Assembly: GCA_963747235.1 (NCBI GenBank)
Contig: CAVVEU010000004.1
Coordinates: forward strand, 32,001-96,000
Length of the DNA stretch: 64,000 bases
DNA from: an uncultured Candidatus Rokubacteria bacterium
GTDB lineage: Bacteria; Methylomirabilota; Methylomirabilia; Rokubacteriales; CSP1-6
Direction: 5' to 3'
Part shown: positions 1 to 64,000 of the stretch, piece after piece
Position numbering within the stretch: position 1 is the first letter of the stretch
Layout of the letters: every line of letters begins with the position of its first letter
Notes under the pieces: generated by a model
Database searches by the model: none
Told to the model about the DNA's origin: nothing
What the model saw: only the letters and a program-made list of their open reading frames with translations
Made by a program: the position numbers and the translations under genes

Positions 1-677
1 GCTGATGTTGAAGCTGTTGGACACCAGCGTGATCACGCGGCCGTGGAAGAGATCGTCCACCGCGCGCAGGCGATCGAGATTGATGTCGAGGATCGAGACG
101 TCGGCGCCCAGGCCCAGCGCCATGCGCGCGGCATTGACGCCGACGGTGCCCGCGCCCAGCACCACGATGTTGCCGGGCGGCACGCCGGGGACGCCGGCCA
201 GCAGGATGCCGCGGCCGCCGCGCGCCTTGGTGAGGAAGAACGCGCCTTCCTGTACCGACAGGCGCCCGGCGACCTCGCTCATCGGCGCGAGCAGGGGCAG
301 CGTGCCGTCGGCGCGCTGCACCGTCTCGTAGGCGATCGCGATGACGCCCGAGGCCTGGAGCGCCCGCGCCAGCTCGGGCGCGGGCGCCAGGTGGAGGTAG
401 GTGAAGAGGATCTGCCCCGGTCGGATCCGGGCGTACTCCTCCGGTACCGGCTCCTTCACCTTGAGGATCAGCTCGGCCTGCGCGCCACACTTCCTCGACC
501 GATCGCGAGCGTCGCGCCCTCGCGCGTGTACTCCTCGTCGCGGATGCTGCTGCCGAGGCCGGCGCCGCGCTCGACGATCACCTGATGCTTGCCCTCGACC
601 AGGGCGCGGGCGCCGGGCGGCGTGAGCGCCACGCGCTGCTCGCCCGACTTGATCTCGCGCGGCACGCCGACGATCAC
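1..677 (-). CDS. ald: Alanine dehydrogenase, N-terminal part (runs off window edge; frameshift near 490)
   Basis: MIVGVPREIKSGEQRVALTP start; after the frame change ILKVKEP, LFTYLHLA, AYETV, LLAPMSEVAGR and VLGAGTVG, all typical AlaDH motifs. Confidence 0.92.
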
Positions 678-711
678 GCCGCCGCGGCTCCGCGGCTCGG
701 CCGGGCGCGCG

Positions 712-1515
712 TCACGGCAGCGGGATCCGCGACGGCATCCCGGTCTGGACGGTGAGCCCGCCGTCGGCCACCAGCGCCGCGCCGGTGACGTAGGACGCGA
801 GATCGGAGGCGAGGAACATCACGCACCCCGCGATCTCCTCGGGCCGGCCGAGCCGCCGCATCGGGATCATCGCGGTGGTGGTCTCCCCGAAGCCGCGCAG
901 CCCCAGCGACGGGCGGAGCAGGGGGGTGTCGATCGCGCCGGGGCAGACGCAGTTGACCCGGATTCCGCGCGCCGCGTACTCGATCGCGGCCACCCGCGTG
1001 AGGTTGATCACACCCGCCTTGGCCGTGTTGTAGGCGCCGATGGCGAAGTCGGCGAAGAGGCCGGAGATGGACGCGGTGTTGACGATGACGCCGCCGCCGC
1101 GCGCGAGCAGCTCGGGGATGGCCCGCTTCATCGCGCGGAAGACGCCGGTGAGGCCGAGCTCGATGGTGTGCGTCCACACCGCCTCGTCGATGTCGGCGGT
1201 GAACGCCAGGCGGCTCCGGCCCGCGGGCAGCGCGGGCTGGCCGAAGGCATTGTTGTGGAGGATGTCGAGCCCGCCGAAGGTCTTGACGGTGCCGCCGATC
1301 ATCGCCTCGATGCCCGCCGGGGTGCCCGCGTCCGCCACGATGGCCGTCGCGGCGCCGCCCGCCTTCACGATCTCCGCGGTCACCGCCTCCGCCTTGCCGC
1401 CGTCGATGTCCGCCACCGCCACCCGCGCGCCCCGCTCGCCGAAGCCGAGCGCGGTGGCCCGCCCGATGCCGGATCCGGCGCCCGAGATGAGCACCACCTT
1501 CCCGTCGAATCGCAT
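712..1515 (-). CDS. Short-chain dehydrogenase/reductase
   Basis: SGAGSGIG, NNA, YNTAK (YxxxK), VCPGAIDT. Confidence 0.93.
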   Translation of the reverse strand: MRFDGKVVLISGAGSGIGRATALGFGERGARVAVADIDGGKAEAVTAEIVKAGGAATAIVADAGTPAGIEAMIGGTVKTFGGLDILHNNAFGQPALPAGRSRLAFTADIDEAVWTHTIELGLTGVFRAMKRAIPELLARGGGVIVNTASISGLFADFAIGAYNTAKAGVINLTRVAAIEYAARGIRVNCVCPGAIDTPLLRPSLGLRGFGETTTAMIPMRRLGRPEEIAGCVMFLASDLASYVTGAALVADGGLTVQTGMPSRIPLP

Positions 1516-1528
1516 GGGGCCCGCCGCC

Positions 1529-2737
1529 CTACTTCCGGATCAAGGGACAGCCACCCTCGGCGAGCGGGCGGAAGGCCTGCTCGCCCGGGATCGTGCCCAC
1601 GATCTTGGCGAGATCCCACTCGCCCTTCGATTCGTCCGGCGTCTTCACCTGCATGAGGTACATGTCGCGGATCACCCGGCCGTCCTCGCGGATGCGGCCG
1701 TTCTTCGTCATGAAGTCGTTGATCGGCAGCTCCTTCATCTTCGCCATGACCGCCTTGGCCTCGTCGGTGCCGGCCGCCTTGACCGCTTTCAGGTAGTGCA
1801 GGGTGGCGCCGTAGGTCCCGGCCTGGATCATGGTGGGCGGCATGCCCTTCGCGGCGGCGAAGCGGTCGCTGAAGACGCGCGCCTCCGGCGTCATGTCCCA
1901 GTAGAACGAGCTGGCCATCAGCAGGCCCTGCGCGGTCCGCAGGCCGATGGCGCGCACCTCCGGATACTGGATGAGGAGCGCGGCCACCCGCTGGCCGCCC
2001 TTCTCGAGCCCGAACTCGTTGGCCTGCTTGATGGCGTTGGTGATGTCGGCGCCGCCGTTCGCCATCACCACCACCTTCGCCTTCGAGCTCTGCGCCTGGA
2101 GCAGGTAGGAGGAGAAGTCGGCGTTGTTCAGCGGGTGCCGGGCCGAGCCCAGCACCTTGCCGCCCGCCGCCTTCACGAACTCGGTCGCGTTCTGCTCCAG
2201 CGCGTGGCCGAAGGCGTAGTCCACCGTGATGAAGAACCAGCTATCGCCGCCCTGCTTCACGATCGCGCTGGCGAGGGTCTTGCCCTGGCCGTAGGTGTCG
2301 TAGACCCAGTGCACGCTGTGGGCCGAGCACGCCTTCCCGGTCAGGTCGGACGTCGCGGCCGCCGTGGGCATCACCAGCCGGTTCGTCTGCTCGGCCAGCT
2401 TCACCACGCCGAGGGCGATCGCGGAGTGGGGGATGCCGATGATCATGTCCACCTGGTCCTGCTCGTACCACCGCCGCGCGATCCCGACGCCGACGTCCAC
2501 CTTGTTCTGCATGTCGGCCGAGATCACCTCGATCGGCTTGCCGAGCACGGAGCCGCCGAAATCCGCCACCGCCATCCGCACCGCCAGGAGGTCGCCCGGC
2601 CCGGTGTTGTCCGCGTAGGGGCCGGACATGTCGTCCAGCACCCCGATCTTGATCACGCCATCCTGGGCGCCACTTTGGCCCTGGGCCAGGACCACGACGG
2701 CAACGAGTGCAACCAACGCAGCATTGAGCCGGCGCAT
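1529..2737 (-). CDS. Branched-chain amino acid type ABC substrate-binding protein
   Basis: Signal peptide MRRLNAALVALV, IKIGVLDDMSGPY, DMQNKVDVG; GGAGGA RBS upstream. Confidence 0.92.
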   Translation of the reverse strand: MRRLNAALVALVAVVVLAQGQSGAQDGVIKIGVLDDMSGPYADNTGPGDLLAVRMAVADFGGSVLGKPIEVISADMQNKVDVGVGIARRWYEQDQVDMIIGIPHSAIALGVVKLAEQTNRLVMPTAAATSDLTGKACSAHSVHWVYDTYGQGKTLASAIVKQGGDSWFFITVDYAFGHALEQNATEFVKAAGGKVLGSARHPLNNADFSSYLLQAQSSKAKVVVMANGGADITNAIKQANEFGLEKGGQRVAALLIQYPEVRAIGLRTAQGLLMASSFYWDMTPEARVFSDRFAAAKGMPPTMIQAGTYGATLHYLKAVKAAGTDEAKAVMAKMKELPINDFMTKNGRIREDGRVIRDMYLMQVKTPDESKGEWDLAKIVGTIPGEQAFRPLAEGGCPLIRK

Positions 2738-2820
2738 CACTCGGGTCCTCCTCGATGGGGTTCGCGGCTGGGCCCGATCCTGCGCCCGGGCCGCCGTCGG
2801 GTCAAGCCTCCCGCAGTTCT

Positions 2821-2848
2821 TTGACCTCCCGCGCAGAATCCGTACACT
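2821..2848 (+). promoter_or_regulatory. sigma70-like promoter, probably giving a leaderless transcript
   Basis: TTGACC-16nt-TACACT; ATG 7 nt after the -10 element, no SD. Confidence 0.55.
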
Positions 2849-2855
2849 GGCCCCC

Positions 2856-3185
2856 ATGCTCTACGATCCGGGGGTCTGGCTGTTCGGGCTGGCGGTGGCG
2901 CTGTTCCTCGCGGGCGTCCTGGGCGTGGTCCTGTCCACCCGGCGCGTGCCGCCGAACGAGGCGCTCGACCTGCCCGGTCTCGGCGCCGATCCGGGGGCCG
3001 AGCGTCAGCTCATGCAGCTCGAGGCGGAGGTGGAGCGGCTCCGTGCCGAGCGCGATGAGCTTCAGACCGTCCTCGGCCGGCTCGCGTCGCTGCTGGAGCG
3101 GCGGTACCCGCAGCTCTCCCCGGAGCGCCGCGCGCAGCTCGTGACCACGCCGGACGACGGGGAGCATCGGGCCGGCGGCAGCTAG
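2856..3185 (+). CDS. Small membrane-anchored coiled-coil hypothetical protein
   Basis: N-terminal hydrophobic helix followed by heptad-like LEAEVERLRAERDELQ; adjacent to PspC-domain gene. Confidence 0.7.
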   Translation: MLYDPGVWLFGLAVALFLAGVLGVVLSTRRVPPNEALDLPGLGADPGAERQLMQLEAEVERLRAERDELQTVLGRLASLLERRYPQLSPERRAQLVTTPDDGEHRAGGS

Positions 3186-3189
3186 AGGC

Positions 3190-3420
3190 ATGCCCGTGCC
3201 GCTCCAGCGCTCGCGCGAGCACAAGATGATCGCCGGCGTCTGTGGCGGCATCGCGGAGTGGCTCGGCTGGGATCCGACCATCGTCCGCATCCTGTACGTG
3301 GTGGTGTCCTGCGTCTCGGTGGCGTTCCCCGGGATCCTCGCCTACATCGTGCTCTGGCTCATCATGCCGAAGGCGCCCGTGTCAGAGCTCCTCCGGGGTC
3401 AGGACGACCGCCGTCCGTAG
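3190..3420 (+). CDS. PspC domain protein
   Basis: LQRSREHKMIAGVCGGIAEWLGWDPTIVR signature plus TM helix. Confidence 0.9.
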   Translation: MPVPLQRSREHKMIAGVCGGIAEWLGWDPTIVRILYVVVSCVSVAFPGILAYIVLWLIMPKAPVSELLRGQDDRRP

Positions 3421-4252
3421 CGTCTCGCCCGGCTCCAGGACGAGCATCCCGCTGTCGGTCTGCCCCGCATCCGCCAGGTTGAACGCGTCGGTCACGTGGC
3501 TGACCGGCTCCACGCAGAAGAACGGCCGGCGCGCGGGTGTGAAGACCACGAGGTAGTCGAGCGGCGGCTCCGCTCGCATCACGAGCCGCGCCCCGAGCTC
3601 GGGCCACTCGATCGTCGCCCGCCGGCCCCAGCCCACGAAGCAGTTGTCCCGCCCATGCTCGAAGGGCGTCGCGGGGGGCGCCACCAGCTCGGTCGGGAGC
3701 TTCTCGTCGTCGGTGAGCCACATCGCGCGAACGTCCGCGGTGATCGTCGCGCGCGGGGTGCGGGGGAAGTAGGGGTGCCAGCCGAGCCCCGCCGGCATCG
3801 GGGAGGCGCTCTGGTTCGAGAGGCTCAGCTCGACGGTCAGGCTCGACGGCTCGAGGACGAACCGCTGCGTGGCGTGATAGGCCCACGGCCAGGCGCCGGC
3901 CGGATGCCGGTACTCGAGCTGCGCCTCCGCGGCCCGCACGTCGGTTGCCTGCCAGCGCGCCTGCCAGCCGTGACCGTGGATGGCGTGACGCTCGGGCGGC
4001 CGGTTGAGCGGCTCGACGACCGCGCGACCCCGAAACGAGAACCGGCCCCCGCGGATCCGGTTGGAATAGGGCACCAGCGGAAAGGCGGCGGCCCGGTACG
4101 GATGGCCAGCCCGCAGGACGCCGGCCGGAGTCGGGCGCAGCCACTCCCGCGTCACCGGGCCGCGCGCGAGCCAGTAGCGGGTGACCGCGCCACCGGCCTC
4201 CGGCGCCAGCTCGATCGCGGCGTCGCCCGCGCGCAGGGTGATCGAGATCCAT
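3382..4252 (-). CDS. Aldose 1-epimerase family protein (frameshift near start)
   Basis: FPLVPYSNRI, HAIHGHGW, GLGWHPYF, FFCVEPVSH; in-frame ITLRAGDAAIELAPEAGG upstream of the ORF-track start. Confidence 0.88.
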
Positions 4253-4305
4253 CGCTCTCGCGCCGGAGCCTAGCACGGGCGCCCACCTGTGCTAGGTTGT
4301 GCGCC

Positions 4306-5073
4306 ATGATCCGGTCCGCGACGTACCCGAGCCTCGAGGATCGCGTGGTGTTCGTGACGGGCGGCGGCAGCGGCATCGGCGCCGCCATCGTCGAGCACTT
4401 CTGCGCCCAGCGGGCCCGCGTGGCGTTCGTGGATATCCAGCGCGAGGCCTCGACCGCGCTCGTGGAGACGCTCCGGGCCCGCGGCCTGCCCGCGCCCGCG
4501 TTCATCCCGTGCGACCTGCGCGACATCGCGGCGCTGCGCGCGGCGGTGACGGAGGCGCAGGCGCGACTCGGGCCGATTCGCGTGCTGGTCAACAACGCGG
4601 CCCACGACGAGCGGCACACGATCGAGGCGGTCACGCCCGAGTACTGGGACGACCGCTTCGCGGTGAACCTGCGTCACCAGTTCTTCTCGGCCCAGGCGGT
4701 GGTGCCCGCGATGGAAGCGGCGGGCGGCGGCTCGATCATCAATCTCGGCTCGACGTCGTGGATGGTGGGCCAGGGCGGCATGCCGGCCTACCTGAGCGCC
4801 AAGTCCGCCGTCGTCGGGCTGACCCGCGCGCTCGCCCGCGACCTCGGGCCCCGGAGCATCCGGGTCAACTCGGTCGTGCCCGGCTGGATCATGACCGAGC
4901 GGCAGATCGCGCTCTGGCTCACGCCGGAGGGCGAGCAGGAGCTGCTGCGGCGGCAGTGTCTCAAGCGCAAGCTCCTGCCCGAGGACGTCGCGCGCGTCGT
5001 CCTGTTCCTGGCCGCCGACGATAGCGGCGCCTGCACCAACCAGAGCTACGTGGTGGACGGCGGCTGGGTGTAG
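4306..5073 (+). CDS. SDR, pentose (D-xylose-type) dehydrogenase-like
   Basis: ATYPSL...VTGGGSGIG, NNAAHDERH, AVNLRHQFF, QCLKRKL resemble Caulobacter XylB-type enzymes; divergent from aldose epimerase. Confidence 0.85.
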   Translation: MIRSATYPSLEDRVVFVTGGGSGIGAAIVEHFCAQRARVAFVDIQREASTALVETLRARGLPAPAFIPCDLRDIAALRAAVTEAQARLGPIRVLVNNAAHDERHTIEAVTPEYWDDRFAVNLRHQFFSAQAVVPAMEAAGGGSIINLGSTSWMVGQGGMPAYLSAKSAVVGLTRALARDLGPRSIRVNSVVPGWIMTERQIALWLTPEGEQELLRRQCLKRKLLPEDVARVVLFLAADDSGACTNQSYVVDGGWV

Positions 5074-5140
5074 GAGACACGCGGTCCGGGGTATAGTCCC
5101 GGTGACGTACGACCCGCTCTCTCAAGGAGGTGTCCGCACA

Positions 5141-6037
5141 ATGCCCGGCACAGTCGGATTCATCGGTCTCGGGGCCATGGGCGATCCGATGGCGCTCAAC
5201 CTCGTCAAGCGCGGCTTCTCCCTCGTGGTCCACGACATCGATCCCGTGAAGGCCGAGCGGTGGCGCACGCGCGGCGCCGCCCTGGCGCCCTCGCCCGCGG
5301 AGGTGGCGGCCAAGGCCGAGCGGACGATCTGCATGGTGGAGACCACCGCGCAGGCCGAGGCGGTCATCGCGGGCGAGCGCGGCATCATCCACCTGGCGCG
5401 GGCCGGGCACATCGTGGCCTGCATGAGCACCATCGATCCGTTCGTGGCGCGCCGGCTCGCCGAGCAGCTCGCGGCGCGCGGCATCGCGATGGTGGACGCG
5501 CCGGTGAGCGGCGGCACCGAGCGGGCCGCCTCCGGCGAGCTCTCCATCATCGTGGGCGGCGACGCGCAGACGGTGGCCGCCTGCCAGGACCTCTTCCGCG
5601 CGATGGGCAAGAACGTGTTCCACATGGGCGGGCTCGGGCAGGGGCTCGCGATGAAGCTCGTCAACAACATGCTGATCCAGGTCAACACGGTCGCGGTGGC
5701 CGAGGCGCTCGTGCTCGGGGTGAAGGCGGGGCTCGACCCGCAGGCGATCTACGACGTGGTGCGGGTGAGCACGGGCAACAGCTTCGCGTTCGAGATGCGC
5801 GTGCCGCGGATGCTCAAGCGCGATTTCTCGCCCGGCGGCACGGTGGACATCTCGTTCAAGGACCAGGAGCTCGAGACCGCGTTCGCCAAGCAGCTCGGCG
5901 TGCCGGTGCTCCTGGCCAACATCACCCAGCAGGTCTACCAGATGGCGCGGGCGGCCGGTCTCAACAAGGAGGACGGCTCCGCGGTCGTGAAGATCTACGA
6001 GCAGCTCGCCGGCGTGAAGGTCGGCGGGAAGGGATAG
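5141..6037 (+). CDS. Beta-hydroxyacid dehydrogenase (3-hydroxyisobutyrate DH family)
   Basis: GFIGLGAMG, DAPVSGG, KLVNN, FKDQ; AAGGAGG RBS. Confidence 0.92.
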   Translation: MPGTVGFIGLGAMGDPMALNLVKRGFSLVVHDIDPVKAERWRTRGAALAPSPAEVAAKAERTICMVETTAQAEAVIAGERGIIHLARAGHIVACMSTIDPFVARRLAEQLAARGIAMVDAPVSGGTERAASGELSIIVGGDAQTVAACQDLFRAMGKNVFHMGGLGQGLAMKLVNNMLIQVNTVAVAEALVLGVKAGLDPQAIYDVVRVSTGNSFAFEMRVPRMLKRDFSPGGTVDISFKDQELETAFAKQLGVPVLLANITQQVYQMARAAGLNKEDGSAVVKIYEQLAGVKVGGKG

Positions 6038-6041
6038 CGCG

Positions 6042-6725
6042 ATGGCGACCTACGTGCTGGTTCACGGAGCCTACCAGGGCGGCTGGATCTGGAAGCCGGT
6101 GGTCCAGCGCCTGCGCGCGGCCGGCCACGCGGTCCACGCGCCCACGCTCGACGGCTGCGCCGAGCGCGCCGATCAGATCCGCCCCGGCATCACGGTCGGG
6201 AGCCACGCCCGGGAGGTCGCCGGCCTGCTCTTCTACGAGGACCTCCGCGATGTCGTGCTGGTCGGCACGAGCTCGGGCGGCATGGTCATCTGCAAGGCGG
6301 CCGAGCTGGCCGCCGACCGCATCGCGCGCCTGGTCTTCGTGGACGCCCTCGCCCTGCTGCCGGGCGAGAAGGTGGGCGACATCGTGAGCCGGCCCCCGGG
6401 CGACGTGACCGCGGTGACGATCGCGCCGACGCGCGCCGACGCGGAGAGCCGCATGTTCTCGGACCTGGATCCGGCCACCCGCGCGTGGGCGCTCGCGCGC
6501 TACACGCCGCACCCGATCGCGGCGCTCGAGGCCCCGATGGAGCTGACCGATTTCTGGGATCGCAAGTGGCCCACCTCGGTGATCCGCTGCCGGCGCGCCA
6601 AGAACCCGCCCGAGCCGCACCAGCGCCGCACCGCCGAGCGCCTGAAGGGGAGCTACGCGGAGATGGACACCGGGCACTACCCGATGCTGAGCCAGCCGGA
6701 CGAGCTGGTGCGGCTGCTCGGCTGA
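6042..6725 (+). CDS. Alpha/beta hydrolase (methylesterase-like)
   Basis: VLVHGAYQGGW, GTSSGG nucleophile elbow, DTGHYPM. Confidence 0.88.
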   Translation: MATYVLVHGAYQGGWIWKPVVQRLRAAGHAVHAPTLDGCAERADQIRPGITVGSHAREVAGLLFYEDLRDVVLVGTSSGGMVICKAAELAADRIARLVFVDALALLPGEKVGDIVSRPPGDVTAVTIAPTRADAESRMFSDLDPATRAWALARYTPHPIAALEAPMELTDFWDRKWPTSVIRCRRAKNPPEPHQRRTAERLKGSYAEMDTGHYPMLSQPDELVRLLG

Positions 6726-7107
6726 TGGCCCGCCGGCCGGCCGCGCGACGCGGGGATCACCGTCGCGCCCAATCCGAACCGGGTGATCGTCCGGCTGGGC
6801 GGGGCGATCGTCGCCGACACGACCCGCGCGCTCGTCATGCGCGCGCCGGGGACGCCCGATCAGCAGTACATTCCTCGAGCCGACGTGGACATGACGCGCC
6901 TGGTCCGCACCGCGCACGTGACCCACTGCCCCTACAAGGGCGACGCGTCCTACTGGAGCATCCAGGGCGGCCCGCGCACCGTGGAGAACGCGGTGTGGAG
7001 CTACGAGACGCCGCACGACGACATGGCGCTCCATCTCGGGCTACCTCGCCTTCTACACGGATCGGGTGGACGCGATCGAGGAGCGGCCTCTCGACCCTCC
7101 GCGATGA
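6725..7107 (+). CDS. DUF427 family protein (two frameshifts)
   Basis: THCPYKGDASYW, NAVWSYETP, and YLAFYTDRVD in the shifted frame ending at TGA 7107. Confidence 0.8.
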
Positions 7108-7958
7108 CGCGCCGGGCCGCCCTGCTCGCCGCGCTGCTCCTGCTGCCGGCGCAGGGGGCGCGGGCGCAGGCGCCGCCGGTCGCCGAGACCATCGCGATTC
7201 CGCTGATCGAGAAGCGGCTGCTCGGCGCGCCCCGCGAGCTCTCGCTAGAAGCCTTCCTGTACCGGCCCGCGTCGCCCGGGCCTCTGCCGGTGCTCGTCTT
7301 CAACCACGGCTCGACGGGCGCGGGGCGCGTCTCGCCGGCCGATACCGAGTACTACCGCTACCCCGAGGTCGCGCGCTTCTTCGTGGCGCGGGGCTGGGCG
7401 GTGCTGATCCCGATGCGGCGCGGCCGCGGCGGCTCGGGCGGCGAGTATCTCGAGCGCTACGATTGCGATCGCGCCATCCTGACCGCGGGCGTGGAGCGGG
7501 CGGTCGAGGACCTGGACGCCGTGCTCGCCTTCGTCGCCGCGCAGCCTTGGGCAGACCCGGCGCGACTCCTGCTGGGCGGCATGTCCCGCGGCGGCCTGCT
7601 CGCCGTGGTGTATCCCTCGCGGCGCACGGTCGCCGCGCGCGGCGTGGTCAGCTTCGCGGGGGGCTGGACGGTCGAGCGCTGCGACGGCCGCACCCGCTTC
7701 AACGCGGACACGTTCGCGGAGGCCGGCCGGATCGCCCGGCTGCCGATGCTCTGGTTGTACTCCGAGAACGACCGCAACTACGGCCCCGCGTCCGTGCGCT
7801 CCTACCACCAGGGGTTCGTCCGGGCGGGTGGGACCGCGACGCTCGAGATGTTCCCGCCCATCGGCCGCGACGGGCACATCCTGCTGCCGGGCGAAGTCCG
7901 CGCGTGGGGGTCCGCGGTGAGCGAATTCCTGACGCGGCTCGGCCTCGGCGAGCGCTGA
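7104..7958 (+). CDS. Secreted dienelactone-hydrolase-like alpha/beta hydrolase
   Basis: Signal peptide MTRRAALLAALL, VFNHGS, MRRGRGGSGG, GMSRGG, GRDGH. Confidence 0.82.
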   Translation: MTRRAALLAALLLLPAQGARAQAPPVAETIAIPLIEKRLLGAPRELSLEAFLYRPASPGPLPVLVFNHGSTGAGRVSPADTEYYRYPEVARFFVARGWAVLIPMRRGRGGSGGEYLERYDCDRAILTAGVERAVEDLDAVLAFVAAQPWADPARLLLGGMSRGGLLAVVYPSRRTVAARGVVSFAGGWTVERCDGRTRFNADTFAEAGRIARLPMLWLYSENDRNYGPASVRSYHQGFVRAGGTATLEMFPPIGRDGHILLPGEVRAWGSAVSEFLTRLGLGER

Positions 7959-7965
7959 CGAGGAG

Positions 7966-8939
7966 GTGACGGAGATGGAGAAGAAGTCGATTCCCGTGGC
8001 GAGCCTGCAGAACGTGCTCCCGCCGAACCTGGATCGGACCTACTTCGACGATGCGGCCACGAACCCGTTTCAGCCGCAGGCGCCGGCGTTCGAGCCGGTC
8101 AACGCGTGGTGGCTGGCCGAGACCGCGCTCCTGACCTACGCCGACGAGGAGTTCGCCCGCGGACAGTTCGAGCGGGCCGGCCTTGGCCAGGTCGCGTTCG
8201 TCTCGAACGCCGGGAGCCAGTGCTATCTGGTCGAGGGTCGCGACTTCGTGATCGCGGCATTTCGAGGGACCCAGGTGCCGAAGCCGGGCGCCACCCCGGA
8301 TCTCGTGCGGGGATTCGAGGAGACGGTCCGGGACTTCCTGGCCGATGTGAACATTCCGATTTGCCGAGGCCGGCCCGGGTCGACTCGTCCACGCCGGCTT
8401 CAAGGGGGCGCTCGATTCGATCTGGAGCGACCTCGAGCCCCGGCTCCTGGCGCACGCGCAGCGCCCGCCGCCCCATCTGGATGACGGGACACAGCCTCGG
8501 CGCCGCGCTGGCCACGCTGGCCGCGGACCGGCTCCGCACCGTGCAGGGCCTCTACGTCTTCGGATCTCCCGCCGTCGGCGATCGCGCGTTTGCCGACACG
8601 TTCCCCGTCAACGCGTTTCGAATCGTCCACCACCGCGACATCGTGGCCCGGGTGCCGCCCTTCGGGAGCCGGCCCGACAAGGGGCAGGCCGACTACGTCC
8701 ACGTGGGGGCGCTCAAGTACATCGACGGCGACGGGCGACTCCGGGACGAGGCGGACGGCACGGAATCCCTGCGCGGCCTCACGCGGGAGGCGATTCGCGC
8801 GCTCTTTCGCCTCCCGTTGCCGGCACGGCTCGCGGGGCTGTTCGACGCCGCTCGAGAGCCGTTCGACGACCATGCGCCCTTGTACTATGCGCTTCGTGCC
8901 TGGAACTGTTACGTGGACAGCCGGGCTGTCACCCAGTAA
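7966..8939 (+). CDS. Lipase class 3 family protein (frameshifted ~8360-8460)
   Basis: IAAFRGT, WMTGHSLGAALA, FGSPAVGD, RIVHHRDIVARVP, DHAPLYY. Confidence 0.85.
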
Positions 8940-9005
8940 GGGCACAAATCGTTTGACGGTAGCGATGGGCCCCCGTCATCCTCGACCCCGGCAAGGGGAG
9001 GTGCG

Positions 9006-9876
9006 ATGAAGGGTTTCGATGGCCTCTGGAACGCCGCGGTCGACCGGATCCAGGGTGAGCGGCTGGTCGACCAGCTCCGCGCGCTCGACTTCCCCGCCGC
9101 GCTCGCGGTGCTCGGGGTCGGGCAGGCGCCGTCTCCCGGCCCCCCGCCGGACCTGCTCGACCAGGTGGCCGGGCAGGTGGGTGGCGCCGATGGCGAGCGG
9201 CTCCGGCACGCGCTCCAGCAGCTCTTCGTGGCCCGCAAGCCCCCGGTGGACGCGGGGAGCCGGGACGTCCTGATCCGCGCGCTCCAGGTGGGCGGCGGCA
9301 TCGCGCGCCCGGGCCTGCCCGTCACGCCGGAGGAGGCCGCGAAGGTCCTCGAGCTGCTCCGGAGCGGCGAGTTCTTCAGCGACGCGGCCGGCACCACCAG
9401 CGCGGTGGTCCAGCTCACGCAGGAGCTCCCGCAGGCGCTCGTGCGCGACATTCCGAGGACGCCGAGCCGGCTCGGCGAGCTCGGGCGAGGCCCTGGCGCG
9501 GGACGGGGCCGACGCGTTCGGCCACATCAGCCAGCTCGCGGCCGACCTCCTCGACGGCCATCTCGACCGGCCGCCGAGTCCGCTGACCAATACGTTGAGA
9601 TGGCTCTACGGCAATGCGGCGGCCGCCGCGGTGGCGGAGACGGTGCGGCGGATCATCGCGCGCGACAACGAGACCGCGCGGCTCGCCATCCTCATCTACG
9701 CGCGCGCCCACGGCATCCCGCTGACCCCCGAAGGCCTCGACGCGCTCCACGACGGCCCGCTCAACCCGCGGGATCCCGATCTCGGTCCCGCGCTGGCCGC
9801 CGGCGTGGAGACGCTGACCGCGCAGCGCGGCGGCGAGCAGGGCGTGGTCGGCGTGCTCCGGCGCCTGCGTCTCTGA
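9006..9876 (+). CDS. Hypothetical helical protein (frameshift ~9490)
   Basis: GGGGAGG RBS; coding-like GC3 bias in two consecutive frames (9006.. and 9595..9876). Confidence 0.6.
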
Positions 9877-10608
9877 TCAGCCCTCGCGGAGCAGTCGCCC
9901 GAAACCCGGCACCGGATCGCTCACGCCCGCCAGGCGCAGCGCCCGCCAGAGACACGCCTGGTTGCTGCTGATCACCGGCTTGCCCAGCTCGCGCTCGAGG
10001 CGCTCGAGCACCCCCACCGTCGGCAGGCCCGTCCCGCTGATCAGCACCGCCTGCGCCTCCGGCGTGTCGGCCTGGCGCGCGAGCTCGGCCGCGCGCTCCT
10101 CGCTCTCCGCATAGATGTCGACCACGCCGGCCAGGCGGTGATAGCCGACGAGCTCGAAGCCCGCCGCCTCCCAGTACGCGCGGCCCTGCCGGCTGATCGA
10201 TTCCGGGTAGGGCGTGCCGAGCGCGAGCCGGGTCACGCCCAGGTGGTGGAGCGCGGCCCGCACCGCCTGCGCGGCCAGGAGCGCGGGCGCGCGGCAGAGT
10301 GAGGCGACGCGGTCCACCAGCGGCTGCTCGCGCCCCCAGCCGAGCGCGTAGCTCGACGCGGTGTGGGCCAGCAGCACGATCGCGGGGCGCACCTCGCCGA
10401 GCGCCTGGGCCGGGCCGTCCAGCCCCTCGCGATAGGCGCGCGTGCGCTCCTCCATGCCGCCGGCGCCACCCGGCGGGCCGTCTGACGGCGGCGCTTGCAT
10501 CCGGGCGAAGTGGATGCTGACGCCGGGCGGCGCCATCCGGTAGAGCTCGGGCTCCACCGTCGGGTTCCCCGGCGGAACCAGCACGCCGATGCGCGCGCGT
10601 CGGCTCAT
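9877..10608 (-). CDS. Maleate isomerase / arylmalonate decarboxylase (Asp/Glu racemase superfamily) protein
   Basis: [35 protein letters not shown]; usual Cys positions replaced (HTASS, GTGL). Confidence 0.85.
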
Positions 10609-10612
10609 CACG

Positions 10613-11211
10613 CTAGGGCTTCGGGACCTTGAGCGTCTTGCTGATCATCAGGCTGCCGGACAGGAGGAAGAGCAGGCTGACCAGATGCAGCTCGAGCCCG
10701 GCCACCACGACCGGATACAGGCTCTGCCGGTGGAAGGCCAGCAGGAGCAGGCCGAGCGGGACGATGCTGGTCGGGATCGGCGTGCCCTCGAAGTAGCGCA
10801 CCTTGCCGGTCTCGGTCGCGAGCGACTCCGCGGTGACGTTGTAGCGGGCGAGCCGGCTCAGGCCGCAGCCGACGAAGTACATGAGGATGATCTGGTCGAG
10901 CGGGCTCCGCAGGCCCGCCGCGAACGCGATGCCCGCCGGGGCCACGCCGAACGAGATCACGTCGGCCAGGGAGTCCAGCTCGCGCCCCAGCGGCGAGGCG
11001 TGGTGCCGCCAGCGCGCGATGCGCCCGTCGAGCACGTCGAAGAGCAGGGCCAGCACGACGAGCGCGGCCGCGAGGTCCAGGCGCCAGCGCTCCCGCCGGC
11101 GAGGAAACGCATGGCCTGGAACAGGGCGGCGACGCCGCAGAAGCCGTTGGCGATGGTGAAGAAATCCGCCAGGTGAAAGTTGCGGATCATCGAGAAGTGC
11201 CGGCCGGGCAT
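10613..11211 (-). CDS. pssA: CDP-alcohol phosphatidyltransferase (phosphatidylserine synthase type; frameshift ~11090)
   Basis: [48 protein letters not shown]. Confidence 0.85.
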
Positions 11212-11220
11212 CGGGACGGC

Positions 11221-12423
11221 CTACCGCGCCGAGTCGGCCGGGGGGCCGGCGGGCTCGACGCCGACCATGCGGACGAAGTTCGCGACCAGCCCGGGGCTGT
11301 GGAAGGTGCCCACGCGCTCGGTGAGCACGCTCACCGCGAACTGGCGAGAGCGCGCCTTCGCGTACGGGCGCGTGGTGCAGATCGCGTCGTAGACGTCGGA
11401 GATGGAGGTCATCTGGCTGGCCAGGGTGGGCCGGCGGCCGATGCGCGGCACCGGGTAGTTCGGCTGGCCGTCGAAGCGCATGTGGTGCTCGTAGGCCACC
11501 AGGATCGCGAGCGGATGGCTGCCCTCGACGCCGCAGAGGTGGGTGGCGCCTTCCTGCGCGTGGCCCATCATGATCCGCCACTCGTCGCCCTCGAGCTTGC
11601 CCGGCTTGTTCAGCACGTCGAGCGGGATCTTGAGCTTGCCGATGTCGTGCAGGAACGCGGCGAGCCCGATGGCGTGCAGCCGGGCCCCCTCGATGCCGAA
11701 CGAGCGCGCCTGGGCCAGGGTGAGCAGCGAGACGTTCACCGAGTGCACGAAGGTGTAGTCGTCGTGGGTCTTGAGCGGGGCCAGCGGCAGGATCTCGCGC
11801 GTGGCCCGCTGGAGCGCGTCCATGAGGCTCCACACCACCTGCTCCAGGCGCACGAGGCCGCCGCGGCGGTCGGTGCGGAACTCGGTGAAGGCGTCTCGCG
11901 CGCCGTCCACGCCCTGCGCGGTCAGCGCCTCGATCGCCGAATCACCGCCCGGGCCCGCGCCGGGGCCCCCGCCCGCGCCGGTCCCGGGGCCGGGGCCCTC
12001 CTCGACGGCGGCGGCCTGGAGCTCGACGCGGCCCACCGTGATGTACCGGGTCGAGATCGGCACGCCGCCGAGGGCCATCGGGGTCAGGAAGCGCACGCAC
12101 TCCTCGGTGTCGAGGCCTTGCGCCACGGTCAGGCGCTCCACGCCGCGCCGGGTGAGCGCCCGGATGAACTGCTGGTGGTAGAGGCTGCCCGTCCGCAGCG
12201 GCTGGGTCTCCACGACCAGGTCCGTCCCGACCACCAGGAACGTGAGCGAGTCCCGCTGCCGCTCCTCGCAGGCCGCGGTCACCGCCTCGATGATGCGCTC
12301 CACGTGGCTGGCGAGCGCGGGGTGCTCGGCGCCGTAGAGCGCGCGCATGTTGATCCCCGCGACCAGGCTGACCACCAGCCGGTCCACCGCGGAGAGCGCG
12401 CCCGGAATCGCCGGCTCGGTCAT
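11221..12423 (-). CDS. HD-GYP domain phosphodiesterase
   Basis: HDDYTFVHSVNV, LHDIGK, EHHMRFDGQPNYP, SDVYDAICTTRPY; ATG overlaps the upstream gene stop. Confidence 0.9.
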   Translation of the reverse strand: MTEPAIPGALSAVDRLVVSLVAGINMRALYGAEHPALASHVERIIEAVTAACEERQRDSLTFLVVGTDLVVETQPLRTGSLYHQQFIRALTRRGVERLTVAQGLDTEECVRFLTPMALGGVPISTRYITVGRVELQAAAVEEGPGPGTGAGGGPGAGPGGDSAIEALTAQGVDGARDAFTEFRTDRRGGLVRLEQVVWSLMDALQRATREILPLAPLKTHDDYTFVHSVNVSLLTLAQARSFGIEGARLHAIGLAAFLHDIGKLKIPLDVLNKPGKLEGDEWRIMMGHAQEGATHLCGVEGSHPLAILVAYEHHMRFDGQPNYPVPRIGRRPTLASQMTSISDVYDAICTTRPYAKARSRQFAVSVLTERVGTFHSPGLVANFVRMVGVEPAGPPADSAR

Positions 12424-14877
12424 TCGGATGCACCTCCGGCGGATGCACCTCCGGCGGATGCACCTCCGGCGGATGCACCGCCGGCGGATGCACCGCCCGC
12501 GGATGCACCTCCGGTCGATGAGCCCCCCGTGGGCGCATCTCCGACGGGCCGGTCCTCGCGCGGGGCGGGCGGCCCCGCCTTGGTGAGCCCGCGGCAGATG
12601 TCGCGGATCACGGGATCCCGGGACTTCTCGACCGCGCGCCACCCAGGGCGCGCGCGCGGCCACGTCGTAGGAGCTCAGGTAGCGGTAGGCGGACCGCCGC
12701 TCGTCGATCGGCACGAGCGGGAACGGCCGCTCGCGGAAGAAGCGGCCGAGCCGCGGCAGCACGGCCGCGTCCCCGAGGTCGGCGAGGGCGCGGAGCGCCT
12801 TGAGGCGCATCGAGCGGTGCCGCCCGAAGAAGTCCCAGCGGAGCAGGATCTCGACGAGCAGGTCGGTCGCCTGCGTGATGCCGTGCTGGCCGGAGAGCAG
12901 CACCGCCGCCTCCGCCAGCCGCGGGTCGGGATGGTTGATGGTGCGCGCGAGCAGGTCGCGCGGCACCTTGGAGTCGAAGGCGAAGAGCGCGCGGATGGCT
13001 TCGAGCCGGACCCGGAGGTCCGCGTGATCGGCGCAACGCAGGATCTCGCTCATGGCCGAGCGGTCCTGCACCCGCCGGAGGAGCAGCACCATGTTCCGCA
13101 CCACGTACCAGCGCGGATCCGCGAGCAGGCGCCGCGTCTCCGGGACGATGGCCGCGCCCAGCGAGGCCGCGAGCTCGATCAGGCGGAGCCGGCGCCCCCG
13201 ATCCTGCTCGGCGGCCAGCGCCTCGAGCAGCCCGCGCGAGGCCGACGCGCCGAGGGCCAGGATCAGCGTCTGCACCTGGACGAAGGGTGGCCCACCCGGC
13301 TGCCGGCTCGCGGCGACGAGCGCGGCCAGGGTCGGGGCATCGGCGATGTGGGCGAGGAATTCCTCGAGCGCCTCGCGCCGCGCCGCCAGGTTCGGGTCCG
13401 CGGTCAGGTCGCGCACCGCGCGGATGATGCCCACGGCCTGGGCGAAGCGGTTCTGCTGGAGCGCGCGGACGAAGATCTCCCGCAGGCGGCCCAGGACGAG
13501 CGGCCGCACGATGTCGGGGGAGCCCGCGGTCATGTCGAGCAGCGTCGTGACGACCCGCCGCTCGATGGCGTCGTCGCTCTCGGTGTCGGGTCCGAAGGCG
13601 TCGGGGTCGGCGGCCACCTCGACCGCGATCGCGTCCAGGTCCACCGTCGGCTTCTGGGCGAGCAGCACCCGATGGTCCTCGGGGTTGTAGCGGTCCACGT
13701 CTTCCTCGCGGAAGAGCGCGGCCATCTCCGCGAAGTCGGCCGGCGGCTCGGGCAGCCCCGCCGGCGCCGGGCCCATCTCCTCGTGCGCCTCGGCCAGCGC
13801 CTGGGCCATCTGGAGCGCGTGGCTCGAGAGCTGGCCCTGCTCGCGGGCCAGGCGGCGCAGGCCCCGCAGCACGTCGGCGGCCGGCAGCGCGGCGGCCAGG
13901 CTGGCCAGGTGCCCGCTCGCGGTTTCCTCGCGGGCGAGGGTGCGGAGCGCGGCGGCCAGCACCGGCTCGCGGACCTCGCCCGGCAGCGCGCGGAGGAGCT
14001 GGATGATCTGCGGCGCCAGCTTCTCCCGCTCGTCGCTGTCCGCGCTCTCCAGGCGAGTGCCCACCAGGCCGGCGAGCGTGTAGGCGGCGGCCATGCCGAG
14101 CCGGCCGCCCCCTCCCGCTTGCCCGCTGCCCACGTCGTATCCGGTGCCGCCCGGGCCGCTGCCCCGTCCCTGCCCGCCGCCGCCCCAGCCGCCCCCGCTG
14201 GCGCCTCCACCGCCGGGGCCCCCGCTTCCCCCGCCGGGCCCCCCGCCGCCCGGGCCGCCGGCGCCCGGTCCCCCCGTGCCGGGGCCGCCGCGGAACAGCG
14301 AGGCGATGGTCTCCGCCGAGGAGCTTTCGCGCGGACCCGACCGGTCGCCTCCCGACCCGATCGGCTCGGCGGCCAGCAGGGACTCGAGCAGGCCGTCGAA
14401 GAGCGAGCTTTCCTCCGGCGTGGCGGGCGTGAGGTCCGTGGTCGTCACCAGCGCGCTGTAGTCGATGGCCGAGACCGAGATGTGCGTGATGCCGGCGGCC
14501 GGCAGCTCGTCGCCGGTGAGGGGATGGTCGCGGGCGGTCCCGGTGTCGCCCAGGATGGCCAGGAAGCGCTCCAGCTCGGCGGGCTCCACGTCCTCGTCGA
14601 TCCGCAGCAGGCCGCCGTTGCGCCGGTAGAGCGCCCGCGCGAAGGCGCGCACCTGCGCGGACTCGATCTTCTTGCCCGCGCTGACGAGCCCGTCGCGCCC
14701 GATCCCGAGCACCAGGGGGCTCGAGGAGGCCAGGAAGGCGCGCACCCGGGCATGCGCGGTGGCGAGCGCCGAGGCGCGGGCGGGGTGGCCCGGGGGGTAG
14801 GCGGCCAGATTCCGCCACGCCGTCACCAGCGCGGACACGACTTCGGGCAGTGTGGGCGGGGGACCCGGTTTCTCCAC
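12420..14877 (-). CDS. HEAT-repeat protein with Gly-rich linker (frameshift ~12620)
   Basis: DPRWYVVRN, HADLRVRLEAIRAL HEAT motifs; N-terminal YPPGHP domain; C-terminal (GGASA)n tail in frame 12420..12611. Confidence 0.85.
12425..12514. repeat. 15-bp tandem repeat, 6 copies (CGGATGCACCTCCGG), encoding GGASA repeats
   Basis: Directly visible head-to-tail units with 1-2 substitutions and no spacers. Confidence 0.95.
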
Positions 14878-14987
14878 GTTTGGAGTTGAGTCTAGCCGAC
14901 CCGAGCCGCTTCCCTTGCAAACTTGAGCCGGCCCCGCCGGTCGCTTATGCTTCCCCCATCCCAGTGCCGGGAAGGGAGAGCCCGTCC

Positions 14988-16227
14988 ATGAAAGTCAGCG
15001 CGTTCCACCTGATGCCCCACCGCGAGCTGCCCCAGGACTTCGAGCGCCGCTACGACAGCGTCTGGGTGACCCCGCCCTGGTGGGAGCTGGCCGATGCCCG
15101 GCGCGTGGGCCAGTACTACAACTGGACGCTGGACGAGCTGCTGTACGCGGCGCGGGCCGGCTTCGACGGGGTCTGCACCAACGAGCATCACCAGAACGCC
15201 TACGGGTTCATGCCGAGCCCGAACCTCATGGGCAGCGTGCTGGCCAAGCAGACCAACGGCCTCGACGTGGCCATCGTGCAGATGGGCATGACGCTGCCGA
15301 CCACCTCGCCGCCGATCCGGGTGGCCGAGGAGTACGGCATGCTCGACTGCATCAGCGGCGGCCGGCTCGTCGCGGGGCTGCCGCTGGGCAGCCCGATGGA
15401 CGTCAACCTCGCCTACGGCATCACCCCGATGGAGCACCGCGAGCGGTATCGCGAGGCGTTCGAGCTCGTGCTGAAGGCGTGGCAGGCGAAGGAGATCTTC
15501 GCGTGGAACGGGAAGTACTTCCAGCTCGGCCAGGTCAACCTCTGGCCGCGGCCGGTGCAGGAGCCGCATCCGCCGGTGTGGGTGCCGGGCTCGGGCAGCA
15601 TCAGCACCTTCGACTTCGCCACCGAGCACAACGTCTGCTACTGCTTCCTCTCGCTACGCGGGAGCCCGCGCCGCCACGACGATGATGGACGGGTACTGGG
15701 ACGTGGTGGAGAAGAAGGGGCTCGAGCGCAATCCGTATCGCGCGGGATTCCTGCAGCTCGTCGCGGTGTCCGAGACCGACGCGCAGGCGGAGGCCGACTA
15801 CGCGAAGCACGTCGAGTACTTCTATCACAAGTGCCTGCACGTGCCGCCGCAGTGGTTCGCCCCGCCGGGCAACCAGGACTACCGCAGCCTGCTCGCGGCC
15901 AACCGCAACCCGGTGCGGCGGGCCGAGGATCCCAAGACGCTCCGCTACAAGGACTTCGTGGACAAGGGCTACGTGATCGCGGGCAGCCCGGCCACCGTGA
16001 AGGAGCGCCTGATCGAGGAAGTCATCAAGCGCCTCAACGTGGGCAACCTGATGGTGCTGGTGCAGATCGGCTCGATGCCGCACGAGCTGACGCTCAAGAA
16101 CATCGATCTCTTCGCGCGCGAGGTGCTGCCCGGGCTGCGCGAGATCTGGGACGACAAGGGCTGGGAGAACCACTGGTGGCCGAAGAGCCTGCGCGGCAGC
16201 CGCCAGCCCGCCGGCGCGGCGCGATGA
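14988..16227 (+). CDS. LLM-class flavin-dependent oxidoreductase (frameshift ~15660)
   Basis: GFDGVCTNEHHQNAYG, AEEYGMLDCISGGRL, PRPVQEPHPP, IAGSPATV. Confidence 0.9.
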
Positions 16228-17082
16228 CCGCGCGCGACACCCTCTCCCCTCAGGGGAGAGGGCAGGGTGAGGGGTCCGGTGGTGAGGGCCGTGGCGAGAT
16301 CCGGACCGTCACGGTCTGGAACGGCCGTGTGCCGATTCGGGTCCACGTCCAGGGCAGCGGGCCCGGCGGTGGTCTTCTTCCACGGGCCGTGGGGCCTCAC
16401 GTGGGGCCCGTTCCTCGACGCGCTCGCGGGGCAGTTCACGGTCTACGCGCCGGAGCACCCGGGCACGAGCCCGGGCGACCCGGACGCGATCCAGCACGTG
16501 GACTCCCTGTGGGATCTGGTGCTCTGCTACGACGAGCTGCTCGAGCAGCTCCGGCTGCGCGACGTCATGCTCGCCGGCCACTCCTTCGGGGCCATGATGG
16601 CGTGCGAGGTGGCGGCGCTCCAGCCGGCGCGGGTGAAGCGGCTGGCCCTCATCGATCCCATCGGGCTCTGGCTGGACGACGCGCCGGTGATCAACTGGAT
16701 GCTCCAGGGCCCGGCGGAGATGCCGGCGTACGTGTTCCACCGGCCGGACGGCCCCGCCGCCCAGGCGATGTTCGCGGTGCCCGCCGAGCTGGAGGCGGGC
16801 GCGCTCGCGCGGACGCGGCTCACGTGGGCGATGGGGGCGACCGGCAAGTTCATCTGGCCGATCCCGGACAAGGGGCTGAAGAAGCGCATCCATCGCATCA
16901 CCGCGCCGACCCTGCTGCTCTGGGGCGAGCACGACCGCCTCGTCCCGCGCGCGTACGCCAAGGAGTTCGCGGGACGCATCGCGGACACGCGGCTCGAGGT
17001 GGTGGCGGACGCCGGCCACGCGCCCCATCTGGAGGAGCCCGACGCCACCGCGCGGGTCGTCCAGGCCTTCCTCAAGGCCTGA
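16224..17082 (+). CDS. Alpha/beta hydrolase (frameshift ~16360; REP-derived N-terminus)
   Basis: [27 protein letters not shown]; ATG overlaps LLM stop. Confidence 0.87.
16240..16274. repeat. REP-like palindrome family A, copy 1 (inside hydrolase 5' coding region)
   Basis: CCCTCTCCCC-tca-GGGGAGAGGG-CAGGGTGAGGGG. Confidence 0.9.
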
Positions 17083-17088
17083 CCCGGC

Positions 17089-17993
17089 TCAATCCTTCGC
17101 GTCGCGCAGCGCCGCGCGAACCTTGTCGAGCTCTTTCCGCTTGGCCTTGTCCGACTCGGGGAAGGTGAGATCCAGGTCGTCCAGCGCCTCGACGATGGCG
17201 GCGGCCACGATGAGATGGGTGTACCACTTGTGGTCCGCGGGCACGACGTACCACGGGGCCCGCTGGGTGGCGGTGCCGCGGATCGCGGCCTCGTAGGCCT
17301 CCTGGTAGTCCGGCCAGGACTCCCGCTCCGTCACGTCGCCGAGCGAGAACTTCCAGTTCTTCGCGGGCTCGTCGAGCCGCGCCAGGAAGCGCCGCCGCTG
17401 CTCCGCCTTCGAGAGGTGCAGGAAGAACTTGCGGATCACCGTCCCGTTGCGGGCGAGGTACCGCTCGTGCGCGTTGATGTCCTCGTAGCGCTCGTCCCAG
17501 ATGTGCTTGCCCACGAGCGGCTCGGGGAGGCGCTCGGCCGCGAGGAGCTTCGGATGCACGCGGGTCACCACGACCTCCTCGTAGTAGGAGCGATTGAAGA
17601 TGCCGATCCGGCCGCGCTCCGGGCACGCGGTGTGGGTCCGCCAGAGGAAGTCGTGGTCGAGCTCTGGTGGGCTCGGCTGCCTTGAAGGAGTGCACGTCGC
17701 AGCCCTGGGGATTGACGCCGGACATCACGTGCTTGATGGCGCTGTCCTTGCCGGCGGTGTCCATGCCCTGGAAGATCAGCAGCAGGGCCCAGCGGTCCTG
17801 GGCGTAGAGCTTCTCCTGCATCTCGCTGAAGGATCGCGGTGCTCTTCTCGAGGAGCTTCTCGGCGTGGGCCTGCGACTTCACCCCGCTCGTGTCGGCCGG
17901 ATCCACGTCCTCGAGCCGGAACTTGCGTCCGTTCCGCACGCGGTACCGCTCGGCCAGACGGGACATCTCCTTGAGCGCCCGGCGGGTCTTCAT
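17089..17993 (-). CDS. ppk2: Polyphosphate kinase 2 family protein (frameshifted)
   Basis: [49 protein letters not shown]. Confidence 0.92.
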
Positions 17994-18082
17994 GACCAGG
18001 CCAGTCTAGCCCGGGCTTGCCTTCCCCGCATCGACTCGACTATTCTTGGCCACCCCAGTGACAACCCGGCAAGGAGGCCGCC

Positions 18083-19501
18083 ATGAGTCGCACTAAGCCC
18101 GTCGCCAGCAATAGCCTGACCGTCCGTCTCCGTCTCGCCAACAAGCCGGGCATGCTCGGCCGGATCACCTCCGCCATCGGCGAGGCCGGCGGCGACATCG
18201 GGGCGGTGGACGTGGTGGAGGCCGGCCAGAAGGAGATGACCCGGGACATCACCTTCAAGGCCTCCGACGAGGCTCACGGGCAGGCCATCGTCGACCGCCT
18301 GCGGCAGGAGCCGGACGTCACGGTGGTCAACGTCTCCGACCGCACGTTCCTCATGCACCTGGGCGGCAAGATCGAGGTCAACGGCCGGGTGGCGGTGAAG
18401 ACCCGCGATGACCTCTCGATGGCCTACACCCCGGGCGTCGCGCGCGTCTGCATGGCCATCCACGCCGATCCGGAGAAGGTCTACAACCTCACGATCAAGC
18501 AGCACACGGTGGCGGTGGTCACCGACGGCTCCGCGGTGCTGGGCCTGGGCGACATCGGGCCGGCGGCGGCGCTGCCGGTCATGGAAGGCAAGTGCCTCAT
18601 CTTCAAGGCGTTCGCGGGTGTGGACGCCTTCCCGATCGCGCTCGACACCAAGAACGTGGACGAGATCGTGCGCACCGTGAAGGCGATCGCGCCGGTCTTC
18701 GGCGGCATCAACCTGGAGGACATCTCGGCCCCGCGCTGCTTCGAGATCGAGGAGCGCCTGCAGGCCGAGCTCGACATCCCGGTCTTCCACGACGACCAGC
18801 ACGGCACCGCGGTGGTCACCCTGGCCGCCTTGCTCAACGCCCTGAAGGTCGTGAACAAGAAGCTCAACGAGGTGAAGATCGTGTTCACCGGGGCGGGCGC
18901 CAGCGCGATCGCCACCGCGAAGCTGATGATGCTGGAGGGCGCGCGCCACATCATCGCCTGCGATCGAGCCGGCGCGCTGTACCGCGGCCGCACCGAGAAC
19001 ATGAACCCGATGAAGGCCTGGTTCGCCGAGCACACCAACGCGGAGGGGATCCGCGGCACCGTGCGCGACGCGATGGTCGGCGCCGACATCTTCATCGGCC
19101 TGAGCGGCCCCGGCGTCGTGAAGGTGGACGATCTCGGCGCGATGCACCGCGACGCGATCGTCTTCGCGATGGCCAACCCGACCCCCGAGATCATGCCGGA
19201 GGAGGCGGGGAAGTACGTGAAGGTGATGGCCACCGGGCGGTCGGACTACCCGAACCAGATCAACAACTCGTGCGGCTTCCCCGGCTTCTTCAAGGGGCTC
19301 TTCGACGTGCGGGCGCGCAAGGTCAACGACGAGATGAAGCTGGCCGCCGCCCACGCGCTCGCCAACATCGTGTCGGACGGCGAGCTGAGCGACGAGTACA
19401 TCACGCCCTCGATGTTCGATCCGCGTGTGGTCCCGGCGGTGGCCTCCGCGGTGGCCGACGCGGCGGTGCGCACCGGCGTGGCGCGGCGCAAGCGGGGCTA
19501 G
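18083..19501 (+). CDS. NAD(P)-dependent malic enzyme with N-terminal ACT domain
   Basis: YTPGVA, VTDGSAVLGLG, PVMEGK, INLEDI, FHDDQHGTA, ATGRSDYPNQINN. Confidence 0.95.
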   Translation: MSRTKPVASNSLTVRLRLANKPGMLGRITSAIGEAGGDIGAVDVVEAGQKEMTRDITFKASDEAHGQAIVDRLRQEPDVTVVNVSDRTFLMHLGGKIEVNGRVAVKTRDDLSMAYTPGVARVCMAIHADPEKVYNLTIKQHTVAVVTDGSAVLGLGDIGPAAALPVMEGKCLIFKAFAGVDAFPIALDTKNVDEIVRTVKAIAPVFGGINLEDISAPRCFEIEERLQAELDIPVFHDDQHGTAVVTLAALLNALKVVNKKLNEVKIVFTGAGASAIATAKLMMLEGARHIIACDRAGALYRGRTENMNPMKAWFAEHTNAEGIRGTVRDAMVGADIFIGLSGPGVVKVDDLGAMHRDAIVFAMANPTPEIMPEEAGKYVKVMATGRSDYPNQINNSCGFPGFFKGLFDVRARKVNDEMKLAAAHALANIVSDGELSDEYITPSMFDPRVVPAVASAVADAAVRTGVARRKRG

Positions 19502-19506
19502 GCGCC

Positions 19507-19805
19507 GTGCCCGCCTACGTCATCGTGGACGTGACCGTGACCGACCCGCGCCACGATGGAGGAGTACCGCAAGCAAGTGCCCGCCACCCTCACGCCCTAC
19601 GGCGGGCGCTTTCTCGTGCGCGGCGGCGCTCACCAGACGGTGGAAGGCGACTGGAAGCCGAATCGCCTGGTCGATCCTCGAGTTCCCGAGCCATGGATCA
19701 CGCGAAGCGCTGGTACGACTCCGAGGAGTACCGCGAGCCCCTGGCGATGCGCCTCCGCGCCGGCCACACCAACCTCGTGATGGTCGACGGCGTCCCCCCG
19801 CCTAG
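19507..19805 (+). CDS. DUF1330 family protein (frameshifted)
   Basis: PAYVIVDVTV, YGGRFLVRGG, EGDWKPNR, LEFPS, WYDSEEY across frames. Confidence 0.8.
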
Positions 19806-19819
19806 AAGCGCGCCAAGTC

Positions 19820-19893
19820 GGGGTCAGTTCGACGCCGACTTCAGCGCCAGGTGACCTGCTCGCCACTGGGAATGTCGGAGTAGACCTGACCCC
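19820..19893. repeat. Short inverted-repeat element GGGGTCAG...CTGACCCC between convergent genes
   Basis: Left ggggtcagttcgacgccgac versus reverse complement of right ggggtcaggtctactccgac. Confidence 0.65.
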
Positions 19894-19909
19894 GTCGGCC
19901 GTCGAGGCC

Positions 19910-20484
19910 TTACGCCTCGGGCCGGCGTCGAAGCGCAGGCCCATCTTGGTCTTGAACACCTCGAGCGCGTTCGGGTCCACCGCCTGGATCTGCCTGGCGA
20001 TGGCGGGCGGCAGCCCGATGTCGTTGCGGTCGTTGATGCCGCCGGTGATGACGGTCAGCAGCACCGCGTCCCTGGCGCCCACGTTGCGGAAGCCCCGGTT
20101 CACGCCCGGCGGGCACGAGAAGGTGTCCCACTGGTTCAGCACGATCTTCTCGCCCCCGTCGTCGTTGAGCGAGAACTCGAGCGTGCCGTCCAGCACGGTG
20201 AAGGTCTCGAAGGTCTTCACGTGCGCGTGCAGGCACGGCCCCTGGCCCGGCGGCATGATCGAGATGAACATGGTGAGGCCGGCCGCGTTGTAGATCGGCG
20301 CGTCGTTGCCGAAGGCGGACTGGGTGCGCTCCAGCACCACCGGCATCAGCTTGCGGGCCAGGATGATGTCCTTGGCGGCCTGGGTCACCGTGGTGTCGTT
20401 CTTCATGAACTCCATCGGCTGGAGCTGCGCGAAGCGGCCGGTGCGCGCCGCGATCTCGTCGCGGGTCATCTGGACGGTTTCCAT
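19910..20484 (-). CDS. Cupin domain protein (true stop probably ~19910)
   Basis: GQGPCLHAHVKTFETF, SCPPGVNRGFRN; AAAGGA RBS; read-through to 19630 looks like an indel artefact. Confidence 0.8.
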
Positions 20485-20508
20485 GGCGAGTCCTTTCTGG
20501 CGGAAGAT

Positions 20509-21562
20509 CTAGCGGAAGACGATGGTGCTGGGGCTGCCCACCGGGACGACGTGCCCGGTGGGCGTGAGCGTGCCGGACTGCCGGTCCACGCGGAAGGCCA
20601 CGATGGTGTCGCTGTCCTGGTTGGCCGCGTAGAGCATCGCGCCCGCCGGGTCGAGGCCGATGAACCGCGGCGTCTTGCCCTGGGTCGGCGCCCAGCCGAC
20701 CGGGGCGAGCGTGCCGGTGGCCTGCTCCACCGCGAACACGACGACGCTGTCGTGGCCGCGATTCGAGGCGTAGACGAAGCGGCCCGACGGGGCGACCGCG
20801 ATCTCCGACGTCGTGTTCCGCCCGGTGAACGCGGGCGGCAGCGTCGTGATGGTCTGGCGTGGCTCCAGCGCGCCGGTGTCGGCGTCGAAGCGATACGTGG
20901 TCAGCGTCGAGTCGAGCTCGTTGAGGACGTAGGCGAAGGGCCCGGTCGGGTGGAAGCCGGCGTGCCGTGGTCCCGCCCCCGGCCGGCTGGCGACCGACGG
21001 GGGCGCGCCCGGGACCAGCTTGCCGCCCGCCGTCCACGCGGAAGACGAAGACCGCGTCGAGGCCCTTGTCCGGCACCAGGCAGAAGCGCCCGCGCGGGTC
21101 GAAGGCGACGTCGTGCGGGTGCGCGCTGGTCTGCTCGGTCGGGTGCGGGCCGGTCTTGCCGGTGAGCGGGACCAGGTCGCGCAGCGCGCCCAGCGCGCCG
21201 TCCGCCTCGATCGGGAGCACCGCGACCGTGCCCGAGCTGTAGTTGGCGCAGACCAGGAAGCGGTCGGAGGCCTCGATCCCGAGGCGCACGCCGTTCTTGC
21301 CCTGGGTCGGCTGGCGGTTCAGGACGCGCAGCCGGCCGGTGGCGGGCTCGATCGCGAAGGCGGTGGCCTCGTGCCCTTCGCCGTGCGCTGCGTACAGCAC
21401 CGGCCGCCGGCGATCGAGCAGGAGCCACGAGGGGTTGACCAGATCGCCCAGGCACTGGACGTGGCTCCAGGCGCCGGAGGCCTCGTCGATGCGGTAGACG
21501 TTGATGCCGTCGCCCCGCCCGTTGCGGTCCTTCGACGTGTAGGCGCCGACGTAGGCGAACAT
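20509..21562 (-). CDS. 6-phosphogluconolactonase-like beta-propeller lactonase (frameshift ~21030)
   Basis: AYVGAYT, NPSW, ANYSSG, AHPH, DKGLD, GPRH, SNRGHDS, GKTPR, ANQDSD. Confidence 0.9.
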
Positions 21563-21595
21563 GGCGGGCCGATGCTGCGACAGCGGCCGCCGAGC

Positions 21596-21614
21596 TGTCA
21601 AGGGCCCCTTGACA
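21596..21614. promoter_or_regulatory. Back-to-back TTGACA -35 elements / palindrome between divergent genes
   Basis: TGTCAAgggccccTTGACA. Confidence 0.55.
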
Positions 21615-21681
21615 CGTCGGGCCGGGGGGCGTTACCTGTCTGGGCGAGCCAACCCGCGACGAATCCCCAGAGGAGGCCATC

Positions 21682-22761
21682 ATGAAAGCAGCCGTGTTCC
21701 ACGGGCCGCATCAGCCGCTCACGATCGAGAACGTCGACATCGACAAGCCCATCGGCCGCGAGGTGCTGGTGCGCACGGTGGCCTCCGGCGTGTGCCACAG
21801 CGATCTGCACTTCGTGGATGGCTTCTACCCGTTCCCCACCCCCGCCATCCTCGGCCACGAGGCGGCCGGCATCGTCGAGGCGGTGGGGCTGCAGGTGAGC
21901 GAGTTCAAGCCGGGCGATCACGTCATCGCCTGCCTGTCCGTCTTCTGCGGGCACTGCGACTACTGCCTCACCGGCAAGACCCATCTCTGCCAGACGCGGC
22001 CGGTGCGGGCCAAGACGGATCCGCCGAAGCTCTCGTGGAAGGGCCAGCCGGTCAACCAGTTCGCCAATCTCTCCGCCTACGCGGAGCAGATGCTGGTGCA
22101 CGAGAACGCGCTGGTGAAGATCGACGACAGCATGCCGCTCGACCGCGCGGCCCTGATCGGCTGCGGGGTCACCACCGGGGTGGGCGCGGTGCTGAACACC
22201 GCGCGCATCGAGGCGGGCTCGACCGTCGCGGTCTTCGGCGCCGGCGGCGTGGGCCTGGCCGCGGTGCAGGGGGCGCGCATCGCGGGCGCCCGCATGATCA
22301 TCGCGGTGGACACCGTCGAGTCCAAGCTGGCCACCGCCAAGGAGCTCGGCGCCACCCACGGGGTGAACGCCAAGGCCGACGACCCGGTCAAGCAGATCCG
22401 GGCCCTGACCAACGGCGGGGTGGACTACTCCTTCGAGTGCATCGGCCTCAAGCTCGCGGCCGAGCAGTGCTTCGACTGCATCAAGCCCGGCGGCACCGCC
22501 ACCATCGTGGGCATGATCCCGGTGGGGCAGAAGATCGAGCTGGACGGCCCGATGTTCCTCCGCGAGAAGAAGATCCAGGGCTGCAGCATGGGCAGCAATC
22601 GCTTCAAGGTGGACATGCCCCACTACATCGAGCTCTACCGGCAGGGGCGGCTCAAGCTGGACGAGATGATCACCCGCCGCGGCAAGCTCGAGGACGTCAA
22701 CGAGGCGTTCCGCGCGATGAAGGCGGGCGAGGTCTCACGCACCGTGCTGATGCTCGGATAG
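21682..22761 (+). CDS. Zn-dependent alcohol dehydrogenase (class III-like)
   Basis: GVCHSD, GHE, CGHCDYC...C, GCGVTTG, GAGGVG. Confidence 0.95.
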   Translation: MKAAVFHGPHQPLTIENVDIDKPIGREVLVRTVASGVCHSDLHFVDGFYPFPTPAILGHEAAGIVEAVGLQVSEFKPGDHVIACLSVFCGHCDYCLTGKTHLCQTRPVRAKTDPPKLSWKGQPVNQFANLSAYAEQMLVHENALVKIDDSMPLDRAALIGCGVTTGVGAVLNTARIEAGSTVAVFGAGGVGLAAVQGARIAGARMIIAVDTVESKLATAKELGATHGVNAKADDPVKQIRALTNGGVDYSFECIGLKLAAEQCFDCIKPGGTATIVGMIPVGQKIELDGPMFLREKKIQGCSMGSNRFKVDMPHYIELYRQGRLKLDEMITRRGKLEDVNEAFRAMKAGEVSRTVLMLG

Positions 22762-22785
22762 GCCTCTGCTACACTACGGAGCGAC

Positions 22786-23085
22786 ATGACCGACAACACC
22801 CCGAAGAGCGCGCTCGAGCTGGCGATGGAGCGGCTCCGGCAGAAGGACAAGGACTCGAACGCGCCCGATCGGCCGCTCACCGACGAGCAGAAGGCGGCCA
22901 TCGCCGAGGTCCGGCAGATGTACCAGGCCAAGGGCGCCGAGCGCGAGATCCTGCACCAGGCCGCGATGCGGAAGGCGGCCAGCCACGAGGAAGTCGAGCA
23001 GCTCAACGAGGGGCTGCGGCGCGATACGGAACGGATGGCGGGCGAGCGGGATCGCAAGATCGCCGCGATCAGGGAAGGGAGGTGA
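22786..23085 (+). CDS. Hypothetical helical protein
   Basis: KSALELAMERL...LTDEQKAAIAEVR; good codon bias; TACACT -10 upstream. Confidence 0.8.
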   Translation: MTDNTPKSALELAMERLRQKDKDSNAPDRPLTDEQKAAIAEVRQMYQAKGAEREILHQAAMRKAASHEEVEQLNEGLRRDTERMAGERDRKIAAIREGR

Positions 23086-23089
23086 GCAC

Positions 23090-23149
23090 ATGGCCAAGGG
23101 CCGGAGCATGAAGAAGGAGAAGAAGAAGCCGAAGAAGGAGAAGAAGTAG
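23090..23149 (+). CDS. 19-aa Lys-rich small protein MAKGRSMKKEKKKPKKEKK
   Basis: Strong GGAGGTGA SD, ATG 23090, TAG 23149; fills the gap between 23085 and 23156. Confidence 0.65.
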   Translation: MAKGRSMKKEKKKPKKEKK

Positions 23150-23155
23150 CCGAGC

Positions 23156-24988
23156 GTGCCCCGTTCGCTTCTTCTGAGCTGTGAGGGGGTGGGCAAGGCG
23201 CACGGCCCCCGGTCCCTCTTCGAGGGGCTGTCGTTCGGGCTCTTCGAGGGGGACCAGGTGGGGCTGGTGGGGCCCAACGGGGCCGGCAAGTCCACCCTCC
23301 TGCGCATCCTCGCCGGCATCGAATCGCCCGACCGCGGCCAGCGCTCGCTCCGCAGCGGCGTGCGCGTGGGCTACGTCCCGCAGGATCCCGTCTTCCCGCC
23401 CGAGGGCACCGTCGAGGACGTCCTGACCGCCGTGCTCGCCTCGCTGGACGAGTACGAGCGCGCGGGACGCATCGCCCAGGCCCTGGGCCGCGCCGGGTTC
23501 GACGACGGGCGCGCCGAGGTGGCCGCGCTCTCCGGGGGCTGGCGCAAGCGCCTGGCGATCGCGCGCGAGCTGGCGGGCGAGCCCGACGTCCTGCTGATGG
23601 ACGAGCCCACGAACCACCTGGACGTCGAGGGCATCCTCTGGCTGGAGGGCCTGCTCACCGAGCGGGGGCAGCGCGCCTGTCTCGTGGTGAGCCACGACCG
23701 CTACTTCCTGGAGCACGTGGCCACGCGCATGCTCGAGGTCAACCGCATCTACCCGAGCGGCCTCTTCGAGACCGAGGGCCGCTACAGCGAGTTCCTCACC
23801 CGGCGCGACGAGTTCCTGCGGGGCCAGGCCGCCTACGAGGAGTCCCTCGCCAATACCGTCCGCCGCGAGATCGAGTGGCTGCGACGGGGCGCCAAGGCCC
23901 GCTCCACCAAGGCGAAGGGCCGCATCAAGGAAGCGGATCGGCTGATCGAGGAGCTCGGCGACGCGCGCGCGCGGGCGGCCACCCGCACCGCCGACATCGA
24001 CTTCACCGCCTCCGGCCGGCGCTCGCGCCGGCTGCTCGTCGCCCAGGGGCTGACCAAATCGCTCGGCGGTCGGACGCTGGTGCGGAACCTCGATCTCATC
24101 ATCACGCCGGGCACGCGCATCGGGCTCATGGGGCCGAACGGCAGCGGCAAGACCACCCTGCTCAACGTGCTGGCGGGCGCGCTCGCGCCCGACGCGGGCA
24201 CGATCGAGCGCGCGGAGGACCTGCGCGTCGTCCGGTTCGAGCAGCAGCGGCCGGGGCTCGATCCCACGCAGTCGCTGCGGCGGGCCCTCGCCCCCGAGGG
24301 CGACACGGTGACCTTCCAGGGTCGGACCCTGCACGTGGCGGCCTGGGCCAAGCGCTTCCTGTTCCCGCCCGACCAGCTCGAGGTGTCGGTGGGCCGGCTC
24401 TCGGGCGGCGAGCAGGCCCGCATCCACATCGCGCGGCTGATGCGCGAGCCCGCCGATCTCCTGATCCTCGACGAGCCGACCAACGATCTCGACATCCCGA
24501 CGCTCGACGTGCTGGAGGAGAGCCTGACCACGTTCGAGGGCGGCCTGGTGCTGGTGACGCATGACCGGTTCATGCTCGATCGGGTGGCGACCGGCATCGT
24601 GGCGCTGGATGGGCGCGGGGGGGCGGAGAAGTTCGCCGACTACGCGCAGTGGGAAGCGGCGCGGGTCGCTTCGCGGAAGACGAGCGGGCCTCCCCTCACC
24701 ACCACACCCCTCACCCTGCCCTCTCCCCAGAGGGGAGAGGGAGAGAGGGGGAAGCCGCGGAAGAAGCTCGGGTATCTGGAGCAGCGGGAGCTCGACACGA
24801 TGGAGGCGACGATCCTGGCGGCGGAGACCGCGCTGGAGGCCTGCCGCCGGGCGGCGGAGGACCCGGGCATCGCCTCCGATCCGGCCGCGCTGCAGGCGCG
24901 CTACGCGGCGCTCGAGGCCGCCCGCGCCGAGGTGGACCGGCTCTACGCCCGCTGGGCGGAGCTGACCGCGAAAGGAGACACACGATGA
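23156..24988 (+). CDS. ABC-F family ATPase (Uup-like)
   Basis: Two NBDs (GPNGAGKS, LSGGW, DEPTNHLD; GPNGSGKT, LSGGE, DEPTNDLD), ARSTKAKGRI linker, C-terminal KKLGY...LYARW domain; no TM segments. Confidence 0.93.
   Translation: MPRSLLLSCEGVGKAHGPRSLFEGLSFGLFEGDQVGLVGPNGAGKSTLLRILAGIESPDRGQRSLRSGVRVGYVPQDPVFPPEGTVEDVLTAVLASLDEYERAGRIAQALGRAGFDDGRAEVAALSGGWRKRLAIARELAGEPDVLLMDEPTNHLDVEGILWLEGLLTERGQRACLVVSHDRYFLEHVATRMLEVNRIYPSGLFETEGRYSEFLTRRDEFLRGQAAYEESLANTVRREIEWLRRGAKARSTKAKGRIKEADRLIEELGDARARAATRTADIDFTASGRRSRRLLVAQGLTKSLGGRTLVRNLDLIITPGTRIGLMGPNGSGKTTLLNVLAGALAPDAGTIERAEDLRVVRFEQQRPGLDPTQSLRRALAPEGDTVTFQGRTLHVAAWAKRFLFPPDQLEVSVGRLSGGEQARIHIARLMREPADLLILDEPTNDLDIPTLDVLEESLTTFEGGLVLVTHDRFMLDRVATGIVALDGRGGAEKFADYAQWEAARVASRKTSGPPLTTTPLTLPSPQRGEGERGKPRKKLGYLEQRELDTMEATILAAETALEACRRAAEDPGIASDPAALQARYAALEAARAEVDRLYARWAELTAKGDTR
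24707..24741. repeat. REP-like palindrome family A, copy 2 (in frame inside ABC-F gene)
   Basis: CCCCTCACCCTG-CCCTCTCCCC-aga-GGGGAGAGGG, translated as PLTLPSPQRGEG. Confidence 0.9.
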
Positions 24989-25275
24989 GCGATGCGGACG
25001 CGGTGCCCACCGTCAAGGTCGACAATGCGCGCGTGCGGGTGACCGAGTGGCGCTTCGCGCCCGGCGCGCGGACCGGCCACCATCGTCACGAGTACGCCTA
25101 CGTGGTGGTGCCGCTCACCACCGGCTCGCTGACCGCCACCGGCGCGGCGGGCGAGACGACCAACGCGCTCCGCGCCGGCGAGCCCTATTTTCGCGACGCG
25201 GGGGTCGAGCACGACGTGCGCAACGCGAATTCCTTCGAGTTCACCTTCATCGAGATCGAGCTCAAGGACACATGA
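24985..25275 (+). CDS. Small cupin protein
   Basis: DNARVRVTEWRFAPGARTGHHRH, AGVEHDV; AAAGGAG RBS. Confidence 0.88.
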   Translation: MSDADAVPTVKVDNARVRVTEWRFAPGARTGHHRHEYAYVVVPLTTGSLTATGAAGETTNALRAGEPYFRDAGVEHDVRNANSFEFTFIEIELKDT

Positions 25276-25385
25276 GAGACGTGCTAGTGTTGTAAGGCCT
25301 TCCTCTGGGCCCCCGCGGCTCACCGGCATCTGGCTCGACCTCGACCTCGCTCACCGGTTTCACGTCCCGTCTCGAAGGGAGCCCC

Positions 25386-25529
25386 ATGAAGAAGAAGCCA
25401 CCAGGAGTCTTCTCGCTCATCGTCACCGCGTTCACGGGCTTCGGCGCCCACATCGTGGCCCTGTGCGTCACGGGCCGGGACCGCCTCCTCGCCTTCCAGG
25501 GGCGGAAGGCGCGGCACGGGAAGCGGTAG
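25386..25529 (+). CDS. 47-aa hypothetical protein with hydrophobic core
   Basis: GAAGGGAG SD; MKKKPPGVFSLIVTAFTGFGAHIVALCV...; below the ORF-track cutoff. Confidence 0.5.
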   Translation: MKKKPPGVFSLIVTAFTGFGAHIVALCVTGRDRLLAFQGRKARHGKR

Positions 25530-25537
25530 GCGCCCTC

Positions 25538-25816
25538 ATGGCCCTGCCCTCCACGGTCTTTACCGCCGGAGACTTCATCCGGCGCGTCGTCGACAGCCTG
25601 CTGCACGGCGATCACCGGGGCCAGTTCCTCTGCGCGCGGTGCCTCGTCAAGCTGGCGAAGGACAACCTGGACCGGAGCTACATGAAGCCGGACATCGCGC
25701 GGGTGATGGACGACATCTTCGCCACCCCGGGCTCGCTCACGCTCGCGCCCGCGAGCCTCTGCGCGCTGTGCGCGAGGAAGAAGGTCGCGTGTCTCGGAGC
25801 GTCGGCCGCGCGCTGA
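25538..25816 (+). CDS. Small protein with two CxxC motifs (putative Zn-binding)
   Basis: FLCARCL and LCALCAR. Confidence 0.7.
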   Translation: MALPSTVFTAGDFIRRVVDSLLHGDHRGQFLCARCLVKLAKDNLDRSYMKPDIARVMDDIFATPGSLTLAPASLCALCARKKVACLGASAAR

Positions 25817-25830
25817 CGCGAGAGCTCCCC

Positions 25831-26097
25831 ATGTGCGTGTACTGCCGGGAAGATGCCGCCTGCGAGCACGAGCGCGATTCCTGCGCGGCCAGCGGCGGGG
25901 ACACGTGCGCGGCCTGCGGCCACACCTCCGCGGCGCTGCCCTGGCGCCCGCCCGCGTTTCCCGGTCCGGGGCCGCGGTGGAGCCGGCCGAGGCCTCGGGT
26001 GGTCAGGAGCCGGCCGAGCGGAGCACGCCCGGCGGGGCCTGGGGCGGCGGGGCCTGCGAATCCCCCACCGCCGCGAGCTCGCGGCGGTGGGCGCTGA
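25831..26097 (+). CDS. Small Cys-rich hypothetical protein
   Basis: MCVYC...C.HE...C...CAACGH; 3' end uncertain. Confidence 0.45.
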   Translation: MCVYCREDAACEHERDSCAASGGDTCAACGHTSAALPWRPPAFPGPGPRWSRPRPRVVRSRPSGARPAGPGAAGPANPPPPRARGGGR

Positions 26098-26106
26098 TCG
26101 TTCGGA

Positions 26107-26310
26107 CTAGCGGGTCACGCCGCTACGCGCGCGGCTGAGCCACTGGATATCCAGGTCGTGATCGGTCCAGCCGTGGGTACGGAGATGGGCGATCCAGGCC
26201 TTGACGGTGGCGGCGGGGACTTCGAGATCGGTCGGATCGACCTCGACGGGGGACGCGCAGCGCGCGGGCTTGCTGGGCGGTGGTGGCTTCGTGGGGTTGG
26301 CGACATCCAT
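26107..26310 (-). CDS. Hypothetical protein
   Basis: GGAGA SD before ATG; 67 aa. Confidence 0.55.
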   Translation of the reverse strand: MDVANPTKPPPPSKPARCASPVEVDPTDLEVPAATVKAWIAHLRTHGWTDHDLDIQWLSRARSGVTR

Positions 26311-26344
26311 GTCGGTCTCCGTGACGTCGTGAGAGGCGAACCGG

Positions 26345-26551
26345 CTACTCGGCGATCATCCGCTGGTTGATCTCGTCGGTGAAGAGCGCGAGCGTGAGCG
26401 GGCACGGCGGCTCGTTCTCGTCGATGTACTGGCAGTCCTTCTCGCTGCACGCGACGAAGAGCTTGCCCCGGCCGGCCATGGAATTCCGCCGCCGCAGCGT
26501 GATGGACACGGACTCGGATACGACCCCGCAGGTGAAGGACTTCGACGGCAT
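26345..26551 (-). CDS. Small four-Cys hypothetical protein
   Basis: FTC...ACSEKDCQY...PCPL; AAAGGAG SD (start could be GTG 26560). Confidence 0.65.
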   Translation of the reverse strand: MPSKSFTCGVVSESVSITLRRRNSMAGRGKLFVACSEKDCQYIDENEPPCPLTLALFTDEINQRMIAE

Positions 26552-26716
26552 GCGACTCACGCGGACTCCTTTGCGAGAAACAGCGGCGGTGACACGACGA
26601 GAGCGTGAGGTGCGGGCGAGGGCGATGAACGATGGCAGGGTCGCTACGGCCTACCAGTATCTTCAGCGAAGACACGACCAGTATAGCTGATCGCGCGCGG
26701 CCGCAGGAGGCCCATT

Positions 26717-27601
26717 TCAGCGCGGCGCGGCAATGAGCGAGCGGAGCACCGCGATGATCGCGGAGTTGTCGTGGTCGCCCAGGCCGCCCGCCACGCCCGC
26801 GAGCAGGAGCTGCCGGTGGAGCGCGGTCGCCAGCAGCGGGGCGCCCGCCGCGTGGCCCACCTCCAGCATGAGCTCGACGTCCTTCAGGTGCTGCACGAGC
26901 TTGCCTTCCGCCTCGAAATTGCCCTCGATCATGCGCTCGCCCTTGATGTCCATCGCCCGCGAGTAGGCCGAGCTGTCCTTGAGGATGGCGAGCAGGGCCG
27001 TCCCGTCGAGGCCCTGCCGCAGCCCGAACAGCAGGCCCTCGGCGAGAGCCAGCCGGTTGAGCCCGAGGACGAGATTGACGACGAGCTTGGCGCGGGCGCC
27101 CGCGCCGTTCGGGCCGACGTGACGCACGCGCTCGCTGAGCGCGTCCAGGATCGGGCGGCAGCGCGCGAAGACATCGGGATCGCCCCCCACCATCACCGGC
27201 GCCTCGCGCCGGCGCGCCTGCCCGCTCGATCCCGCGACCGGCGCGTCCAGCATCGGGATCCCGCGCGCCGCGAGCCGGGCGGCCAGCGCGGCGGACGCGT
27301 CGGGATGGATCGTGCTGTTGTCGATCACGACGACGCCGGGCGGGGCCGCGTCGATGGCGCCGTCGGGGCCGAGCAGCACGTCGCGGACGAGGTCGGCGGT
27401 CATGAGGCAGGTCATCACCACCGCGGCGCCGCGGGCCGCATCGGCGGGCGAGCGCGCCGGGATGCCGCCCCGCGCCTCGTGCTCGCGCATGCGCTCGGGC
27501 GCGATGTCGAAGCCGCGCACGGTGAAGCCCGCCTTGATCAGGTCCTCGGCGAGCGCCGAGCCCAGCAGGCCCATGCCGATGTACGCGATCACGCCGGCCA
27601 C
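26717..27601 (-). CDS. Beta-hydroxyacid dehydrogenase family protein
   Basis: AYIGMGLLG, DNSTIHP, DAPVAG, KLVVN, HLKD. Confidence 0.9.
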   Translation of the reverse strand: MAGVIAYIGMGLLGSALAEDLIKAGFTVRGFDIAPERMREHEARGGIPARSPADAARGAAVVMTCLMTADLVRDVLLGPDGAIDAAPPGVVVIDNSTIHPDASAALAARLAARGIPMLDAPVAGSSGQARRREAPVMVGGDPDVFARCRPILDALSERVRHVGPNGAGARAKLVVNLVLGLNRLALAEGLLFGLRQGLDGTALLAILKDSSAYSRAMDIKGERMIEGNFEAEGKLVQHLKDVELMLEVGHAAGAPLLATALHRQLLLAGVAGGLGDHDNSAIIAVLRSLIAAPR

Positions 27602-27618
27602 GGTGCGTCTCCGGGCGA

Positions 27619-28374
27619 CTAGCGGGCGGCGGGGGCGGGACGCGCCGGAGTCAGGTGCTCCAGCAGCCGGCCGAAGCCGGTGATCGGGCGGGTGACGCCG
27701 AGGGCGCGGAGCGCGGTCCAGATCGTGGACTGGTTGGAGCTCACCGCGGGCTTGCCGGTGCGGGCCTCGATGGCCGCGATGGCCTCGACCGAGCGCCACG
27801 CGGTGCAGGAGCAGAGCAGGGCGTCCGCCTCGGGCCGGCAGACCCGCGCGGCGAACTCGGCCACTTCCTCCGGGTCCTGATCGTTGATGCCCTGGTTGCC
27901 GGACGCGGCGGCGCGGGGCTCGCCGTCCACGTTCAGCACCTCGAAGCCCTGGGCCTCGAGGTAGGCGCGCAGCCGCTGGTTGTTCCACTCGGGATACGGC
28001 GTGGCCACCGAGAGCCGCCGGGCCCCGAAGAAGCGGAGCGCCTCGACCACCGAGGGGCTGGTGGCCACCGCGGGCACGCCCGCCTCGCGCCGGATCAGCT
28101 CGAGCATCTCGGTGTCCCAGCCCGGGCCCTTGTAGAAGCTGCCGGTGGTGCACCCGTAGACCACGACGTCCACGTGGGCGGTGGCCAGGTAGCGGGCCCC
28201 GCTCTCGATCTCGCCGTTCATGCGGACGTACGCGTCGTCGCCGGTGCCCTCGTTGGTCATCCACAGGCGCTGGCCGTGGATGGTGACGTCGCGCGGGACC
28301 GTCAGCTGGAAGTCGGCCTCGCACGTGGTGTTCGTGGAGGGGATCATCACGCCGATGCGCTTGCGCGGGCTCAT
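27619..28374 (-). CDS. Maleate cis-trans isomerase / Asp-Glu racemase family protein
   Basis: RIGVMIPSTNTTCE, YGCTTGS and CSCTA (both catalytic Cys present), SSNQ. Confidence 0.9.
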   Translation of the reverse strand: MSPRKRIGVMIPSTNTTCEADFQLTVPRDVTIHGQRLWMTNEGTGDDAYVRMNGEIESGARYLATAHVDVVVYGCTTGSFYKGPGWDTEMLELIRREAGVPAVATSPSVVEALRFFGARRLSVATPYPEWNNQRLRAYLEAQGFEVLNVDGEPRAAASGNQGINDQDPEEVAEFAARVCRPEADALLCSCTAWRSVEAIAAIEARTGKPAVSSNQSTIWTALRALGVTRPITGFGRLLEHLTPARPAPAAR

Positions 28375-28910
28375 AGGACGCAGAAGCCCTGCGCCTCGAC
28401 CCCGAGCGGCACGTTGAACTTGCTGCGGAAGTTCTCGAGCGCCACCGCGGCGGTCAGCTCGACGATCTGGGCCTCGTCGTAGCAGGTCTTGAGGCGCGCG
28501 AAGAGCTCGTCGCTCACCCGCTGGCCGGTGATGGTCATGGCCTCCGCGTACTCCAGCGCCACGCGCTCGGCGTCCGAGAAGCGCCGGCTCTCACGCCAGG
28601 TCGGGATCTCGCGCACCTTGTCCTCGTCCGCCCCCGCCTGCATCCCACGGGATGCATTGATGTCGATTCAGAAGGGACAGCCGTTGATCAGGGCGACGCG
28701 GAGGTAGATCAGGGGCAGCAGCGCGGCGGGGAGCCGGCCGGACTTCTCGATGGCGGCGCCGAGCTGCTTGGCCGCCTTCATGATGGGCGGGCAGTGCGCG
28801 AAGACCTTGGTGGGATTCAGGAGCCCGCCGAAGATCTCGCGCTCCCGGGCGAACACGTCCTTCAGGATCGGGTCGCCGCCGTCGTCCTCGATCTCGCTGA
28901 CTCTGGGCAT
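28371..28910 (-). CDS. AhpD/carboxymuconolactone decarboxylase family selenoprotein (UGA at 28668-28670 read as Sec, motif CPFU)
   Basis: ORFs 28668..28928 and 28371..28643 are in the same frame, separated only by TGA in RVALINGCPF*IDIN, where the family has CxxC. Confidence 0.85.
28639..28656 (-). promoter_or_regulatory. Putative bacterial SECIS hairpin
   Basis: UGCAUCC-CGUG-GGAUGCA perfect stem starting 11 nt after the UGA; GU in loop. Confidence 0.7.
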
Positions 28911-28948
28911 GGGAAACGGAGTATACAATAGGGCCCGCGGAGGGCGCG

Positions 28949-29930
28949 ATGAGCGACGTACGGCATCGGACGGTGGAGACGAACGGCATCCGCATGCACG
29001 TGGCCGAGCAGGGCGACGGGCCGCTCGTGCTCCTCTGCCACGGCTTCCCGGAGTCCTGGTACTCCTGGCGCCATCAGCTCGCGGCGCTCGCGGCCGCGGG
29101 CTTCCACGCGGTGGCCCCCGACATGCGCGGCTACGGCCAGACCGACCAGCCGGCGGAGATCGACCAGTACACGCTGCTCCACCTGGTCGGCGACATGGTG
29201 GGCCTGGTGGACGCGCTGGGCGGCGGGCCCGCGGTGATCGCGGGCCACGACTGGGGCGCGCCCGTCGCCTGGCACGCCGCGCTCCTGCGTCCCGACCGCT
29301 TCCGCGCGGTGATCGGACTCAGCGTGCCGTACCGGCCGCGCGGCTCGGTCCGCCCGTCCACCGCGATGCCGCAGACCGACGACGCGATCTTCTACCAGCT
29401 CTACTTCCAGGCCCCGGGCGTGGCGGAGGCGGAGCTCTCGCGGGACGTGCGGAGCAGCATCCGCCGCGTGCTCTACTCGGGCTCGGGCGAGGGCCGGCAG
29501 GCGCGCGTCGGGCTCGGCGATCCCGCCGCGGTCGGCATGGTGCCCCGCGCCGGCGGGTTCCTGAGCCACACCGCCGAGCCGCCCGCGCCGCCGTCCTGGC
29601 TCACCGAGGCCGACGTGGACTTCTACGCCGGCGAGTTCAGCCGCGCGGGCTTTCGCGGCGGGCTCAACTGGTACCGCAACATCGACCGCAACTGGGAGCT
29701 GATGGCCCCGTACGCGGGCGCGCGGGTGACCGTGCCCGCCCTCTACGTTGCGGGCGACCAGGATCTGGTGGTCCACTTCCGCGGCATGGACCAGCTCCTG
29801 CCGAACCTGAAGCAGTTCGTCCCCGAGCTCCGCCGAGACGATCATGCTGCCCGGCTGCGGGCACTGGACGCAGCAGGAGCGCCCGAAGGAAGTCAACGAC
29901 GCAATGATCGCTTTTCTAAACACCCTGTAA
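28949..29930 (+). CDS. Epoxide hydrolase family alpha/beta hydrolase (frameshift ~29835)
   Basis: HGFPESW, PDMRGYG, GHDWGA, LNWYRN, GHWTQQERP in shifted frame ending TAA 29930. Confidence 0.9.
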
Positions 29931-29947
29931 GCCCACAGGAGGCCTCC

Positions 29948-30448
29948 ATGGGACAGACGCTCGAGCAGCTCGCGGCCACGATGCACGACATCCTCGCGGC
30001 GGAGCCCGGCCCCGCCGGGCGCGAGAAGGTTCGCGCGCTGGTCGAGGAGGTGCTCAAGGACGAGGCCTTCGTCGCGAAGCACCTGGGCGACGACGTGCCG
30101 GAGCGCAAGATCCTCTTCGAGGATCCGCAGCTCGGCTTCTGCATCCTCGCCCACGTCTACAAGGGCGCGCGCGAGAGCAATCCCCACGATCACGGCCCGA
30201 CCTGGGCCATCTACGGCCAGGCGCGCGGCGAGACGCTCATGAACGACTGGGCCCTCGTCGAGCCGGCGAGCGACGCGAAGCCCGGGAAGGTGCGGCACGT
30301 GCGGAGCTATCCCCTGAAGCCCGGGATGGCCCACGTCTACAACGAGGGCGATCTCCACTCCCCGCGCCGCGACGGGCCGACGCGCCTCATCCGCATCGAG
30401 GGCCGGAACATGGACAAGGTCAAGCGGCTGGCCTACGACAAGGTCTGA
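29948..30448 (+). CDS. Cysteine-dioxygenase-like cupin
   Basis: PHDHGPTWAIYG, GDLHSP; AGGAGG RBS. Confidence 0.8.
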   Translation: MGQTLEQLAATMHDILAAEPGPAGREKVRALVEEVLKDEAFVAKHLGDDVPERKILFEDPQLGFCILAHVYKGARESNPHDHGPTWAIYGQARGETLMNDWALVEPASDAKPGKVRHVRSYPLKPGMAHVYNEGDLHSPRRDGPTRLIRIEGRNMDKVKRLAYDKV

Positions 30449-30468
30449 GCCAACAGGAGGCCCGAGCC

Positions 30469-31732
30469 ATGAAAGAGAACCTCCGCTTCGTCGATTCCGA
30501 CATGCACATCATGGAGCCGCCCGATCTCTTCGAGCGGTACCTGGATCCGAAGTTCCGCGACCGGGTGGTCCTGCCGATCGGAGCCGACGGCCGGCCGAAG
30601 CGCGGCACCATCGTGATCGACGGATTGCCGAGCACGATGGACGCCGAGATGCAGCAGTACCGCAAGCGCGGCCGCGGCGGGGCCGCGAGCGCGCACAGCA
30701 CGCAGCCGCTCTCCGGCTCGCGGCTGCAGGGGAGCGAACCGGCTCGACTTCGCGATCGAGCGCAACTACGACCCCGAGGCGCAGGTGATGGGCATGGCGA
30801 TCGAGGGCGTGGACATCGCGGTGCTCTACCCGACGACCGGCCTGAGCCTGCTCGCCCGCGACAACATGGATCCGCAGCTCTCGCTGGCGCTCTGCCGGGC
30901 CTACAACGACTGGATCCACGAGTTCTGCCGGTACAGCCCCGAGCGGCTCAAGTTCGTGGCCATGCTGCCGGTGCACGACGTGCACCTGGCCTGCCGGGAG
31001 CTGCACCGGTGCGTGCGCGAGCTGGGCGCGGTCGGGTCCTTCATCCGCCCGAACCTGCTCAACGGCCACTACTGGCACTCGAACTACTGGGATCCGCTCT
31101 ACAGCCTGCACGAGGAGCTCGACGTCACCTGGGGCTTCCACGAGGGGACCGGCGCCTGGAACTCGCACATGAACGTGCTCTACGGCGAGAACCGGTTCTA
31201 CCGCCACGTGGCCAGCCACTGGATCGAGATGCAGCAGGCGTTGATCGCGATGATCGTCGGCGGGGTGTTCGAGTTCCATCCGAAGCTGCGCGTCGGCTTC
31301 CTCGAAGCGCAGAACTCGTGGGTGCCCGGCATCCTGTCGCGCATCGAGTGGGACTACCCGCAGTACCGCGACACCCACGCGCCGTACCTCTCCCTGACGC
31401 CGAAGGAGTACTTCCGGCGGAACTGCTGGGCCGCGGTGGAGGGCAGCGAGCCCGAGATCGAGGCGACCGCGGGCCTGATCGGCGCCGACCGGATGTGCGT
31501 GTCCACCGACTACCCGCACTTCGACTCGAACTTCCCCAACGTGTCGGAGAACGTGCTCAAGAGCTGCTCGCGCGAGACCGCGGCGCAGATCCTGATGGGC
31601 GGGGCGCACCTCTACGGGTTCAGCGAGGCCGACTTCGCGAAGGCCGACGCGGCGGCGGCCGCGCACGCGGGCACGAACGGAGGGCCGGACGCGGCGCCCG
31701 CGAAGCGGCGAGGGGTAGCGGTCGGCGGCTAG
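30469..31732 (+). CDS. Amidohydrolase family (Amidohydro_2) protein (frameshift ~30735)
   Basis: DSDMHIMEP, RAYNDW, GFHEG, FLEA, STDYPHFD. Confidence 0.9.
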
Positions 31733-31742
31733 GCGCGGCGGG

Positions 31743-32819
31743 TCACGGCCCGGTCGTGACCCGCCCGTTCGCGGGCGCCATCGCGGGCGCCACCTGCTCC
31801 GCGAACAGGCGCATCGAGCGCAGGGCCAGGCTCGTGTCCAGGCCCGGCAGCGCCATCAGCAGCAGCACGTGCTGGTACCCGGTGGCGTCGAGATACTTCT
31901 GCAGGCCCTCGCGGACCTCGTCCGGCGTGCCGATCAGGGCCCAGCCGTCGTCGAGATATTCCCGGAAGGTGCGGAGCCGCAGCAGTGAGCGGTTGAACGA
32001 GCCGGGCACGGTGCCGCCGGTGGAGTCGGAGCGCAGGACCGACATCTTCCGCTGGTAGCCCATGAACGGGCCCTCGATGGCGCGCAGCGCTTCCTCGCGA
32101 GAGGGCGCCACGTGCACCACGCGCATCCCCCACGCCTGACGCTCCAGCGCCGCCACCTCGGCGTCCGACCGGCCGATCGCCAGCGACTCCTCGCGGTAGA
32201 GCTGATGCCGGCGCTGCAGCTCCTCGATCGGCACGAAGAACGAGGAGAGCGTGGGCAGGCCCAGGCGCGCGGCCGAGTGCACGCTGTCCTCGCTGTTGGC
32301 CGCGATGTAGAGCGGCGGGTGCGGCCGCTGCACCGGGCGCGGGCGCACGTGCAGGCGCTCGGCCGAGTGGAAGCGGCCCGCGAAGTCGAACGGCTCGCCG
32401 CTCCACGACTTCTGGATCAGCGTGATGCCTTCCTCGACGCGGGCCCGGCTGTCCTCGCGGTCGGACTGGAAGGTCTGGTAGTCCTGCAGCGTGCCGCCGC
32501 GCCCGATGCCCACGTCGAGCCGGCCCCCGCTCACCACGTCCAGCACCGCGAGCTGCTCGGCCAGGTCCACCGGGTGATGGAGCGGCAGCAGGCTCACGCC
32601 CATGCCGAGCCGCAGCGCGCGCGTGCGGGCGGCCAGGAACGCGGCGAGCACCGGCGGGACCGGGCAGAGGCCGTAGTCGTTGAAGTGGTGCTCGGCGATC
32701 CAGACCGACGAGTAGCCGAGCGATTCGGCGGCCAGCATCTGCTCGAGGCCCGAGTCGTAGACCGCCCGCTCGCTCCACTGGTCATCACGTTGCATGAGGT
32801 AGAAGAGTCCGAAGTCCAT
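31743..32819 (-). CDS. LLM-class flavin-dependent oxidoreductase
   Basis: WIAEHHF, AEQLAVLDVVSGGRLDVGIGRG, PRPVQRPHPP. Confidence 0.92.
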   Translation of the reverse strand: MDFGLFYLMQRDDQWSERAVYDSGLEQMLAAESLGYSSVWIAEHHFNDYGLCPVPPVLAAFLAARTRALRLGMGVSLLPLHHPVDLAEQLAVLDVVSGGRLDVGIGRGGTLQDYQTFQSDREDSRARVEEGITLIQKSWSGEPFDFAGRFHSAERLHVRPRPVQRPHPPLYIAANSEDSVHSAARLGLPTLSSFFVPIEELQRRHQLYREESLAIGRSDAEVAALERQAWGMRVVHVAPSREEALRAIEGPFMGYQRKMSVLRSDSTGGTVPGSFNRSLLRLRTFREYLDDGWALIGTPDEVREGLQKYLDATGYQHVLLLMALPGLDTSLALRSMRLFAEQVAPAMAPANGRVTTGP

Positions 32820-32955
32820 GGCGCGGTAGCATAGCTTGACTTTGGCGCTCGGGGTGCGGCATAGTCCCGGCACTCGGAGCCGGTGTAATGACGCATCGGC
32901 TCGAGTTCGCTCGAGGGGTCCTTTCCTTCACGAAGACGTGAGAAGGAGAGCCGCG

Positions 32956-34644
32956 ATGCCCTTCGATCGCCCGTCGCGAACCGGCTCAATCGCCGTACAT
33001 TCCTCACGCGTGCTGGATGGACCGGCCTGGGCGCCAGCGCCCTGGTCGCCGGCCCCGGCCGCCGCCGCGCCCTCGCCCAGGCGGGGGCCAAGTACCCCGA
33101 CTGGATTCCGGCCAGCACCAATCCGCCCAAGCGCGGCGGGGTGCTGACCCGCGCCTCCGCCTGGGATCCGCCGGTGATGGACCCGCGGCTGACCCAGTCG
33201 GTCGGCCTCTACCAGTTCGCGGGCCTCGTCGGCAGCCGGCTGGTCCGCTACGCGTTCCCGGACGAGATCACCGGCCCCTCCGACATGAGCCTCAAGGGCG
33301 ACCTCGCGGAGTCGTGGACGTCGACCCCGGACGCCCGCGTGTGGACCTTCAAGCTGCGCCAGGGCGTGAAGTGGCACAACGTGGCCGCCGCTCAACGGGC
33401 GCGAGTTCGTGGCCGCCGACGTCAAGTACTGCCTCGAGGCCTACGCGAAGGAGGGGGCGCAGTCCTTCACCTTCCAGGAGGTCGAGGGCATCGAGACGCC
33501 GGACAAGCACACCGTCCGCATCCACCTCAAGACGCCCAACGTGCTCTTCCCGCAGAACGTGGCGGAGCCGATCACGGTGATGTTCTCCCGCGAGGTGCTG
33601 GAGGAGGACGGCGATCTCAAGAAGCGCATGATCGGGACCGGCCCCTTCGTCCTGAAGGAGCACAACCGGAAGGTCCGGGTGGTGCTCACGCGCAATCCCG
33701 ACTACTGGGACAAGGGCCGCCCGTACGTGGACGAGTACGTGATCCTCTCGACCCCGGACGCGGCGACCCGCATGGCCGCGTTCCGCACCGGGCAGAGCGA
33801 CTTCATCTGGCTGGCGAGCCCCTCCGAGGTCGAGACGATCCGCAAGACGAACGCCAACGTGCAGGTGCACTCGTACCACAACACGCTGACGCCGTTCGGG
33901 ATCGCGCTGGCCCAGGACAAGCCGCCCTTCAACGACGTGCGCGTGCGCCGCGCGGTCTCGATGGCGATCGACCGGCAGAAGCAGGTGGACACCATCTTCG
34001 AGGGGCACGGCATCCTCGGCTGGGGCGTCCCCTACATCTACTACCAGGACAAGCCGCTCACCGCGGCCAGCTTCGGCCCGTGGTGGCAGTACCGCCCCGC
34101 GGAGGCCAAGAAGCTCCTGGCCGAGGCCGGGCACCCGAACGGCTTCGAGACCACCCTGTTCTACTACGAGTACTTCCCGCAGATGACCTCGCAGGTGCAG
34201 GTCGTGCAGCAGGATCTCAAGCGCAACCTCAACATCAACGTCAAGATCACCAAGCTCGACTACACGACCTACTACGGGCGCTACGTCGAGAGCAAGTGGG
34301 ACGGCATGGCGTGGGGCTTCCAGTCGGGGCACGCGATCGGCCTCGACGAGCGCACCTACCAGTACATGCACTCCAAGTCCACGAAGAACTTCTTCCGCGT
34401 CGCCGATCCGGTCATCGACGAGCTGACCACCAAGCTGCGCCAGACCCCGGGGCAGGCCGATCAGCGGGCGCTCACCAAGAAGATCGTGGACCGGGAGTTC
34501 GACCAGGTGCTCCGGATGTGGATGCCCTACGACAACGGGTTCCTGGTCTTCCAGCCGCACATGCGCAACGGGGCCGCGGCCGCCCTCCGGCGCACCGACG
34601 GCTACGGCTCCTCCACCATCTCGCGGGTCTGGCTGGACAAGTAG
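32956..34644 (+). CDS. Peptide/nickel ABC substrate-binding protein with Tat-like signal (frameshifts)
   Basis: LNRRTFL signal, PKRGGVL, GDLAESW, FKLRQGVKWH, IGTGPF, DVRVRRA. Confidence 0.88.
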
Positions 34645-34671
34645 GAGGCGCGGGGGCCGGGGCCGCGCGCG

Positions 34672-35623
34672 ATGTACAAGTACACGCTCCGCCGGTTCAT
34701 GCTGGCGGTCCCGGTCCTCCTGCTGTCCTCGCTGATCGTCTTCGGGCTGATGCGCGTCATGCCGGGGGACGCGCTCACCGCCCTCATGGGCGAGTCCGGC
34801 AATATCGGCGAGAAGGAGCTGCAGAAGCTCCGCATCGACCTCGGCCTCGACCGGCCGTACTACGAGCAGTACCTGCTCTGGCTCTGGCAGATGGTGAGCC
34901 TCCACCCCGGCGACTCGCATCTTCACCGGCGAGCCCATCACCACCAGCCTGGCCAAGGCGATCCCGGTCACCGTCGAGCTGGCCGCGCTCGCCATGATCC
35001 TCGGCCTGATCGTCGCGGTTCCGATCGGGGTGCTGTCGGCCACGCGGCAGGACACCGCGTCCGACTACGTGGGGCGGGTGGTGGCGGTGTCGGGCCTGTC
35101 GCTGCCCGACTTCTGGCTGGGCACGCTCGTCATCACCTTCGCGGCGATCTGGTTCCACTGGATCCCCGCGATCGGCTACGTGAGCTTCTGGGAGTCGCCG
35201 CTGCGCAACCTCCAGCAGTTCCTGCTGCCCGCCGCGGTGCTCGGCTTCCGCCTCTCCGCCGCGACCATGAGGATGACCCGTTCGACCGTGCTGGAAGTGC
35301 TGCGCGAGGACTACGTGCGCACCGCCTGGGCCAAGGGGCTCGAGGGCCGCATCGTGGTCTACAAGCACGCGCTCAAGAACGCGCTGATCCCGGTGGTGAC
35401 GATCGTGGGCGGCCAGCTCGGGGTGCTGCTGGCCGGGACGGTGATCGTGGAGACGATCTTCGCGCTGCCCGGCATGGGCCGGCTGACCGTGGAGGCGATC
35501 CTCTTCCGCGACTACCCGGTCGTGCAGACCAACGTGATGCTGGTGGCGGGCACCCTCGTCACCCTGAACCTGCTGGTGGATCTCACCTACGCGTGGCTCG
35601 ACCCGCGCATCCGGTACCAGTGA
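34672..35623 (+). CDS. Peptide ABC permease (OppB/DppB-like; frameshift ~34915)
   Basis: MPGDA, EDYVRTAWAKGL, HALKNAL, RDYPVVQ, LDPRIRY. Confidence 0.9.
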
Positions 35624-35636
35624 ACGAGGCCCCGCG

Positions 35637-36531
35637 ATGGCGGTGACCGCGCCCGCCGCCCACTTCGAGGCCGAGCCCACCGTCGAGCTCGGCCGCGCGC
35701 GGGCGCTCTGGACGGTGATGCGGCGCAAGCCGCTCGGGGCCGTCTCCGCCGCGCTCATCGCGGTGATCGTGCTGACCGCGATCTTCGCCGACGTGCTCGC
35801 GCCCTACGACCCGCTCGCCGCCCAGCCCGAGATCCGGCTCGCGGCCCCGAGCTGGGAGCACCCCTTCGGCACCGACGACATCGGGCGCGACGTCCTGAGC
35901 CGCGTCATCTACGGCAGCCGCATCTCGCTCTGGGTGGGCCTGCTCGCGGTCGGCATCGGGACGGTCGCGGGCATGATCATCGGGCTCCTGTGCGGCTACT
36001 GCGAGGGCCGCACCGATCTCGTGCTCCAGCGGATCATGGACGGCATCCAGGCGATCCCGGGGCTGGTGCTGGCGCTGGCCATCGTCTCGGTGCTCACGCC
36101 CAACACCACGAACGCGATGCTCGCGATCGCGATGGTGATCATTCCCGGCAACTCCCGCATCGTGCGCGGCGCGGTGCTGGCCGCCAAGCAGAACCGCTAC
36201 GTGGAGGCCGCGCAGGCCATCGGCTGCCGCCATCCGCGGATCATCCTGACCCACATCCTGCCCAACGTGACCGCGCCCATCCTGGTCATCGCGCTCCATC
36301 TGGCTCGGCAACGCGATCCTGATCGAGGCGTCGCTGTCGTTCCTCGGCGTGGGCACCCAGCCCCCGACGCCCTCGTGGGGGCTGATGCTCAGCAGCAGCG
36401 GGCGCGCCTTCATGGAGCAGGCGCCGTGGCTCGCGCTCTTTCCCGGCCTGGCGATCAGCCTGGCCGTCCTGGGGTTCAATCTCTTCGGCGACACGCTGCG
36501 GGACGCGTGGGATCCGAAGCTGCGAGGCTAA
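35637..36531 (+). CDS. Peptide ABC permease (OppC/DppC-like; frameshift ~36295)
   Basis: [39 protein letters not shown]. Confidence 0.9.
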
Positions 36532-36536
36532 GACCC

Positions 36537-38069
36537 ATGCGCGCTCTCGTGTCCGTGATCCTGGTGATCGTTCTGCTGCTCGGTGCCGGTCTCACCCCCG
36601 CGGCCGCCCAGGCCAAGCCGGAAGGGCGAGATGCGCTGGGCGCTCTACGTGACGCTCGCGCCCGCCTGGTTCGATCCGGCGGAGGTCGTCGGCGTGCTGA
36701 CCCCGTTCTGGGTGCTCAACGCGATGCACGACGCGCTCGTGAAGCCGATGCCCGGCAACCACCAGACCCCGAGCCTCGCCGAGTCGTGGAAGGTGAGCCC
36801 GGACGGGCTCGTGTACGAGTTCAAGCTGCGCGAGGGCCTCAAGTTCCACAACGGCGACCCGTTCACCGCCGAGGACGTGCGCTTCAGCTTCCACCGCGCC
36901 AAGGGCTCGAAGGTCCTGCAGGAGAAGGTACGCGACGTCGAGATCGCCGGGCCCTACCGGGTGCGCTTCCATCTCCACGAGCCGTGGCCCGACTTCATGA
37001 CCTTCTACGGGACCTACGCGACCGGCGCGGGCTGGATCGTCCCCAAGAAGTACATGGAGCAGGTGGGCCCCGACGGCTTCAAGAAGAACCCGGTCGGCCT
37101 CGGACCCTACAAGTTCGTCAGCCACACCCCGGGTATCGAGCTGGTGATGGAGGCCTACGAGGGCTACTGGCGCAAGATGCCGTCGGTCAAGCGGCTGGTC
37201 TACAAGAGCGTGCCGGAGGCCACCACGCGGCTGGCCATGCTCAAGCGCGGCGAGGTGGATCTGGCCTACCTCCTGGATGCTCCCGCAGGCCGAGGAGGTC
37301 AAGCGCGATCCCTCGCTCAAGCTCGCGTTCTCGGGCGGCATCGGGACGTTCTACCTCGACTACCTCGATCAGTGGGATCCCAAGTCGCCGTGGCACGATC
37401 GACGGGTGCGGCTGGCCGCCAGCCACGCGCTCGATCGCCGAGGCCCTCAGCGAGGCGGAGACGCTCGGTGCCTCCCGGCCGAACGGCAGCGTGATCCCGC
37501 GGACGTTCCAGTTCGCGCTCCCGCTCGACCCGCTCCCTACGATCCGGCGAAGGCGAAGCAGCTGCTGGCCGAGGCCGGGTATCCCAACGGCTTCGACGCG
37601 GGCGAGCTCTATCCGTGGCCGCCCGTACACCGCCTTCAGCGAGGCGGTCGGCGGCTACCTGGGCGCGGTCGGGATCAAGGTGCGCCTGCGGACCATGGAG
37701 CGGGCCGCCTTCTACTCGGCGCTGGCGTCGAAGAAGCTCAAGGGGCTCTGCGTCTGCATCAACGCGGTGTACGGCAACGCGGCCTCGCGCATGGCCCAGA
37801 CCGTCCCCAGCGACGGGGCCTTCGCCTACGGCGGCTATCCGGACATCGACGCGCTCTACAAGCAGCAGAGCCGCGAGACCGACCCCCGCAAGCGGGAGGC
37901 GCAGCTCCACCAGATCCAGCGCCTGCTCCACGAGCGGGTGCGCTTCGCGCCGATCATGGACTACATCTGGCCGAGCGGCGTGGGCCCCCGGGTGGCCGAG
38001 CCCGCGCTGATGCTGATCGATCCCTACCCGTGGTCGGCGCCCCTCGAGGACGTCCGGCTCAAGAAGTAG
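36537..38069 (+). CDS. Peptide ABC substrate-binding protein (several frameshifts)
   Basis: Signal peptide, SLAESW, FKLREGLKFHNGDPFTAEDV, PVGLGPY, AKQLLAEAGYPNGF. Confidence 0.87.
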   Translation: MRALVSVILVIVLLLGAGLTPAAAQAKPEGRDALGALRDARARLVRSGGGRRRADPVLGAQRDARRAREADARQPPDPEPRRVVEGEPGRARVRVQAARGPQVPQRRPVHRRGRALQLPPRQGLEGPAGEGTRRRDRRALPGALPSPRAVARLHDLLRDLRDRRGLDRPQEVHGAGGPRRLQEEPGRPRTLQVRQPHPGYRAGDGGLRGLLAQDAVGQAAGLQERAGGHHAAGHAQARRGGSGLPPGCSRRPRRSSAIPRSSSRSRAASGRSTSTTSISGIPSRRGTIDGCGWPPATRSIAEALSEAETLGASRPNGSVIPRTFQFALPLDPLPTIRRRRSSCWPRPGIPTASTRASSIRGRPYTAFSEAVGGYLGAVGIKVRLRTMERAAFYSALASKKLKGLCVCINAVYGNAASRMAQTVPSDGAFAYGGYPDIDALYKQQSRETDPRKREAQLHQIQRLLHERVRFAPIMDYIWPSGVGPRVAEPALMLIDPYPWSAPLEDVRLKK

Positions 38070-38404
38070 GCGGCCAGGGCCAGCGCCGCGGGCAGGAACT
38101 GGGTGGCCAGGATCGACGTCTTCGCGGTGAGGCCGCCGAAGATGCCCGCGATCGCCACGCAGGCGAGGAAGAACACGGTGATCCGCCGCTCGCCCCGGCC
38201 GAGCCCCCAGAAGAGCCCCGCCGCGAGGAAGCCGTTGTAGAGCCCCTGATTCGCGGCGAGCACCCGCGAAACGGCGGATACTTCAGGGGTCATGTTGAAG
38301 ATCTTCCGGCCCACCGGGTGGTCCCAGAAGAACATCTCGAGCACCATGATCCCGACGTGCTCCAGGGCCACGAGTCCGGCCAGTAGCTTCGCGACGGTGC
38401 GCAT
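38024..38404 (-). CDS. DUF1304 family membrane protein
   Basis: EHVGIMVLEMFFW, ANQGLYNGFLA. Confidence 0.85.
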   Translation of the reverse strand: MRTVAKLLAGLVALEHVGIMVLEMFFWDHPVGRKIFNMTPEVSAVSRVLAANQGLYNGFLAAGLFWGLGRGERRITVFFLACVAIAGIFGGLTAKTSILATQFLPAALALAAYFLSRTSSRGADHG

Positions 38405-38419
38405 GCCGACCGCCGCGGG

Positions 38420-38899
38420 TCAGGCGCCGACGGTCTTGCGGATGCTGCCGAGATGGTCGTTCATGTGGTTGATGAGGATGCCCTCGACGATCTGCTGGGT
38501 GGTCATGGCGGGCATGCCGGTGAGGACGGTCCCGCTCTGGTCGAGCTCGGCATCGGAGAGCGCCCGCACCCCCGCCGCCGCGACCGCGGCGCCCTTCTCG
38601 TGGAGCGCGAGCGTCTCCGCCTTGGTGCAGCCGGCATGCTCGCGCGCGTGGGTCGCGTTCATCTCGTCGAGCATCGTCGTGGTAAAGTTTGGAATCGACT
38701 TGCCGGTCGCGATGGTCTTCACGATACCCAGGATCGCCTCGTGCCCGCGCGCGAGGTGATGCGCGGTGACCCCCACCGGCCACTTCTCGGCCGCGGTGAT
38801 CTTCTTCCAGTCGGCGTCGGAGAGCTTGGCGATGACCCCGGTCATCTCGGTGGCTTTGGCTTCGAACTGCTTGGCCAGTGACTCGGCGCGTGCGCCCAT
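38420..38899 (-). CDS. DinB/YfiT-like protein
   Basis: WPVGVTAHHL, NHMNDHLGSI His triad; AGGAGG RBS. Confidence 0.82.
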   Translation of the reverse strand: MGARAESLAKQFEAKATEMTGVIAKLSDADWKKITAAEKWPVGVTAHHLARGHEAILGIVKTIATGKSIPNFTTTMLDEMNATHAREHAGCTKAETLALHEKGAAVAAAGVRALSDAELDQSGTVLTGMPAMTTQQIVEGILINHMNDHLGSIRKTVGA

Positions 38900-38928
38900 G
38901 GCGTGCCTCCTAGAAAGAGAGTGATGTC

Positions 38929-39105
38929 ATGAAGAACGTGGAGATGACAGTAGCCGGAAACATCCTGACGATCAAGGTGGACCTCACCAAGGAGTTCGGG
39001 CCGTCCGCGTCGGGCAAGACCATCATCATCGCCTCCACCGAGGGCAACATCACGATTCCGGAGCGGGAGGAGAAGGTGGGGCTGAACGTGTACCGGAAGA
39101 AGTGA
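38929..39105 (+). CDS. 58-aa small beta-rich protein
   Basis: MKNVEMTVAGNILTIKVDLTKEFGPSASGKTIIIASTEGN...VGLNVYRKK; strong codon bias; missed by ORF track. Confidence 0.8.
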   Translation: MKNVEMTVAGNILTIKVDLTKEFGPSASGKTIIIASTEGNITIPEREEKVGLNVYRKK

Positions 39106-40366
39106 GCGCGCGCCGGAGCGGGCCGCGCAGACGGCCGGGCGTCACGCGGCCGAGCGTGACGCGGTCCGCGCCGACGAAGACGGCCAGCGAGGCCAGCGCG
39201 TCGGCCAGCTCCGTCAGCACCTGATCGCGGTCCACCTCCCCCCAGCCGGCGGGGGGCGCCTCGCCCCGGGCGAGCCACCGCTCGAAGTGCACGTGGCGGA
39301 CTTCCAGCCACCGGGCGACGCGATGGGCCTTGGCGTCCAGCCGTCCGATGAGGTGGCCGTGGTGGAGGATGGGGAGCGTGTAGTAGCCGTGCACGCGCTT
39401 CGGGCCCGGAGTGTAGACCTCGATGCGGTAGTCGAAGCCGAAGAGCCGCGAGACCCGGTCGCGGTGCCAGAGCAGCGAGTCGAAGGGCGCGAGCAGGGTG
39501 GTCCCGTCCGAGACCATCCGCCGCCGGCCCGCGCGGCGCAACGCGGGCAGGTCGCGCGTCAGCACGAGCCAGCGGCCGATTCGGCCCTTCACCGCGATCT
39601 CGGTCACGAGGCCCTCGGCCACCATCGCGCGCAGCGCGGCCCGGCGGCCGGCGGGCGCCAGGCGCGGGTAGGTGAGATAGCGGCTCAGGTCGAGCTCGGT
39701 GGCCGCGCCCATGGCGTGGAGCGATCGCTCAACGTGCCAGCGGAGGAACTGCTCGGCCGACACCGGCTCCACCGTGGGGGCCGCGACCGCGCGCTCGAGG
39801 AGATCGTAGCGCTTCTGGAAGTGCCGGCGCGAGTGCACGGTGAGCACGCCGGTCATCCAGAGATAGTGGATCGCGTGCTGGACCGGCCGCCAGTTCCACC
39901 AGCCGCTGCTGCCGCGGCGGGGGCGGCTCTCCTCCAGGTCGCCGTGGCTCATCGGGCCATTGGCGCGGATGGTCTCGGTCACCAGGGCGAGGAGCTTGGT
40001 GTTGCGCCGCAGCCAGGTGGACCAGCCGGTGTGCCGCCGCCGGTAGTCGAGCATCGCGCGCCGCCACCAGGGCAGCATCGAGGCGGGCACGAGACAGGCC
40101 GCGTGGGCCCAGTACTCGAGGAAGAGCCGGCGGCGATAGACCAGCCGATCGAGGCGCGGCCGGTCGTAGGGGCCGAACCGGCTCCAGACCGTGAGGTAGT
40201 GGGCGCGGTCGAGCACGTTGATGGAGTCCATCTGCAGGCCGCCCACGTCCTCGACGAAGCGCGTCAGCCGCGCGGGGGTGAGCCGGTGGGCGCGGGGCCG
40301 GGTCAGGTGCTGCCGCTCCAGGAACAGGGCGGTCACCGCGCGGAGCGGGAAGACGGGGTGCGTCAT
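39050..40366 (-). CDS. YcaQ/AlkZ-family winged-helix DNA crosslink repair glycosylase
   Basis: LQMDSINVL (QxD), EYWAHAAC, LLAPFDSLLW, FDYRIEVY, RVHGYY, GRLD. Confidence 0.9.
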   Translation of the reverse strand: MTHPVFPLRAVTALFLERQHLTRPRAHRLTPARLTRFVEDVGGLQMDSINVLDRAHYLTVWSRFGPYDRPRLDRLVYRRRLFLEYWAHAACLVPASMLPWWRRAMLDYRRRHTGWSTWLRRNTKLLALVTETIRANGPMSHGDLEESRPRRGSSGWWNWRPVQHAIHYLWMTGVLTVHSRRHFQKRYDLLERAVAAPTVEPVSAEQFLRWHVERSLHAMGAATELDLSRYLTYPRLAPAGRRAALRAMVAEGLVTEIAVKGRIGRWLVLTRDLPALRRAGRRRMVSDGTTLLAPFDSLLWHRDRVSRLFGFDYRIEVYTPGPKRVHGYYTLPILHHGHLIGRLDAKAHRVARWLEVRHVHFERWLARGEAPPAGWGEVDRDQVLTELADALASLAVFVGADRVTLGRVTPGRLRGPLRRALTSSGTRSAPPSPPAPES

Positions 40367-40448
40367 CGCCCTGGAGGGTATCAGCCTGGAGGGGCCGCTC
40401 AAGGTGTAAGATGAGATCCGGATCACGATGACGTCCAGGAGGGCGGGT

Positions 40449-40871
40449 ATGAAGAAGCTGATGGCGGGGTGTCTGGTACTCGCGGTGCTGCTCACGATCA
40501 CGCTCGCGCCGAGCGATGCCTCGGCCGGCGGTCGCTTCCATCGTGGCGGCGGTCACATCGGATTCTGGGGCCCCGGTCTCTTCCTCGGCGGCCTCGCCCT
40601 GGGCGCGGCAGTCTCCGCTCCGTATCGCTACGGCTACCCGTACTACTACGGCTACGGTTACGGCCCCGACTACTACTATGCCCCGCCTCCCGCGGTGGTC
40701 TACCAGCAGGCGCCGCCCGCCTACGCGGCGGCCCCGGCCCCGGTGCAGCGCGAGGTGGTGTACGCGCACGGCAAGTACGTGCTCTACGGCGACGGCGTGT
40801 CGCAGGCCTGGCAGTGGGTGTGGGTGCCCAACGCCCCGGCCAGCCCGCCTCCGCCCCCGCCGGCGCGCTAG
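40449..40871 (+). CDS. Secreted Pro/Tyr/Gly-rich protein
   Basis: Signal peptide, Gly-zipper-like GLALGAA, PYYYG/PPP tracts; AGGAGG RBS. Confidence 0.75.
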   Translation: MKKLMAGCLVLAVLLTITLAPSDASAGGRFHRGGGHIGFWGPGLFLGGLALGAAVSAPYRYGYPYYYGYGYGPDYYYAPPPAVVYQQAPPAYAAAPAPVQREVVYAHGKYVLYGDGVSQAWQWVWVPNAPASPPPPPPAR

Positions 40872-40901
40872 CACCCGCCCGCCTCACTCGTCGTCCCGGC
40901 C

Positions 40902-41786
40902 ATGCGACTCAGCGGTAGGGTCGCGCTCGTCACGGGCGCCCAGCAGGGTATCGGCCGGGCCATCGCCATCGCGCTGGGACGAGACGGCGCCGACGTCTGC
41001 GTCAACTTCCTGGATGACCGCGGGGCCGCGGAGCGCGTGGCCGCCGAGATCCGGACCCACGGCGGCAAGGCGATGATCGTCGCGGGCGACGTCGCGCGGA
41101 GCCAGGACGTCGCGGCGATCATGGCGGCGGCGACCGCGGAGCTGGGCACGCCCGACATCCTCGTCAACAACGCGGGGGTCTTCCCGCGCGCCCCGTTTCT
41201 CGAGCTGGCCGAGGCGGAGTGGGATCACGTGCTCGGGGTGAACCTCAAGGGCGGCTTCCTCTGCGCCCAGGCGGCGGCCCGCGCGATGGTGGCGGCGGGC
41301 AAGCCGGGCGCGATCATCAACATCTCGTCCTCCGCGATCCGCGGCGACGCGCGCGGCGTGCACTACTCGGCCAGCAAGGCGGGCGTGCTCGGCATGACCC
41401 GCGCGATGGCCCTGGCCCTGGCGCCGCACCGCATCCGCGTCAACGCCATCGCTCCCGGCCTGACCGACACGCAGCAGCCCCGCTACGGCAATACCGAGGA
41501 GCAGATCGCGGCGCGCGCGCAGGAGATCCCACTCGGCCGCATGGCCCAGCCCGAGGAGATCGCGCGGGTCGCCGTGTTCCTGGCCTCCGACGACGCGGCG
41601 TTCATCACCGGCGAGCTCATCCACGCCAACGGCGGCGCGTATCTAGCGTTGAGCTCGGAGGGGGGCTGCGCCCCCCTTCCGGACCTCCCCCCAAGCGGAT
41701 GCGCGGGCGAAGCCCGCGCTCGGAGCGGCCGAGCTGTCGGTGAGGTCGACGCGATCCGTTGGTGTCGGGACGGACTCCTGGCGTAG
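40902..41786 (+). CDS. SDR oxidoreductase (homology ends ~41650; the extension is repeat-derived)
   Basis: TGAQQGIG, NNAG, YSASK, APGLTDT, ANGG. Confidence 0.88.
   Translation: MRLSGRVALVTGAQQGIGRAIAIALGRDGADVCVNFLDDRGAAERVAAEIRTHGGKAMIVAGDVARSQDVAAIMAAATAELGTPDILVNNAGVFPRAPFLELAEAEWDHVLGVNLKGGFLCAQAAARAMVAAGKPGAIINISSSAIRGDARGVHYSASKAGVLGMTRAMALALAPHRIRVNAIAPGLTDTQQPRYGNTEEQIAARAQEIPLGRMAQPEEIARVAVFLASDDAAFITGELIHANGGAYLALSSEGGCAPLPDLPPSGCAGEARARSGRAVGEVDAIRWCRDGLLA
41657..41720. repeat. Double-hairpin REP-like element (family B)
   Basis: GGAGGGGGG-ctgcg-CCCCCCTTCC followed by GCGCGGGC-gaa-GCCCGCGC. Confidence 0.65.
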
Positions 41787-41797
41787 AATCCTGGCCC

Positions 41798-42908
41798 ATG
41801 ACCCAGTCGCGGGGAGTGCAAGTCCGGGCTGAGCCGCCGGGCGTTTCTGGGTGGGGCGGCCGCGCTTGCGGTGGCGGGGTGCGCGGGGATTCGTGGGCGG
41901 AAGCTGGAGGAGCTGGATCCGCGGGTGCCCGGGGTGCTGGCGGGGGCGATCTCGGTGGACATGCACAGCCACGCCGCGGGCGCGGGCTTCGCGCGGGCGC
42001 CCCGGTTCGATCTGGCGGATCACATGCGGCGTGGCCGGATGACGGCGGTGTGCCTGTGCCATTCCGCGGATGGGCCGGTCATTCGCCGGCCGCCCGGCGG
42101 CCGCATCCGCCAGTACCGCGATCCCGCGGCCGGCGAGCTCTACCAGTTCACGCGGCAGCGGCTGGCCTTCATGGACTCCCTGGTGGGGTCGGACGGCATG
42201 ACCCGCGTGCTGACCCCGGCCGATCTCGACGCCGCGAAGGCGGCCGGGCGGCCCGCGCTGATCGGCACCATCGAGGGCTGCCACTTCATGGACGGCCGGC
42301 TCGAGCGGGTCGAGGAGGTGTATCGCCGCGGCGTCCGTCAGCTCCAGGTCGTGCACTACATGCCGAGCGAGCTCGGCGACCAGCAGACCGAGGACGCGAA
42401 GTGGGGCGGGCTGAGCCCGCTCGGCGCGGATGTGATCCGGGAATGCAATCGGCTCGGCGTCGTGGTGGACGTGGCCCACGGGACCTTCAAGCTGGTCGAG
42501 CAGGCGGCGCGGGTCAGCGCGGTGCCCTTCATCCTCTCGCACACCTCGCTCGCCACCGCGCCGCTTCAGCCCTACACGCGCTTGATCTCCGCGGACCACG
42601 CAAAGCTCATGGCACAGGCGGGCGGGGTGATCGGGGTGTGGCCCGCCGCCTACCAGTTCGTGGATGCGCGCGACTGGGTATCGGGGATCGCGCGGCTGGT
42701 GGACGTGGTGGGCGTGGACCACGTGGGCATCGGGACGGACATGGAAGGCGGCGTGAACGAGGTGTGGGACGATTACGCGGACCTGCCCGCGGTGGTGGAT
42801 CTCTTCCTCCGGCGCGGGTTCAGCCCCGCGGACACGACCAAGCTCATCGGCGGCAACTACGTGCGCGTCTTCCGGCAGGCGGCGGCGGCGCGGAAGGAGG
42901 CGGCATGA
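41798..42908 (+). CDS. Membrane dipeptidase (M19) family, Tat lipoprotein-like (frameshift near start)
   Basis: LSRRAFL...AVAGC, DMHSH, IEG, DVAH, SHT, GIGTD. Confidence 0.87.
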
Positions 42909-43316
42909 AGGACATCACGGTCATCCGGCTGGACGACACCGAGCGGGTGAGCTTCGGCCCGCTGTCCCACTACCAGCCCATCGTGGGCGACGACGCGGGC
43001 AGCACGCCGGTGCGCACCGGGATCCAGACCGCGCAGCCCGGCTACGCGGCGGCGGTGCACTCGCATCCCTACATCGAGATCCTGCACATCCTGGACGGCG
43101 TCGCCGAGGCGTGGATCGACGGCAAGCCCGAATCTCTCGTACGTGCTGCGGAAGGGCGACACGATCGCGGTGCCGCCGGAGACGCCGCACGCCTTCCGGG
43201 TGGTGGGCGACCAGGAGCTGCGCCTGCTCGGCACCCACGTCTCCCCGAAGCGCATCGTCAACTACCAGGACGGGGTTGTGAGCGACGCGCGCGGTTACCG
43301 TGGCGAGGTGAGCTAG
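42905..43316 (+). CDS. Cupin domain protein (frameshift ~43140)
   Basis: VHSHPYIE, GDTIAVPPETPHAF; AAGGAGG RBS. Confidence 0.8.
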
Positions 43317-43319
43317 CCC

Positions 43320-44138
43320 ATGCGACTCGGGATCGCGGTGTCCTCGATGAACCCGGACGGCTCGCCGCTCACCGGCGACGTGCTGGTGGGCAGCGCGCGG
43401 ATGGCCGAGCGGATCGGGTTCGACAGCCTCTGGTTCTTCGACGCGATGAACCGCGGCTTCATCCTGCCGGACCCGCTGATCGGCGTCTCGGTGGCCGCCG
43501 CGGTGACCACCCGGGTCGAGGTGGGCACGTGCGTGCTGCAGGTGCCGCTGCGCAATCCGGTCGAGCTGGCCCACCGCATCCTGACCGCGCATCTCATCGC
43601 CGGTGGGCGGCTCCTGCTCGGCGTGGGCGCCGGGTCCACCAAGGCCGACTTCGACGCGCTCGGCCTCGACTACGGCGCGCGCCTGCAGGCCTTCGAGGAC
43701 GCGCTGCCGGTGATGCGCCGGCTCTGGCGCGGCGAGACGGTCGGCGCGGCCAACCTCACCCCGTGGCCCGGCGCGAAGGGCGGCCCCGCGGTGCTGATCG
43801 GGAGCTGGGGCGGCAAGCGCTGGATCCCGCGGGCGGCCCAGGAGTTCGACGGCTGGATCGCCTCCGCGGGCAAGACCAATCTCAACACGCTCACCGACGG
43901 GATCCAGCGCTACCGGGCCGCCGGCGGCAAGCGCGCGATCGTGACGAATATCGCGGTCGATCTCACCGGCCCCGCGGAGCCGTGCCCCGACGACGGCCCG
44001 TTCCATCTGCGCTGCGCCCCCGACGTGGCCGCGCAGCGGCTGCGGCGGCTGCGGGACCTGGGCTTCGACGACGCGGTGCTGGTGCTCAAGAGCGGCTCGG
44101 AGGCGAACCTGGCCGCCGCGCGCGCGCTCCTCCCATAG
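43320..44138 (+). CDS. LLM-class oxidoreductase
   Basis: AERIGFDSLW, GGRLLLGVGAG, FDGW. Confidence 0.88.
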   Translation: MRLGIAVSSMNPDGSPLTGDVLVGSARMAERIGFDSLWFFDAMNRGFILPDPLIGVSVAAAVTTRVEVGTCVLQVPLRNPVELAHRILTAHLIAGGRLLLGVGAGSTKADFDALGLDYGARLQAFEDALPVMRRLWRGETVGAANLTPWPGAKGGPAVLIGSWGGKRWIPRAAQEFDGWIASAGKTNLNTLTDGIQRYRAAGGKRAIVTNIAVDLTGPAEPCPDDGPFHLRCAPDVAAQRLRRLRDLGFDDAVLVLKSGSEANLAAARALLP

Positions 44139-44145
44139 CCCCGCC

Positions 44146-45348
44146 ATGAGCCAGACGGCCGAGGTGGTGGTGGTCGGCGGCGGCGTGAACGGCGCGAGCA
44201 TCGCCTACGCGCTGGCCGCGAAGGGCGTCAAGGTCGTGCTGGTGGAGAAGGGCGCGCTCGCGGGCGGCGCCTCCGGCCGGTCGAGCGCGCTGGTGCGGAT
44301 GCACTACACCAATGAATGGGACGCGCGGCTGGCCTGGGCCAGCTTCCCGGTGTTCCGGCACTGGGCGGAGCTGATGGGCGGGCCGCCGGTGTTCACCCAC
44401 ACCGGCTTCGTCAACGTGGTGGCGCCGCGCTACGCCGAGCATCTCCGCCAGAACGTCGAGATGCTCCGCCGCATCGGCGTCAACACCACCGCGATCACCC
44501 CGGCCGAGCTGCGCGAGCTCCAGCCCTTCGCCCACGTGGACGACGTCGGCGCGGCGGCCTACGAGCCGGAGAGCGGCTACGCCAATCCCGCCGAGACGGT
44601 GGAGGGCTTCCGCCGCCGGGCGGTCGAGCTGGGCGCGCGCGTGCTCCCGTGGACCGCGGTGACGCGCATCGTCCGGCGCGAGAGCCGGGTCACCGGCGTG
44701 GAGACCTCCGCGGGCCGGATCGACGCGGGCCACGTGGTGGTGGCGGCGGGCGCCTGGTCGCGGCGGCTCTGCGAGGAGATCGGCCTCGCGGTGCCCGCGC
44801 GGCCGAAGGCCATCGACACGGTGGCGGTGAGCCGCCCGGCGGCGCTGCGCGACCCGCACATGGTCTTCATCGACAACGTGCAGGGCAACTACTTCCGGCC
44901 CGAGAGCGGCGGCCTCACGCTGGTCGGCGTCCCGTGCCAGGAGTGGGACATCGATCCGGACACGCTCGGCACCGGGCTGCCGCCCGAGGCGGCCGGTGTC
45001 GGGGCGCAGCTCCTCACGCACCGCATCCCGGCCATGGAGCGGGCCACGCTCTCCCGCGGCTACCGCGCCTTCGACGGCTACAGCCCCGACCGCCACGCGA
45101 TCCTCGGCGCGGTGGACGGCATCGACGGGCTCTACCTGGCCACCGCCTTCAGCGGCTCCGGATTCAAGATCGCCCCGGCGGTCGGCCAGTGCATGGCCGA
45201 GCTGATCACGGACGGGCGCGCCAAGACGGTGGACATCGACGTGTTCGGCCTCGGCCGCTTCGCCCAGGGCAAGACGGTGGAAGGGCCGTATCCGTACGCG
45301 GTGCGGCCGGACTACGTGGATCCCGCGGCCGCCGGAGGCGCGCGATGA
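44146..45348 (+). CDS. FAD-dependent oxidoreductase (DAO / sarcosine oxidase beta-like)
   Basis: VVGGGVNG, ASGRS, AAGAWS, SPD, FSGSGFKIAP. Confidence 0.92.
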   Translation: MSQTAEVVVVGGGVNGASIAYALAAKGVKVVLVEKGALAGGASGRSSALVRMHYTNEWDARLAWASFPVFRHWAELMGGPPVFTHTGFVNVVAPRYAEHLRQNVEMLRRIGVNTTAITPAELRELQPFAHVDDVGAAAYEPESGYANPAETVEGFRRRAVELGARVLPWTAVTRIVRRESRVTGVETSAGRIDAGHVVVAAGAWSRRLCEEIGLAVPARPKAIDTVAVSRPAALRDPHMVFIDNVQGNYFRPESGGLTLVGVPCQEWDIDPDTLGTGLPPEAAGVGAQLLTHRIPAMERATLSRGYRAFDGYSPDRHAILGAVDGIDGLYLATAFSGSGFKIAPAVGQCMAELITDGRAKTVDIDVFGLGRFAQGKTVEGPYPYAVRPDYVDPAAAGGAR

Positions 45349-46058
45349 GCGCGGGACGGCCGCCGGGCGTCGAGTTCCACACCTTCACGGTGCTCGGCCG
45401 CTGCCCGCGCACCGGGCGCCTCGGCATCGCCACCGCGACCCGATCGCTCGCGGTCGGCGCGCGCGTGCCGCACGTGCGCGCGGGGCTGGGCGCCGTCGCG
45501 ATCATGGCCATCGCGGATGCGCGCCTGGGCTACATGGCGCTGCGCCTGCTCGAGCTCGGCTACAAGGCGCCCGCGGTGATCGAGGAGCTGGTCCGAGGCG
45601 ATCCCTACGCGGAGTACCGGCAGCTCGGGGTCATCGACGCCGACGGCTTCGCGGCCGCCCGCACCGGCAAGATGAATCGCGACTGGGCCGGCCACCACGT
45701 GCGGGACGACTACATCGTGCTCGGCAACGTGCTCACCGGCGAGCACGTCCTGGACGCGATGGAGAAGGCCTTCGCGGCCGATCCCGCCGAGGATCTCGAG
45801 GAGCGCCTGCTGCGGACGATCGAGGCCGGGCGCGACGCGGGCGGTCAGCACGGCGGCCAGCAGTCCGCCGCGCTCCTGGTCTTCGACGACCGGCCCTTCG
45901 CCCACGTGGATCTCCGGGTGGACGTGCACGCCGAGCCGATCGGCGAGCTGCGGCGGGTCTTCGACGTCTACCGGCCCGCGATCCCGTACTACAACCTGCG
46001 TCAGGTGGACGCGCGGGTGCCCCCGCTGCACGACTGGCTGGCGTCCCGGCCCCGCTGA
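45345..46058 (+). CDS. DUF1028 Ntn-hydrolase-like protein
   Basis: HTFTVLG, AVGARVP, RQLGVID, GNVL, QQSAAL, DLRVD. Confidence 0.87.
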   Translation: MSAGRPPGVEFHTFTVLGRCPRTGRLGIATATRSLAVGARVPHVRAGLGAVAIMAIADARLGYMALRLLELGYKAPAVIEELVRGDPYAEYRQLGVIDADGFAAARTGKMNRDWAGHHVRDDYIVLGNVLTGEHVLDAMEKAFAADPAEDLEERLLRTIEAGRDAGGQHGGQQSAALLVFDDRPFAHVDLRVDVHAEPIGELRRVFDVYRPAIPYYNLRQVDARVPPLHDWLASRPR

Positions 46059-48430
46059 GCGGCGCGGATCGCGTCCCAGACGCGCTCGGGCGTGACCGGC
46101 ATCTCGAGGTGCTCCACGCCCAGGTCCGCGAGGGCGTCCACGATCGCGTTCACGGTGGCGCCGAGCGCCGGAGTCGTCCCGCCCTCGCCGCCGCCCCGCA
46201 GGCCGAGCGGGTTCGAGGTGGAGGGCACCTCGCTGATCTCGGTGGTGAACGAGGGCACCAGGTCGGCGCGCGGCATCGCGTACTCCATGAAGGTCGCGGA
46301 CTGGAGCTGGCCGGACTCCGCGTCGTAGCGGCAGTGCTCCCAGAGGGCCTGGCCCAGGCCCTGGACGATGCCGCCGTGGGTTTGCCCGTCCACGATCAGC
46401 GGGTTGATGGCGCGGCCGACGTCGTCCACCGAGGTGTAGCGGAGCGACCTCCACCACGCCGGTCTCCGGATCCACCTCGACCTCGCACACCGCGCAGCCG
46501 TAGGGGAAGGACGGCGTGCTCACCGTCTCGTCCGAGGCCCCGTCGAGCGGCCCGCGCAGGTCCTCCGGCGCGTCGGGGCGCCCGGCGGCGGCCGCCACCT
46601 CGAAGAGGCCGATGGCGCGGTCGGTGCCGCGCACCCGGAACCGCCCGCCCGAGAACTCGAGATCGGCCACCGCGGATTCGAGCCGCCACGCCGCGAGGCG
46701 CGCGCCCTTCTCCACGATCTGGTCCGCCGCCTTCGCCATGACGACACCGCCGAGACGCATCGAGCGTCCCGAGTGTGAGCCGCCACCCACCGCGACGCGA
46801 TCGGTGTCGCCGCTGATCAGGCGCACCTGGTCGAGCGTACAGCCGAGCCATTCGACGACGAGCTGGGCGAAGCTCGTCTCGTGGCCCTGGCCCGCCGCGA
46901 GGGTGCCGATCACCACGTCGATCCGTCCTTCGGGCCGCACCGTGATGTGCGCGCGCTCGCGCGGCGCTCCGGTGGCGATCTCGATGTAGTTGGCGAGGCC
47001 GATGCCGCGGTAGCGCCCGCGCGCGCGGGCCTCCCGGCGCCGCGCCTCGAAGCCGGCCCAGTCGGCCAGCGCCACCGCGCGGTCCTGGACGGCCACGTAG
47101 TCGCCGCTGTCGTAGACGATGCCGAACGGATTCGCGTACGGCATCGCGGCGGTCGGCACCAGGTTGCGGCGCCGCAGCTCCAGCCGATCGAAGCCGTGAC
47201 GGCGGGCGGCCAGATCGATGAGCCGCTCCATCACGAACATCACCTGCGGCCGGCCCGCGCTGCGGTAGGCGGAGAGCGGGGAGGTATTGCTGAGCACCGC
47301 GCGGCCGCGCACCGCGGCGGCGGGCACCTGGTACACGGTGGTGGCCAGCTCGCGCCCCTTGTTGAGCGGCACGAAGGTCACGGTGTGCGCGCCGACATTG
47401 CTCGTGTTGGTGCCCCGGAGCGCGAGGAAGCGGCCGTCCGCGTCGAGCGCCAGCTCCATGCGCGGAGACGAGGTCGCGCGCCTGGTAGTCGGTCAGGAAC
47501 GCCTCGCGGCGCTCGCACGTCCACTTCACGGGCCGGCCCAGGCGCCGTGACGCCCACGCGACCAGCGCGAACTCGGGATAGAAGCTGTTCCGCGTGCCGA
47601 AGTTGCCGCCCACGTCCTCGGCCACCACGCGCACCTGGGTCTCCGGCACGCCCAGCACCTCCGCGAGATCGGCCTTCTGCCGCACCACGCCGCCCGAGCC
47701 CGCGTAGAGCGTGTAGCGCCCGGTCGCCGCGTCGTGCACGCCGAGGGCCGCGCGCGGCTCCATGGGCACGCCGGTGATGCGCGGCACCCAGGTGTCGAGC
47801 CGCACGGTGTGGGCGGCCGCCGCGAAGGCGGCGTCGGCGGCGCGCGCGTCGCCCGCGACCGAGTCCACGCACACGTTCGAGCCGAGCTCGCTCCAGAGCA
47901 CGGGCGCGCCGGGCTCCCCCGCGTCGGGGGTGGCGGTGACCGACGGCAGCGGCTCGTAGGTCGACCCGGACCCGCTCGGCCGCGTCCGCCGCCGCGGCCG
48001 CGGTCTCCGCGATCACCATCGCCACCGCCTCGCCCGCGAAGCGCGCGACGTCGGCGGCCAGCGGCGGATGCGGGGTGACGAGCACGCGCCCGCCCTCCCG
48101 GCCGCCGAGCGGGAACTCGTTCGGGTTGGTCGGCACCGGCTTGTGCGGGATCGACGCGAGGCCGTCGGCCGCCGCGTCACGCCCGGTGAGGACCGCGAGC
48201 ACGCCCGGCACCGCGAGCGCGGCGGCGGTGTCGATCGAGAGCACGCGCGCGTGGGCGTGCGGGGAGCGGACGAGATGCGCGTACGCCTGGCCCGGCAGGT
48301 TGACGTCGTCGCTGAAGCGGCCGCGCCCGGTGACGAGGCGCGCGTCCTCCTTGCGCGGCACCGGCCGGCCGAAGCCCTGAGGGGCCGAGCGCGTGCGCGC
48401 GGAGAGGAACGAGGCGCCGGGAGTGGTCAT
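46001..48430 (-). CDS. Xanthine dehydrogenase family molybdoprotein large subunit (CoxL form II-like; several frameshifts)
   Basis: RKEDARLVTGRG, RSPHAHA, MEPR, VGGNFG, AYRSAGR, GQGHET, GQTHGGIVQG, GGGEGG. Confidence 0.88.
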
Positions 48431-48486
48431 CGGGGCCGCTCACGCGCGTCGGCGCGCGGCGGCCCCGCAATCTTACCTCAGGGCGG

Positions 48487-48819
48487 CTAGCTCATCAGGC
48501 CGTCGGGCGCGGTGCCCAGGAAGAACACGCCGAGGCCATCCGCGTCCACGCGCCACACCATGGCCTCCACCCGGACCGGGCGGCCGTTCGGCTTGACGAA
48601 CTGCAGCGTCAGCGACTGGCCGGCCTGCATCTCGCCCCGGGGGCGGAGCTTCGCGCCGCGGGCGCTGACGTCCACGGTATGGAAGCGGAGCCGCTGGCCC
48701 CGGAAACGGGCGAAGACGGTCCACGAGACATTGGCTCTGCGACTGTTCCGCCGGGTGCGCTGATGCTGGCCGGCCGCGGCTGGGGGCACCTTCATGGGGG
48801 GAGGCGTCATGAGTTCCAT
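48487..48819 (-). CDS. Stand-alone PilZ domain protein
   Basis: RRNSR (RxxxR) and DVSARG (DxSxxG), GLGVFF. Confidence 0.85.
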   Translation of the reverse strand: MELMTPPPMKVPPAAAGQHQRTRRNSRRANVSWTVFARFRGQRLRFHTVDVSARGAKLRPRGEMQAGQSLTLQFVKPNGRPVRVEAMVWRVDADGLGVFFLGTAPDGLMS

Positions 48820-48832
48820 GGCGCCGGATGAG

Positions 48833-48848
48833 AGCAAGGCTCGGGCCA
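48833..48848 (-). promoter_or_regulatory. sigma54 (-24/-12) promoter of the PilZ gene
   Basis: TGGCCCGAGCCTTGCT matches TGGCACG-N4-TTGC spacing. Confidence 0.7.
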
Positions 48849-48985
48849 GTCGGCGGACCGACCGGAAATCGAAGACTTAGCGGCGGATCGGTCCGGTGCG
48901 CAATTCTCGATGGGAACGCGGCTACCCAGATACGGTCGCGGGGCGCTCGCGGCTGGACAACGCGAGAATGCGCAAATCTTTCGGC

Positions 48986-49819
48986 TCAGCCGCCGGCCGC
49001 CCCTCGCGCGCGCAGGAACGCGAGCCCCTGACGCGCGTCCTCCACCGACAGCTCGATCACGCCGGGCAGCGCCGCGAACGCCGGGTGGCTCGCCACCGAC
49101 GCCACGCCCTCGCCGATGGTGCCCGCGCCGGGGATCGCGTGGCGGTCCCGGTGCGCGCCGCACGCGAGCTGGGAGTCGTTCAGATGAAACGCGATGACGC
49201 GCTCGAGCACGCCCTCGGCGGCCAGCGCGTCGGCCAGCCGCTGGCCCGAGTCCGCGCCCGCGAGATCGAAGCCGGCCGCGTGCAGGTGGCAGGTGTCGAT
49301 CAGCAGGCCGAGCTGCTCGGGCGGCGCGCCGACGTCGCGGAGCAGTCGCGCCAGCTCCGCGATGGTCTGGCCCAGCTCGCTGCCCTCGCAGGAGTTCTCG
49401 ATCAGGAGGCGCGGGCCCGCCGGCATGCGCGCGATCAGCTCGCCCAGCTTGCGGGTGGCGAGGATCAGCGCCGCGTCCGCGCTCGGATGCCCCTTCGCGT
49501 AGCCCACGTGAAAGCACACCGCGTCGAGCCCGACCTCGGCCGCCACCTTGAGATCGGCGAGCAGGCTCGAGACGGAGGAGTTGCGGATGCGGCCCTCCGG
49601 GCTCGCCAGGTTGACGAGCAGCGAGCCGTGGGCCACGCCCCAGACGTGGCGGCCGCGGAGCCCCTCGACCAGCGCGGCGCGGTCGGCCGGCTCGGGCACG
49701 CCGTAGTTGCCGAAGCGGCCGGGATCGCGCAGGACGGTCTGGTAGACGTCCACGCCTTCGTGCTCGAGCAGCGCGGGGATGGAGGCGAGCGGGGGGTCGA
49801 TCGAGATGCCGACGCGCAT
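48986..49819 (-). CDS. nfo: Endonuclease IV (AP endonuclease 2 family)
   Basis: HGSLLVNLAS, FHVG, IENS, DTCH, HLNDS, DRH. Confidence 0.85.
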   Translation of the reverse strand: MRVGISIDPPLASIPALLEHEGVDVYQTVLRDPGRFGNYGVPEPADRAALVEGLRGRHVWGVAHGSLLVNLASPEGRIRNSSVSSLLADLKVAAEVGLDAVCFHVGYAKGHPSADAALILATRKLGELIARMPAGPRLLIENSCEGSELGQTIAELARLLRDVGAPPEQLGLLIDTCHLHAAGFDLAGADSGQRLADALAAEGVLERVIAFHLNDSQLACGAHRDRHAIPGAGTIGEGVASVASHPAFAALPGVIELSVEDARQGLAFLRARGAAGG

Positions 49820-49837
49820 GCCGCGTATTGTACCGGA

Positions 49838-50837
49838 TCAGCCGCGGGCGAACCGCGGCAGCACCGTCCGGCCGAACAGCTCGACGGTTTGCTCGGGATC
49901 GGCGGCGAGGCTCACCGTGAACATGAGCTGGGTCACCCCGGCCGCCTCGGCGGCGCGCACCTGGGCGATGCAGTCCTCCGGCGTCCCCGCGATGGCGAGG
50001 CGGCCGCGGAGATAGTCGAAGAGGCCGAGGCGCTTCGTGAGCGCCGGATCCATGTCGCGCCGTCGCGTGGTGTAGGTGGCCCGCAGCTCGTGGACGGCGG
50101 GCACGAGATCGGGCGGCACGCCGCGGCCGGCCGGGTCCGGCCCGAGGATGTACGCCGCGACGAAGCCCAGGATGTTCCCGAGCTTCTCGAGGGCGTCCTC
50201 ACGCCGCTCGGCCACGTCGAGGCAGGCGATGGACCAGACGTCGATCGCGCTCGCGGGCCGGCGGCGCCCCGGCCGCGCCCTCCGCGATCAGCTCCCGCAC
50301 CCGGCTCACGTGCTGCGCGCCGAGGCCATAGTTGACGAAGGCGCCGTCGGCCGCGGCGCCGACCGCGCGCAGCGCCGCCGGGCCCGAGGCGGCCGCGTAG
50401 ACGGGCACCGCGCGCTTGATCCACGCCAGATGCGTGGCGGCGCCGCGCCACGACGCGGGCGCCCCGCTCAGCGCCGCCTTCAGGAACGCGAGCCCCTCGC
50501 GGAGATCCGCGGCGCGGCTGGGCGCCCCGCCCACGTTGGCGACGCCGCTGTGCCCCGCGCCCACCCCCAGGATGGTTCGGCCACCCGCGGCGGCGTCCAC
50601 CGACGCGGCGGCCGACGCGGTGATGGACGGATGGCGCGTGACGAGGTTGGTGACGCAGGTGGCCAGCGTCACCCGCGAGGTCGCGGCGGCCGCCAGCGTC
50701 ATGGCCACCCACGGATCGAGCGCGTTGCCGGGCGTGTCGGCGATGCCGACCAGGTCGAAGCCCAGCTCCTCGCCCCGCCGCGCCATGCGCGCCGTGTACT
50801 CCGGCGTGTACGGCCAGAAGAAGAAGCCGAAGCGCAT
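49838..50837 (-). CDS. LLM-class (Mer-like) oxidoreductase (frameshift ~50260)
   Basis: GFDLVGIAD, VTNLVTRHP, GRTILGVGAG, AASGP, AGTPEDC. Confidence 0.87.
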
Positions 50838-50848
50838 GGCGCCCGCGC

Positions 50849-52085
50849 TCAGGGCTTGGCGGGCGGGTAGTCGCGCGAGTAGGGCGGGGTCTTGAGGAAC
50901 TCCTCCGGCTTGTAGGTCCAGAACTGCGACACCGCCGGATAGGTGTGGATCGACGGTGGTGACGAGCTTGCCGCCCGCCCTGTCCACGCGGAGGATGTAG
51001 ACGTTCTCGGTGGGATTGCCCCACTCGTCCAGCTTGATGGGCCCGCGCGGATCCGGCGTGGTCTCGATGGCCCGGCGGATGGCGGCCACGAGCTTCTCGC
51101 GGTCCTCGACCTGGCCCTTGAGCGCGCCGGCGGCCTCGGTGATCCACCGCCCGGAGCTGTACATGATGGCGTGGAAGTAGGCGGGCGTGCGCCCGAGCTT
51201 GGCCTCGGCCATCTTCATGAAGGTCTGGTTCGCCGGGTTCTGGAGCGTGGGGCTCCAGAGCAGGGAGCCCACGACGCCGACCGCTTCGTCGCCCATGCCC
51301 CGCAGCGCGCTCTCGTCGATCATGACCCCGGTGCCGATGAGCGGGGTCTTGTCCTTGAGCGCGGACTCGCCGTACTGCTTCACGAAGCGCACCGCCTGGC
51401 CCGCCACGAAGACCGCGCAGACCGCGTCCACGTCCTTGGCCACCTGCGAGAGATACGGCGCGAAGTCGAGCGCGTTGAGCGGCACCCAGATCTTCTGGAC
51501 CACCTTGCCGCCGCCGTCCTCGAAGACGCGCTGGAAGCCGCCCGCCTCCTCGTGGCCGAAGCCGTTGTCCATCGCGATGGTGGCCACGCGGCGGTACTTG
51601 AGCGTCCGGGCCGCGTAGTCGCCCAGCGGGTGCATGATCTGGCTGGCCGAGAAGTTGGAGCGGAGGATCCACTTGGCGACCTTGCGCTTGGTGAGGTCGT
51701 CGGGGGTGGTGAGGAACAGGGTGGGGAGCCGGTCGCGCTCGATCAGCGGCACCAGGCTGTTGCCCACGTTGACCAGCAGGATGCCGGTCATCACGTGGAT
51801 CTTGTCGTGGTCCACCAGCTTCCGGTACTTCGCGATGGCGGTGGTCGAGTTGCCCTCGGTGTCCTCCTCGATCAGCTCGATCTTGCGCCCGCCCGCCTGG
51901 TAGTTGACCTGCTCGAGCGCCATCTTGAGGCCGTCGAGCATGTCCTTGCCGGCCTGGGCGAAGATGCCGGTGAGCGGACCCATGAAGCCGATGCGGATGG
52001 TCTCCGCGGCGGCGGCCGGTCCCGCCGCGGAAACGGCCAGGGCGAAGACGAGCGCGGCGGCGAGGGCGACGCGGAGTGATCTCAT
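50849..52085 (-). CDS. Branched-chain type ABC substrate-binding protein (frameshift ~50950)
   Basis: Signal peptide, IRIGFMGPLTG, PRGPIKLD, VSQFWTY. Confidence 0.9.
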
Positions 52086-52120
52086 GGATGGGGCTCCTGT
52101 GTGGCGGGAGTGGACGACAC

Positions 52121-52159
52121 CCCCTCACCCTGCCCTCTCCCCCTGGGCGGGGGAGAGGG
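52121..52159. repeat. REP-like palindrome family A, copy 3 (intergenic)
   Basis: CCCCTCACCCTG-CCCTCTCCCCC-tgggc-GGGGGAGAGGG. Confidence 0.9.
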
Positions 52160-52168
52160 TAAGGCGGA

Positions 52169-53197
52169 TTAGCGGCCGAGGGCCTTCAGCGCCATCTCGA
52201 GGCCGCGCTTGCCGTCGGCCCCGGTGCGGGTGAGCCAGGTGTCCCAGGCGGCCTTGGCGGTCTGGCGCGCCTTGGCCAGCTCCTCCGCGGGCGGATCCAC
52301 GATCGTGAGGCCGAGCTCGGGCAGACGCTTGCGCACGCGCTCGTCGAAGGCGATGGCGTCGCCCCACTCCTTCTCCTCGAGGTTGGTCTCCTTGACCGCG
52401 TCGAGCACGATCTGCTGGAGATCCTTGGGGAGCGCGTCCCACGACTTCTGGTTGGCCACGATCCACTCCTGCGCGGCCCCGGCCAGGTACCAGTAGTCCA
52501 CGTACTTCGCGACCTCGAAGAACTTCATCGGCTCCGCGTTGGTGGCGGAGGTCATGGCCCCGTCCACCGTCTTCTTCTCGAGCGCGGAGTAGACCTCGCC
52601 GAAGGCGATGTTGACCGGCGCGCCGCCCAGGAGCCGCGTGATGTTGGCGGAGTCGGCGCCGTAGACGCGGATCTTCTTGCCCTTCCAGTCGGCCACCGTG
52701 CGGATCGGCGCGGTGGAGAAGATCTGCTGCGAGGGCCACGTGCTCATCGCGAGGAGCTTGAGGCCCTTCTTGGCCAGCATCTCGGTGTAGAAGCCCCGCA
52801 TCGCGAAGGCGGCCTTCTTGTGCTCCTCCATGCTGCTGGTCATGAACGGCAGCTCGAGCGGGCCCATCTCGAGCAGCACGTCGGTGAGGTAGGAGGCGAG
52901 CACCGGCGCGATCTCGGCGCGGCCGTCGAGCACCGCGGGGAGCAGCTCGGGCCCCGGGTAGAGCGAGGAGGCCGCGTGGAAGCGGATCTCCATGCGCCCG
53001 CCGGACTTCTCCTTCACCTTGTTGCCGAACGCGGTGTAGTTGATCGTGTGGTAGTAGGTCGGGGCCGAGATGTGCGGCAGGTTCCACACGATCGGCTTCG
53101 CCTGCGCGGCCACCTCGGGCGCGACCGTCGTGGACGCGCCGATGAAGACGGCGAGCAGGACCAGGGCGAGCGTGCTCCAGGTCAGGGATTTGGTCAT
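52169..53197 (-). CDS. TRAP transporter substrate-binding protein (DctP family)
   Basis: Signal peptide, KSGGRMEI, LELPF, WKGKKIR, EVYSALEKKTVDG, WDALP. Confidence 0.9.
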   Translation of the reverse strand: MTKSLTWSTLALVLLAVFIGASTTVAPEVAAQAKPIVWNLPHISAPTYYHTINYTAFGNKVKEKSGGRMEIRFHAASSLYPGPELLPAVLDGRAEIAPVLASYLTDVLLEMGPLELPFMTSSMEEHKKAAFAMRGFYTEMLAKKGLKLLAMSTWPSQQIFSTAPIRTVADWKGKKIRVYGADSANITRLLGGAPVNIAFGEVYSALEKKTVDGAMTSATNAEPMKFFEVAKYVDYWYLAGAAQEWIVANQKSWDALPKDLQQIVLDAVKETNLEEKEWGDAIAFDERVRKRLPELGLTIVDPPAEELAKARQTAKAAWDTWLTRTGADGKRGLEMALKALGR

Positions 53198-53213
53198 AGG
53201 CCTCCTCGGGGCG

Positions 53214-54456
53214 CTATTCACAGAACTTGCACGGGGGGATGTTGCGATCGTAGGCCGGTCCCTTGAGATACTCGTCCTGCTTGTAGGTCCAGAACTGCGA
53301 GACGTTCGGATAGGTGTGGACGACGGTGTTCTGGAGCTTGCCCGCCCACCCGCTCCACCTTGCGGACGTAGACGTTCTGGATCGGGTTGTTCAGCTCGTC
53401 CATCTTCATGGGGCCGCGCGGGTCGTCGGTGATCGCCACCTGTCGGAGGGCGGCGACGAACTTCTCCTTGTTCTCGGCCTCGCCGTTGATCGCCTTGAGC
53501 GCCTCGTAGTAGAAGCGGGCGCCGGTGTAGCCCTGGGCGGAGTAGAGCGAGGTGCTGCGGCCGAAGCGCTTCTCGTAGGCGGCGGCGAACTTCTTGTTGG
53601 CCGGGGTGTCGAGCGCGGCACTGTAGTGCAGCGAGGTGATCACTCCGATCGCCTCGTCGCCCATGGCCTTGAGCACGTTCTCGTCGGTGAGGGTGCCGAC
53701 ACCGACGAGCGGCATCTTCTCCTTGAGGCCGACGTCGTTCCAGGTCTTGACGAAGCGGGGCGAGAGGCCGCCGGTGTGGCAGGCGAAGACCCCGTCGATG
53801 TCCTTCTTGAGCGACGCGAGGAACGGCGCGTAGTCCTGGATGTTGAGCGGCGTCCAGATCCGCTGCACCACCTTGCCGCCCAGGTCCTCGAACACGCGCT
53901 GGAAGCCCGCGTTGGTCTCCCAGCCGAACGCGTAGTCCATGCTGATCGTCGCCATCCGCCGCAGCTTGAGCTGCTTGTAGGCGTAGTCCCCGAGCGGATG
54001 GGTCATCTGGCTGCCCGAGGCCGAGGTGCGCACGATCCAGCGCACCGGCTTGCGCTGCGTGATGTCGTCGGGCGCGGTGATCGGGTAGACCGTCGGGATC
54101 TTGTTCTGCTCGATGTAGGGCACGAGCGCGTAGCCGGTGGCGGCCAGGAGCCCACCCGCGATCGTGTGCACCTTCTCCTGCTCGACCAGGCGCCGCACCT
54201 TGGTGAGGGCGCCGGTGGGCTCGGGGTCGGAGTCCTCGACGATGACCTTCACCTCGCGGCCCGCGACCTTGTTGCCCACCTCTTCCCAGAAGAGGTTGAA
54301 GCCGTCGGTCATGTCCTTGCCGGTCTGGGAGAAGTTGCCGGTGAGCGGACCGAAGTAGCCGATCTTGATCGGCTCCGCGCCACGGGCCCGGGAAGGCCGG
54401 ACCGCGGCGGCCGCCGCGGCGCCGCTCAGCGCCACCAGGAACTGTCGCCTCTGCAT
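53214..54456 (-). CDS. Branched-chain type ABC substrate-binding protein, Tat signal (frameshift ~53345)
   Basis: MQRRQFL, IKIGYFGPLTG, DYAFG, PRGPMKMD, VSQFWTY; paralog of 50849-52085. Confidence 0.9.
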
Positions 54457-54502
54457 GGGGACGCCTCCTCTTCGGTGAGGGGAAACGGGTGCTCGCGCCG
54501 CT

Positions 54503-54531
54503 ACACTAGGGATGGCCCTCTCATTTGTCAA
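54503..54531 (-). promoter_or_regulatory. sigma70-like promoter
   Basis: TTGACA-17nt-TAGTGT upstream of the SBP gene. Confidence 0.65.
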
Positions 54532-54593
54532 CCTTCGGACGGTGACTGGCGCGGGCTTGACAGGGTTCCGGGCGAGCTAGCACAGTCGGGCCC

Positions 54594-55751
54594 ATGCTCA
54601 ACGCCACCCGCGACCTCGTCCTGCCCACCACCATCACCGGCTCCTATCCGCGCCCCCACTGGTTCACCGAGGAGCTGCGCGGGCGGGGCTTCAAGGACGC
54701 GCTGGGCGATTCCCGCTTCCGCGAGCAGTACCTGGACGCGGTGGCCTGCCTGGTGCGCGAGCAGGAGATGGCCGGGCTCGACTTCGTCACCGACGGCGAC
54801 TCCCGGTTCGACCTCACGGTGGGCGGCAAGTCGTGGTTCTACTACGTGATCGAGCGCCTGAACGGCATCACCGGGGCCCAGGACCGCTCCACCGGCGGCG
54901 GCTGGAAATCGCTCCGGCCCGGCCACATCCTCTACGAGGTGATGGAGGCCTACCAGCCCGCGGTGGTGGGGGCCAAGCTCACGGGCGGCGCGCTCCAGTA
55001 CGCGGCCCTCTTCAAGACCGCCCAGCGGCTCGCGAACAAGCCGGTGAAGTTCGGCGCGATCACCGCCCAGTCGCTCGCCAAGATGCTGGTGGATCGCCAC
55101 TACGGCGGAGACCGCGACGTGATCCTGGCCCTGGCCGACATCTTCAACGCGGAGCTCAAGGAAGTCGCCGCCGCGGGCTGCCGGGTCATCCAGGTGGAGG
55201 AGCCGCAGCACCACATCGCGGGCGCCATCGGCGCCTCCGACAAGGACCTCGAGTTCTACACCGAGTCGGTGAATCGCGAGATCGCGGGGGTGAACACCGA
55301 GATCTGGCTGCACACGTGCTGGGGCAATCCGAACCAGCAGCCGCTGCACTGGGAGCGGCCGTCCTACGAGCGGTCGCTGCCGTATCTGCTGGCCACCAAC
55401 GCCGACGTGCTCACGCTCGAGTGCGCCTCCACCAACGGCCGCGACCTGCCGCTGCTCGGGAAGCACCGCACCGACAAGAAGATCGCCATCGGGGTCGTGA
55501 ACCACTCCACCGCGGCGGTGGAGCCGCCCGAAGTGGTGGCGAACCTGATCCGCAAGGCGCTGGAGTACGTGCCGCCGGAGCGGCTGATCCTCAGCACCGA
55601 CTGCGGCTTCGGCCGGGAAGGGCTGGCGCGCCGCATCGCGTTCTACAAGAGCGTGGCCATCAATCTGGGCGCGAACATCGTGCGCCGCGAGCTGAAGCTG
55701 CCGGAGGTGGAGATTCCCGCCGCCGATCCGCGCTTCACCTTCGCGGGCTGA
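54594..55751 (+). CDS. Cobalamin-independent methionine synthase II / single-barrel MetE-like Zn enzyme
   Basis: TGSYPRP, TDGD, QVEEP, HTCWGN, LEC, TDCGFG. Confidence 0.88.
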   Translation: MLNATRDLVLPTTITGSYPRPHWFTEELRGRGFKDALGDSRFREQYLDAVACLVREQEMAGLDFVTDGDSRFDLTVGGKSWFYYVIERLNGITGAQDRSTGGGWKSLRPGHILYEVMEAYQPAVVGAKLTGGALQYAALFKTAQRLANKPVKFGAITAQSLAKMLVDRHYGGDRDVILALADIFNAELKEVAAAGCRVIQVEEPQHHIAGAIGASDKDLEFYTESVNREIAGVNTEIWLHTCWGNPNQQPLHWERPSYERSLPYLLATNADVLTLECASTNGRDLPLLGKHRTDKKIAIGVVNHSTAAVEPPEVVANLIRKALEYVPPERLILSTDCGFGREGLARRIAFYKSVAINLGANIVRRELKLPEVEIPAADPRFTFAG

Positions 55752-55760
55752 CCAACTCTT

Positions 55761-55798
55761 CCCCTCTCCCCTCTGGGGAGAGGGCAGGGTGAGGGGGG
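55761..55798. repeat. REP-like palindrome family A, copy 4 (intergenic, abuts next start codon)
   Basis: CCCCTCTCCCC-tct-GGGGAGAGGG-CAGGGTGAGGGGGG. Confidence 0.9.
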
Positions 55799-55802
55799 TT
55801 CT

Positions 55803-56753
55803 ATGCCGACCATCAAGGTGCGAGACCTGGCCTGGGTGAGGCTGCGGGCGCCGGACCTGGACGCGATGGAGGAGTTCCTCACCCACTTCGGCCTCACGCG
55901 CGCCGCGCGCACGCCGAAGGCGCTCTACATGCGCGGGACCGACCCGGTCCACCACCTCCACGTCACCGAGAAGGCGGACGACGCCGGCTTCGTGGGCTTC
56001 GCCTACCACGCGGCGGGCGAGGGCGACCTGGCGCGGGTGGCGACGGCGCCCGGCGCCTCCGCGGTCGAGGCGATCGACGAGCCGGGCGGCGGCCGGCGGG
56101 TCCGCCTGCGCGAGCCCAACGGCTACCAGATCGAGGTGGTGTGGGGCCTCGAGGCGCCGGCGCCGATCCCGGTGGACTACACCCCGATGAACACCGGCGC
56201 GGAGCCCCTGCGGCGCGCGGGGACGCTGATGCGGCTGCGCAAGTCGCCCACCCCGATCAAGCGGATCGGCCACGGGGTCTTCGGCACGCCGCGCGTCGTC
56301 GAGACCGCACGGTGGTTCCGCGACACGCTGGGCTTCATCGGCTCGGACGACGTGTACGTGGGGACCAAGGACCACATCATCGGCTCGTTCAACCGCTGCG
56401 ATCGCGGGGACGAGTACGTGGATCACCACACGATGTTCTGCGTGATGAACGAGCGGGCCGGCATGAACCACGTCTCGTTCGAGGTGCCGGACGTGGACGC
56501 GGTGTTCAAGGACCACGAGTACCTGGCCGGGCTCGGCAAGTACGAGCACATGTGGGGCGTGGGGCGGCATCTCCTGGGCAGCCAGGTCTACGACTACTGG
56601 GCCGACCCGTGGGGCCGTGTGCACGAGCGGTGGGCGGACACCGACCGGCTGAACGCCCGGAGCGGCTCCAATCTCCTGTCCGCGGAAGAGGGGCTGGTGA
56701 GCCAGTGGGGCGAAGATCCACCGGAGCGATTCCTCCGGCACGTGACGACGTAG
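55803..56753 (+). CDS. Two-domain VOC / extradiol dioxygenase-like protein
   Basis: RIGH, DHHT, NHVSFEV, WGVGRHLLGSQVYDYWADPWG.VHE. Confidence 0.88.
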   Translation: MPTIKVRDLAWVRLRAPDLDAMEEFLTHFGLTRAARTPKALYMRGTDPVHHLHVTEKADDAGFVGFAYHAAGEGDLARVATAPGASAVEAIDEPGGGRRVRLREPNGYQIEVVWGLEAPAPIPVDYTPMNTGAEPLRRAGTLMRLRKSPTPIKRIGHGVFGTPRVVETARWFRDTLGFIGSDDVYVGTKDHIIGSFNRCDRGDEYVDHHTMFCVMNERAGMNHVSFEVPDVDAVFKDHEYLAGLGKYEHMWGVGRHLLGSQVYDYWADPWGRVHERWADTDRLNARSGSNLLSAEEGLVSQWGEDPPERFLRHVTT

Positions 56754-57112
56754 CGCCGCTCGCGCGGCTGCGGCGCATCTGCCTCGCGCTGCCGGGGACC
56801 GGCGAGAAGGTCTCCCACGGCGAGCCCACGTTCTGGGTGGGCGGGCGCATGTTCGCCACCTTCGACAACCACCACCACGGCGCCCCGCACGTGGGCGTCT
56901 GGCTCGCGATGCCGCTCGGCGCGCAGGAAGCCCTCGTCTACCAGGACCCCAAGCGCTTCTTCGTGCCGCCCTACGTGGGCACCGCGCGGCTGGGTCGGCG
57001 TGCGCCTCGACGGGCGCCCGAGCTGGAAGGGGGTGAGAAGGTAGTCCGCGAAGTCCTACGCCTTCATCAAGAACAAAAACCCTCTCCCCCGGAGGGGGAG
57101 AGGGCAGGGTGA
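56750..57112 (+). CDS. MmcQ/YjbR family protein (start unclear; frameshifted)
   Basis: LRRICLALPG, SHGEPTFWVGGRMFA, RFFVPPYVG, GWVGVRLD. Confidence 0.75.
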   Translation, partial: VAPLARLRRICLALPGTGEKVSHGEPTFWVGGRMFATFDNHHHGAPHVGVWLAMPLGAQEALVYQDPKRFFVPPYVGTARLGRRAPRRAPELEGGEKVVREVLRLHQEQKPSPPEGERAG

Positions 57113-57117
57113 GGGGG
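57080..57117. repeat. REP-like palindrome family A, copy 5
   Basis: CCCTCTCCCCC-gga-GGGGGAGAGGG-CAGGGTGAGGGGG at a convergent gene junction. Confidence 0.9.
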
Positions 57118-57132
57118 CGCGCAGCCAGCCCG

Positions 57133-57881
57133 CTACGACCAGACCTCCGTCGGGAACGGCAGCCCCTCGAGGTCGGCGTCGGTGAGCGGCGCGTCCTTCT
57201 CCACGCCGCAGCTCGTCGAGGAACCAGTAGATCTGCCGCAGGTGCTGGGCCGAGTGCCACGTCGTGCGCTCCATGAACTCGGGCGCCGACTGCGGGCCGT
57301 AGTAGGTGCTCACCTCGCCGTCGCACCAGCCGGGCCGCGCGAAGTAGGCCCGGAGCCGCTGGCGGACCGTCTCCCCGTAGCGCGCCACCGCGTCGCCGTC
57401 CGCCATCTCGGGCGGCGCGTTCTCCTCGAACCACGCCCCGTCGAGGTTGCCCTGCTCGCGCGTGTCCGCGTACGAGGCGGCGACCCGGAACACGTGGAAG
57501 CCGAGCTGGTGCACGGTCCGATCGCGCCCCGGGTACTTCATGCCGAGGTGCTCGCGCGGCACCTGCCGGATCGCCCGCTGGGTCGCGTCCAGGACGACGT
57601 CCATCCGCTCGGCGAGCTGGGCCGGGCTCAGCTTCTTCGGCGCGCGGTAGCGCACGCCCGACCAGCTCGGCCAGCGCCTGCGGGTTCCAGCCGTGCACGA
57701 TGCGCTCGCCCACGATGGTGGCGGGCACGCGCATCACGCCGAACGCTTCGAGGTCGGCCCGGCGCTCCGGCTGAGCCTCGACGTCGAAGCCCTCGAAGGC
57801 CACTCCCCATGACGAAAGCAACTCTTTCGTCTTGGCGCAGGAGCTTCAGCCCTGGCGGTAGTAGACGCGCGCGCGGTCCAT
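57133..57881 (-). CDS. Glutaredoxin-like (UxxC)-DinB fusion selenoprotein (UGA at 57846-57848; frameshifts ~57655 and ~57205)
   Basis: MDRARVYYRQG*SSCAKTKELL...RVPATIVG...HGWNP thioredoxin fold, followed by a DinB-like domain with GFHVF and WHSAQHLRQ. Confidence 0.82.
57807..57835 (-). promoter_or_regulatory. Putative bacterial SECIS hairpin
   Basis: CCA-A-GACGAAAG-AGUUG-CUUUCGUC-A-UGG starting 10 nt after the UGA. Confidence 0.7.
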
Positions 57882-57931
57882 GGCCTTCCCACTATACCCC
57901 GGCCCGCGGTGATCCTGGAAGGCGGGCCGGG

Positions 57932-59292
57932 TCACTCCACGGGCCCGATGCCGCGGCGGCGGAAGATCCGCCTGAGGATGGCCGCGTGCCGCCCTCGGTA
58001 GAGGTTGCGGTCGGCGTCGAGCATGGACCGCGCCCCGCGCGCGAAGGTGGTGAAGCCGTCGAGCTGGAAGTGGCTCTCCACGATGATGCGATCCGCCACG
58101 GGCCGCCCGGTTGCCTTCCAGATGTCCCACAGCGTGGCCGACCAGATCTGGCCGTTGTCGTGCTCGTCGGCCCGCGGGCCGTGGTCGAAGCTCTCGTAGG
58201 TGAGGCGCGAGTCGACCCGCCGGACGCAGGGCGGGTTGCCGTCGCCGAGCGCGCCGTCCCAGCTCATCACCGCCTCGACGTACGGGTCCCGCTTCTTCGC
58301 GGCGAAGAAGCTGGCCGCGAAGTAGTCGCCGAACCCTTCGCCCATCGCGGCCGCCTCCGGTGACTGGCCGAAGTCGGGGCAGATGGCGTCCTGGAGCGCG
58401 TGCCCGAACTCGTGGAGCACGGTCTCGCCGTCCTCCGCGTCGTCCACGTCGCCGGTGCCGAAGGTCAGGGTGCGCTCGCCCGGGCTGTACCACGAGTTGT
58501 CGTCGCGGGTGCCGCGCGCGTCCACCTCGAGAGGCCGCCGGAACAGGCGACGCGCACCCCGGTAGCCGAGCGTCTCGAGGTAGGCGATGGCCTCGTTCAC
58601 GTGGTAGTAGGCCGAGGCCTCCTCGAAGCCGGCGCGGAAGCGCGGCACCGAGAAGTCGAGCCGCGCGCTGCGCAGGCGCTTCGTTGTCAGCCGCGTGGTG
58701 ACCCGCCGGCCGTCCAGTCGGCTGTTGCCACGCAGGCCGGTGAGCTTCACGTCGACGTAAGCGGTCGCCGGCGGGCGCCGCACCCGGTCGGCCTCGTTGA
58801 GCGGCTCGAAGTCATGCGCCCGGGCCATCGGATTCGGCAGGAACACCATCGCGCGCCCCGTCGCCTCGGCGAGGTTGTCGTACCGGCTGAGGATGCTGCC
58901 GGTCACCGCGTGCACGTAGGTGATGACCTCCGAGCGGGGCCTGGTGCGGTGGATCCGCACGCGCCAGGCCGGATGCAGCAGCCGCTTGGCCGGGTACCAG
59001 AGCAGCTCCGGCTTGCCGACCACCCACGCGCGCCCCCGGCCGCGTCCCCCGCCCGCGAACGCCGCCCGCACCGCCGTCTCGCCCGCGAGGCGGGGCTCCT
59101 CGGTCTTGCGGAGCACGTCGTCCGGCACAGCCCGGCTCTTCACCAGGTACACCCGCCGGTCGCCGATGTGCACGGTGACGTAGGCGCGGTGAATGCGGCG
59201 GCGGCGCCAGAGCTGCTGGAGGTGACGTGGCGGCCGGGGCCGGGCGCGGCGCACCCGGCGCGACGACCGCCGGAGCGCGTGACGCGCCGCAT
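57932..59292 (-). CDS. M36/M4-type zinc metallopeptidase (5' end frameshifted or uncertain)
   Basis: FTP/PepSY-like propeptide remnants, AYYH, DNSWY, VLHEFGH, GEGFGDY, EHDNGQIWS. Confidence 0.85.
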
Positions 59293-59305
59293 GGTCCGGG
59301 TCGCC

Positions 59306-60881
59306 TCAGGACCGGGCGAGCCCGAACGCCTCCGCGTAGCGCCGCCACGCGTCCAGGTGGCTGCCGTACTTGCGGTGCCCCGCGGTGTGCTTGGCGGAGG
59401 CGAAGAGCAGGCGGTCGCGCTCCTCCGCGGTCGAGTGGCCGTAGTCGTCGAGCAGGCAGATGCCCAGCTCCTGGTTGTGCGGGTCGTTGCCCGCCTTGGC
59501 CGCGCCCACCGCGAGGGTCTGCAGCAGCGGCGCGCGGTCCGCGCCGTCGCGGAGGTAGGCGGCGACCCAGTCCATGGCCTCGAAGGCGCGCAGGCCGTCG
59601 AGCGCGCTGTCGAGACGCTTGAGCACTTCCGACGAGGTCAGCGCCGTCGGAGCCCTTGGGCGGCGCGATCTTCACCGGGTTGTTGTCCGGGGTGTGCTTC
59701 TGGTGATGCGCCGCGCGGGTGACGAAGGCGGCGGCCACGAAGAGGAGCTTGAGGCGGTGCGGGTGCTGGAACGTGTCGAAGAACCAGCGCACCGTGTTGC
59801 AGTACTCGTAGCTGTGCTGCGGCATCGAGTAGCCGTTGACGTCGCCCGTCTCGATGATGAGCTGCGCGGAGGCGAGCTGGATCGTGTCGATGATCTGGCG
59901 ATGACCCCGCCCGGCCTTGAGCAGCGCCACGAGCAGGTCGATGAAGGCCGGCTCCTGGCCGCTCAGGATCGCCTGCTGCAGCGCGAGCGACTCGACGGGG
60001 GTGAGCGCCGTGTCGTTGGCGAGCAGCTCGCGATCGCGATTGTCGAGCAGGTTCTGGACCACCAGGCAGCCCATCTCGTAGGTCGAGTACCAGCGGGGCC
60101 CCACCGCGATGTCGGGCACGCCCGCGTACAGGATCGAGTGCGCGTGCTGCCAGCCCACCGCGCGGGCCACCTCCACGGTGGCGCGGGCACGGTAGGACTT
60201 GTGCCCGGTGGTGTAGGAGCGGTTGTGCAGCACGCGGTCCTGCACGTCGATGAGGCCGGCGAACACGAGCTGGGCGAGCAGCGGGGTGCGCTTCGCCTCG
60301 TCGTCCACCGCCTCCTCCCACAGGCCCAGGAAGACGCGATAGGCGTTGATGACCTCGCCGCGCTGCACGAGCGTGAGCCACGTGTTGAGCCGCTCCGGCC
60401 ACGTGCCCTCGATGGCCAGCGGCTCCTGGTCCGGCCAGTGCACCTCGGGCAGGGGCGGCTTGCCCTCGAACTTGATCTCGTAGAGCCGCACGTAGTGCCC
60501 CGGCATCTTGCCGATGAGCTGGTTCCACGGATCGAGGCCCGTCGGCATGTACCAGATGGTCTGGGCGTAGGGCAGGTAGGCCAGCTCGGGCGGCATCAGC
60601 GGCATCAGGTCGAGGCTCGCGCGCGAGCTCAGCAGGCAGTGGTCGTTGTTGACGAACCGCGGCACGCCGTCGTCGAGGCGCTGGTGGTACGGCACGTGCG
60701 TGTAGGGCGCGTGGATGCGCACGATCTGGCCGGCCAGCTCGGCGAGCGGGACCTGCGCCCGCACCAGGTCGTAGAAGATGTCGCTGGCCGCCTTCTGATC
60801 CCGCTCGAGGATCTTGTTCTCGAGCCGCGCATAGGCAGTGCTGATCTCGGGACGCACGGACCGGTCGACGGAGGTGGCCAT
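59306..60881 (-). CDS. Uncharacterised ~520-aa helical repeat protein (frameshift ~59640)
   Basis: AAAGGAG RBS; strong codon bias; ORFs 58812..60881 and 59306..59626 join. Confidence 0.8.
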
Positions 60882-60988
60882 GGCGACGCTCCTTTGCGAG
60901 TTGCCGAGAATGTGTCACGCCCCGGCGGGGCCTGTCAAATGGCGCCGGGCTTGGCGACGGGCCCGCGGTCTGCTAGGCTCCGGCCGAC

Positions 60989-62119
60989 ATGGCGACCGCG
61001 ATCGCGCCGAGCGTGCAGGGCATCAAGCAGGTCGCCTGGCTCGACTGCCCGGGCGGCGGCCAGGTCTCGGTGGACGGGACCACCGCCTACATCGCCCACA
61101 TGAAGGCGCCCCACGGCACCAGCATCGTGGACGTGAGCGACCCGGCCCGGCCCCGCACGCTGGCCACCGTCGAGGTGCCGCCCCAGACCCACTCGCACAA
61201 GGTGCGCGTGGCCAACGGGCTCATGCTGGTGAACCGCGAGGCCCAGCCCGCGCATCAGCCCCCGGCCGGGGTCGGCGGCGGCCTCGTGATCTACGACGTC
61301 TCCGACCCGAGCCGGCCGCGCGAGATCACGTTCTGGAAGTGCGGCGGCGCCGGCGTGCACCGCTTCACCTTCGACGGGCGCTACGCCTACATCTCCCCCG
61401 AGATGGACGGCTACGTCGGCAACATCGTGATGATCCTCGACCTGCACGATCCGGCGAAGCCGAAGGAAGTCGGGCGCTGGTGGATGCCGGGGCAGTGGAC
61501 CGGGGGCGGGGAGACGCCGGCCTGGTCGGGGCGCCACCACCGCTGCCACCACCCGATCCGCTCGGGCAACCGGCTCTACGTGAGCTACTGGCACGGCGGC
61601 TTCGTGATCCTCGACATCGAGGACATGAGCAAGCCGCGCTTCGTCTCCGGGCTCGACTGGAGCCCGCCCTACATCACGCCGACCCACACCGCGCTGCCGC
61701 TGCCGTTCCCGCTCCACGGCCGCCGGATCATGCTGGCCGCCGACGAGGACGTGGCCAAGACCGCGCCGGGGCCGCCGTCGTTCCTCTGGCTGGTGGACAT
61801 CACCGACGAGCGCCACCCGGTGCCGATCTCGACCTTCCAGGTGCCGGGGGTGAACGGCGACCCGCAGCCCGAATTCACCGGCTGCCACCAGCCCTGCGAG
61901 CGGGTGACGGGCACCGAGATCCCGGTGGCCTGGTTCGCCCATGGGCTGCGCATCGTGGACGTCGCCAACCCCCATGCCCCCCGCGAGGTCGCCCACTTCC
62001 TGCCCGAGCCCCCCACGGGCCACGCCCGTGTCTCCAGCAACGACGTCGAGGTGGACGGCCGGGGGCTCTTCTACGTGATCGACCGGGGCCGAGGTTTGCA
62101 CATCCTGGAGCGGACTTAG
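60989..62119 (+). CDS. LVIVD-repeat beta-propeller protein
   Basis: IVDVSDPARP, IYDVSDPSRP, ILDLHDPAKP, ILDIEDMSKP, IVDVANPHAP; His at blade starts. Confidence 0.88.
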   Translation: MATAIAPSVQGIKQVAWLDCPGGGQVSVDGTTAYIAHMKAPHGTSIVDVSDPARPRTLATVEVPPQTHSHKVRVANGLMLVNREAQPAHQPPAGVGGGLVIYDVSDPSRPREITFWKCGGAGVHRFTFDGRYAYISPEMDGYVGNIVMILDLHDPAKPKEVGRWWMPGQWTGGGETPAWSGRHHRCHHPIRSGNRLYVSYWHGGFVILDIEDMSKPRFVSGLDWSPPYITPTHTALPLPFPLHGRRIMLAADEDVAKTAPGPPSFLWLVDITDERHPVPISTFQVPGVNGDPQPEFTGCHQPCERVTGTEIPVAWFAHGLRIVDVANPHAPREVAHFLPEPPTGHARVSSNDVEVDGRGLFYVIDRGRGLHILERT

Positions 62120-62168
62120 CCAGCACCCGCCCCGTTTCACATCCGCCCCTGGTCGGTGTCTCAGGGGC

Positions 62169-62516
62169 ATGAACAGCCAAGCGAATCCCCGCCCCACGAT
62201 CGCGCGCATCTGGCGCGGGTGCACGACCGCCGCCCGGGCCGACGAGTACGCGCGGTACCTCTACGAGCACGGCATCCGGCCGCTCGAGGCGAAGGCCCTC
62301 GGTGTCCAGCTGCTCCGCGAGGACCGCGCGACCGAGAGCGAGTTCGTGACGATCTCCTACTGGGAGAGCGTCGACGCGATGTCGCGCTTCGCCGGCCCGG
62401 ACCCGCGGCGCATCCACCACCTGGAGCGGGATCCCGAGTTCCTCATCGAGCTGCCCCGCTCAGTCCAGGTCCTCGACATCGTCGCGGCCAGCGGCCGGAC
62501 CGGAGGTGACACATGA
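62169..62516 (+). CDS. ABM-like dimeric alpha/beta barrel protein
   Basis: IARIWRG, EFVTISYWES.DAM..FAG. Confidence 0.8.
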   Translation: MNSQANPRPTIARIWRGCTTAARADEYARYLYEHGIRPLEAKALGVQLLREDRATESEFVTISYWESVDAMSRFAGPDPRRIHHLERDPEFLIELPRSVQVLDIVAASGRTGGDT

Positions 62517-63130
62517 ACAACCGAACGGACCACGGGTTCCTGATCCTGGCGGACGTTTCCGGCTTCACCGCCTTCGTGACCACCACGGAGCTCGAGCACG
62601 GCTCCGACATCATCGCGGCCCTTCTCGACGAGGTGGTCGGCCACCTCTCGCCGCCGCTCGAGATCCAGGAGATCGAGGGTGACGCGGTGTTCGCGCTCGG
62701 CGGGGAGGGATCTCCGCTGCCGAAGGCGCGGTTGCTCGAGGTCCTGGAAGACGCCTTCGCCGCCTTCAAGACGCGGCAGCGGGCGATGGCGGCCGACGAG
62801 ACCTGCGCCTGCGGCGCGTGCCAGCAGACCGGGACCCTCGATCTGAAGATGGTGGTCCACCACGGCCCGTTCCTGCGCCACACGGTGGGCGGGCGGGCCC
62901 GCGTGACCGGCACCGCGGTCATCCTGGTGCACCGGCTCCTGAAGAACGGGGTCGGGCGGAAGGGCGGCTACGCGCTCCTCACCGAGCCGGTGCTGCGGTC
63001 ACTCGGGATCGACGCGGTGGAGGCCGGGCTGCCGGCCCACACCGAGTCCTACGAGCACCTGGGCGACGTGCGCTGCTTCGTGCGCGACCTCACTCCCCCC
63101 CCTCTCCCCGCTGGGGAGAGGGCAGGGTGA
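62513..63130 (+). CDS. DUF2652 (class III cyclase-like fold) protein
   Basis: ADVSGFT, EIEGDA, CACGAC, LKMVVHHG, VILVHRLLKN. Confidence 0.82.
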   Translation: MNNRTDHGFLILADVSGFTAFVTTTELEHGSDIIAALLDEVVGHLSPPLEIQEIEGDAVFALGGEGSPLPKARLLEVLEDAFAAFKTRQRAMAADETCACGACQQTGTLDLKMVVHHGPFLRHTVGGRARVTGTAVILVHRLLKNGVGRKGGYALLTEPVLRSLGIDAVEAGLPAHTESYEHLGDVRCFVRDLTPPPLPAGERAG

Positions 63131-63134
63131 GGGG
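63100..63134. repeat. REP-like palindrome family A, copy 6 (supplies C-terminus and stop of the DUF2652 gene)
   Basis: CCCTCTCCCC-gct-GGGGAGAGGG-CAGGGTGAGGGG; its TGA is at 63128-63130. Confidence 0.9.
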
Positions 63135-63157
63135 TCGGGCAATGAGGGGCGCGAGCT

Positions 63158-64000
63158 TCACCCGCAGGCGATCGCGTAGACGTCGCCGACGCCGTCGGGC
63201 AGCCGTTCTTCGCGCCAGGTGCGCCCGGCGTCCTCGGTGCCGAAGACCTGGCCGGTGCGGCTCACGCAGTAGACGCGGTCGGCGTCGCGCGGGTGGAGCG
63301 CCACCGCCATCATCGTGCTCTCCGCCTTGACCCCGCGGTCGAAGCGCGTCCACGTCTCGCCCAGATCCGCGCTCCGGTAGAGCGAGCCGTCCTCGCTGCG
63401 CGCGGCCGGGCTCAGGCAGGCGTAGAGCACGCGCGGGTCCTGCGGCGACACGCGGATGTCGCGGCTGTAGGTCAGCGGGGAGAAGCGGCCGACCTCCATG
63501 TCCTTCCAGTGCGCCGCGTTGTCGGTGCTGCGGAAGAGGCCCATGCGCAGGGCCAGGATCACGGTGCCGGAGGCCGCCGGGCTCACGCAGAGGGCGTGGC
63601 CGTCGAGCATGCCCTCCATCTCGCTGTCGCTCACGATGCGGCTCTTGAGATGCGGCAGGTCGGAGAGCTTCACGAGGTCGCCGCTGCAATCATTCCAGGT
63701 CACGCCCCCGTCGAGGCTCCGCATGGCCCCGCCCACCTCGAGCGCGGCGTAGATGTGGTCGGGCTGGGCGGGATCGATCTCGATGCGCATCACGCGGCAC
63801 GCGAACGGCATCTTCACGCGCTCGGCCTGCACCGCGTTCGGCAGCTTCCGCCACGAGGCGCCCTCGTCGTCGCTGCGGTAGATGCCCACCGGCGAGGTGC
63901 CCGCGAAGAGCGTGCGCGGGTTCTTCGGATGCACCGTGATCGACCAGACCTGCCCGCCGTCCTCCGGGAAGGGCAGGCGCTCCCAGCGCTCGCCGCGATC
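63158..64000 (-). CDS. BNR/Asp-box beta-propeller protein (YCF48/sialidase-like), 5' truncated by window
   Basis: Repeated SxDxGxxW boxes: RSDDEGASW, RSLDGGVTW, RSADLGETW, TEDAGRTW. Confidence 0.85.
   Translation of the reverse strand, partial: DRGERWERLPFPEDGGQVWSITVHPKNPRTLFAGTSPVGIYRSDDEGASWRKLPNAVQAERVKMPFACRVMRIEIDPAQPDHIYAALEVGGAMRSLDGGVTWNDCSGDLVKLSDLPHLKSRIVSDSEMEGMLDGHALCVSPAASGTVILALRMGLFRSTDNAAHWKDMEVGRFSPLTYSRDIRVSPQDPRVLYACLSPAARSEDGSLYRSADLGETWTRFDRGVKAESTMMAVALHPRDADRVYCVSRTGQVFGTEDAGRTWREERLPDGVGDVYAIACG

Follow-up and report, generated by a model that had tools for sequence, protein, structure and literature searches.

A probable AhpD/CMD-fold selenoprotein, with an in-frame UGA at the second redox position of its active-site motif, in a Rokubacterial (Methylomirabilota) genome

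AhpD-like selenoproteins with a CxxU motif have been in print since 2005 and were described again in 2008 (PMC1088965, PMC2398784), as the initial annotation of the DNA discussed here had rightly stated. They go by the names 'AhpD-like protein' (COG2128) and 'CMD domain-containing protein' among the Sargasso Sea selenoproteins (PMC1088965) and 'AhpD-like 1' and 'AhpD-like 2' among those of the GOS set (PMC2398784), and a 2026 review gives TIGR01926 as the model for 'AhpD-like protein' selenoproteins (PMC13188914). As far as the published descriptions go, the putative selenoprotein that we report shares with the Sargasso and GOS proteins the PF02627 fold family, a CxxU motif with Sec in second place, an in-frame SECIS element just past the UGA and the existence of Cys homologues. 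The kind of selenoprotein is already known; by the same descriptions one difference lies in the carriers, which for the present subfamily are Methylomirabilota and Alphaproteobacteria of soil and groundwater and not marine plankton. A literature search on selenocysteine in Rokubacteria yielded no paper that is relevant by its title or abstract.

The window, i.e. the whole stretch of 64,000 nucleotides that was analysed, carries on its minus strand two open reading frame fragments that had been proposed to be a single frame split by nothing but a TGA. The read-through translation agrees: with TGA read as U, 28371-28928 (minus) is one open frame that includes ...RVALINGCPF-U-IDINASRGMQ..., interrupted only by the TGA at 28668-28670, which stands in place of the second Cys of a Cys-x-x-Cys motif (CPF-U). 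The range given for the gene, 28371..28925, had the right frame and the wrong start, as homologues support the ATG at 28910-28908 (MPRV...) and neither 28925 nor 28928. Indeed 104 of 108 orthologous loci have an ATG or GTG at a distance of exactly 80 codons 5' of the internal TGA, which makes the TGA codon 81 and bears out both the length of 179 residues and the Sec81 of the original proposal. The coding sequence of this AhpD-like/CMD-family protein occupies 28371..28910 (minus), 179 codons followed by a terminal TGA at 28373-28371. In our opinion, it encodes a 179-residue AhpD/CMD-fold selenoprotein of a Methylomirabilota (Rokubacteria) genome in which UGA81 is decoded as Sec, and we would put the probability of this at roughly 0.93.

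The expectation for homologues was that they should have either Cys or TGA at codon 81 (28668..28670, minus), and this is what they have. All 30 loci of related genomes have the TGA at precisely this codon, with both halves of the gene conserved in every one of them. In species-representative genomes it is present at 77 of the 79 loci obtained with a Cys-form query and at 77 of the 78 obtained with the C-terminal half, these two sets being overlapping, and across 61 related genomes 83 of 86 matches have an in-frame TGA, while two of the remaining three span post-site residues only. The genomes behind these species-representative loci were assembled independently of one another and belong to at least two phyla, isolates among them. 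Cysteine, on the other hand, is found at codon 81 in five full-length database homologues (P0004, P0073, P0098, P0104, P0105) and, as TGC, in one locus of the Cys form (L056); in PA0269 and Bmp8 the second Cys of CxxC aligns with U81. Read as Sec, UGA81 would be the second redox residue of C78-P-F-U81. The codons of Cys78 (TGT), Pro79 and Phe80, at 28671..28679 (minus), precede it; Cys78, the presumed resolving thiol, is invariant in 52/52 aligned sequences, and GCPF stands directly before the TGA in 78/78 loci of the C-terminal-half query set. The layout common to the orthologous group is MPRV...AHCPP...GCPF-U-IDIN...QGFC, and besides Cys78 it contains two more conserved cysteines, Cys40 and Cys177. 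The codon of the latter (28380..28382, minus) belongs to the near-invariant C-terminal QGFC motif, in which at least 90% of 52 sequences agree at each of the residues Q174, G175, F176 and C177, and Cys177 is possibly an additional redox residue.

It could be argued that translation normally ends at UGA81 and that what functions is an N-terminal peptide of 80 residues, a C-terminal protein with an initiation of its own, or both. Most of the close database matches are C-terminal halves of ~103 aa that begin with an ATG or GTG just past the TGA, and in bacteria under selenium scarcity termination at Sec codons does occur. However, the Pfam CMD domain (PF02627, 57.7 bits with a cut-off of 23) spans the TGA, and so does the single globular fold that is predicted for the protein: the AlphaFold model has a mean pLDDT of 95.3 and is all-helical with nine helices, and Cys78-Pro-Phe-Sec81 lies where a helix begins. 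A stop at this point would take the last residue from the CxxC/U motif. Moreover, the homologues of the Cys form are single proteins of 180-190 aa, and the start 80 codons upstream is conserved in the 104 of 108 loci mentioned above. Hence we regard split products as very improbable.

If UGA81 is decoded as Sec, an mRNA signal is expected next to it. A stem UGCAUCC-CGUG-GGAUGCA had been pointed out 11 nt past the UGA, and we find it there, at 28656-28639. The spacer (28657..28667, minus) consists of the codons of Ile82, Asp83 and Ile84 and two bases of Asn85, and the candidate SECIS hairpin (28639..28656, minus), which lies inside the coding sequence, is a 7-bp stem made of UGCAUCC (28656-28650) and GGAUGCA (28645-28639) with CGUG (28649-28646) as apical loop. 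It resembles the SECIS of E. coli fdhF and the consensus bSECIS in that it lies inside the coding sequence directly 3' of the UGA, has a small apical loop in which G is followed by U, and keeps a spacing within 16-37 nt. Compared with the fdhF element, the present stem is shorter (7 bp), the loop has 4 nt and the sequences are not similar. The hairpin agrees fully with the bSECIS model as quoted in PMC13188914, on all four criteria against which we compared it: a loop of 3-9 nt whose first two positions include a G (here 4 nt, with G at position 2 and then U), a stem of 4-16 bp (here 7 bp), a UGA-to-loop distance of 16-37 nt (here 18 nt) and an MFE of <= -7.5 kcal/mol (here -10.1 kcal/mol). 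The folding energy by itself is not significant in this G+C-rich sequence when compared with shuffled versions, neither for the 35-nt hairpin (-10.1 kcal/mol, z -1.27, a stability that 20 of 200 shuffles match) nor for the 66-nt stretch (z +0.63). The significance of the hairpin therefore comes from its conservation and not from its energy.

This conservation is visible at several levels. Among 43 conserved codons of four-fold or six-fold degeneracy, just two are free of any synonymous change in the 30 relatives (30/30), and both are in the stem, namely Ser87 (TCC) and Gly89 (GGG). The original proposal regarded AAT, GCA and CGT as atypical codons used by the stem. This holds for GCA, which is fixed in all 23 Ala-bearing orthologues and elsewhere is used at most once in 27-30 sequences at conserved Ala sites; it does not hold for the other two, which vary, since Asn85 is AAT in 12 and AAC in 18 of the 30 relatives and the loop codon Arg88 is CGT in only 6/30. 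In the same 30 relatives 94.0% of stem cells are paired, against 27-66% when the partners are slid, and two pairs have changes on both sides. By this last measure alone 425 of 500 shuffles do equally well, and in the order to which the window belongs both compensatory pairs occur in a single genome family only and may represent one event. For the 77 orthologues from Proteobacteria and elsewhere, pairing amounts to 91.4% of cells as against 33-53% in slid alignments, compensatory changes on both sides occur in five of the seven stem pairs, and none of 500 shuffles reaches the observed values. The locus of Cys form, L056, is devoid of the hairpin, with only 2/7 positions able to pair. Stem codons encode conserved residues too, so a part of the conservation is at the protein level. 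Nevertheless, the hairpin is kept in TGA-bearing homologues and missing from the one Cys-form locus, and the two unchanged stem codons together with the compensatory changes show that it is under selection at the RNA level.

A search for sel genes had also been proposed as a check, and the genome has them. On contig C14, selA (578.1 bits, cut-off 268), selB (365.2 bits, cut-off 242) and tRNA-Sec (69.3 bits, cut-off 47; anticodon tca according to ARAGORN) form a cluster. The selD gene is present as well (227.8 bits, cut-off 125), with both of its copies split between frames in the present assembly. Since selD is present in two whole copies in all five congeners examined, with an in-frame TGA in one of the two, we attribute the broken frames to assembly indels. 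We do not draw support from the co-occurrence of the gene with selB in the 61 related genomes, where selB occurs in 41 of the 48 that carry the gene and in 10 of the 13 that lack it; selB is nearly universal in this set and the comparison is uninformative for that reason. In the seven gene-carrying genomes of these 48 without selB at E <= 1e-60, completeness is 78-99%.

Another possibility is that the UGA is read as an ordinary residue (Trp, Cys or Gly) by way of an altered code or near-cognate suppression and that no Sec is involved. Four full-length database proteins (P0002, P0003, P0005, P0007) do have G, S, W or L at position 81, though some of them may be products of gene callers that use other codes. 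TGA, however, is not reassigned throughout the genome, because it truly ends the selenoprotein gene itself and 45 of its 108 orthologues (the equivalent stop is TAG in 52 and TAA in 11). The genome contains a complete apparatus for Sec decoding, a hairpin that matches the bSECIS model is conserved with covariation just where SelB needs it, and the Cys forms have a redox Cys at position 81. In view of all this, we consider decoding as an ordinary residue highly unlikely. As for the idea that the TGA is an error of sequencing or assembly, or that a nonsense mutation has recently made the gene a pseudogene, the assembly has frame breaks elsewhere, with pieces of selD in different frames, and a TAA at codon 81 of a single orthologous contig (L118 = L203) indicates that inactivated copies exist, but the probability is negligible and the comparative data have effectively refuted this idea already, given the identical TGA in 30/30, 77/79 and 77/78 loci (random error had been judged unlikely from the outset), a downstream frame that stays coding in relatives (45-96% identity) under protein-level constraint (14 invariant columns in the first alignment), and public gene calls that in many metagenomes begin right past the TGA.

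We turn to the place of the predicted selenoprotein within the family. It passes the TIGR00778 cut-off for the AhpD family core domain narrowly (30.4 bits against 27.8, residues 65-114 in TTG numbering). With TIGR01926, 'peroxidase-related enzyme', it scores 38.3 bits and its orthologues 41-50 bits, below the cut-off of 81.8, and by this curated threshold it is a relative of TIGR01926 and not a member. No specific NCBIfam model reaches its cut-off for the protein or its orthologues. The best NCBIfam match is NF053654, 'GroundWater_YciW: YciW-related (seleno)protein' (E 1.3e-43), which aligns end to end (residues 7-181 with profile positions 1-175 of 179) and whose curators flag selenoprotein members. 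The score of 148.9 bits is nonetheless far under the equivalog cut-off of 310, and the orthologues of Reyranella, Enhydrobacter and another Rokubacterial family reach 124-134 bits. The group is a sister subfamily of NF053654 and does not belong to it.

The top fold matches that Foldseek finds in the PDB are all AhpD-like: PA0269 (2ijc), 2oyo (TMq 0.88) and D. radiodurans AhpD (6k40, TMq 0.86). PA0269 of Pseudomonas aeruginosa (PDB 2ijc, 2o4d, 7xw1) is the closest solved structure both in sequence comparison (E 9.2e-18 for the single sequence, 2.2e-24 for a profile) and in Foldseek (E 1.7e-7, 139 columns at an rmsd of 1.2 A). C78/U81 corresponds to the CxxC of PA0269, but PA0269 has Cys in place of Sec, lacks the first ~35 residues, and has a His four residues past the second Cys where the selenoprotein family has Asn85. 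Given this replacement, the catalytic mechanism of AhpD is not simply transferable to the present protein. M. tuberculosis AhpD (Mycobacterium tuberculosis; PDB 1knc, 1gu9) has the same all-helical AhpD fold in broad terms and a CxxC motif as active site, to which its entry title ascribes thioredoxin-like activity, but the match is weak (Foldseek E 0.27-0.42, TMq 0.32-0.54) and the His residues that entry titles name by their mutants (H137F, H132Q) have no counterpart in the selenoprotein. An identity as AhpD proper, the AhpC-reducing type of M. tuberculosis, was rejected on account of Asn85 instead of His, the weak fold match and the lack of an ahpC neighbour at the locus. Among characterised enzymes the best full-length match is Bmp8, the tetrabromopyrrole debrominase (PDB 6ohi, 6ohj; residues 10-170 matched at a profile E of 2.5e-22, TMq 0.80-0.82, identity 21-23%). 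Here, too, CxxC aligns with C78/U81, while Bmp8 differs in having Cys and not Sec and in lacking the IDIN and QGFC motifs. Its chemistry is reductive dehalogenation.

A plausible course of events can be outlined for the selenoprotein. SelB with Sec-tRNA(Sec) would bind the 7-bp hairpin 11 nt past the UGA and deliver Sec to the ribosome, for which the comparative evidence is strong; at the 3'-terminal TGA of the same gene, which has no such hairpin context, translation would end. Judging from fold and motif, the Sec81 selenolate would most likely attack an oxidised substrate, be it a peroxide, a sulfenic acid or disulfide of a partner protein, or another electrophile. Cys78 would then resolve the adduct to an intramolecular selenenylsulfide, to be recycled by an external reductant. 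It is also conceivable, if doubtful, that the orthologous group is a distinct Bmp8-like selenoenzyme rather than a peroxide-linked AhpD, acting as a Sec-dependent reductive dehalogenase or detoxifying other electrophiles in soil bacteria. Four features led us to this suggestion: the layout of the group, the near-exclusive use of Sec across two phyla, Asn in place of the AhpD-type His, and the presence of Cys40 and Cys177. Were it true, bacteria would have a counterpart of deiodinase chemistry that is built on the AhpD fold.

The neighbours of the gene are an Amdase-family gene, a 3-hydroxyisobutyrate-dehydrogenase-like (HIBADH-like) gene and an alpha/beta hydrolase. The stop TGA of the selenoprotein overlaps the ATG of the Amdase-family gene (27619-28374, minus) as ATGA at 28371..28374 (minus). 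In the 30 related loci, the window's own (L026) included, an Amdase-like neighbour recurs in 5, a HIBADH-like one in 2 and an alpha/beta hydrolase in 8; in 80 other loci none of the three is present, and the loci L065 and L053 have unrelated neighbours. There is no conserved operon around the gene in these 30 and 80 loci, and a scan of 28300-29100 for promoters and terminators found none.

The orthologous group is widespread in Methylomirabilota of soil and groundwater, in Alphaproteobacteria and in Betaproteobacteria, and in both phyla it almost always has Sec rather than Cys. Relatives of the C-terminal half are encoded by at least 483 stretches in species-representative genomes. Most of the close database entries, the C-terminal halves of ~103 aa, are named 'hypothetical protein' or 'alkylhydroperoxidase family enzyme'. 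The finding leaves knowledge of how selenocysteine is encoded unchanged; its main value is for annotation, as what is in all probability a true selenoprotein is routinely halved by standard gene callers. Cultured Reyranella, Enhydrobacter and Vineibacter are among the carriers, hence the biochemistry is testable; examples are Reyranella massiliensis 521 (L065), Reyranella aquatilis KCTC 52223 (L091), Enhydrobacter aerosaccus ATCC 27094 (L059) and Vineibacter terrae CC-CFT640 (L129). For Methylomirabilota, a phylum that the 2026 review singles out because one of its MAGs has 63 predicted selenoprotein genes (PMC13188914), the gene would add one entry to the selenoproteome.

Read with TGA as selenocysteine (Sec), positions 28371-28928 on the minus strand form one open frame, which ORF calling under table 11 divides into two pieces of 86 aa (28668-28928) and 90 aa (28371-28643). 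The homologues begin at MPRV, at the ATG at 28910-28908 on the minus strand; therefore the gene comprises 179 codons plus a stop at 28371-28910. The internal TGA (28670-28668, minus) is codon 81, in the context ...LINGCPF-U-IDINASRGMQ..., and an 11-nt spacer on its 3' side leads to a SECIS-type hairpin, UGCAUCC / CGUG / GGAUGCA (28656-28639, minus). Thus the initial annotation was right about the single frame, the TGA, the spacing and the stem-loop, but it did not state the strand, and its 5' end lay 15 nt beyond the supported start. The observation is confirmed, and its interpretation as a selenoprotein is supported. A gap of 38 nt (28911-28948) separates the ATG from that of a divergent alpha/beta-hydrolase. 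A Shine-Dalgarno-like run is not obvious in this gap and a scan around it for consensus promoters found none; TATACT, 9 nt upstream of the selenoprotein ATG, would fit a leaderless transcript.

Most matches in a protein search are about 103 aa long, with 76-94% identity over no more than the C-terminal 48% of the query, and their first residues (MDIN... or MQAG...) come directly after the TGA. They represent gene calls from many metagenomes, cut at one and the same place. Cys occupies position 81 in the full-length homologues P0004, P0073, P0098, P0104 and P0105; four others (P0002, P0003, P0005, P0007) have G, S, W or L there, possibly because a different genetic code was used to call them. 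A DNA-level comparison within the window's order, its own genome counted, finds a match in 48 of 61 genomes, and an in-frame TGA is present in 83 of the 86 matches listed; of the remaining three, two lie wholly beyond the site, and one (32% identity) runs across it with no stop. At the 30 best loci, of which the window's is one, a single codon separates the aligned halves, and it is TGA in all 30.

Species-representative genomes were scanned first with the Cys-form protein P0004 (80 loci, 79 analysed, L105 being excluded as its alignment started one residue late) and then with the C-terminal half (80 loci, 78 analysed, L154 and L193 being excluded as partial). The codon is TGA at 77 of the 79 loci in the first set, with one TGC (L056, the locus of the query itself) and one TAA (L118), and at 77 of the 78 in the second, with one TAA (L203); the two sets have contigs in common and are not independent. 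Hence the expectation that homologues carry TGA or Cys at codon 81 is borne out. L118 and L203 lie on the same contig (CAVZBZ010000016.1, an Alphaproteobacteria MAG), where the hairpin is otherwise intact; this copy either was inactivated recently or contains a base error.

The carriers are Methylomirabilota/Rokubacteria MAGs (the nearest relatives, up to 96% identity) and, further, Reyranella, Enhydrobacter, Vineibacter, Stellaceae and Burkholderiales, isolates included. Of 108 loci, 104 have an ATG or GTG at a distance of exactly 80 codons on the 5' side of the TGA. The gene itself ends in TAG at 52 of the 108, in TGA at 45 and in TAA at 11, so TGA is still a stop in the carrier organisms, and it also closes the window's own selenoprotein gene. 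The window's own genome has one copy only at E <= 1e-20. Many related genomes (G006-G060) have two to four paralogues at 30-43% identity to the query, nearly all again with one in-frame TGA, so that the order has several separate lineages of AhpD-like selenoproteins.

Folding energy alone does not mark the hairpin as a SECIS; the comparative evidence does. The 35-nt hairpin has -10.1 kcal/mol and z -1.27, with 20 of 200 shuffles folding as well, and a 66-nt stretch gives z +0.63. It fits the consensus bacterial SECIS model on the four criteria that the Fig. 2 legend of PMC13188914 quotes: an apical loop of 4 nt (required 3-9) on a stem of 7 bp (4-16); a G in the first two loop positions, here at position 2 and followed by U; 18 nt from UGA to loop (16-37); and an MFE of -10.1 kcal/mol (<= -7.5).

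We compared synonymous sites at the 43 codons that have four or more synonyms and keep their amino acid in at least 90% of the 30 related loci. Only two are without synonymous change, Ser87 (TCC 30/30) and Gly89 (GGG 30/30), and both lie in the stem; Arg88, the loop codon, varies (CGG 23, CGT 6, AGG 1). Codon 86 has A as its third base in 30/30 (GCA 23, TCA 7), and GCA is used by at most 1 of 27-30 loci at other conserved Ala sites. Within the window's order 94.0% of cells are paired, vs 27-66% with the partners slid, and one genome family has CUCAUCC/GGAUGAG in place of UGCAUCC/GGAUGCA. These are two compensatory pairs, which may be a single event, and 425 of 500 shuffles score as well on pairs changed on both sides. 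In the proteobacterial set of 77 TGA-bearing loci the loop starts at the same distance from the UGA, with a loop of 5 nt in a different register. Its stem sequence varies freely yet stays paired (91.4% of cells vs 33-53% slid, four sequences in another register being kept and counted as unpaired). Both sides have changed in five of seven pairs (63 cells), the two central pairs occurring as AU, GC, GU, CG and as UA, GC, CG, UG, AU, and none of 500 shuffles reaches any of the five measures. The only Cys-form locus, L056, is without the hairpin. The SECIS proposed initially is therefore upheld by the model and by covariation in TGA-bearing loci.

The genome (88% complete, 42 contigs) contains the sel genes whose presence had been made a check on the proposal. 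Clustered on contig C14 are selB (365.2 bits, cut-off 242), selA (578.1, cut-off 268) and tRNA-Sec (69.3, cut-off 47), which ARAGORN reports as tRNA-SeC with anticodon tca. Of selD there are two copies outside the window, at C27:46033-46945 (227.8 bits, cut-off 125) and C8:303114-303868, both split into two or three pieces in different frames. Both selD genes are whole in all five congeners, which points to indel errors in the assembly, in keeping with what the initial annotation says on indels, and the frame breaks are therefore read as such. One of the two has its own in-frame TGA, so by its sequence SelD is itself a predicted selenoprotein in the congeners. selB occurs in 51 of 61 related genomes, in 41 of 48 with the selenoprotein gene and 10 of 13 without it; because it is nearly universal there, co-occurrence is uninformative either way.

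Indels seem to have disturbed other frames in the window. A 529-aa ORF (30469-32058, plus) has no match in a Pfam search and is Arg/Ala/Gly/Pro-rich beyond about 100 residues, and a 499-aa ORF (28949-30448, plus) has an alpha/beta-hydrolase domain in residues 25-286 only; both look like such cases. The window has 220 same-frame ORF-TGA-ORF junctions, and a Pfam screen of every one found a domain across the TGA in two only, the CMD gene and a glutaredoxin (PF00462, 1.1e-10). The latter, a second candidate selenoprotein and probably the one counted first in the initial annotation, is a small glutaredoxin-like ORF at 57606-57881 (minus) with the TGA at 57848-57846 as codon 12 (MDRARVYYRQG-U-SSC..., a UxxC motif). 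Beginning 14 nt past this UGA is an 8-bp hairpin whose loop is AGUUG, and the 54-nt stretch has -22 kcal/mol and z -2.71 (3 of 200 shuffles fold as well).

The Pfam CMD (carboxymuconolactone decarboxylase/AhpD) domain spans TGA81 with 57.7 bits (cut-off 23). The top NCBIfam match, NF053654 'YciW-related (seleno)protein', aligns end to end at 148.9 bits, below its cut-off of 310; TIGR01926 'peroxidase-related enzyme' is likewise below (38.3, cut-off 81.8), and the TIGR00778 AhpD core domain passes narrowly (30.4 vs 27.8). An AlphaFold model from a 52-sequence alignment is all-helical and of high confidence (pLDDT 95.3, pTM 0.90). Its top Foldseek matches are AhpD-like structures only: PA0269 of P. 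aeruginosa (E 1.7e-7), 2oyo (TMq 0.88), D. radiodurans AhpD 6k40 (TMq 0.86) and the debrominase Bmp8 (TMq 0.80-0.82); M. tuberculosis AhpD is a weak match. By sequence profile the nearest solved relatives are PA0269 (2.2e-24) and Bmp8 (2.5e-22, full length), and the CxxC of both aligns with C78/U81. Invariant or near-invariant are C78, U81, D83, I84, N85 and the C-terminal QGFC including Cys177. Cys40 belongs to the consensus motif AHCPP but falls short of the 90% conservation list, unlike the near-invariant A38 and P41 of that motif.

Comparison across genomes shows UGA81 as a conserved coding position equivalent to a redox Cys, with an RNA hairpin under selection on its 3' side, in a Sec-equipped genome. 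SelB with Sec-tRNA(Sec) would bind the hairpin and insert Sec at UGA81. The protein would be a thiol/selenol oxidoreductase in which Sec81 attacks and Cys78 resolves; in M. tuberculosis AhpD the nucleophile is the second position of CxxC. PA0269 has His where the selenoprotein has Asn85, and the AhpD proton-relay mechanism is therefore not simply transferable. Since conservation of the gene neighbours does not extend beyond the closest relatives, they are no help on the substrate. The boldest reading, that of the subfamily as a Bmp8-like selenoenzyme and not a peroxide-linked AhpD, is in our opinion rather improbable.

CxxU selenoproteins of the AhpD fold are in print, so the kind is already known. 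The Sargasso Sea survey (PMC1088965) gives an 'AhpD-like protein' (COG2128, 27 sequences) and a 'CMD domain-containing protein' (4 sequences), and the GOS survey (PMC2398784) gives 'AhpD-like 1' (299 sequences) and 'AhpD-like 2' (pfam02627, 70 sequences, commoner in non-marine samples). AhpD-like selenoproteins are listed again in a 2026 review and in BSepDB (PMC13188914, PMC13326102), the review also mentioning that 63 selenoprotein genes are predicted in one Methylomirabilota MAG (PMC13188914). What is specific to the present subfamily is that it passes no curated NCBIfam threshold, that it nearly always has Sec and not Cys, and that gene callers split it systematically.

What the first reader, a model, noticed from the sequence alone, without database searches (positions are those of the whole stretch)
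57133..57896. Hidden selenoprotein: Sec-glutaredoxin (UxxC) fused to a DinB-type domain
Seen: ATG 57881 reads MDRARVYYRQG-TGA-SSC-AKTKELL... and the frame continues past the TGA into a thioredoxin fold (cis-Pro RVP, HGWNP), then a DinB-like domain with H...HxxxH. The TGA sits exactly at the attacking Cys of a CxxC motif. A hairpin (GACGAAAG-AGUUG-CUUUCGUC, extendable by CCA/UGG and CUCC/GGAG) follows 10-14 nt downstream and is built from AT-rich codons (AAA, TTG, CTT, TCA) unusual for this genome. Known: bacterial Sec insertion uses a hairpin just 3' of UGA, and DinB/YfiT proteins include low-molecular-weight thiol S-transferases. Inference: a selenol-driven reductase coupled to a thiol transferase, which standard pipelines would truncate or miss. 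I do not know of a characterised protein with this architecture. The fusion depends on correcting one indel near 57655.
Basis: partly seen in the sequence, partly recalled or inferred. Interest (0 to 1): 0.9.

Follow-up and report, generated by a model that had tools for sequence, protein, structure and literature searches.

The report
Selenocysteine glutaredoxin–DinB fusion gene, misassembled
This is a real, conserved but so far unannotated selenoprotein gene in which a redox domain with selenocysteine at its active site is fused to a metal-binding DinB domain; the copy in this window carries two single-base insertions that are probably assembly errors.

Summary
On the minus strand, ATG 57881 opens a glutaredoxin-fold frame with TGA (57848-57846) at the first position of a UxxC motif, followed by a hairpin and then a DinB domain.

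- **TGA conservation:** it is present in 81 of 81 aligned sequences (window plus 80 loci).
- **Hairpin:** it meets the published bacterial SECIS constraints and shows compensatory changes.
- **Cys homologues:** 50 of 51 full-length, more distant homologues carry Cys at that position.
- **Sec machinery:** the genome has tRNA-Sec, selA, selB and selD.
- **Fusion:** in 17 of 19 relatives' loci the glutaredoxin and DinB parts form one uninterrupted frame of about 248 codons, so the fusion is real.

The window copy needs two corrections, not one. It has an extra base at 57657-57659 and another at 57204-57209. A neighbouring gene and two selD loci of the same assembly are frameshifted in the same way, so I read these as assembly errors (about 80%) rather than a pseudogene.

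Database entries for the Sec form start after the TGA (mostly 222 aa) and are named 'hypothetical' or 'DinB family' where named. No NCBIfam model reaches its cut-off, and a 2026 list of 119 prokaryotic selenoprotein families has no DinB entry.

The biochemical function is inferred, not shown. It is a new variant of a known kind.

The parts
57133..57881 (-). Whole gene for the Sec-glutaredoxin/DinB fusion. In this assembly it reads in three successive frames.
   Evidence: It is collinear with the uninterrupted frames of about 248 codons in relatives.
57879..57881 (-). ATG start codon, 11 codons before the Sec codon.
   Evidence: The relatives I read have an ATG or GTG start 9-16 codons before the TGA.
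57846..57848 (-). In-frame TGA, read as selenocysteine. It is the first residue of the U-S-S-C active-site motif.
   Evidence: Invariant in 81 of 81 aligned sequences. It aligns with Cys in 50 of 51 full-length distant homologues.
57803..57843 (-). Bacterial SECIS hairpin. The core stem is 57831-57824 paired with 57818-57811, and the loop AGUUG lies at 57823-57819. Extensions: CCA/UGG (57835-57833 with 57809-57807) and CUCC/GGAG (57843-57840 with 57806-57803).
   Evidence: It is the minimum-free-energy fold. It lies within a run of 53 invariant bases among 7 close sequences. It coincides with the G+C dip.
57660..57881 (-). Glutaredoxin-fold (NrdH/YruB-like) domain, first frame.
   Evidence: PF00462, 44.1 bits. 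Structural matches, from an AlphaFold model of a close relative's protein: BC3987 at Z 13.3 and NrdH at Z 12.4.
57657..57659 (-). First extra base: GGG where six relatives have one base fewer. It shifts the frame by +1 in the linker.
   Evidence: alignment column 237.
57210..57655 (-). DinB-type four-helix-bundle domain with the three conserved His residues, second frame.
   Evidence: PF12867, 23.0 bits. The relative's model matches DR0053 at Z 15.5. His127 is invariant and His207 and His211 nearly invariant.
57204..57209 (-). Second extra base, within GCGGCG. It shifts the frame by +1 again.
   Evidence: alignment column 687.
57133..57203 (-). Conserved C-terminal tail (...DADLEGLPFP.EVWS) and TAG stop at 57135-57133, third frame.
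   Evidence: The G-L-P-x-P motif is nearly invariant.
57079..57105 (-). Terminator-like G+C-rich hairpin followed by a T run, 27 bases after the stop codon.
   Evidence: 12 pairs, then TTTTGTTCTT.

Best explanation
The locus encodes a genuine selenoprotein of about 248 residues.

**How the TGA is read (inferred from established Sec decoding).** SelB carrying Sec-tRNA(Sec) binds the hairpin that lies in the coding sequence just after the TGA. The ribosome then reads UGA at 57848-57846 as selenocysteine.

**Protein architecture (shown by sequence and model).**
- Sec is the first, nucleophilic residue of a U-S-S-C motif, at the start of helix 1 of an NrdH/YruB-like glutaredoxin fold.
- That domain is covalently fused to a DinB/YfiT-type four-helix bundle that keeps the three-His metal site.

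**Function (inferred, not shown).** I propose that the tethered selenol/thiol pair acts on a thiol conjugate, a mixed disulfide or an electrophile held at the metal site of the DinB domain. A disulfide reductase system would then re-reduce it.

**State of the window copy.** It carries two one-base insertions, at 57657-57659 and 57204-57209. Most likely these are errors of an indel-prone assembly, not mutations.
For: **Sec coding**
- TGA is invariant in 81 of 81 sequences: the window plus the best 80 of 349 confirmed stretches in species-representative genomes.
- Codons before the TGA vary mostly at third positions (TAC/TAT, CGC/CGG/CGA, GGC/GGT/GGG). That stretch is therefore translated in the same frame.
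- Cys stands at the same column in 26 of 26 and 24 of 25 full-length homologues. These are all 51 rows whose match starts at profile position 1-4.

**SECIS**
- The review PMC13188914 (Fig. 2 legend, read) gives four constraints. This hairpin has a 5-nt loop and an 8-bp upper stem. It has G then U at loop positions 2-3. There are 22 nt between UGA and the loop. The MFE is -25.6 kcal/mol.
- On 80 distinct sequences, 88.7% of cells pair, against 48.6-58.4% when partners are slid by 1-3 columns.
- Pair 79-89 is A-U in 40 sequences and G-C in 24. Pair 78-90 is A-U in 62 and C-G in 9.
- 0 of 500 shuffles reach the observed covariation score.

**Sec machinery**
- tRNA-Sec scores 69.3 bits against a cut-off of 47, and ARAGORN finds anticodon tca.
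- selA scores 578 bits, selB 365 bits and selD 228 bits.
- selA is over its cut-off in 37 of 41 genomes of the order, own genome included.

**Fusion**
- 17 of 19 relatives' loci give one U..C-containing frame of 249-251 residues as printed. The other two loci are contig-end fragments.
- 28 relatives' genomes have a stop-to-stop frame of 235-237 codons that begins right after the TGA.
- An AlphaFold2 model of a close relative's protein has pLDDT 95.2 and pTM 0.90.
- The DinB part matches DR0053 at Z 15.5 and the Grx part matches BC3987 at Z 13.3.
- His127 is invariant; His207 and His211 are at least 90% conserved.

**Assembly error**
- Both insertions are absent from six close relatives.
- The next conserved gene upstream has a +1 base at 59644-59645, where the closest relative has an intact 524-aa frame.
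- The selD locus on C27 lies in two frames and a selD-like locus on C8 in three.
Against:
- The 80 loci were collected with two peptide patterns, one of which is encoded by the hairpin itself. This favours SECIS-bearing forms, so 80 of 80 overstates how universal the TGA is.
The number of pairs with a change on both sides is not exceptional: 5, a value reached by 124 of 500 shuffles.
- The hairpin's z-score is modest (-2.1; 5 of 200 shuffles fold as well).
- The DinB domain of the Sec form is under Pfam's cut-off.
- One full-length homologue, P0165, has neither Cys nor Sec at the site.
- Gene neighbourhood is not conserved and gives no hint of function.
- I could not measure the distance from Sec to the metal site in the model, because the script machine was lost.
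Confidence: 0.8

Rival explanations
1. The family is a real selenoprotein family, but this strain's copy is a pseudogene. On this reading the two one-base insertions are genuine mutations and no full-length protein is made.
For: Two frameshifts lie within 750 bases, and no read-level check was possible.
Against: - Apart from the two extra bases the copy is intact. Its DinB fragment is 95% identical to the closest relative over the 151 residues that precede the second insertion.
- All motifs, the stop codon and the terminator are kept.
- The same kind of single-base frameshift hits an unrelated neighbouring gene and both selD loci. That points to the assembly rather than to selection.
Confidence: 0.15
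2. TGA is an ordinary stop codon. The real product would be the protein of about 222 aa that gene callers predict, starting after the TGA and lacking the active-site motif. The 11 codons upstream would not be part of it.
For: Most of the best 120 database relatives are 222 aa. The one printed, P0005, begins after the TGA.
Against: - The upstream codons are conserved as protein, in frame, in the aligned loci.
- They supply strand 1 of the fold in the model.
- Cys forms are continuous through this site.
- A 222-aa product would lack strand 1, the redox motif and most of helix 1.
- A conserved, covarying hairpin follows the TGA.
Confidence: 0.03
3. The TGA is a base-calling error for TGC or TGT. 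Alternatively, UGA is read through by a near-cognate tRNA rather than as Sec.
For: The assembly is error-prone.
Against: - The errors seen are insertions, not substitutions.
- The same TGA is found in 80 of 80 independent loci from many assemblies.
- Complete Sec machinery and a SECIS are present.
Confidence: 0.02

Closest known systems
Sec-containing glutaredoxin (Grx, PF00462, UxxC), listed as experimentally verified in Table 1 of PMC13188914
   Same: Glutaredoxin fold, Sec as the first residue of UxxC, and a SECIS directly after the UGA.
   Different: - As I recall, the known ones are small, stand-alone, glutathione-dependent proteins.
- This one is NrdH/YruB-like by best NCBIfam hit. At 54 bits that hit is under the cut-off of 88.55.
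- It is fused to a DinB domain.
NrdH-redoxin / YruB / BC3987 thioredoxin-like proteins
   Same: Same fold: BC3987 (3zij) at Z 13.3 with rmsd 1.1 Å over 73 residues, and NrdH (1h75) at Z 12.4. The G-W-N-P stretch resembles the NrdH motif as I recall it.
   Different: Those have CxxC, are single-domain, and have no Sec. NCBIfam scores here are below the cut-offs.
DinB/YfiT (S-transferase-like) metalloproteins: DR0053, YfiT, BstA, mycothiol S-transferase
   Same: Four-helix bundle: 6iz2 at Z 15.5, 1rxq at 13.6, 8f5v at 12.1 and 5wk0 at 10.5. Three conserved His, as described for the superfamily (PMC10950700, passages read).
   Different: Those have no redoxin domain and no Sec. They use a free low-molecular-weight thiol as co-substrate.
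Cys-form glutaredoxin–DinB fusion proteins (uncharacterised; automatic names 'DinB family protein', 'glutaredoxin domain-containing protein')
   Same: Same two-domain architecture and C-[ST]-[SAG]-C motif. The conserved His, Arg and GLPxP positions are shared.
   Different: They have Cys instead of Sec and are 28-40% identical to the Sec form. By the few atlas members that carry a record, they are mostly from Pseudomonadota. They lack the HGWNP stretch.
Canonical glutathione S-transferases (thioredoxin-fold N domain plus helical C domain)
   Same: Same order of a thioredoxin-fold domain followed by a helical domain. A GST-like selenoprotein is on the 2026 list.
   Different: The resemblance is in arrangement only: TM 0.25-0.36 at rmsd 11.5-16.3 Å, and Z 9-12 at rmsd 5-6.7 Å for the whole-chain alignments. 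The helical domains are not the same fold.

Membership tests
Bacterial selenoprotein gene | In-frame TGA aligned with Cys in homologues (Sec/Cys pair) | tested here: met
   50 of 51 full-length homologues have Cys at the column.
Bacterial selenoprotein gene | TGA-containing homologues in other Sec-using organisms | tested here: met
   80 of 80 loci. selA is over its cut-off in 37 of 41 genomes of the order.
Bacterial selenoprotein gene | bSECIS: 3-9 nt loop, 4-16 bp upper stem, G in the first two loop positions, 16-37 nt from UGA to the loop, MFE at most -7.5 kcal/mol (PMC13188914, Fig. 2 legend) | tested here: met
   Loop AGUUG, 8-bp stem, 22-nt spacing, -25.6 kcal/mol.
Bacterial selenoprotein gene | Sec machinery in the same genome (selC, selA, selB, selD) | tested here: met
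   All four are over their cut-offs.
Bacterial selenoprotein gene | Selenium shown in the protein | not testable with these tools
   Needs 75Se labelling or mass spectrometry.
Glutaredoxin (Pfam PF00462) | Score over the gathering cut-off; CxxC/UxxC before helix 1; cis-Pro | tested here: met
   44.1 bits against 22.9. The Pro of RVP is invariant in 31 sequences.
NrdH (TIGR02194) / YruB family (TIGR02196) | Score over the curated cut-off | tested here: not met
   38.7 bits against 85.75, and 54.2 against 88.55.
UXX-star glutaredoxin-like selenoproteins (NF041212, NF041211, NF047338) | Score over the curated cut-off | tested here: not met
   33.3 bits against 66, 20.8 against 100, and 22.3 against 97.
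DinB_2 (Pfam PF12867) | Score over the gathering cut-off | tested here: inconclusive
   Sec forms score 18.9-23.0 bits against 24.8. Two Cys forms score 28.0 and 34.7.
DinB/YfiT superfamily | Four-helix bundle fold | tested here: met
   6iz2 at Z 15.5, rmsd 2.2 Å, 141 of 144 residues aligned.
DinB/YfiT superfamily | Three conserved metal-binding His | tested here: met
   His127 is invariant; His207 and His211 are at least 90% conserved. That these are the metal ligands is inferred from PMC10950700 and from recall.
DinB-type thiol S-transferases (BstA, MST) | Metal-dependent transfer of a low-molecular-weight thiol | not testable with these tools
   Needs an enzyme assay. gshB and bshC were not found in the 88%-complete genome.

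The most novel reading that the evidence does not exclude
This would be the first selenoenzyme of the DinB/S-transferase-like superfamily. A tethered NrdH-like selenol would take the place of the free low-molecular-weight thiol that other DinB transferases need. The result would be a self-contained, GST-like detoxifying or reducing enzyme. It would be widespread in soil phyla (Methylomirabilota/Rokubacteria, Tectimicrobiota, Binatia). The one genome I searched, the window's own, yielded no gshB or bshC and only a weak MshD-like match.
Probability: 0.25. Interest if true: 0.75.

Novelty: new variant of a known kind. Interest (0 to 1): 0.6.

Why it matters
- **Annotation.** The gene is systematically mis-annotated. 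In the databases searched, Sec forms appear only as N-terminally cut 'hypothetical' or 'DinB family' proteins without their active site. A family model would correct hundreds of records.
- **Selenoprotein inventory.** It would add a family-level entry to the list of prokaryotic selenoproteins.
- **Chemistry.** It links selenium to the DinB superfamily, most of whose members have no known chemistry.
- **Testability.** The natural Cys homologues offer an easy route to a first biochemical test.
- **Ecology.** According to the 2026 review, a MAG of this phylum holds the largest predicted bacterial selenoproteome. Each newly recognised family sharpens that picture.
- **Assembly quality.** The locus shows how indels in long-read assemblies can hide or mimic such genes.

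Tried and rejected
**Searches that added nothing**
- Rfam scan of 57000-58000 at E up to 10: four chance-level matches, none at the hairpin.
- Sigma-70 promoter scan: no site.
- Gene neighbourhood: the window and three distant loci (L077, L103, L118) share no neighbour. The window has an M36-like peptidase, YjbR and a glyoxalase-fold protein. The other loci have an M15 peptidase with AdoHcy hydrolase, a hydantoinase with a Zn-ADH, and an SDR with a K+ channel. Context says nothing about function.
- Solved structures: only single-domain matches, no chain with both domains.

**Ideas rejected**
- Homology to GSTs, because of the poor superposition.

**Low-molecular-weight thiol genes in the own genome (88% complete)**
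- gshB: not found.
- bshC: not found.
- MshD: only a 20.6-bit match.
- An EgtB-like frame scores 242 bits, under the cut-off of 360.
- These are 'not found with these queries', not proof of absence.

**Reads and assembly quality**
- The look-up of sequencing runs: the best run holds 0.44 of the sampled words and none holds half.
- rpoB matched only profile positions 3-868 of 1238 in one frame. This may be another frameshift; I did not follow it.

**Literature**
- Searches for selenoprotein or selenocysteine together with DinB, glutaredoxin, SECIS, Rokubacteria or groundwater found no paper describing this fusion.
- PMC13188914: I read passages and parts 1 and 2 of section 7, which contain Table 1. 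'DinB' occurs 0 times.
- PMC1088965, PMC12013277 and PMC10950700: passages only.
- PMC13326102: a term search only, 0 occurrences.
- Deng et al., reference 66 of the review, surveyed 44,000 groundwater MAGs and is the source of the Methylomirabilota MAG with 63 predicted selenoprotein genes. I did not find it in the held library, and supplements are closed. It may already list this protein.

Full report
**What is in the sequence.**
- On the minus strand, ATG 57881-57879 opens a frame that reads MDRARVYYRQG, then TGA at 57848-57846, then SSCAKTKELLSSWGV.
- Read through, this stretch scores 44.1 bits against Pfam Glutaredoxin, whose cut-off is 22.9.
- The frame loses sense after ...AELVG. A second frame from about 57655 gives a DinB_2-like domain at 23.0 bits, against a cut-off of 24.8.
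- A third frame gives the last 23 residues and the TAG stop at 57135-57133.
- A terminator-like hairpin follows at 57105-57079.

**The fusion is real and the window copy is the odd one out.**
- I searched 40 relatives' genomes with the DinB fragment. In 28 of them a stop-to-stop open frame of 235-237 codons covers the match.
- In 17 of the 19 relatives' loci fetched, a single frame runs from a few codons before a TGA, through U-S-S-C, the glutaredoxin fold and the DinB domain, to ...EVWS. The other two loci are contig-end fragments.
- A DNA alignment with six close relatives places one extra base in the window at 57657-57659 (GGG against GG) and one at 57204-57209.

**Are the insertions errors or mutations?**
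- The next conserved gene upstream (window 59306-60881) is split by one extra G at 59644-59645. The closest relative has an intact 524-aa frame there.
- In the same assembly, selD on contig C27 lies in two frames and a selD-like locus on C8 in three.
- The YjbR gene just downstream also seems to change frame.
- Apart from the two bases, this gene is intact and its product is close to that of its nearest relative.
- I therefore put about 80% on assembly error and 15% on a true pseudogene. Reads could not be inspected.

**Is the TGA a Sec codon?**
1. *Conservation.* In an alignment of the window with the best 80 of 349 confirmed stretches from species-representative genomes, TGA is invariant in 81 of 81 sequences. 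The codons before it vary mostly at third positions. One caveat applies: one of the two peptide patterns used to collect the loci is encoded by the hairpin, so the sample leans towards Sec forms.
2. *Cys partners.* A profile search of 1.84 billion representatives gave 1691 proteins at E up to 0.001. Of the best 150, 51 match from profile position 1-4. I aligned all 51, and 50 of them have C-x-x-C at the place of U-x-x-C. One, P0165, has neither Cys nor Sec. The top-scoring rows, by contrast, begin at profile position 11 or later. These are the Sec forms as gene callers cut them.
It meets all four constraints of the consensus bSECIS model quoted in PMC13188914:
   - a 5-nt loop on an 8-bp stem;
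   - G then U at loop positions 2 and 3;
   - 22 nt from the UGA to the loop;
   - an MFE of -25.6 kcal/mol.
   
   Across 80 distinct sequences, 88.7% of cells pair, against 48.6-58.4% for slid partners. Two stem pairs switch between A-U and G-C or C-G in 24 and 9 sequences. Among seven close sequences, the longest run of invariant bases (53) spans the TGA and the hairpin. G+C dips to 0.55 there.
4. *Machinery.* The genome has tRNA-Sec, selA and selB side by side on C14, and selD elsewhere. selA is over its cut-off in 37 of 41 genomes of the order.

**The protein.**
- An AlphaFold2 model of an intact close relative's protein, built on 31 sequences, has pLDDT 95.2 and pTM 0.90.
- Residues 1-75 superpose on BC3987 (Z 13.3, rmsd 1.1 Å), NrdH (Z 12.4) and glutaredoxins.
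- Residues 80-230 superpose on DinB/YfiT proteins: DR0053 at Z 15.5, YfiT at 13.6, mycothiol S-transferase at 12.1 and BstA at 10.5.
- No solved chain has both domains.
- One His is invariant and the two of the HxxxH motif are nearly so. Several Arg residues and a C-terminal GLPxP motif are also conserved.
- Three His are the usual metal ligands of this superfamily (PMC10950700).
- No NCBIfam model reaches its cut-off. The best is the YruB family at 54.2 bits against 88.55.

**How it probably works.**
- Decoding of the UGA by SelB on the hairpin follows from established knowledge.
- For the enzyme, I infer that the selenol of U-S-S-C is the nucleophile and the Cys three residues on resolves it, as in other redoxins. 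The pair would serve the metal site of the DinB domain.
- It could reduce a conjugate or mixed disulfide formed there. Or it could take the place of the free thiol that other DinB transferases use.
- The second possibility gains a little from the failure to find gshB or bshC, and from finding only a weak MshD-like match, in the 88%-complete genome. That is weak evidence.
- Neighbouring genes give no help.

**Known or new?**
- Sec-glutaredoxins are known, and a GST-like selenoprotein is listed.
- The Cys form of the Grx-DinB architecture exists in databases under automatic names.
- The Sec form is not recognised in anything I could search:
  - Most of the best 120 database relatives are 222 aa, and where named they are 'hypothetical protein' or 'DinB family protein'.
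  - Two Sec forms scanned against Pfam show no glutaredoxin domain at all.
  - Table 1 of the 2026 review, with 119 families, has no DinB entry.
  - Seven literature searches found no description.
- One large MAG survey cited by that review could not be read and may contain it.
- By record titles, 50 of the 80 loci are Rokubacteria/Methylomirabilota, 7 are Entotheonella/Tectimicrobiota and 5 are Binatia. The rest are scattered, some probably mis-binned.

**Verdict.** This is a genuine, conserved and systematically mis-annotated selenoprotein family, a new variant of a known kind. It is seen here in a copy damaged by probable assembly errors.

Noticed in passing
window 59306-60881 (minus strand), break at 59644-59645: A conserved gene without a Pfam match is split into two frames by one extra G. 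The closest relative, L046, has an intact 524-aa frame at 981-2555.
   Followed up: yes
G000:C27:46033-46945 and G000:C8:303114-303868: selD lies in two frames and a second selD-like locus in three. This points to frequent single-base indels in this assembly. In a relative with few contigs (G008), selA is likewise split in two frames.
   Followed up: partly
window 56750-57112 (plus strand): The YjbR-family gene matches only profile positions 1-58 of 88 in its main frame. Another frame reads RGWVGVRLDGRP, which I recall as typical of the family. This is probably another indel.
   Followed up: partly
window 57932-59254 (minus strand): An M36/thermolysin-like metallopeptidase with HEFGH lies directly upstream. 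It is present in relative L052 and absent from the closest relative L046, so the neighbourhood varies even within the genus.
   Followed up: partly
L047, L049, L050, L053 (genome contigs records): Loci 90-93% identical to the rokubacterial gene sit in MAGs titled Limnocylindria, Nitrosotalea (an archaeon), Acidoferrum and Verrucomicrobiia. Mis-binned contigs are the likely cause.
   Followed up: no
protein P0222 (721 aa): One Cys-form homologue carries an extra N-terminal domain of about 470 residues in front of the Grx-DinB unit. It looks like the MmgE/PrpD family from recall; I did not scan it.
   Followed up: no
G000:C24:133232-136003: rpoB matches its model only over positions 3-868 of 1238 in one frame. 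The remainder may lie in another frame.
   Followed up: no
G000:C33:66674-67870: An EgtB-like sulfoxide-synthase frame scores 242 bits, under the cut-off of 360. It is the only hint of a low-molecular-weight thiol pathway among the four searched.
   Followed up: no
window 57079-57105 and about 55770-55800: The G+C-rich palindrome CCCTCTCCCCC...GGGGGAGAGGG behind this gene seems to recur behind another gene. I saw it only as similar peptide strings in the ORF translations. It may be a repeated terminator or REP-like element.
   Followed up: no
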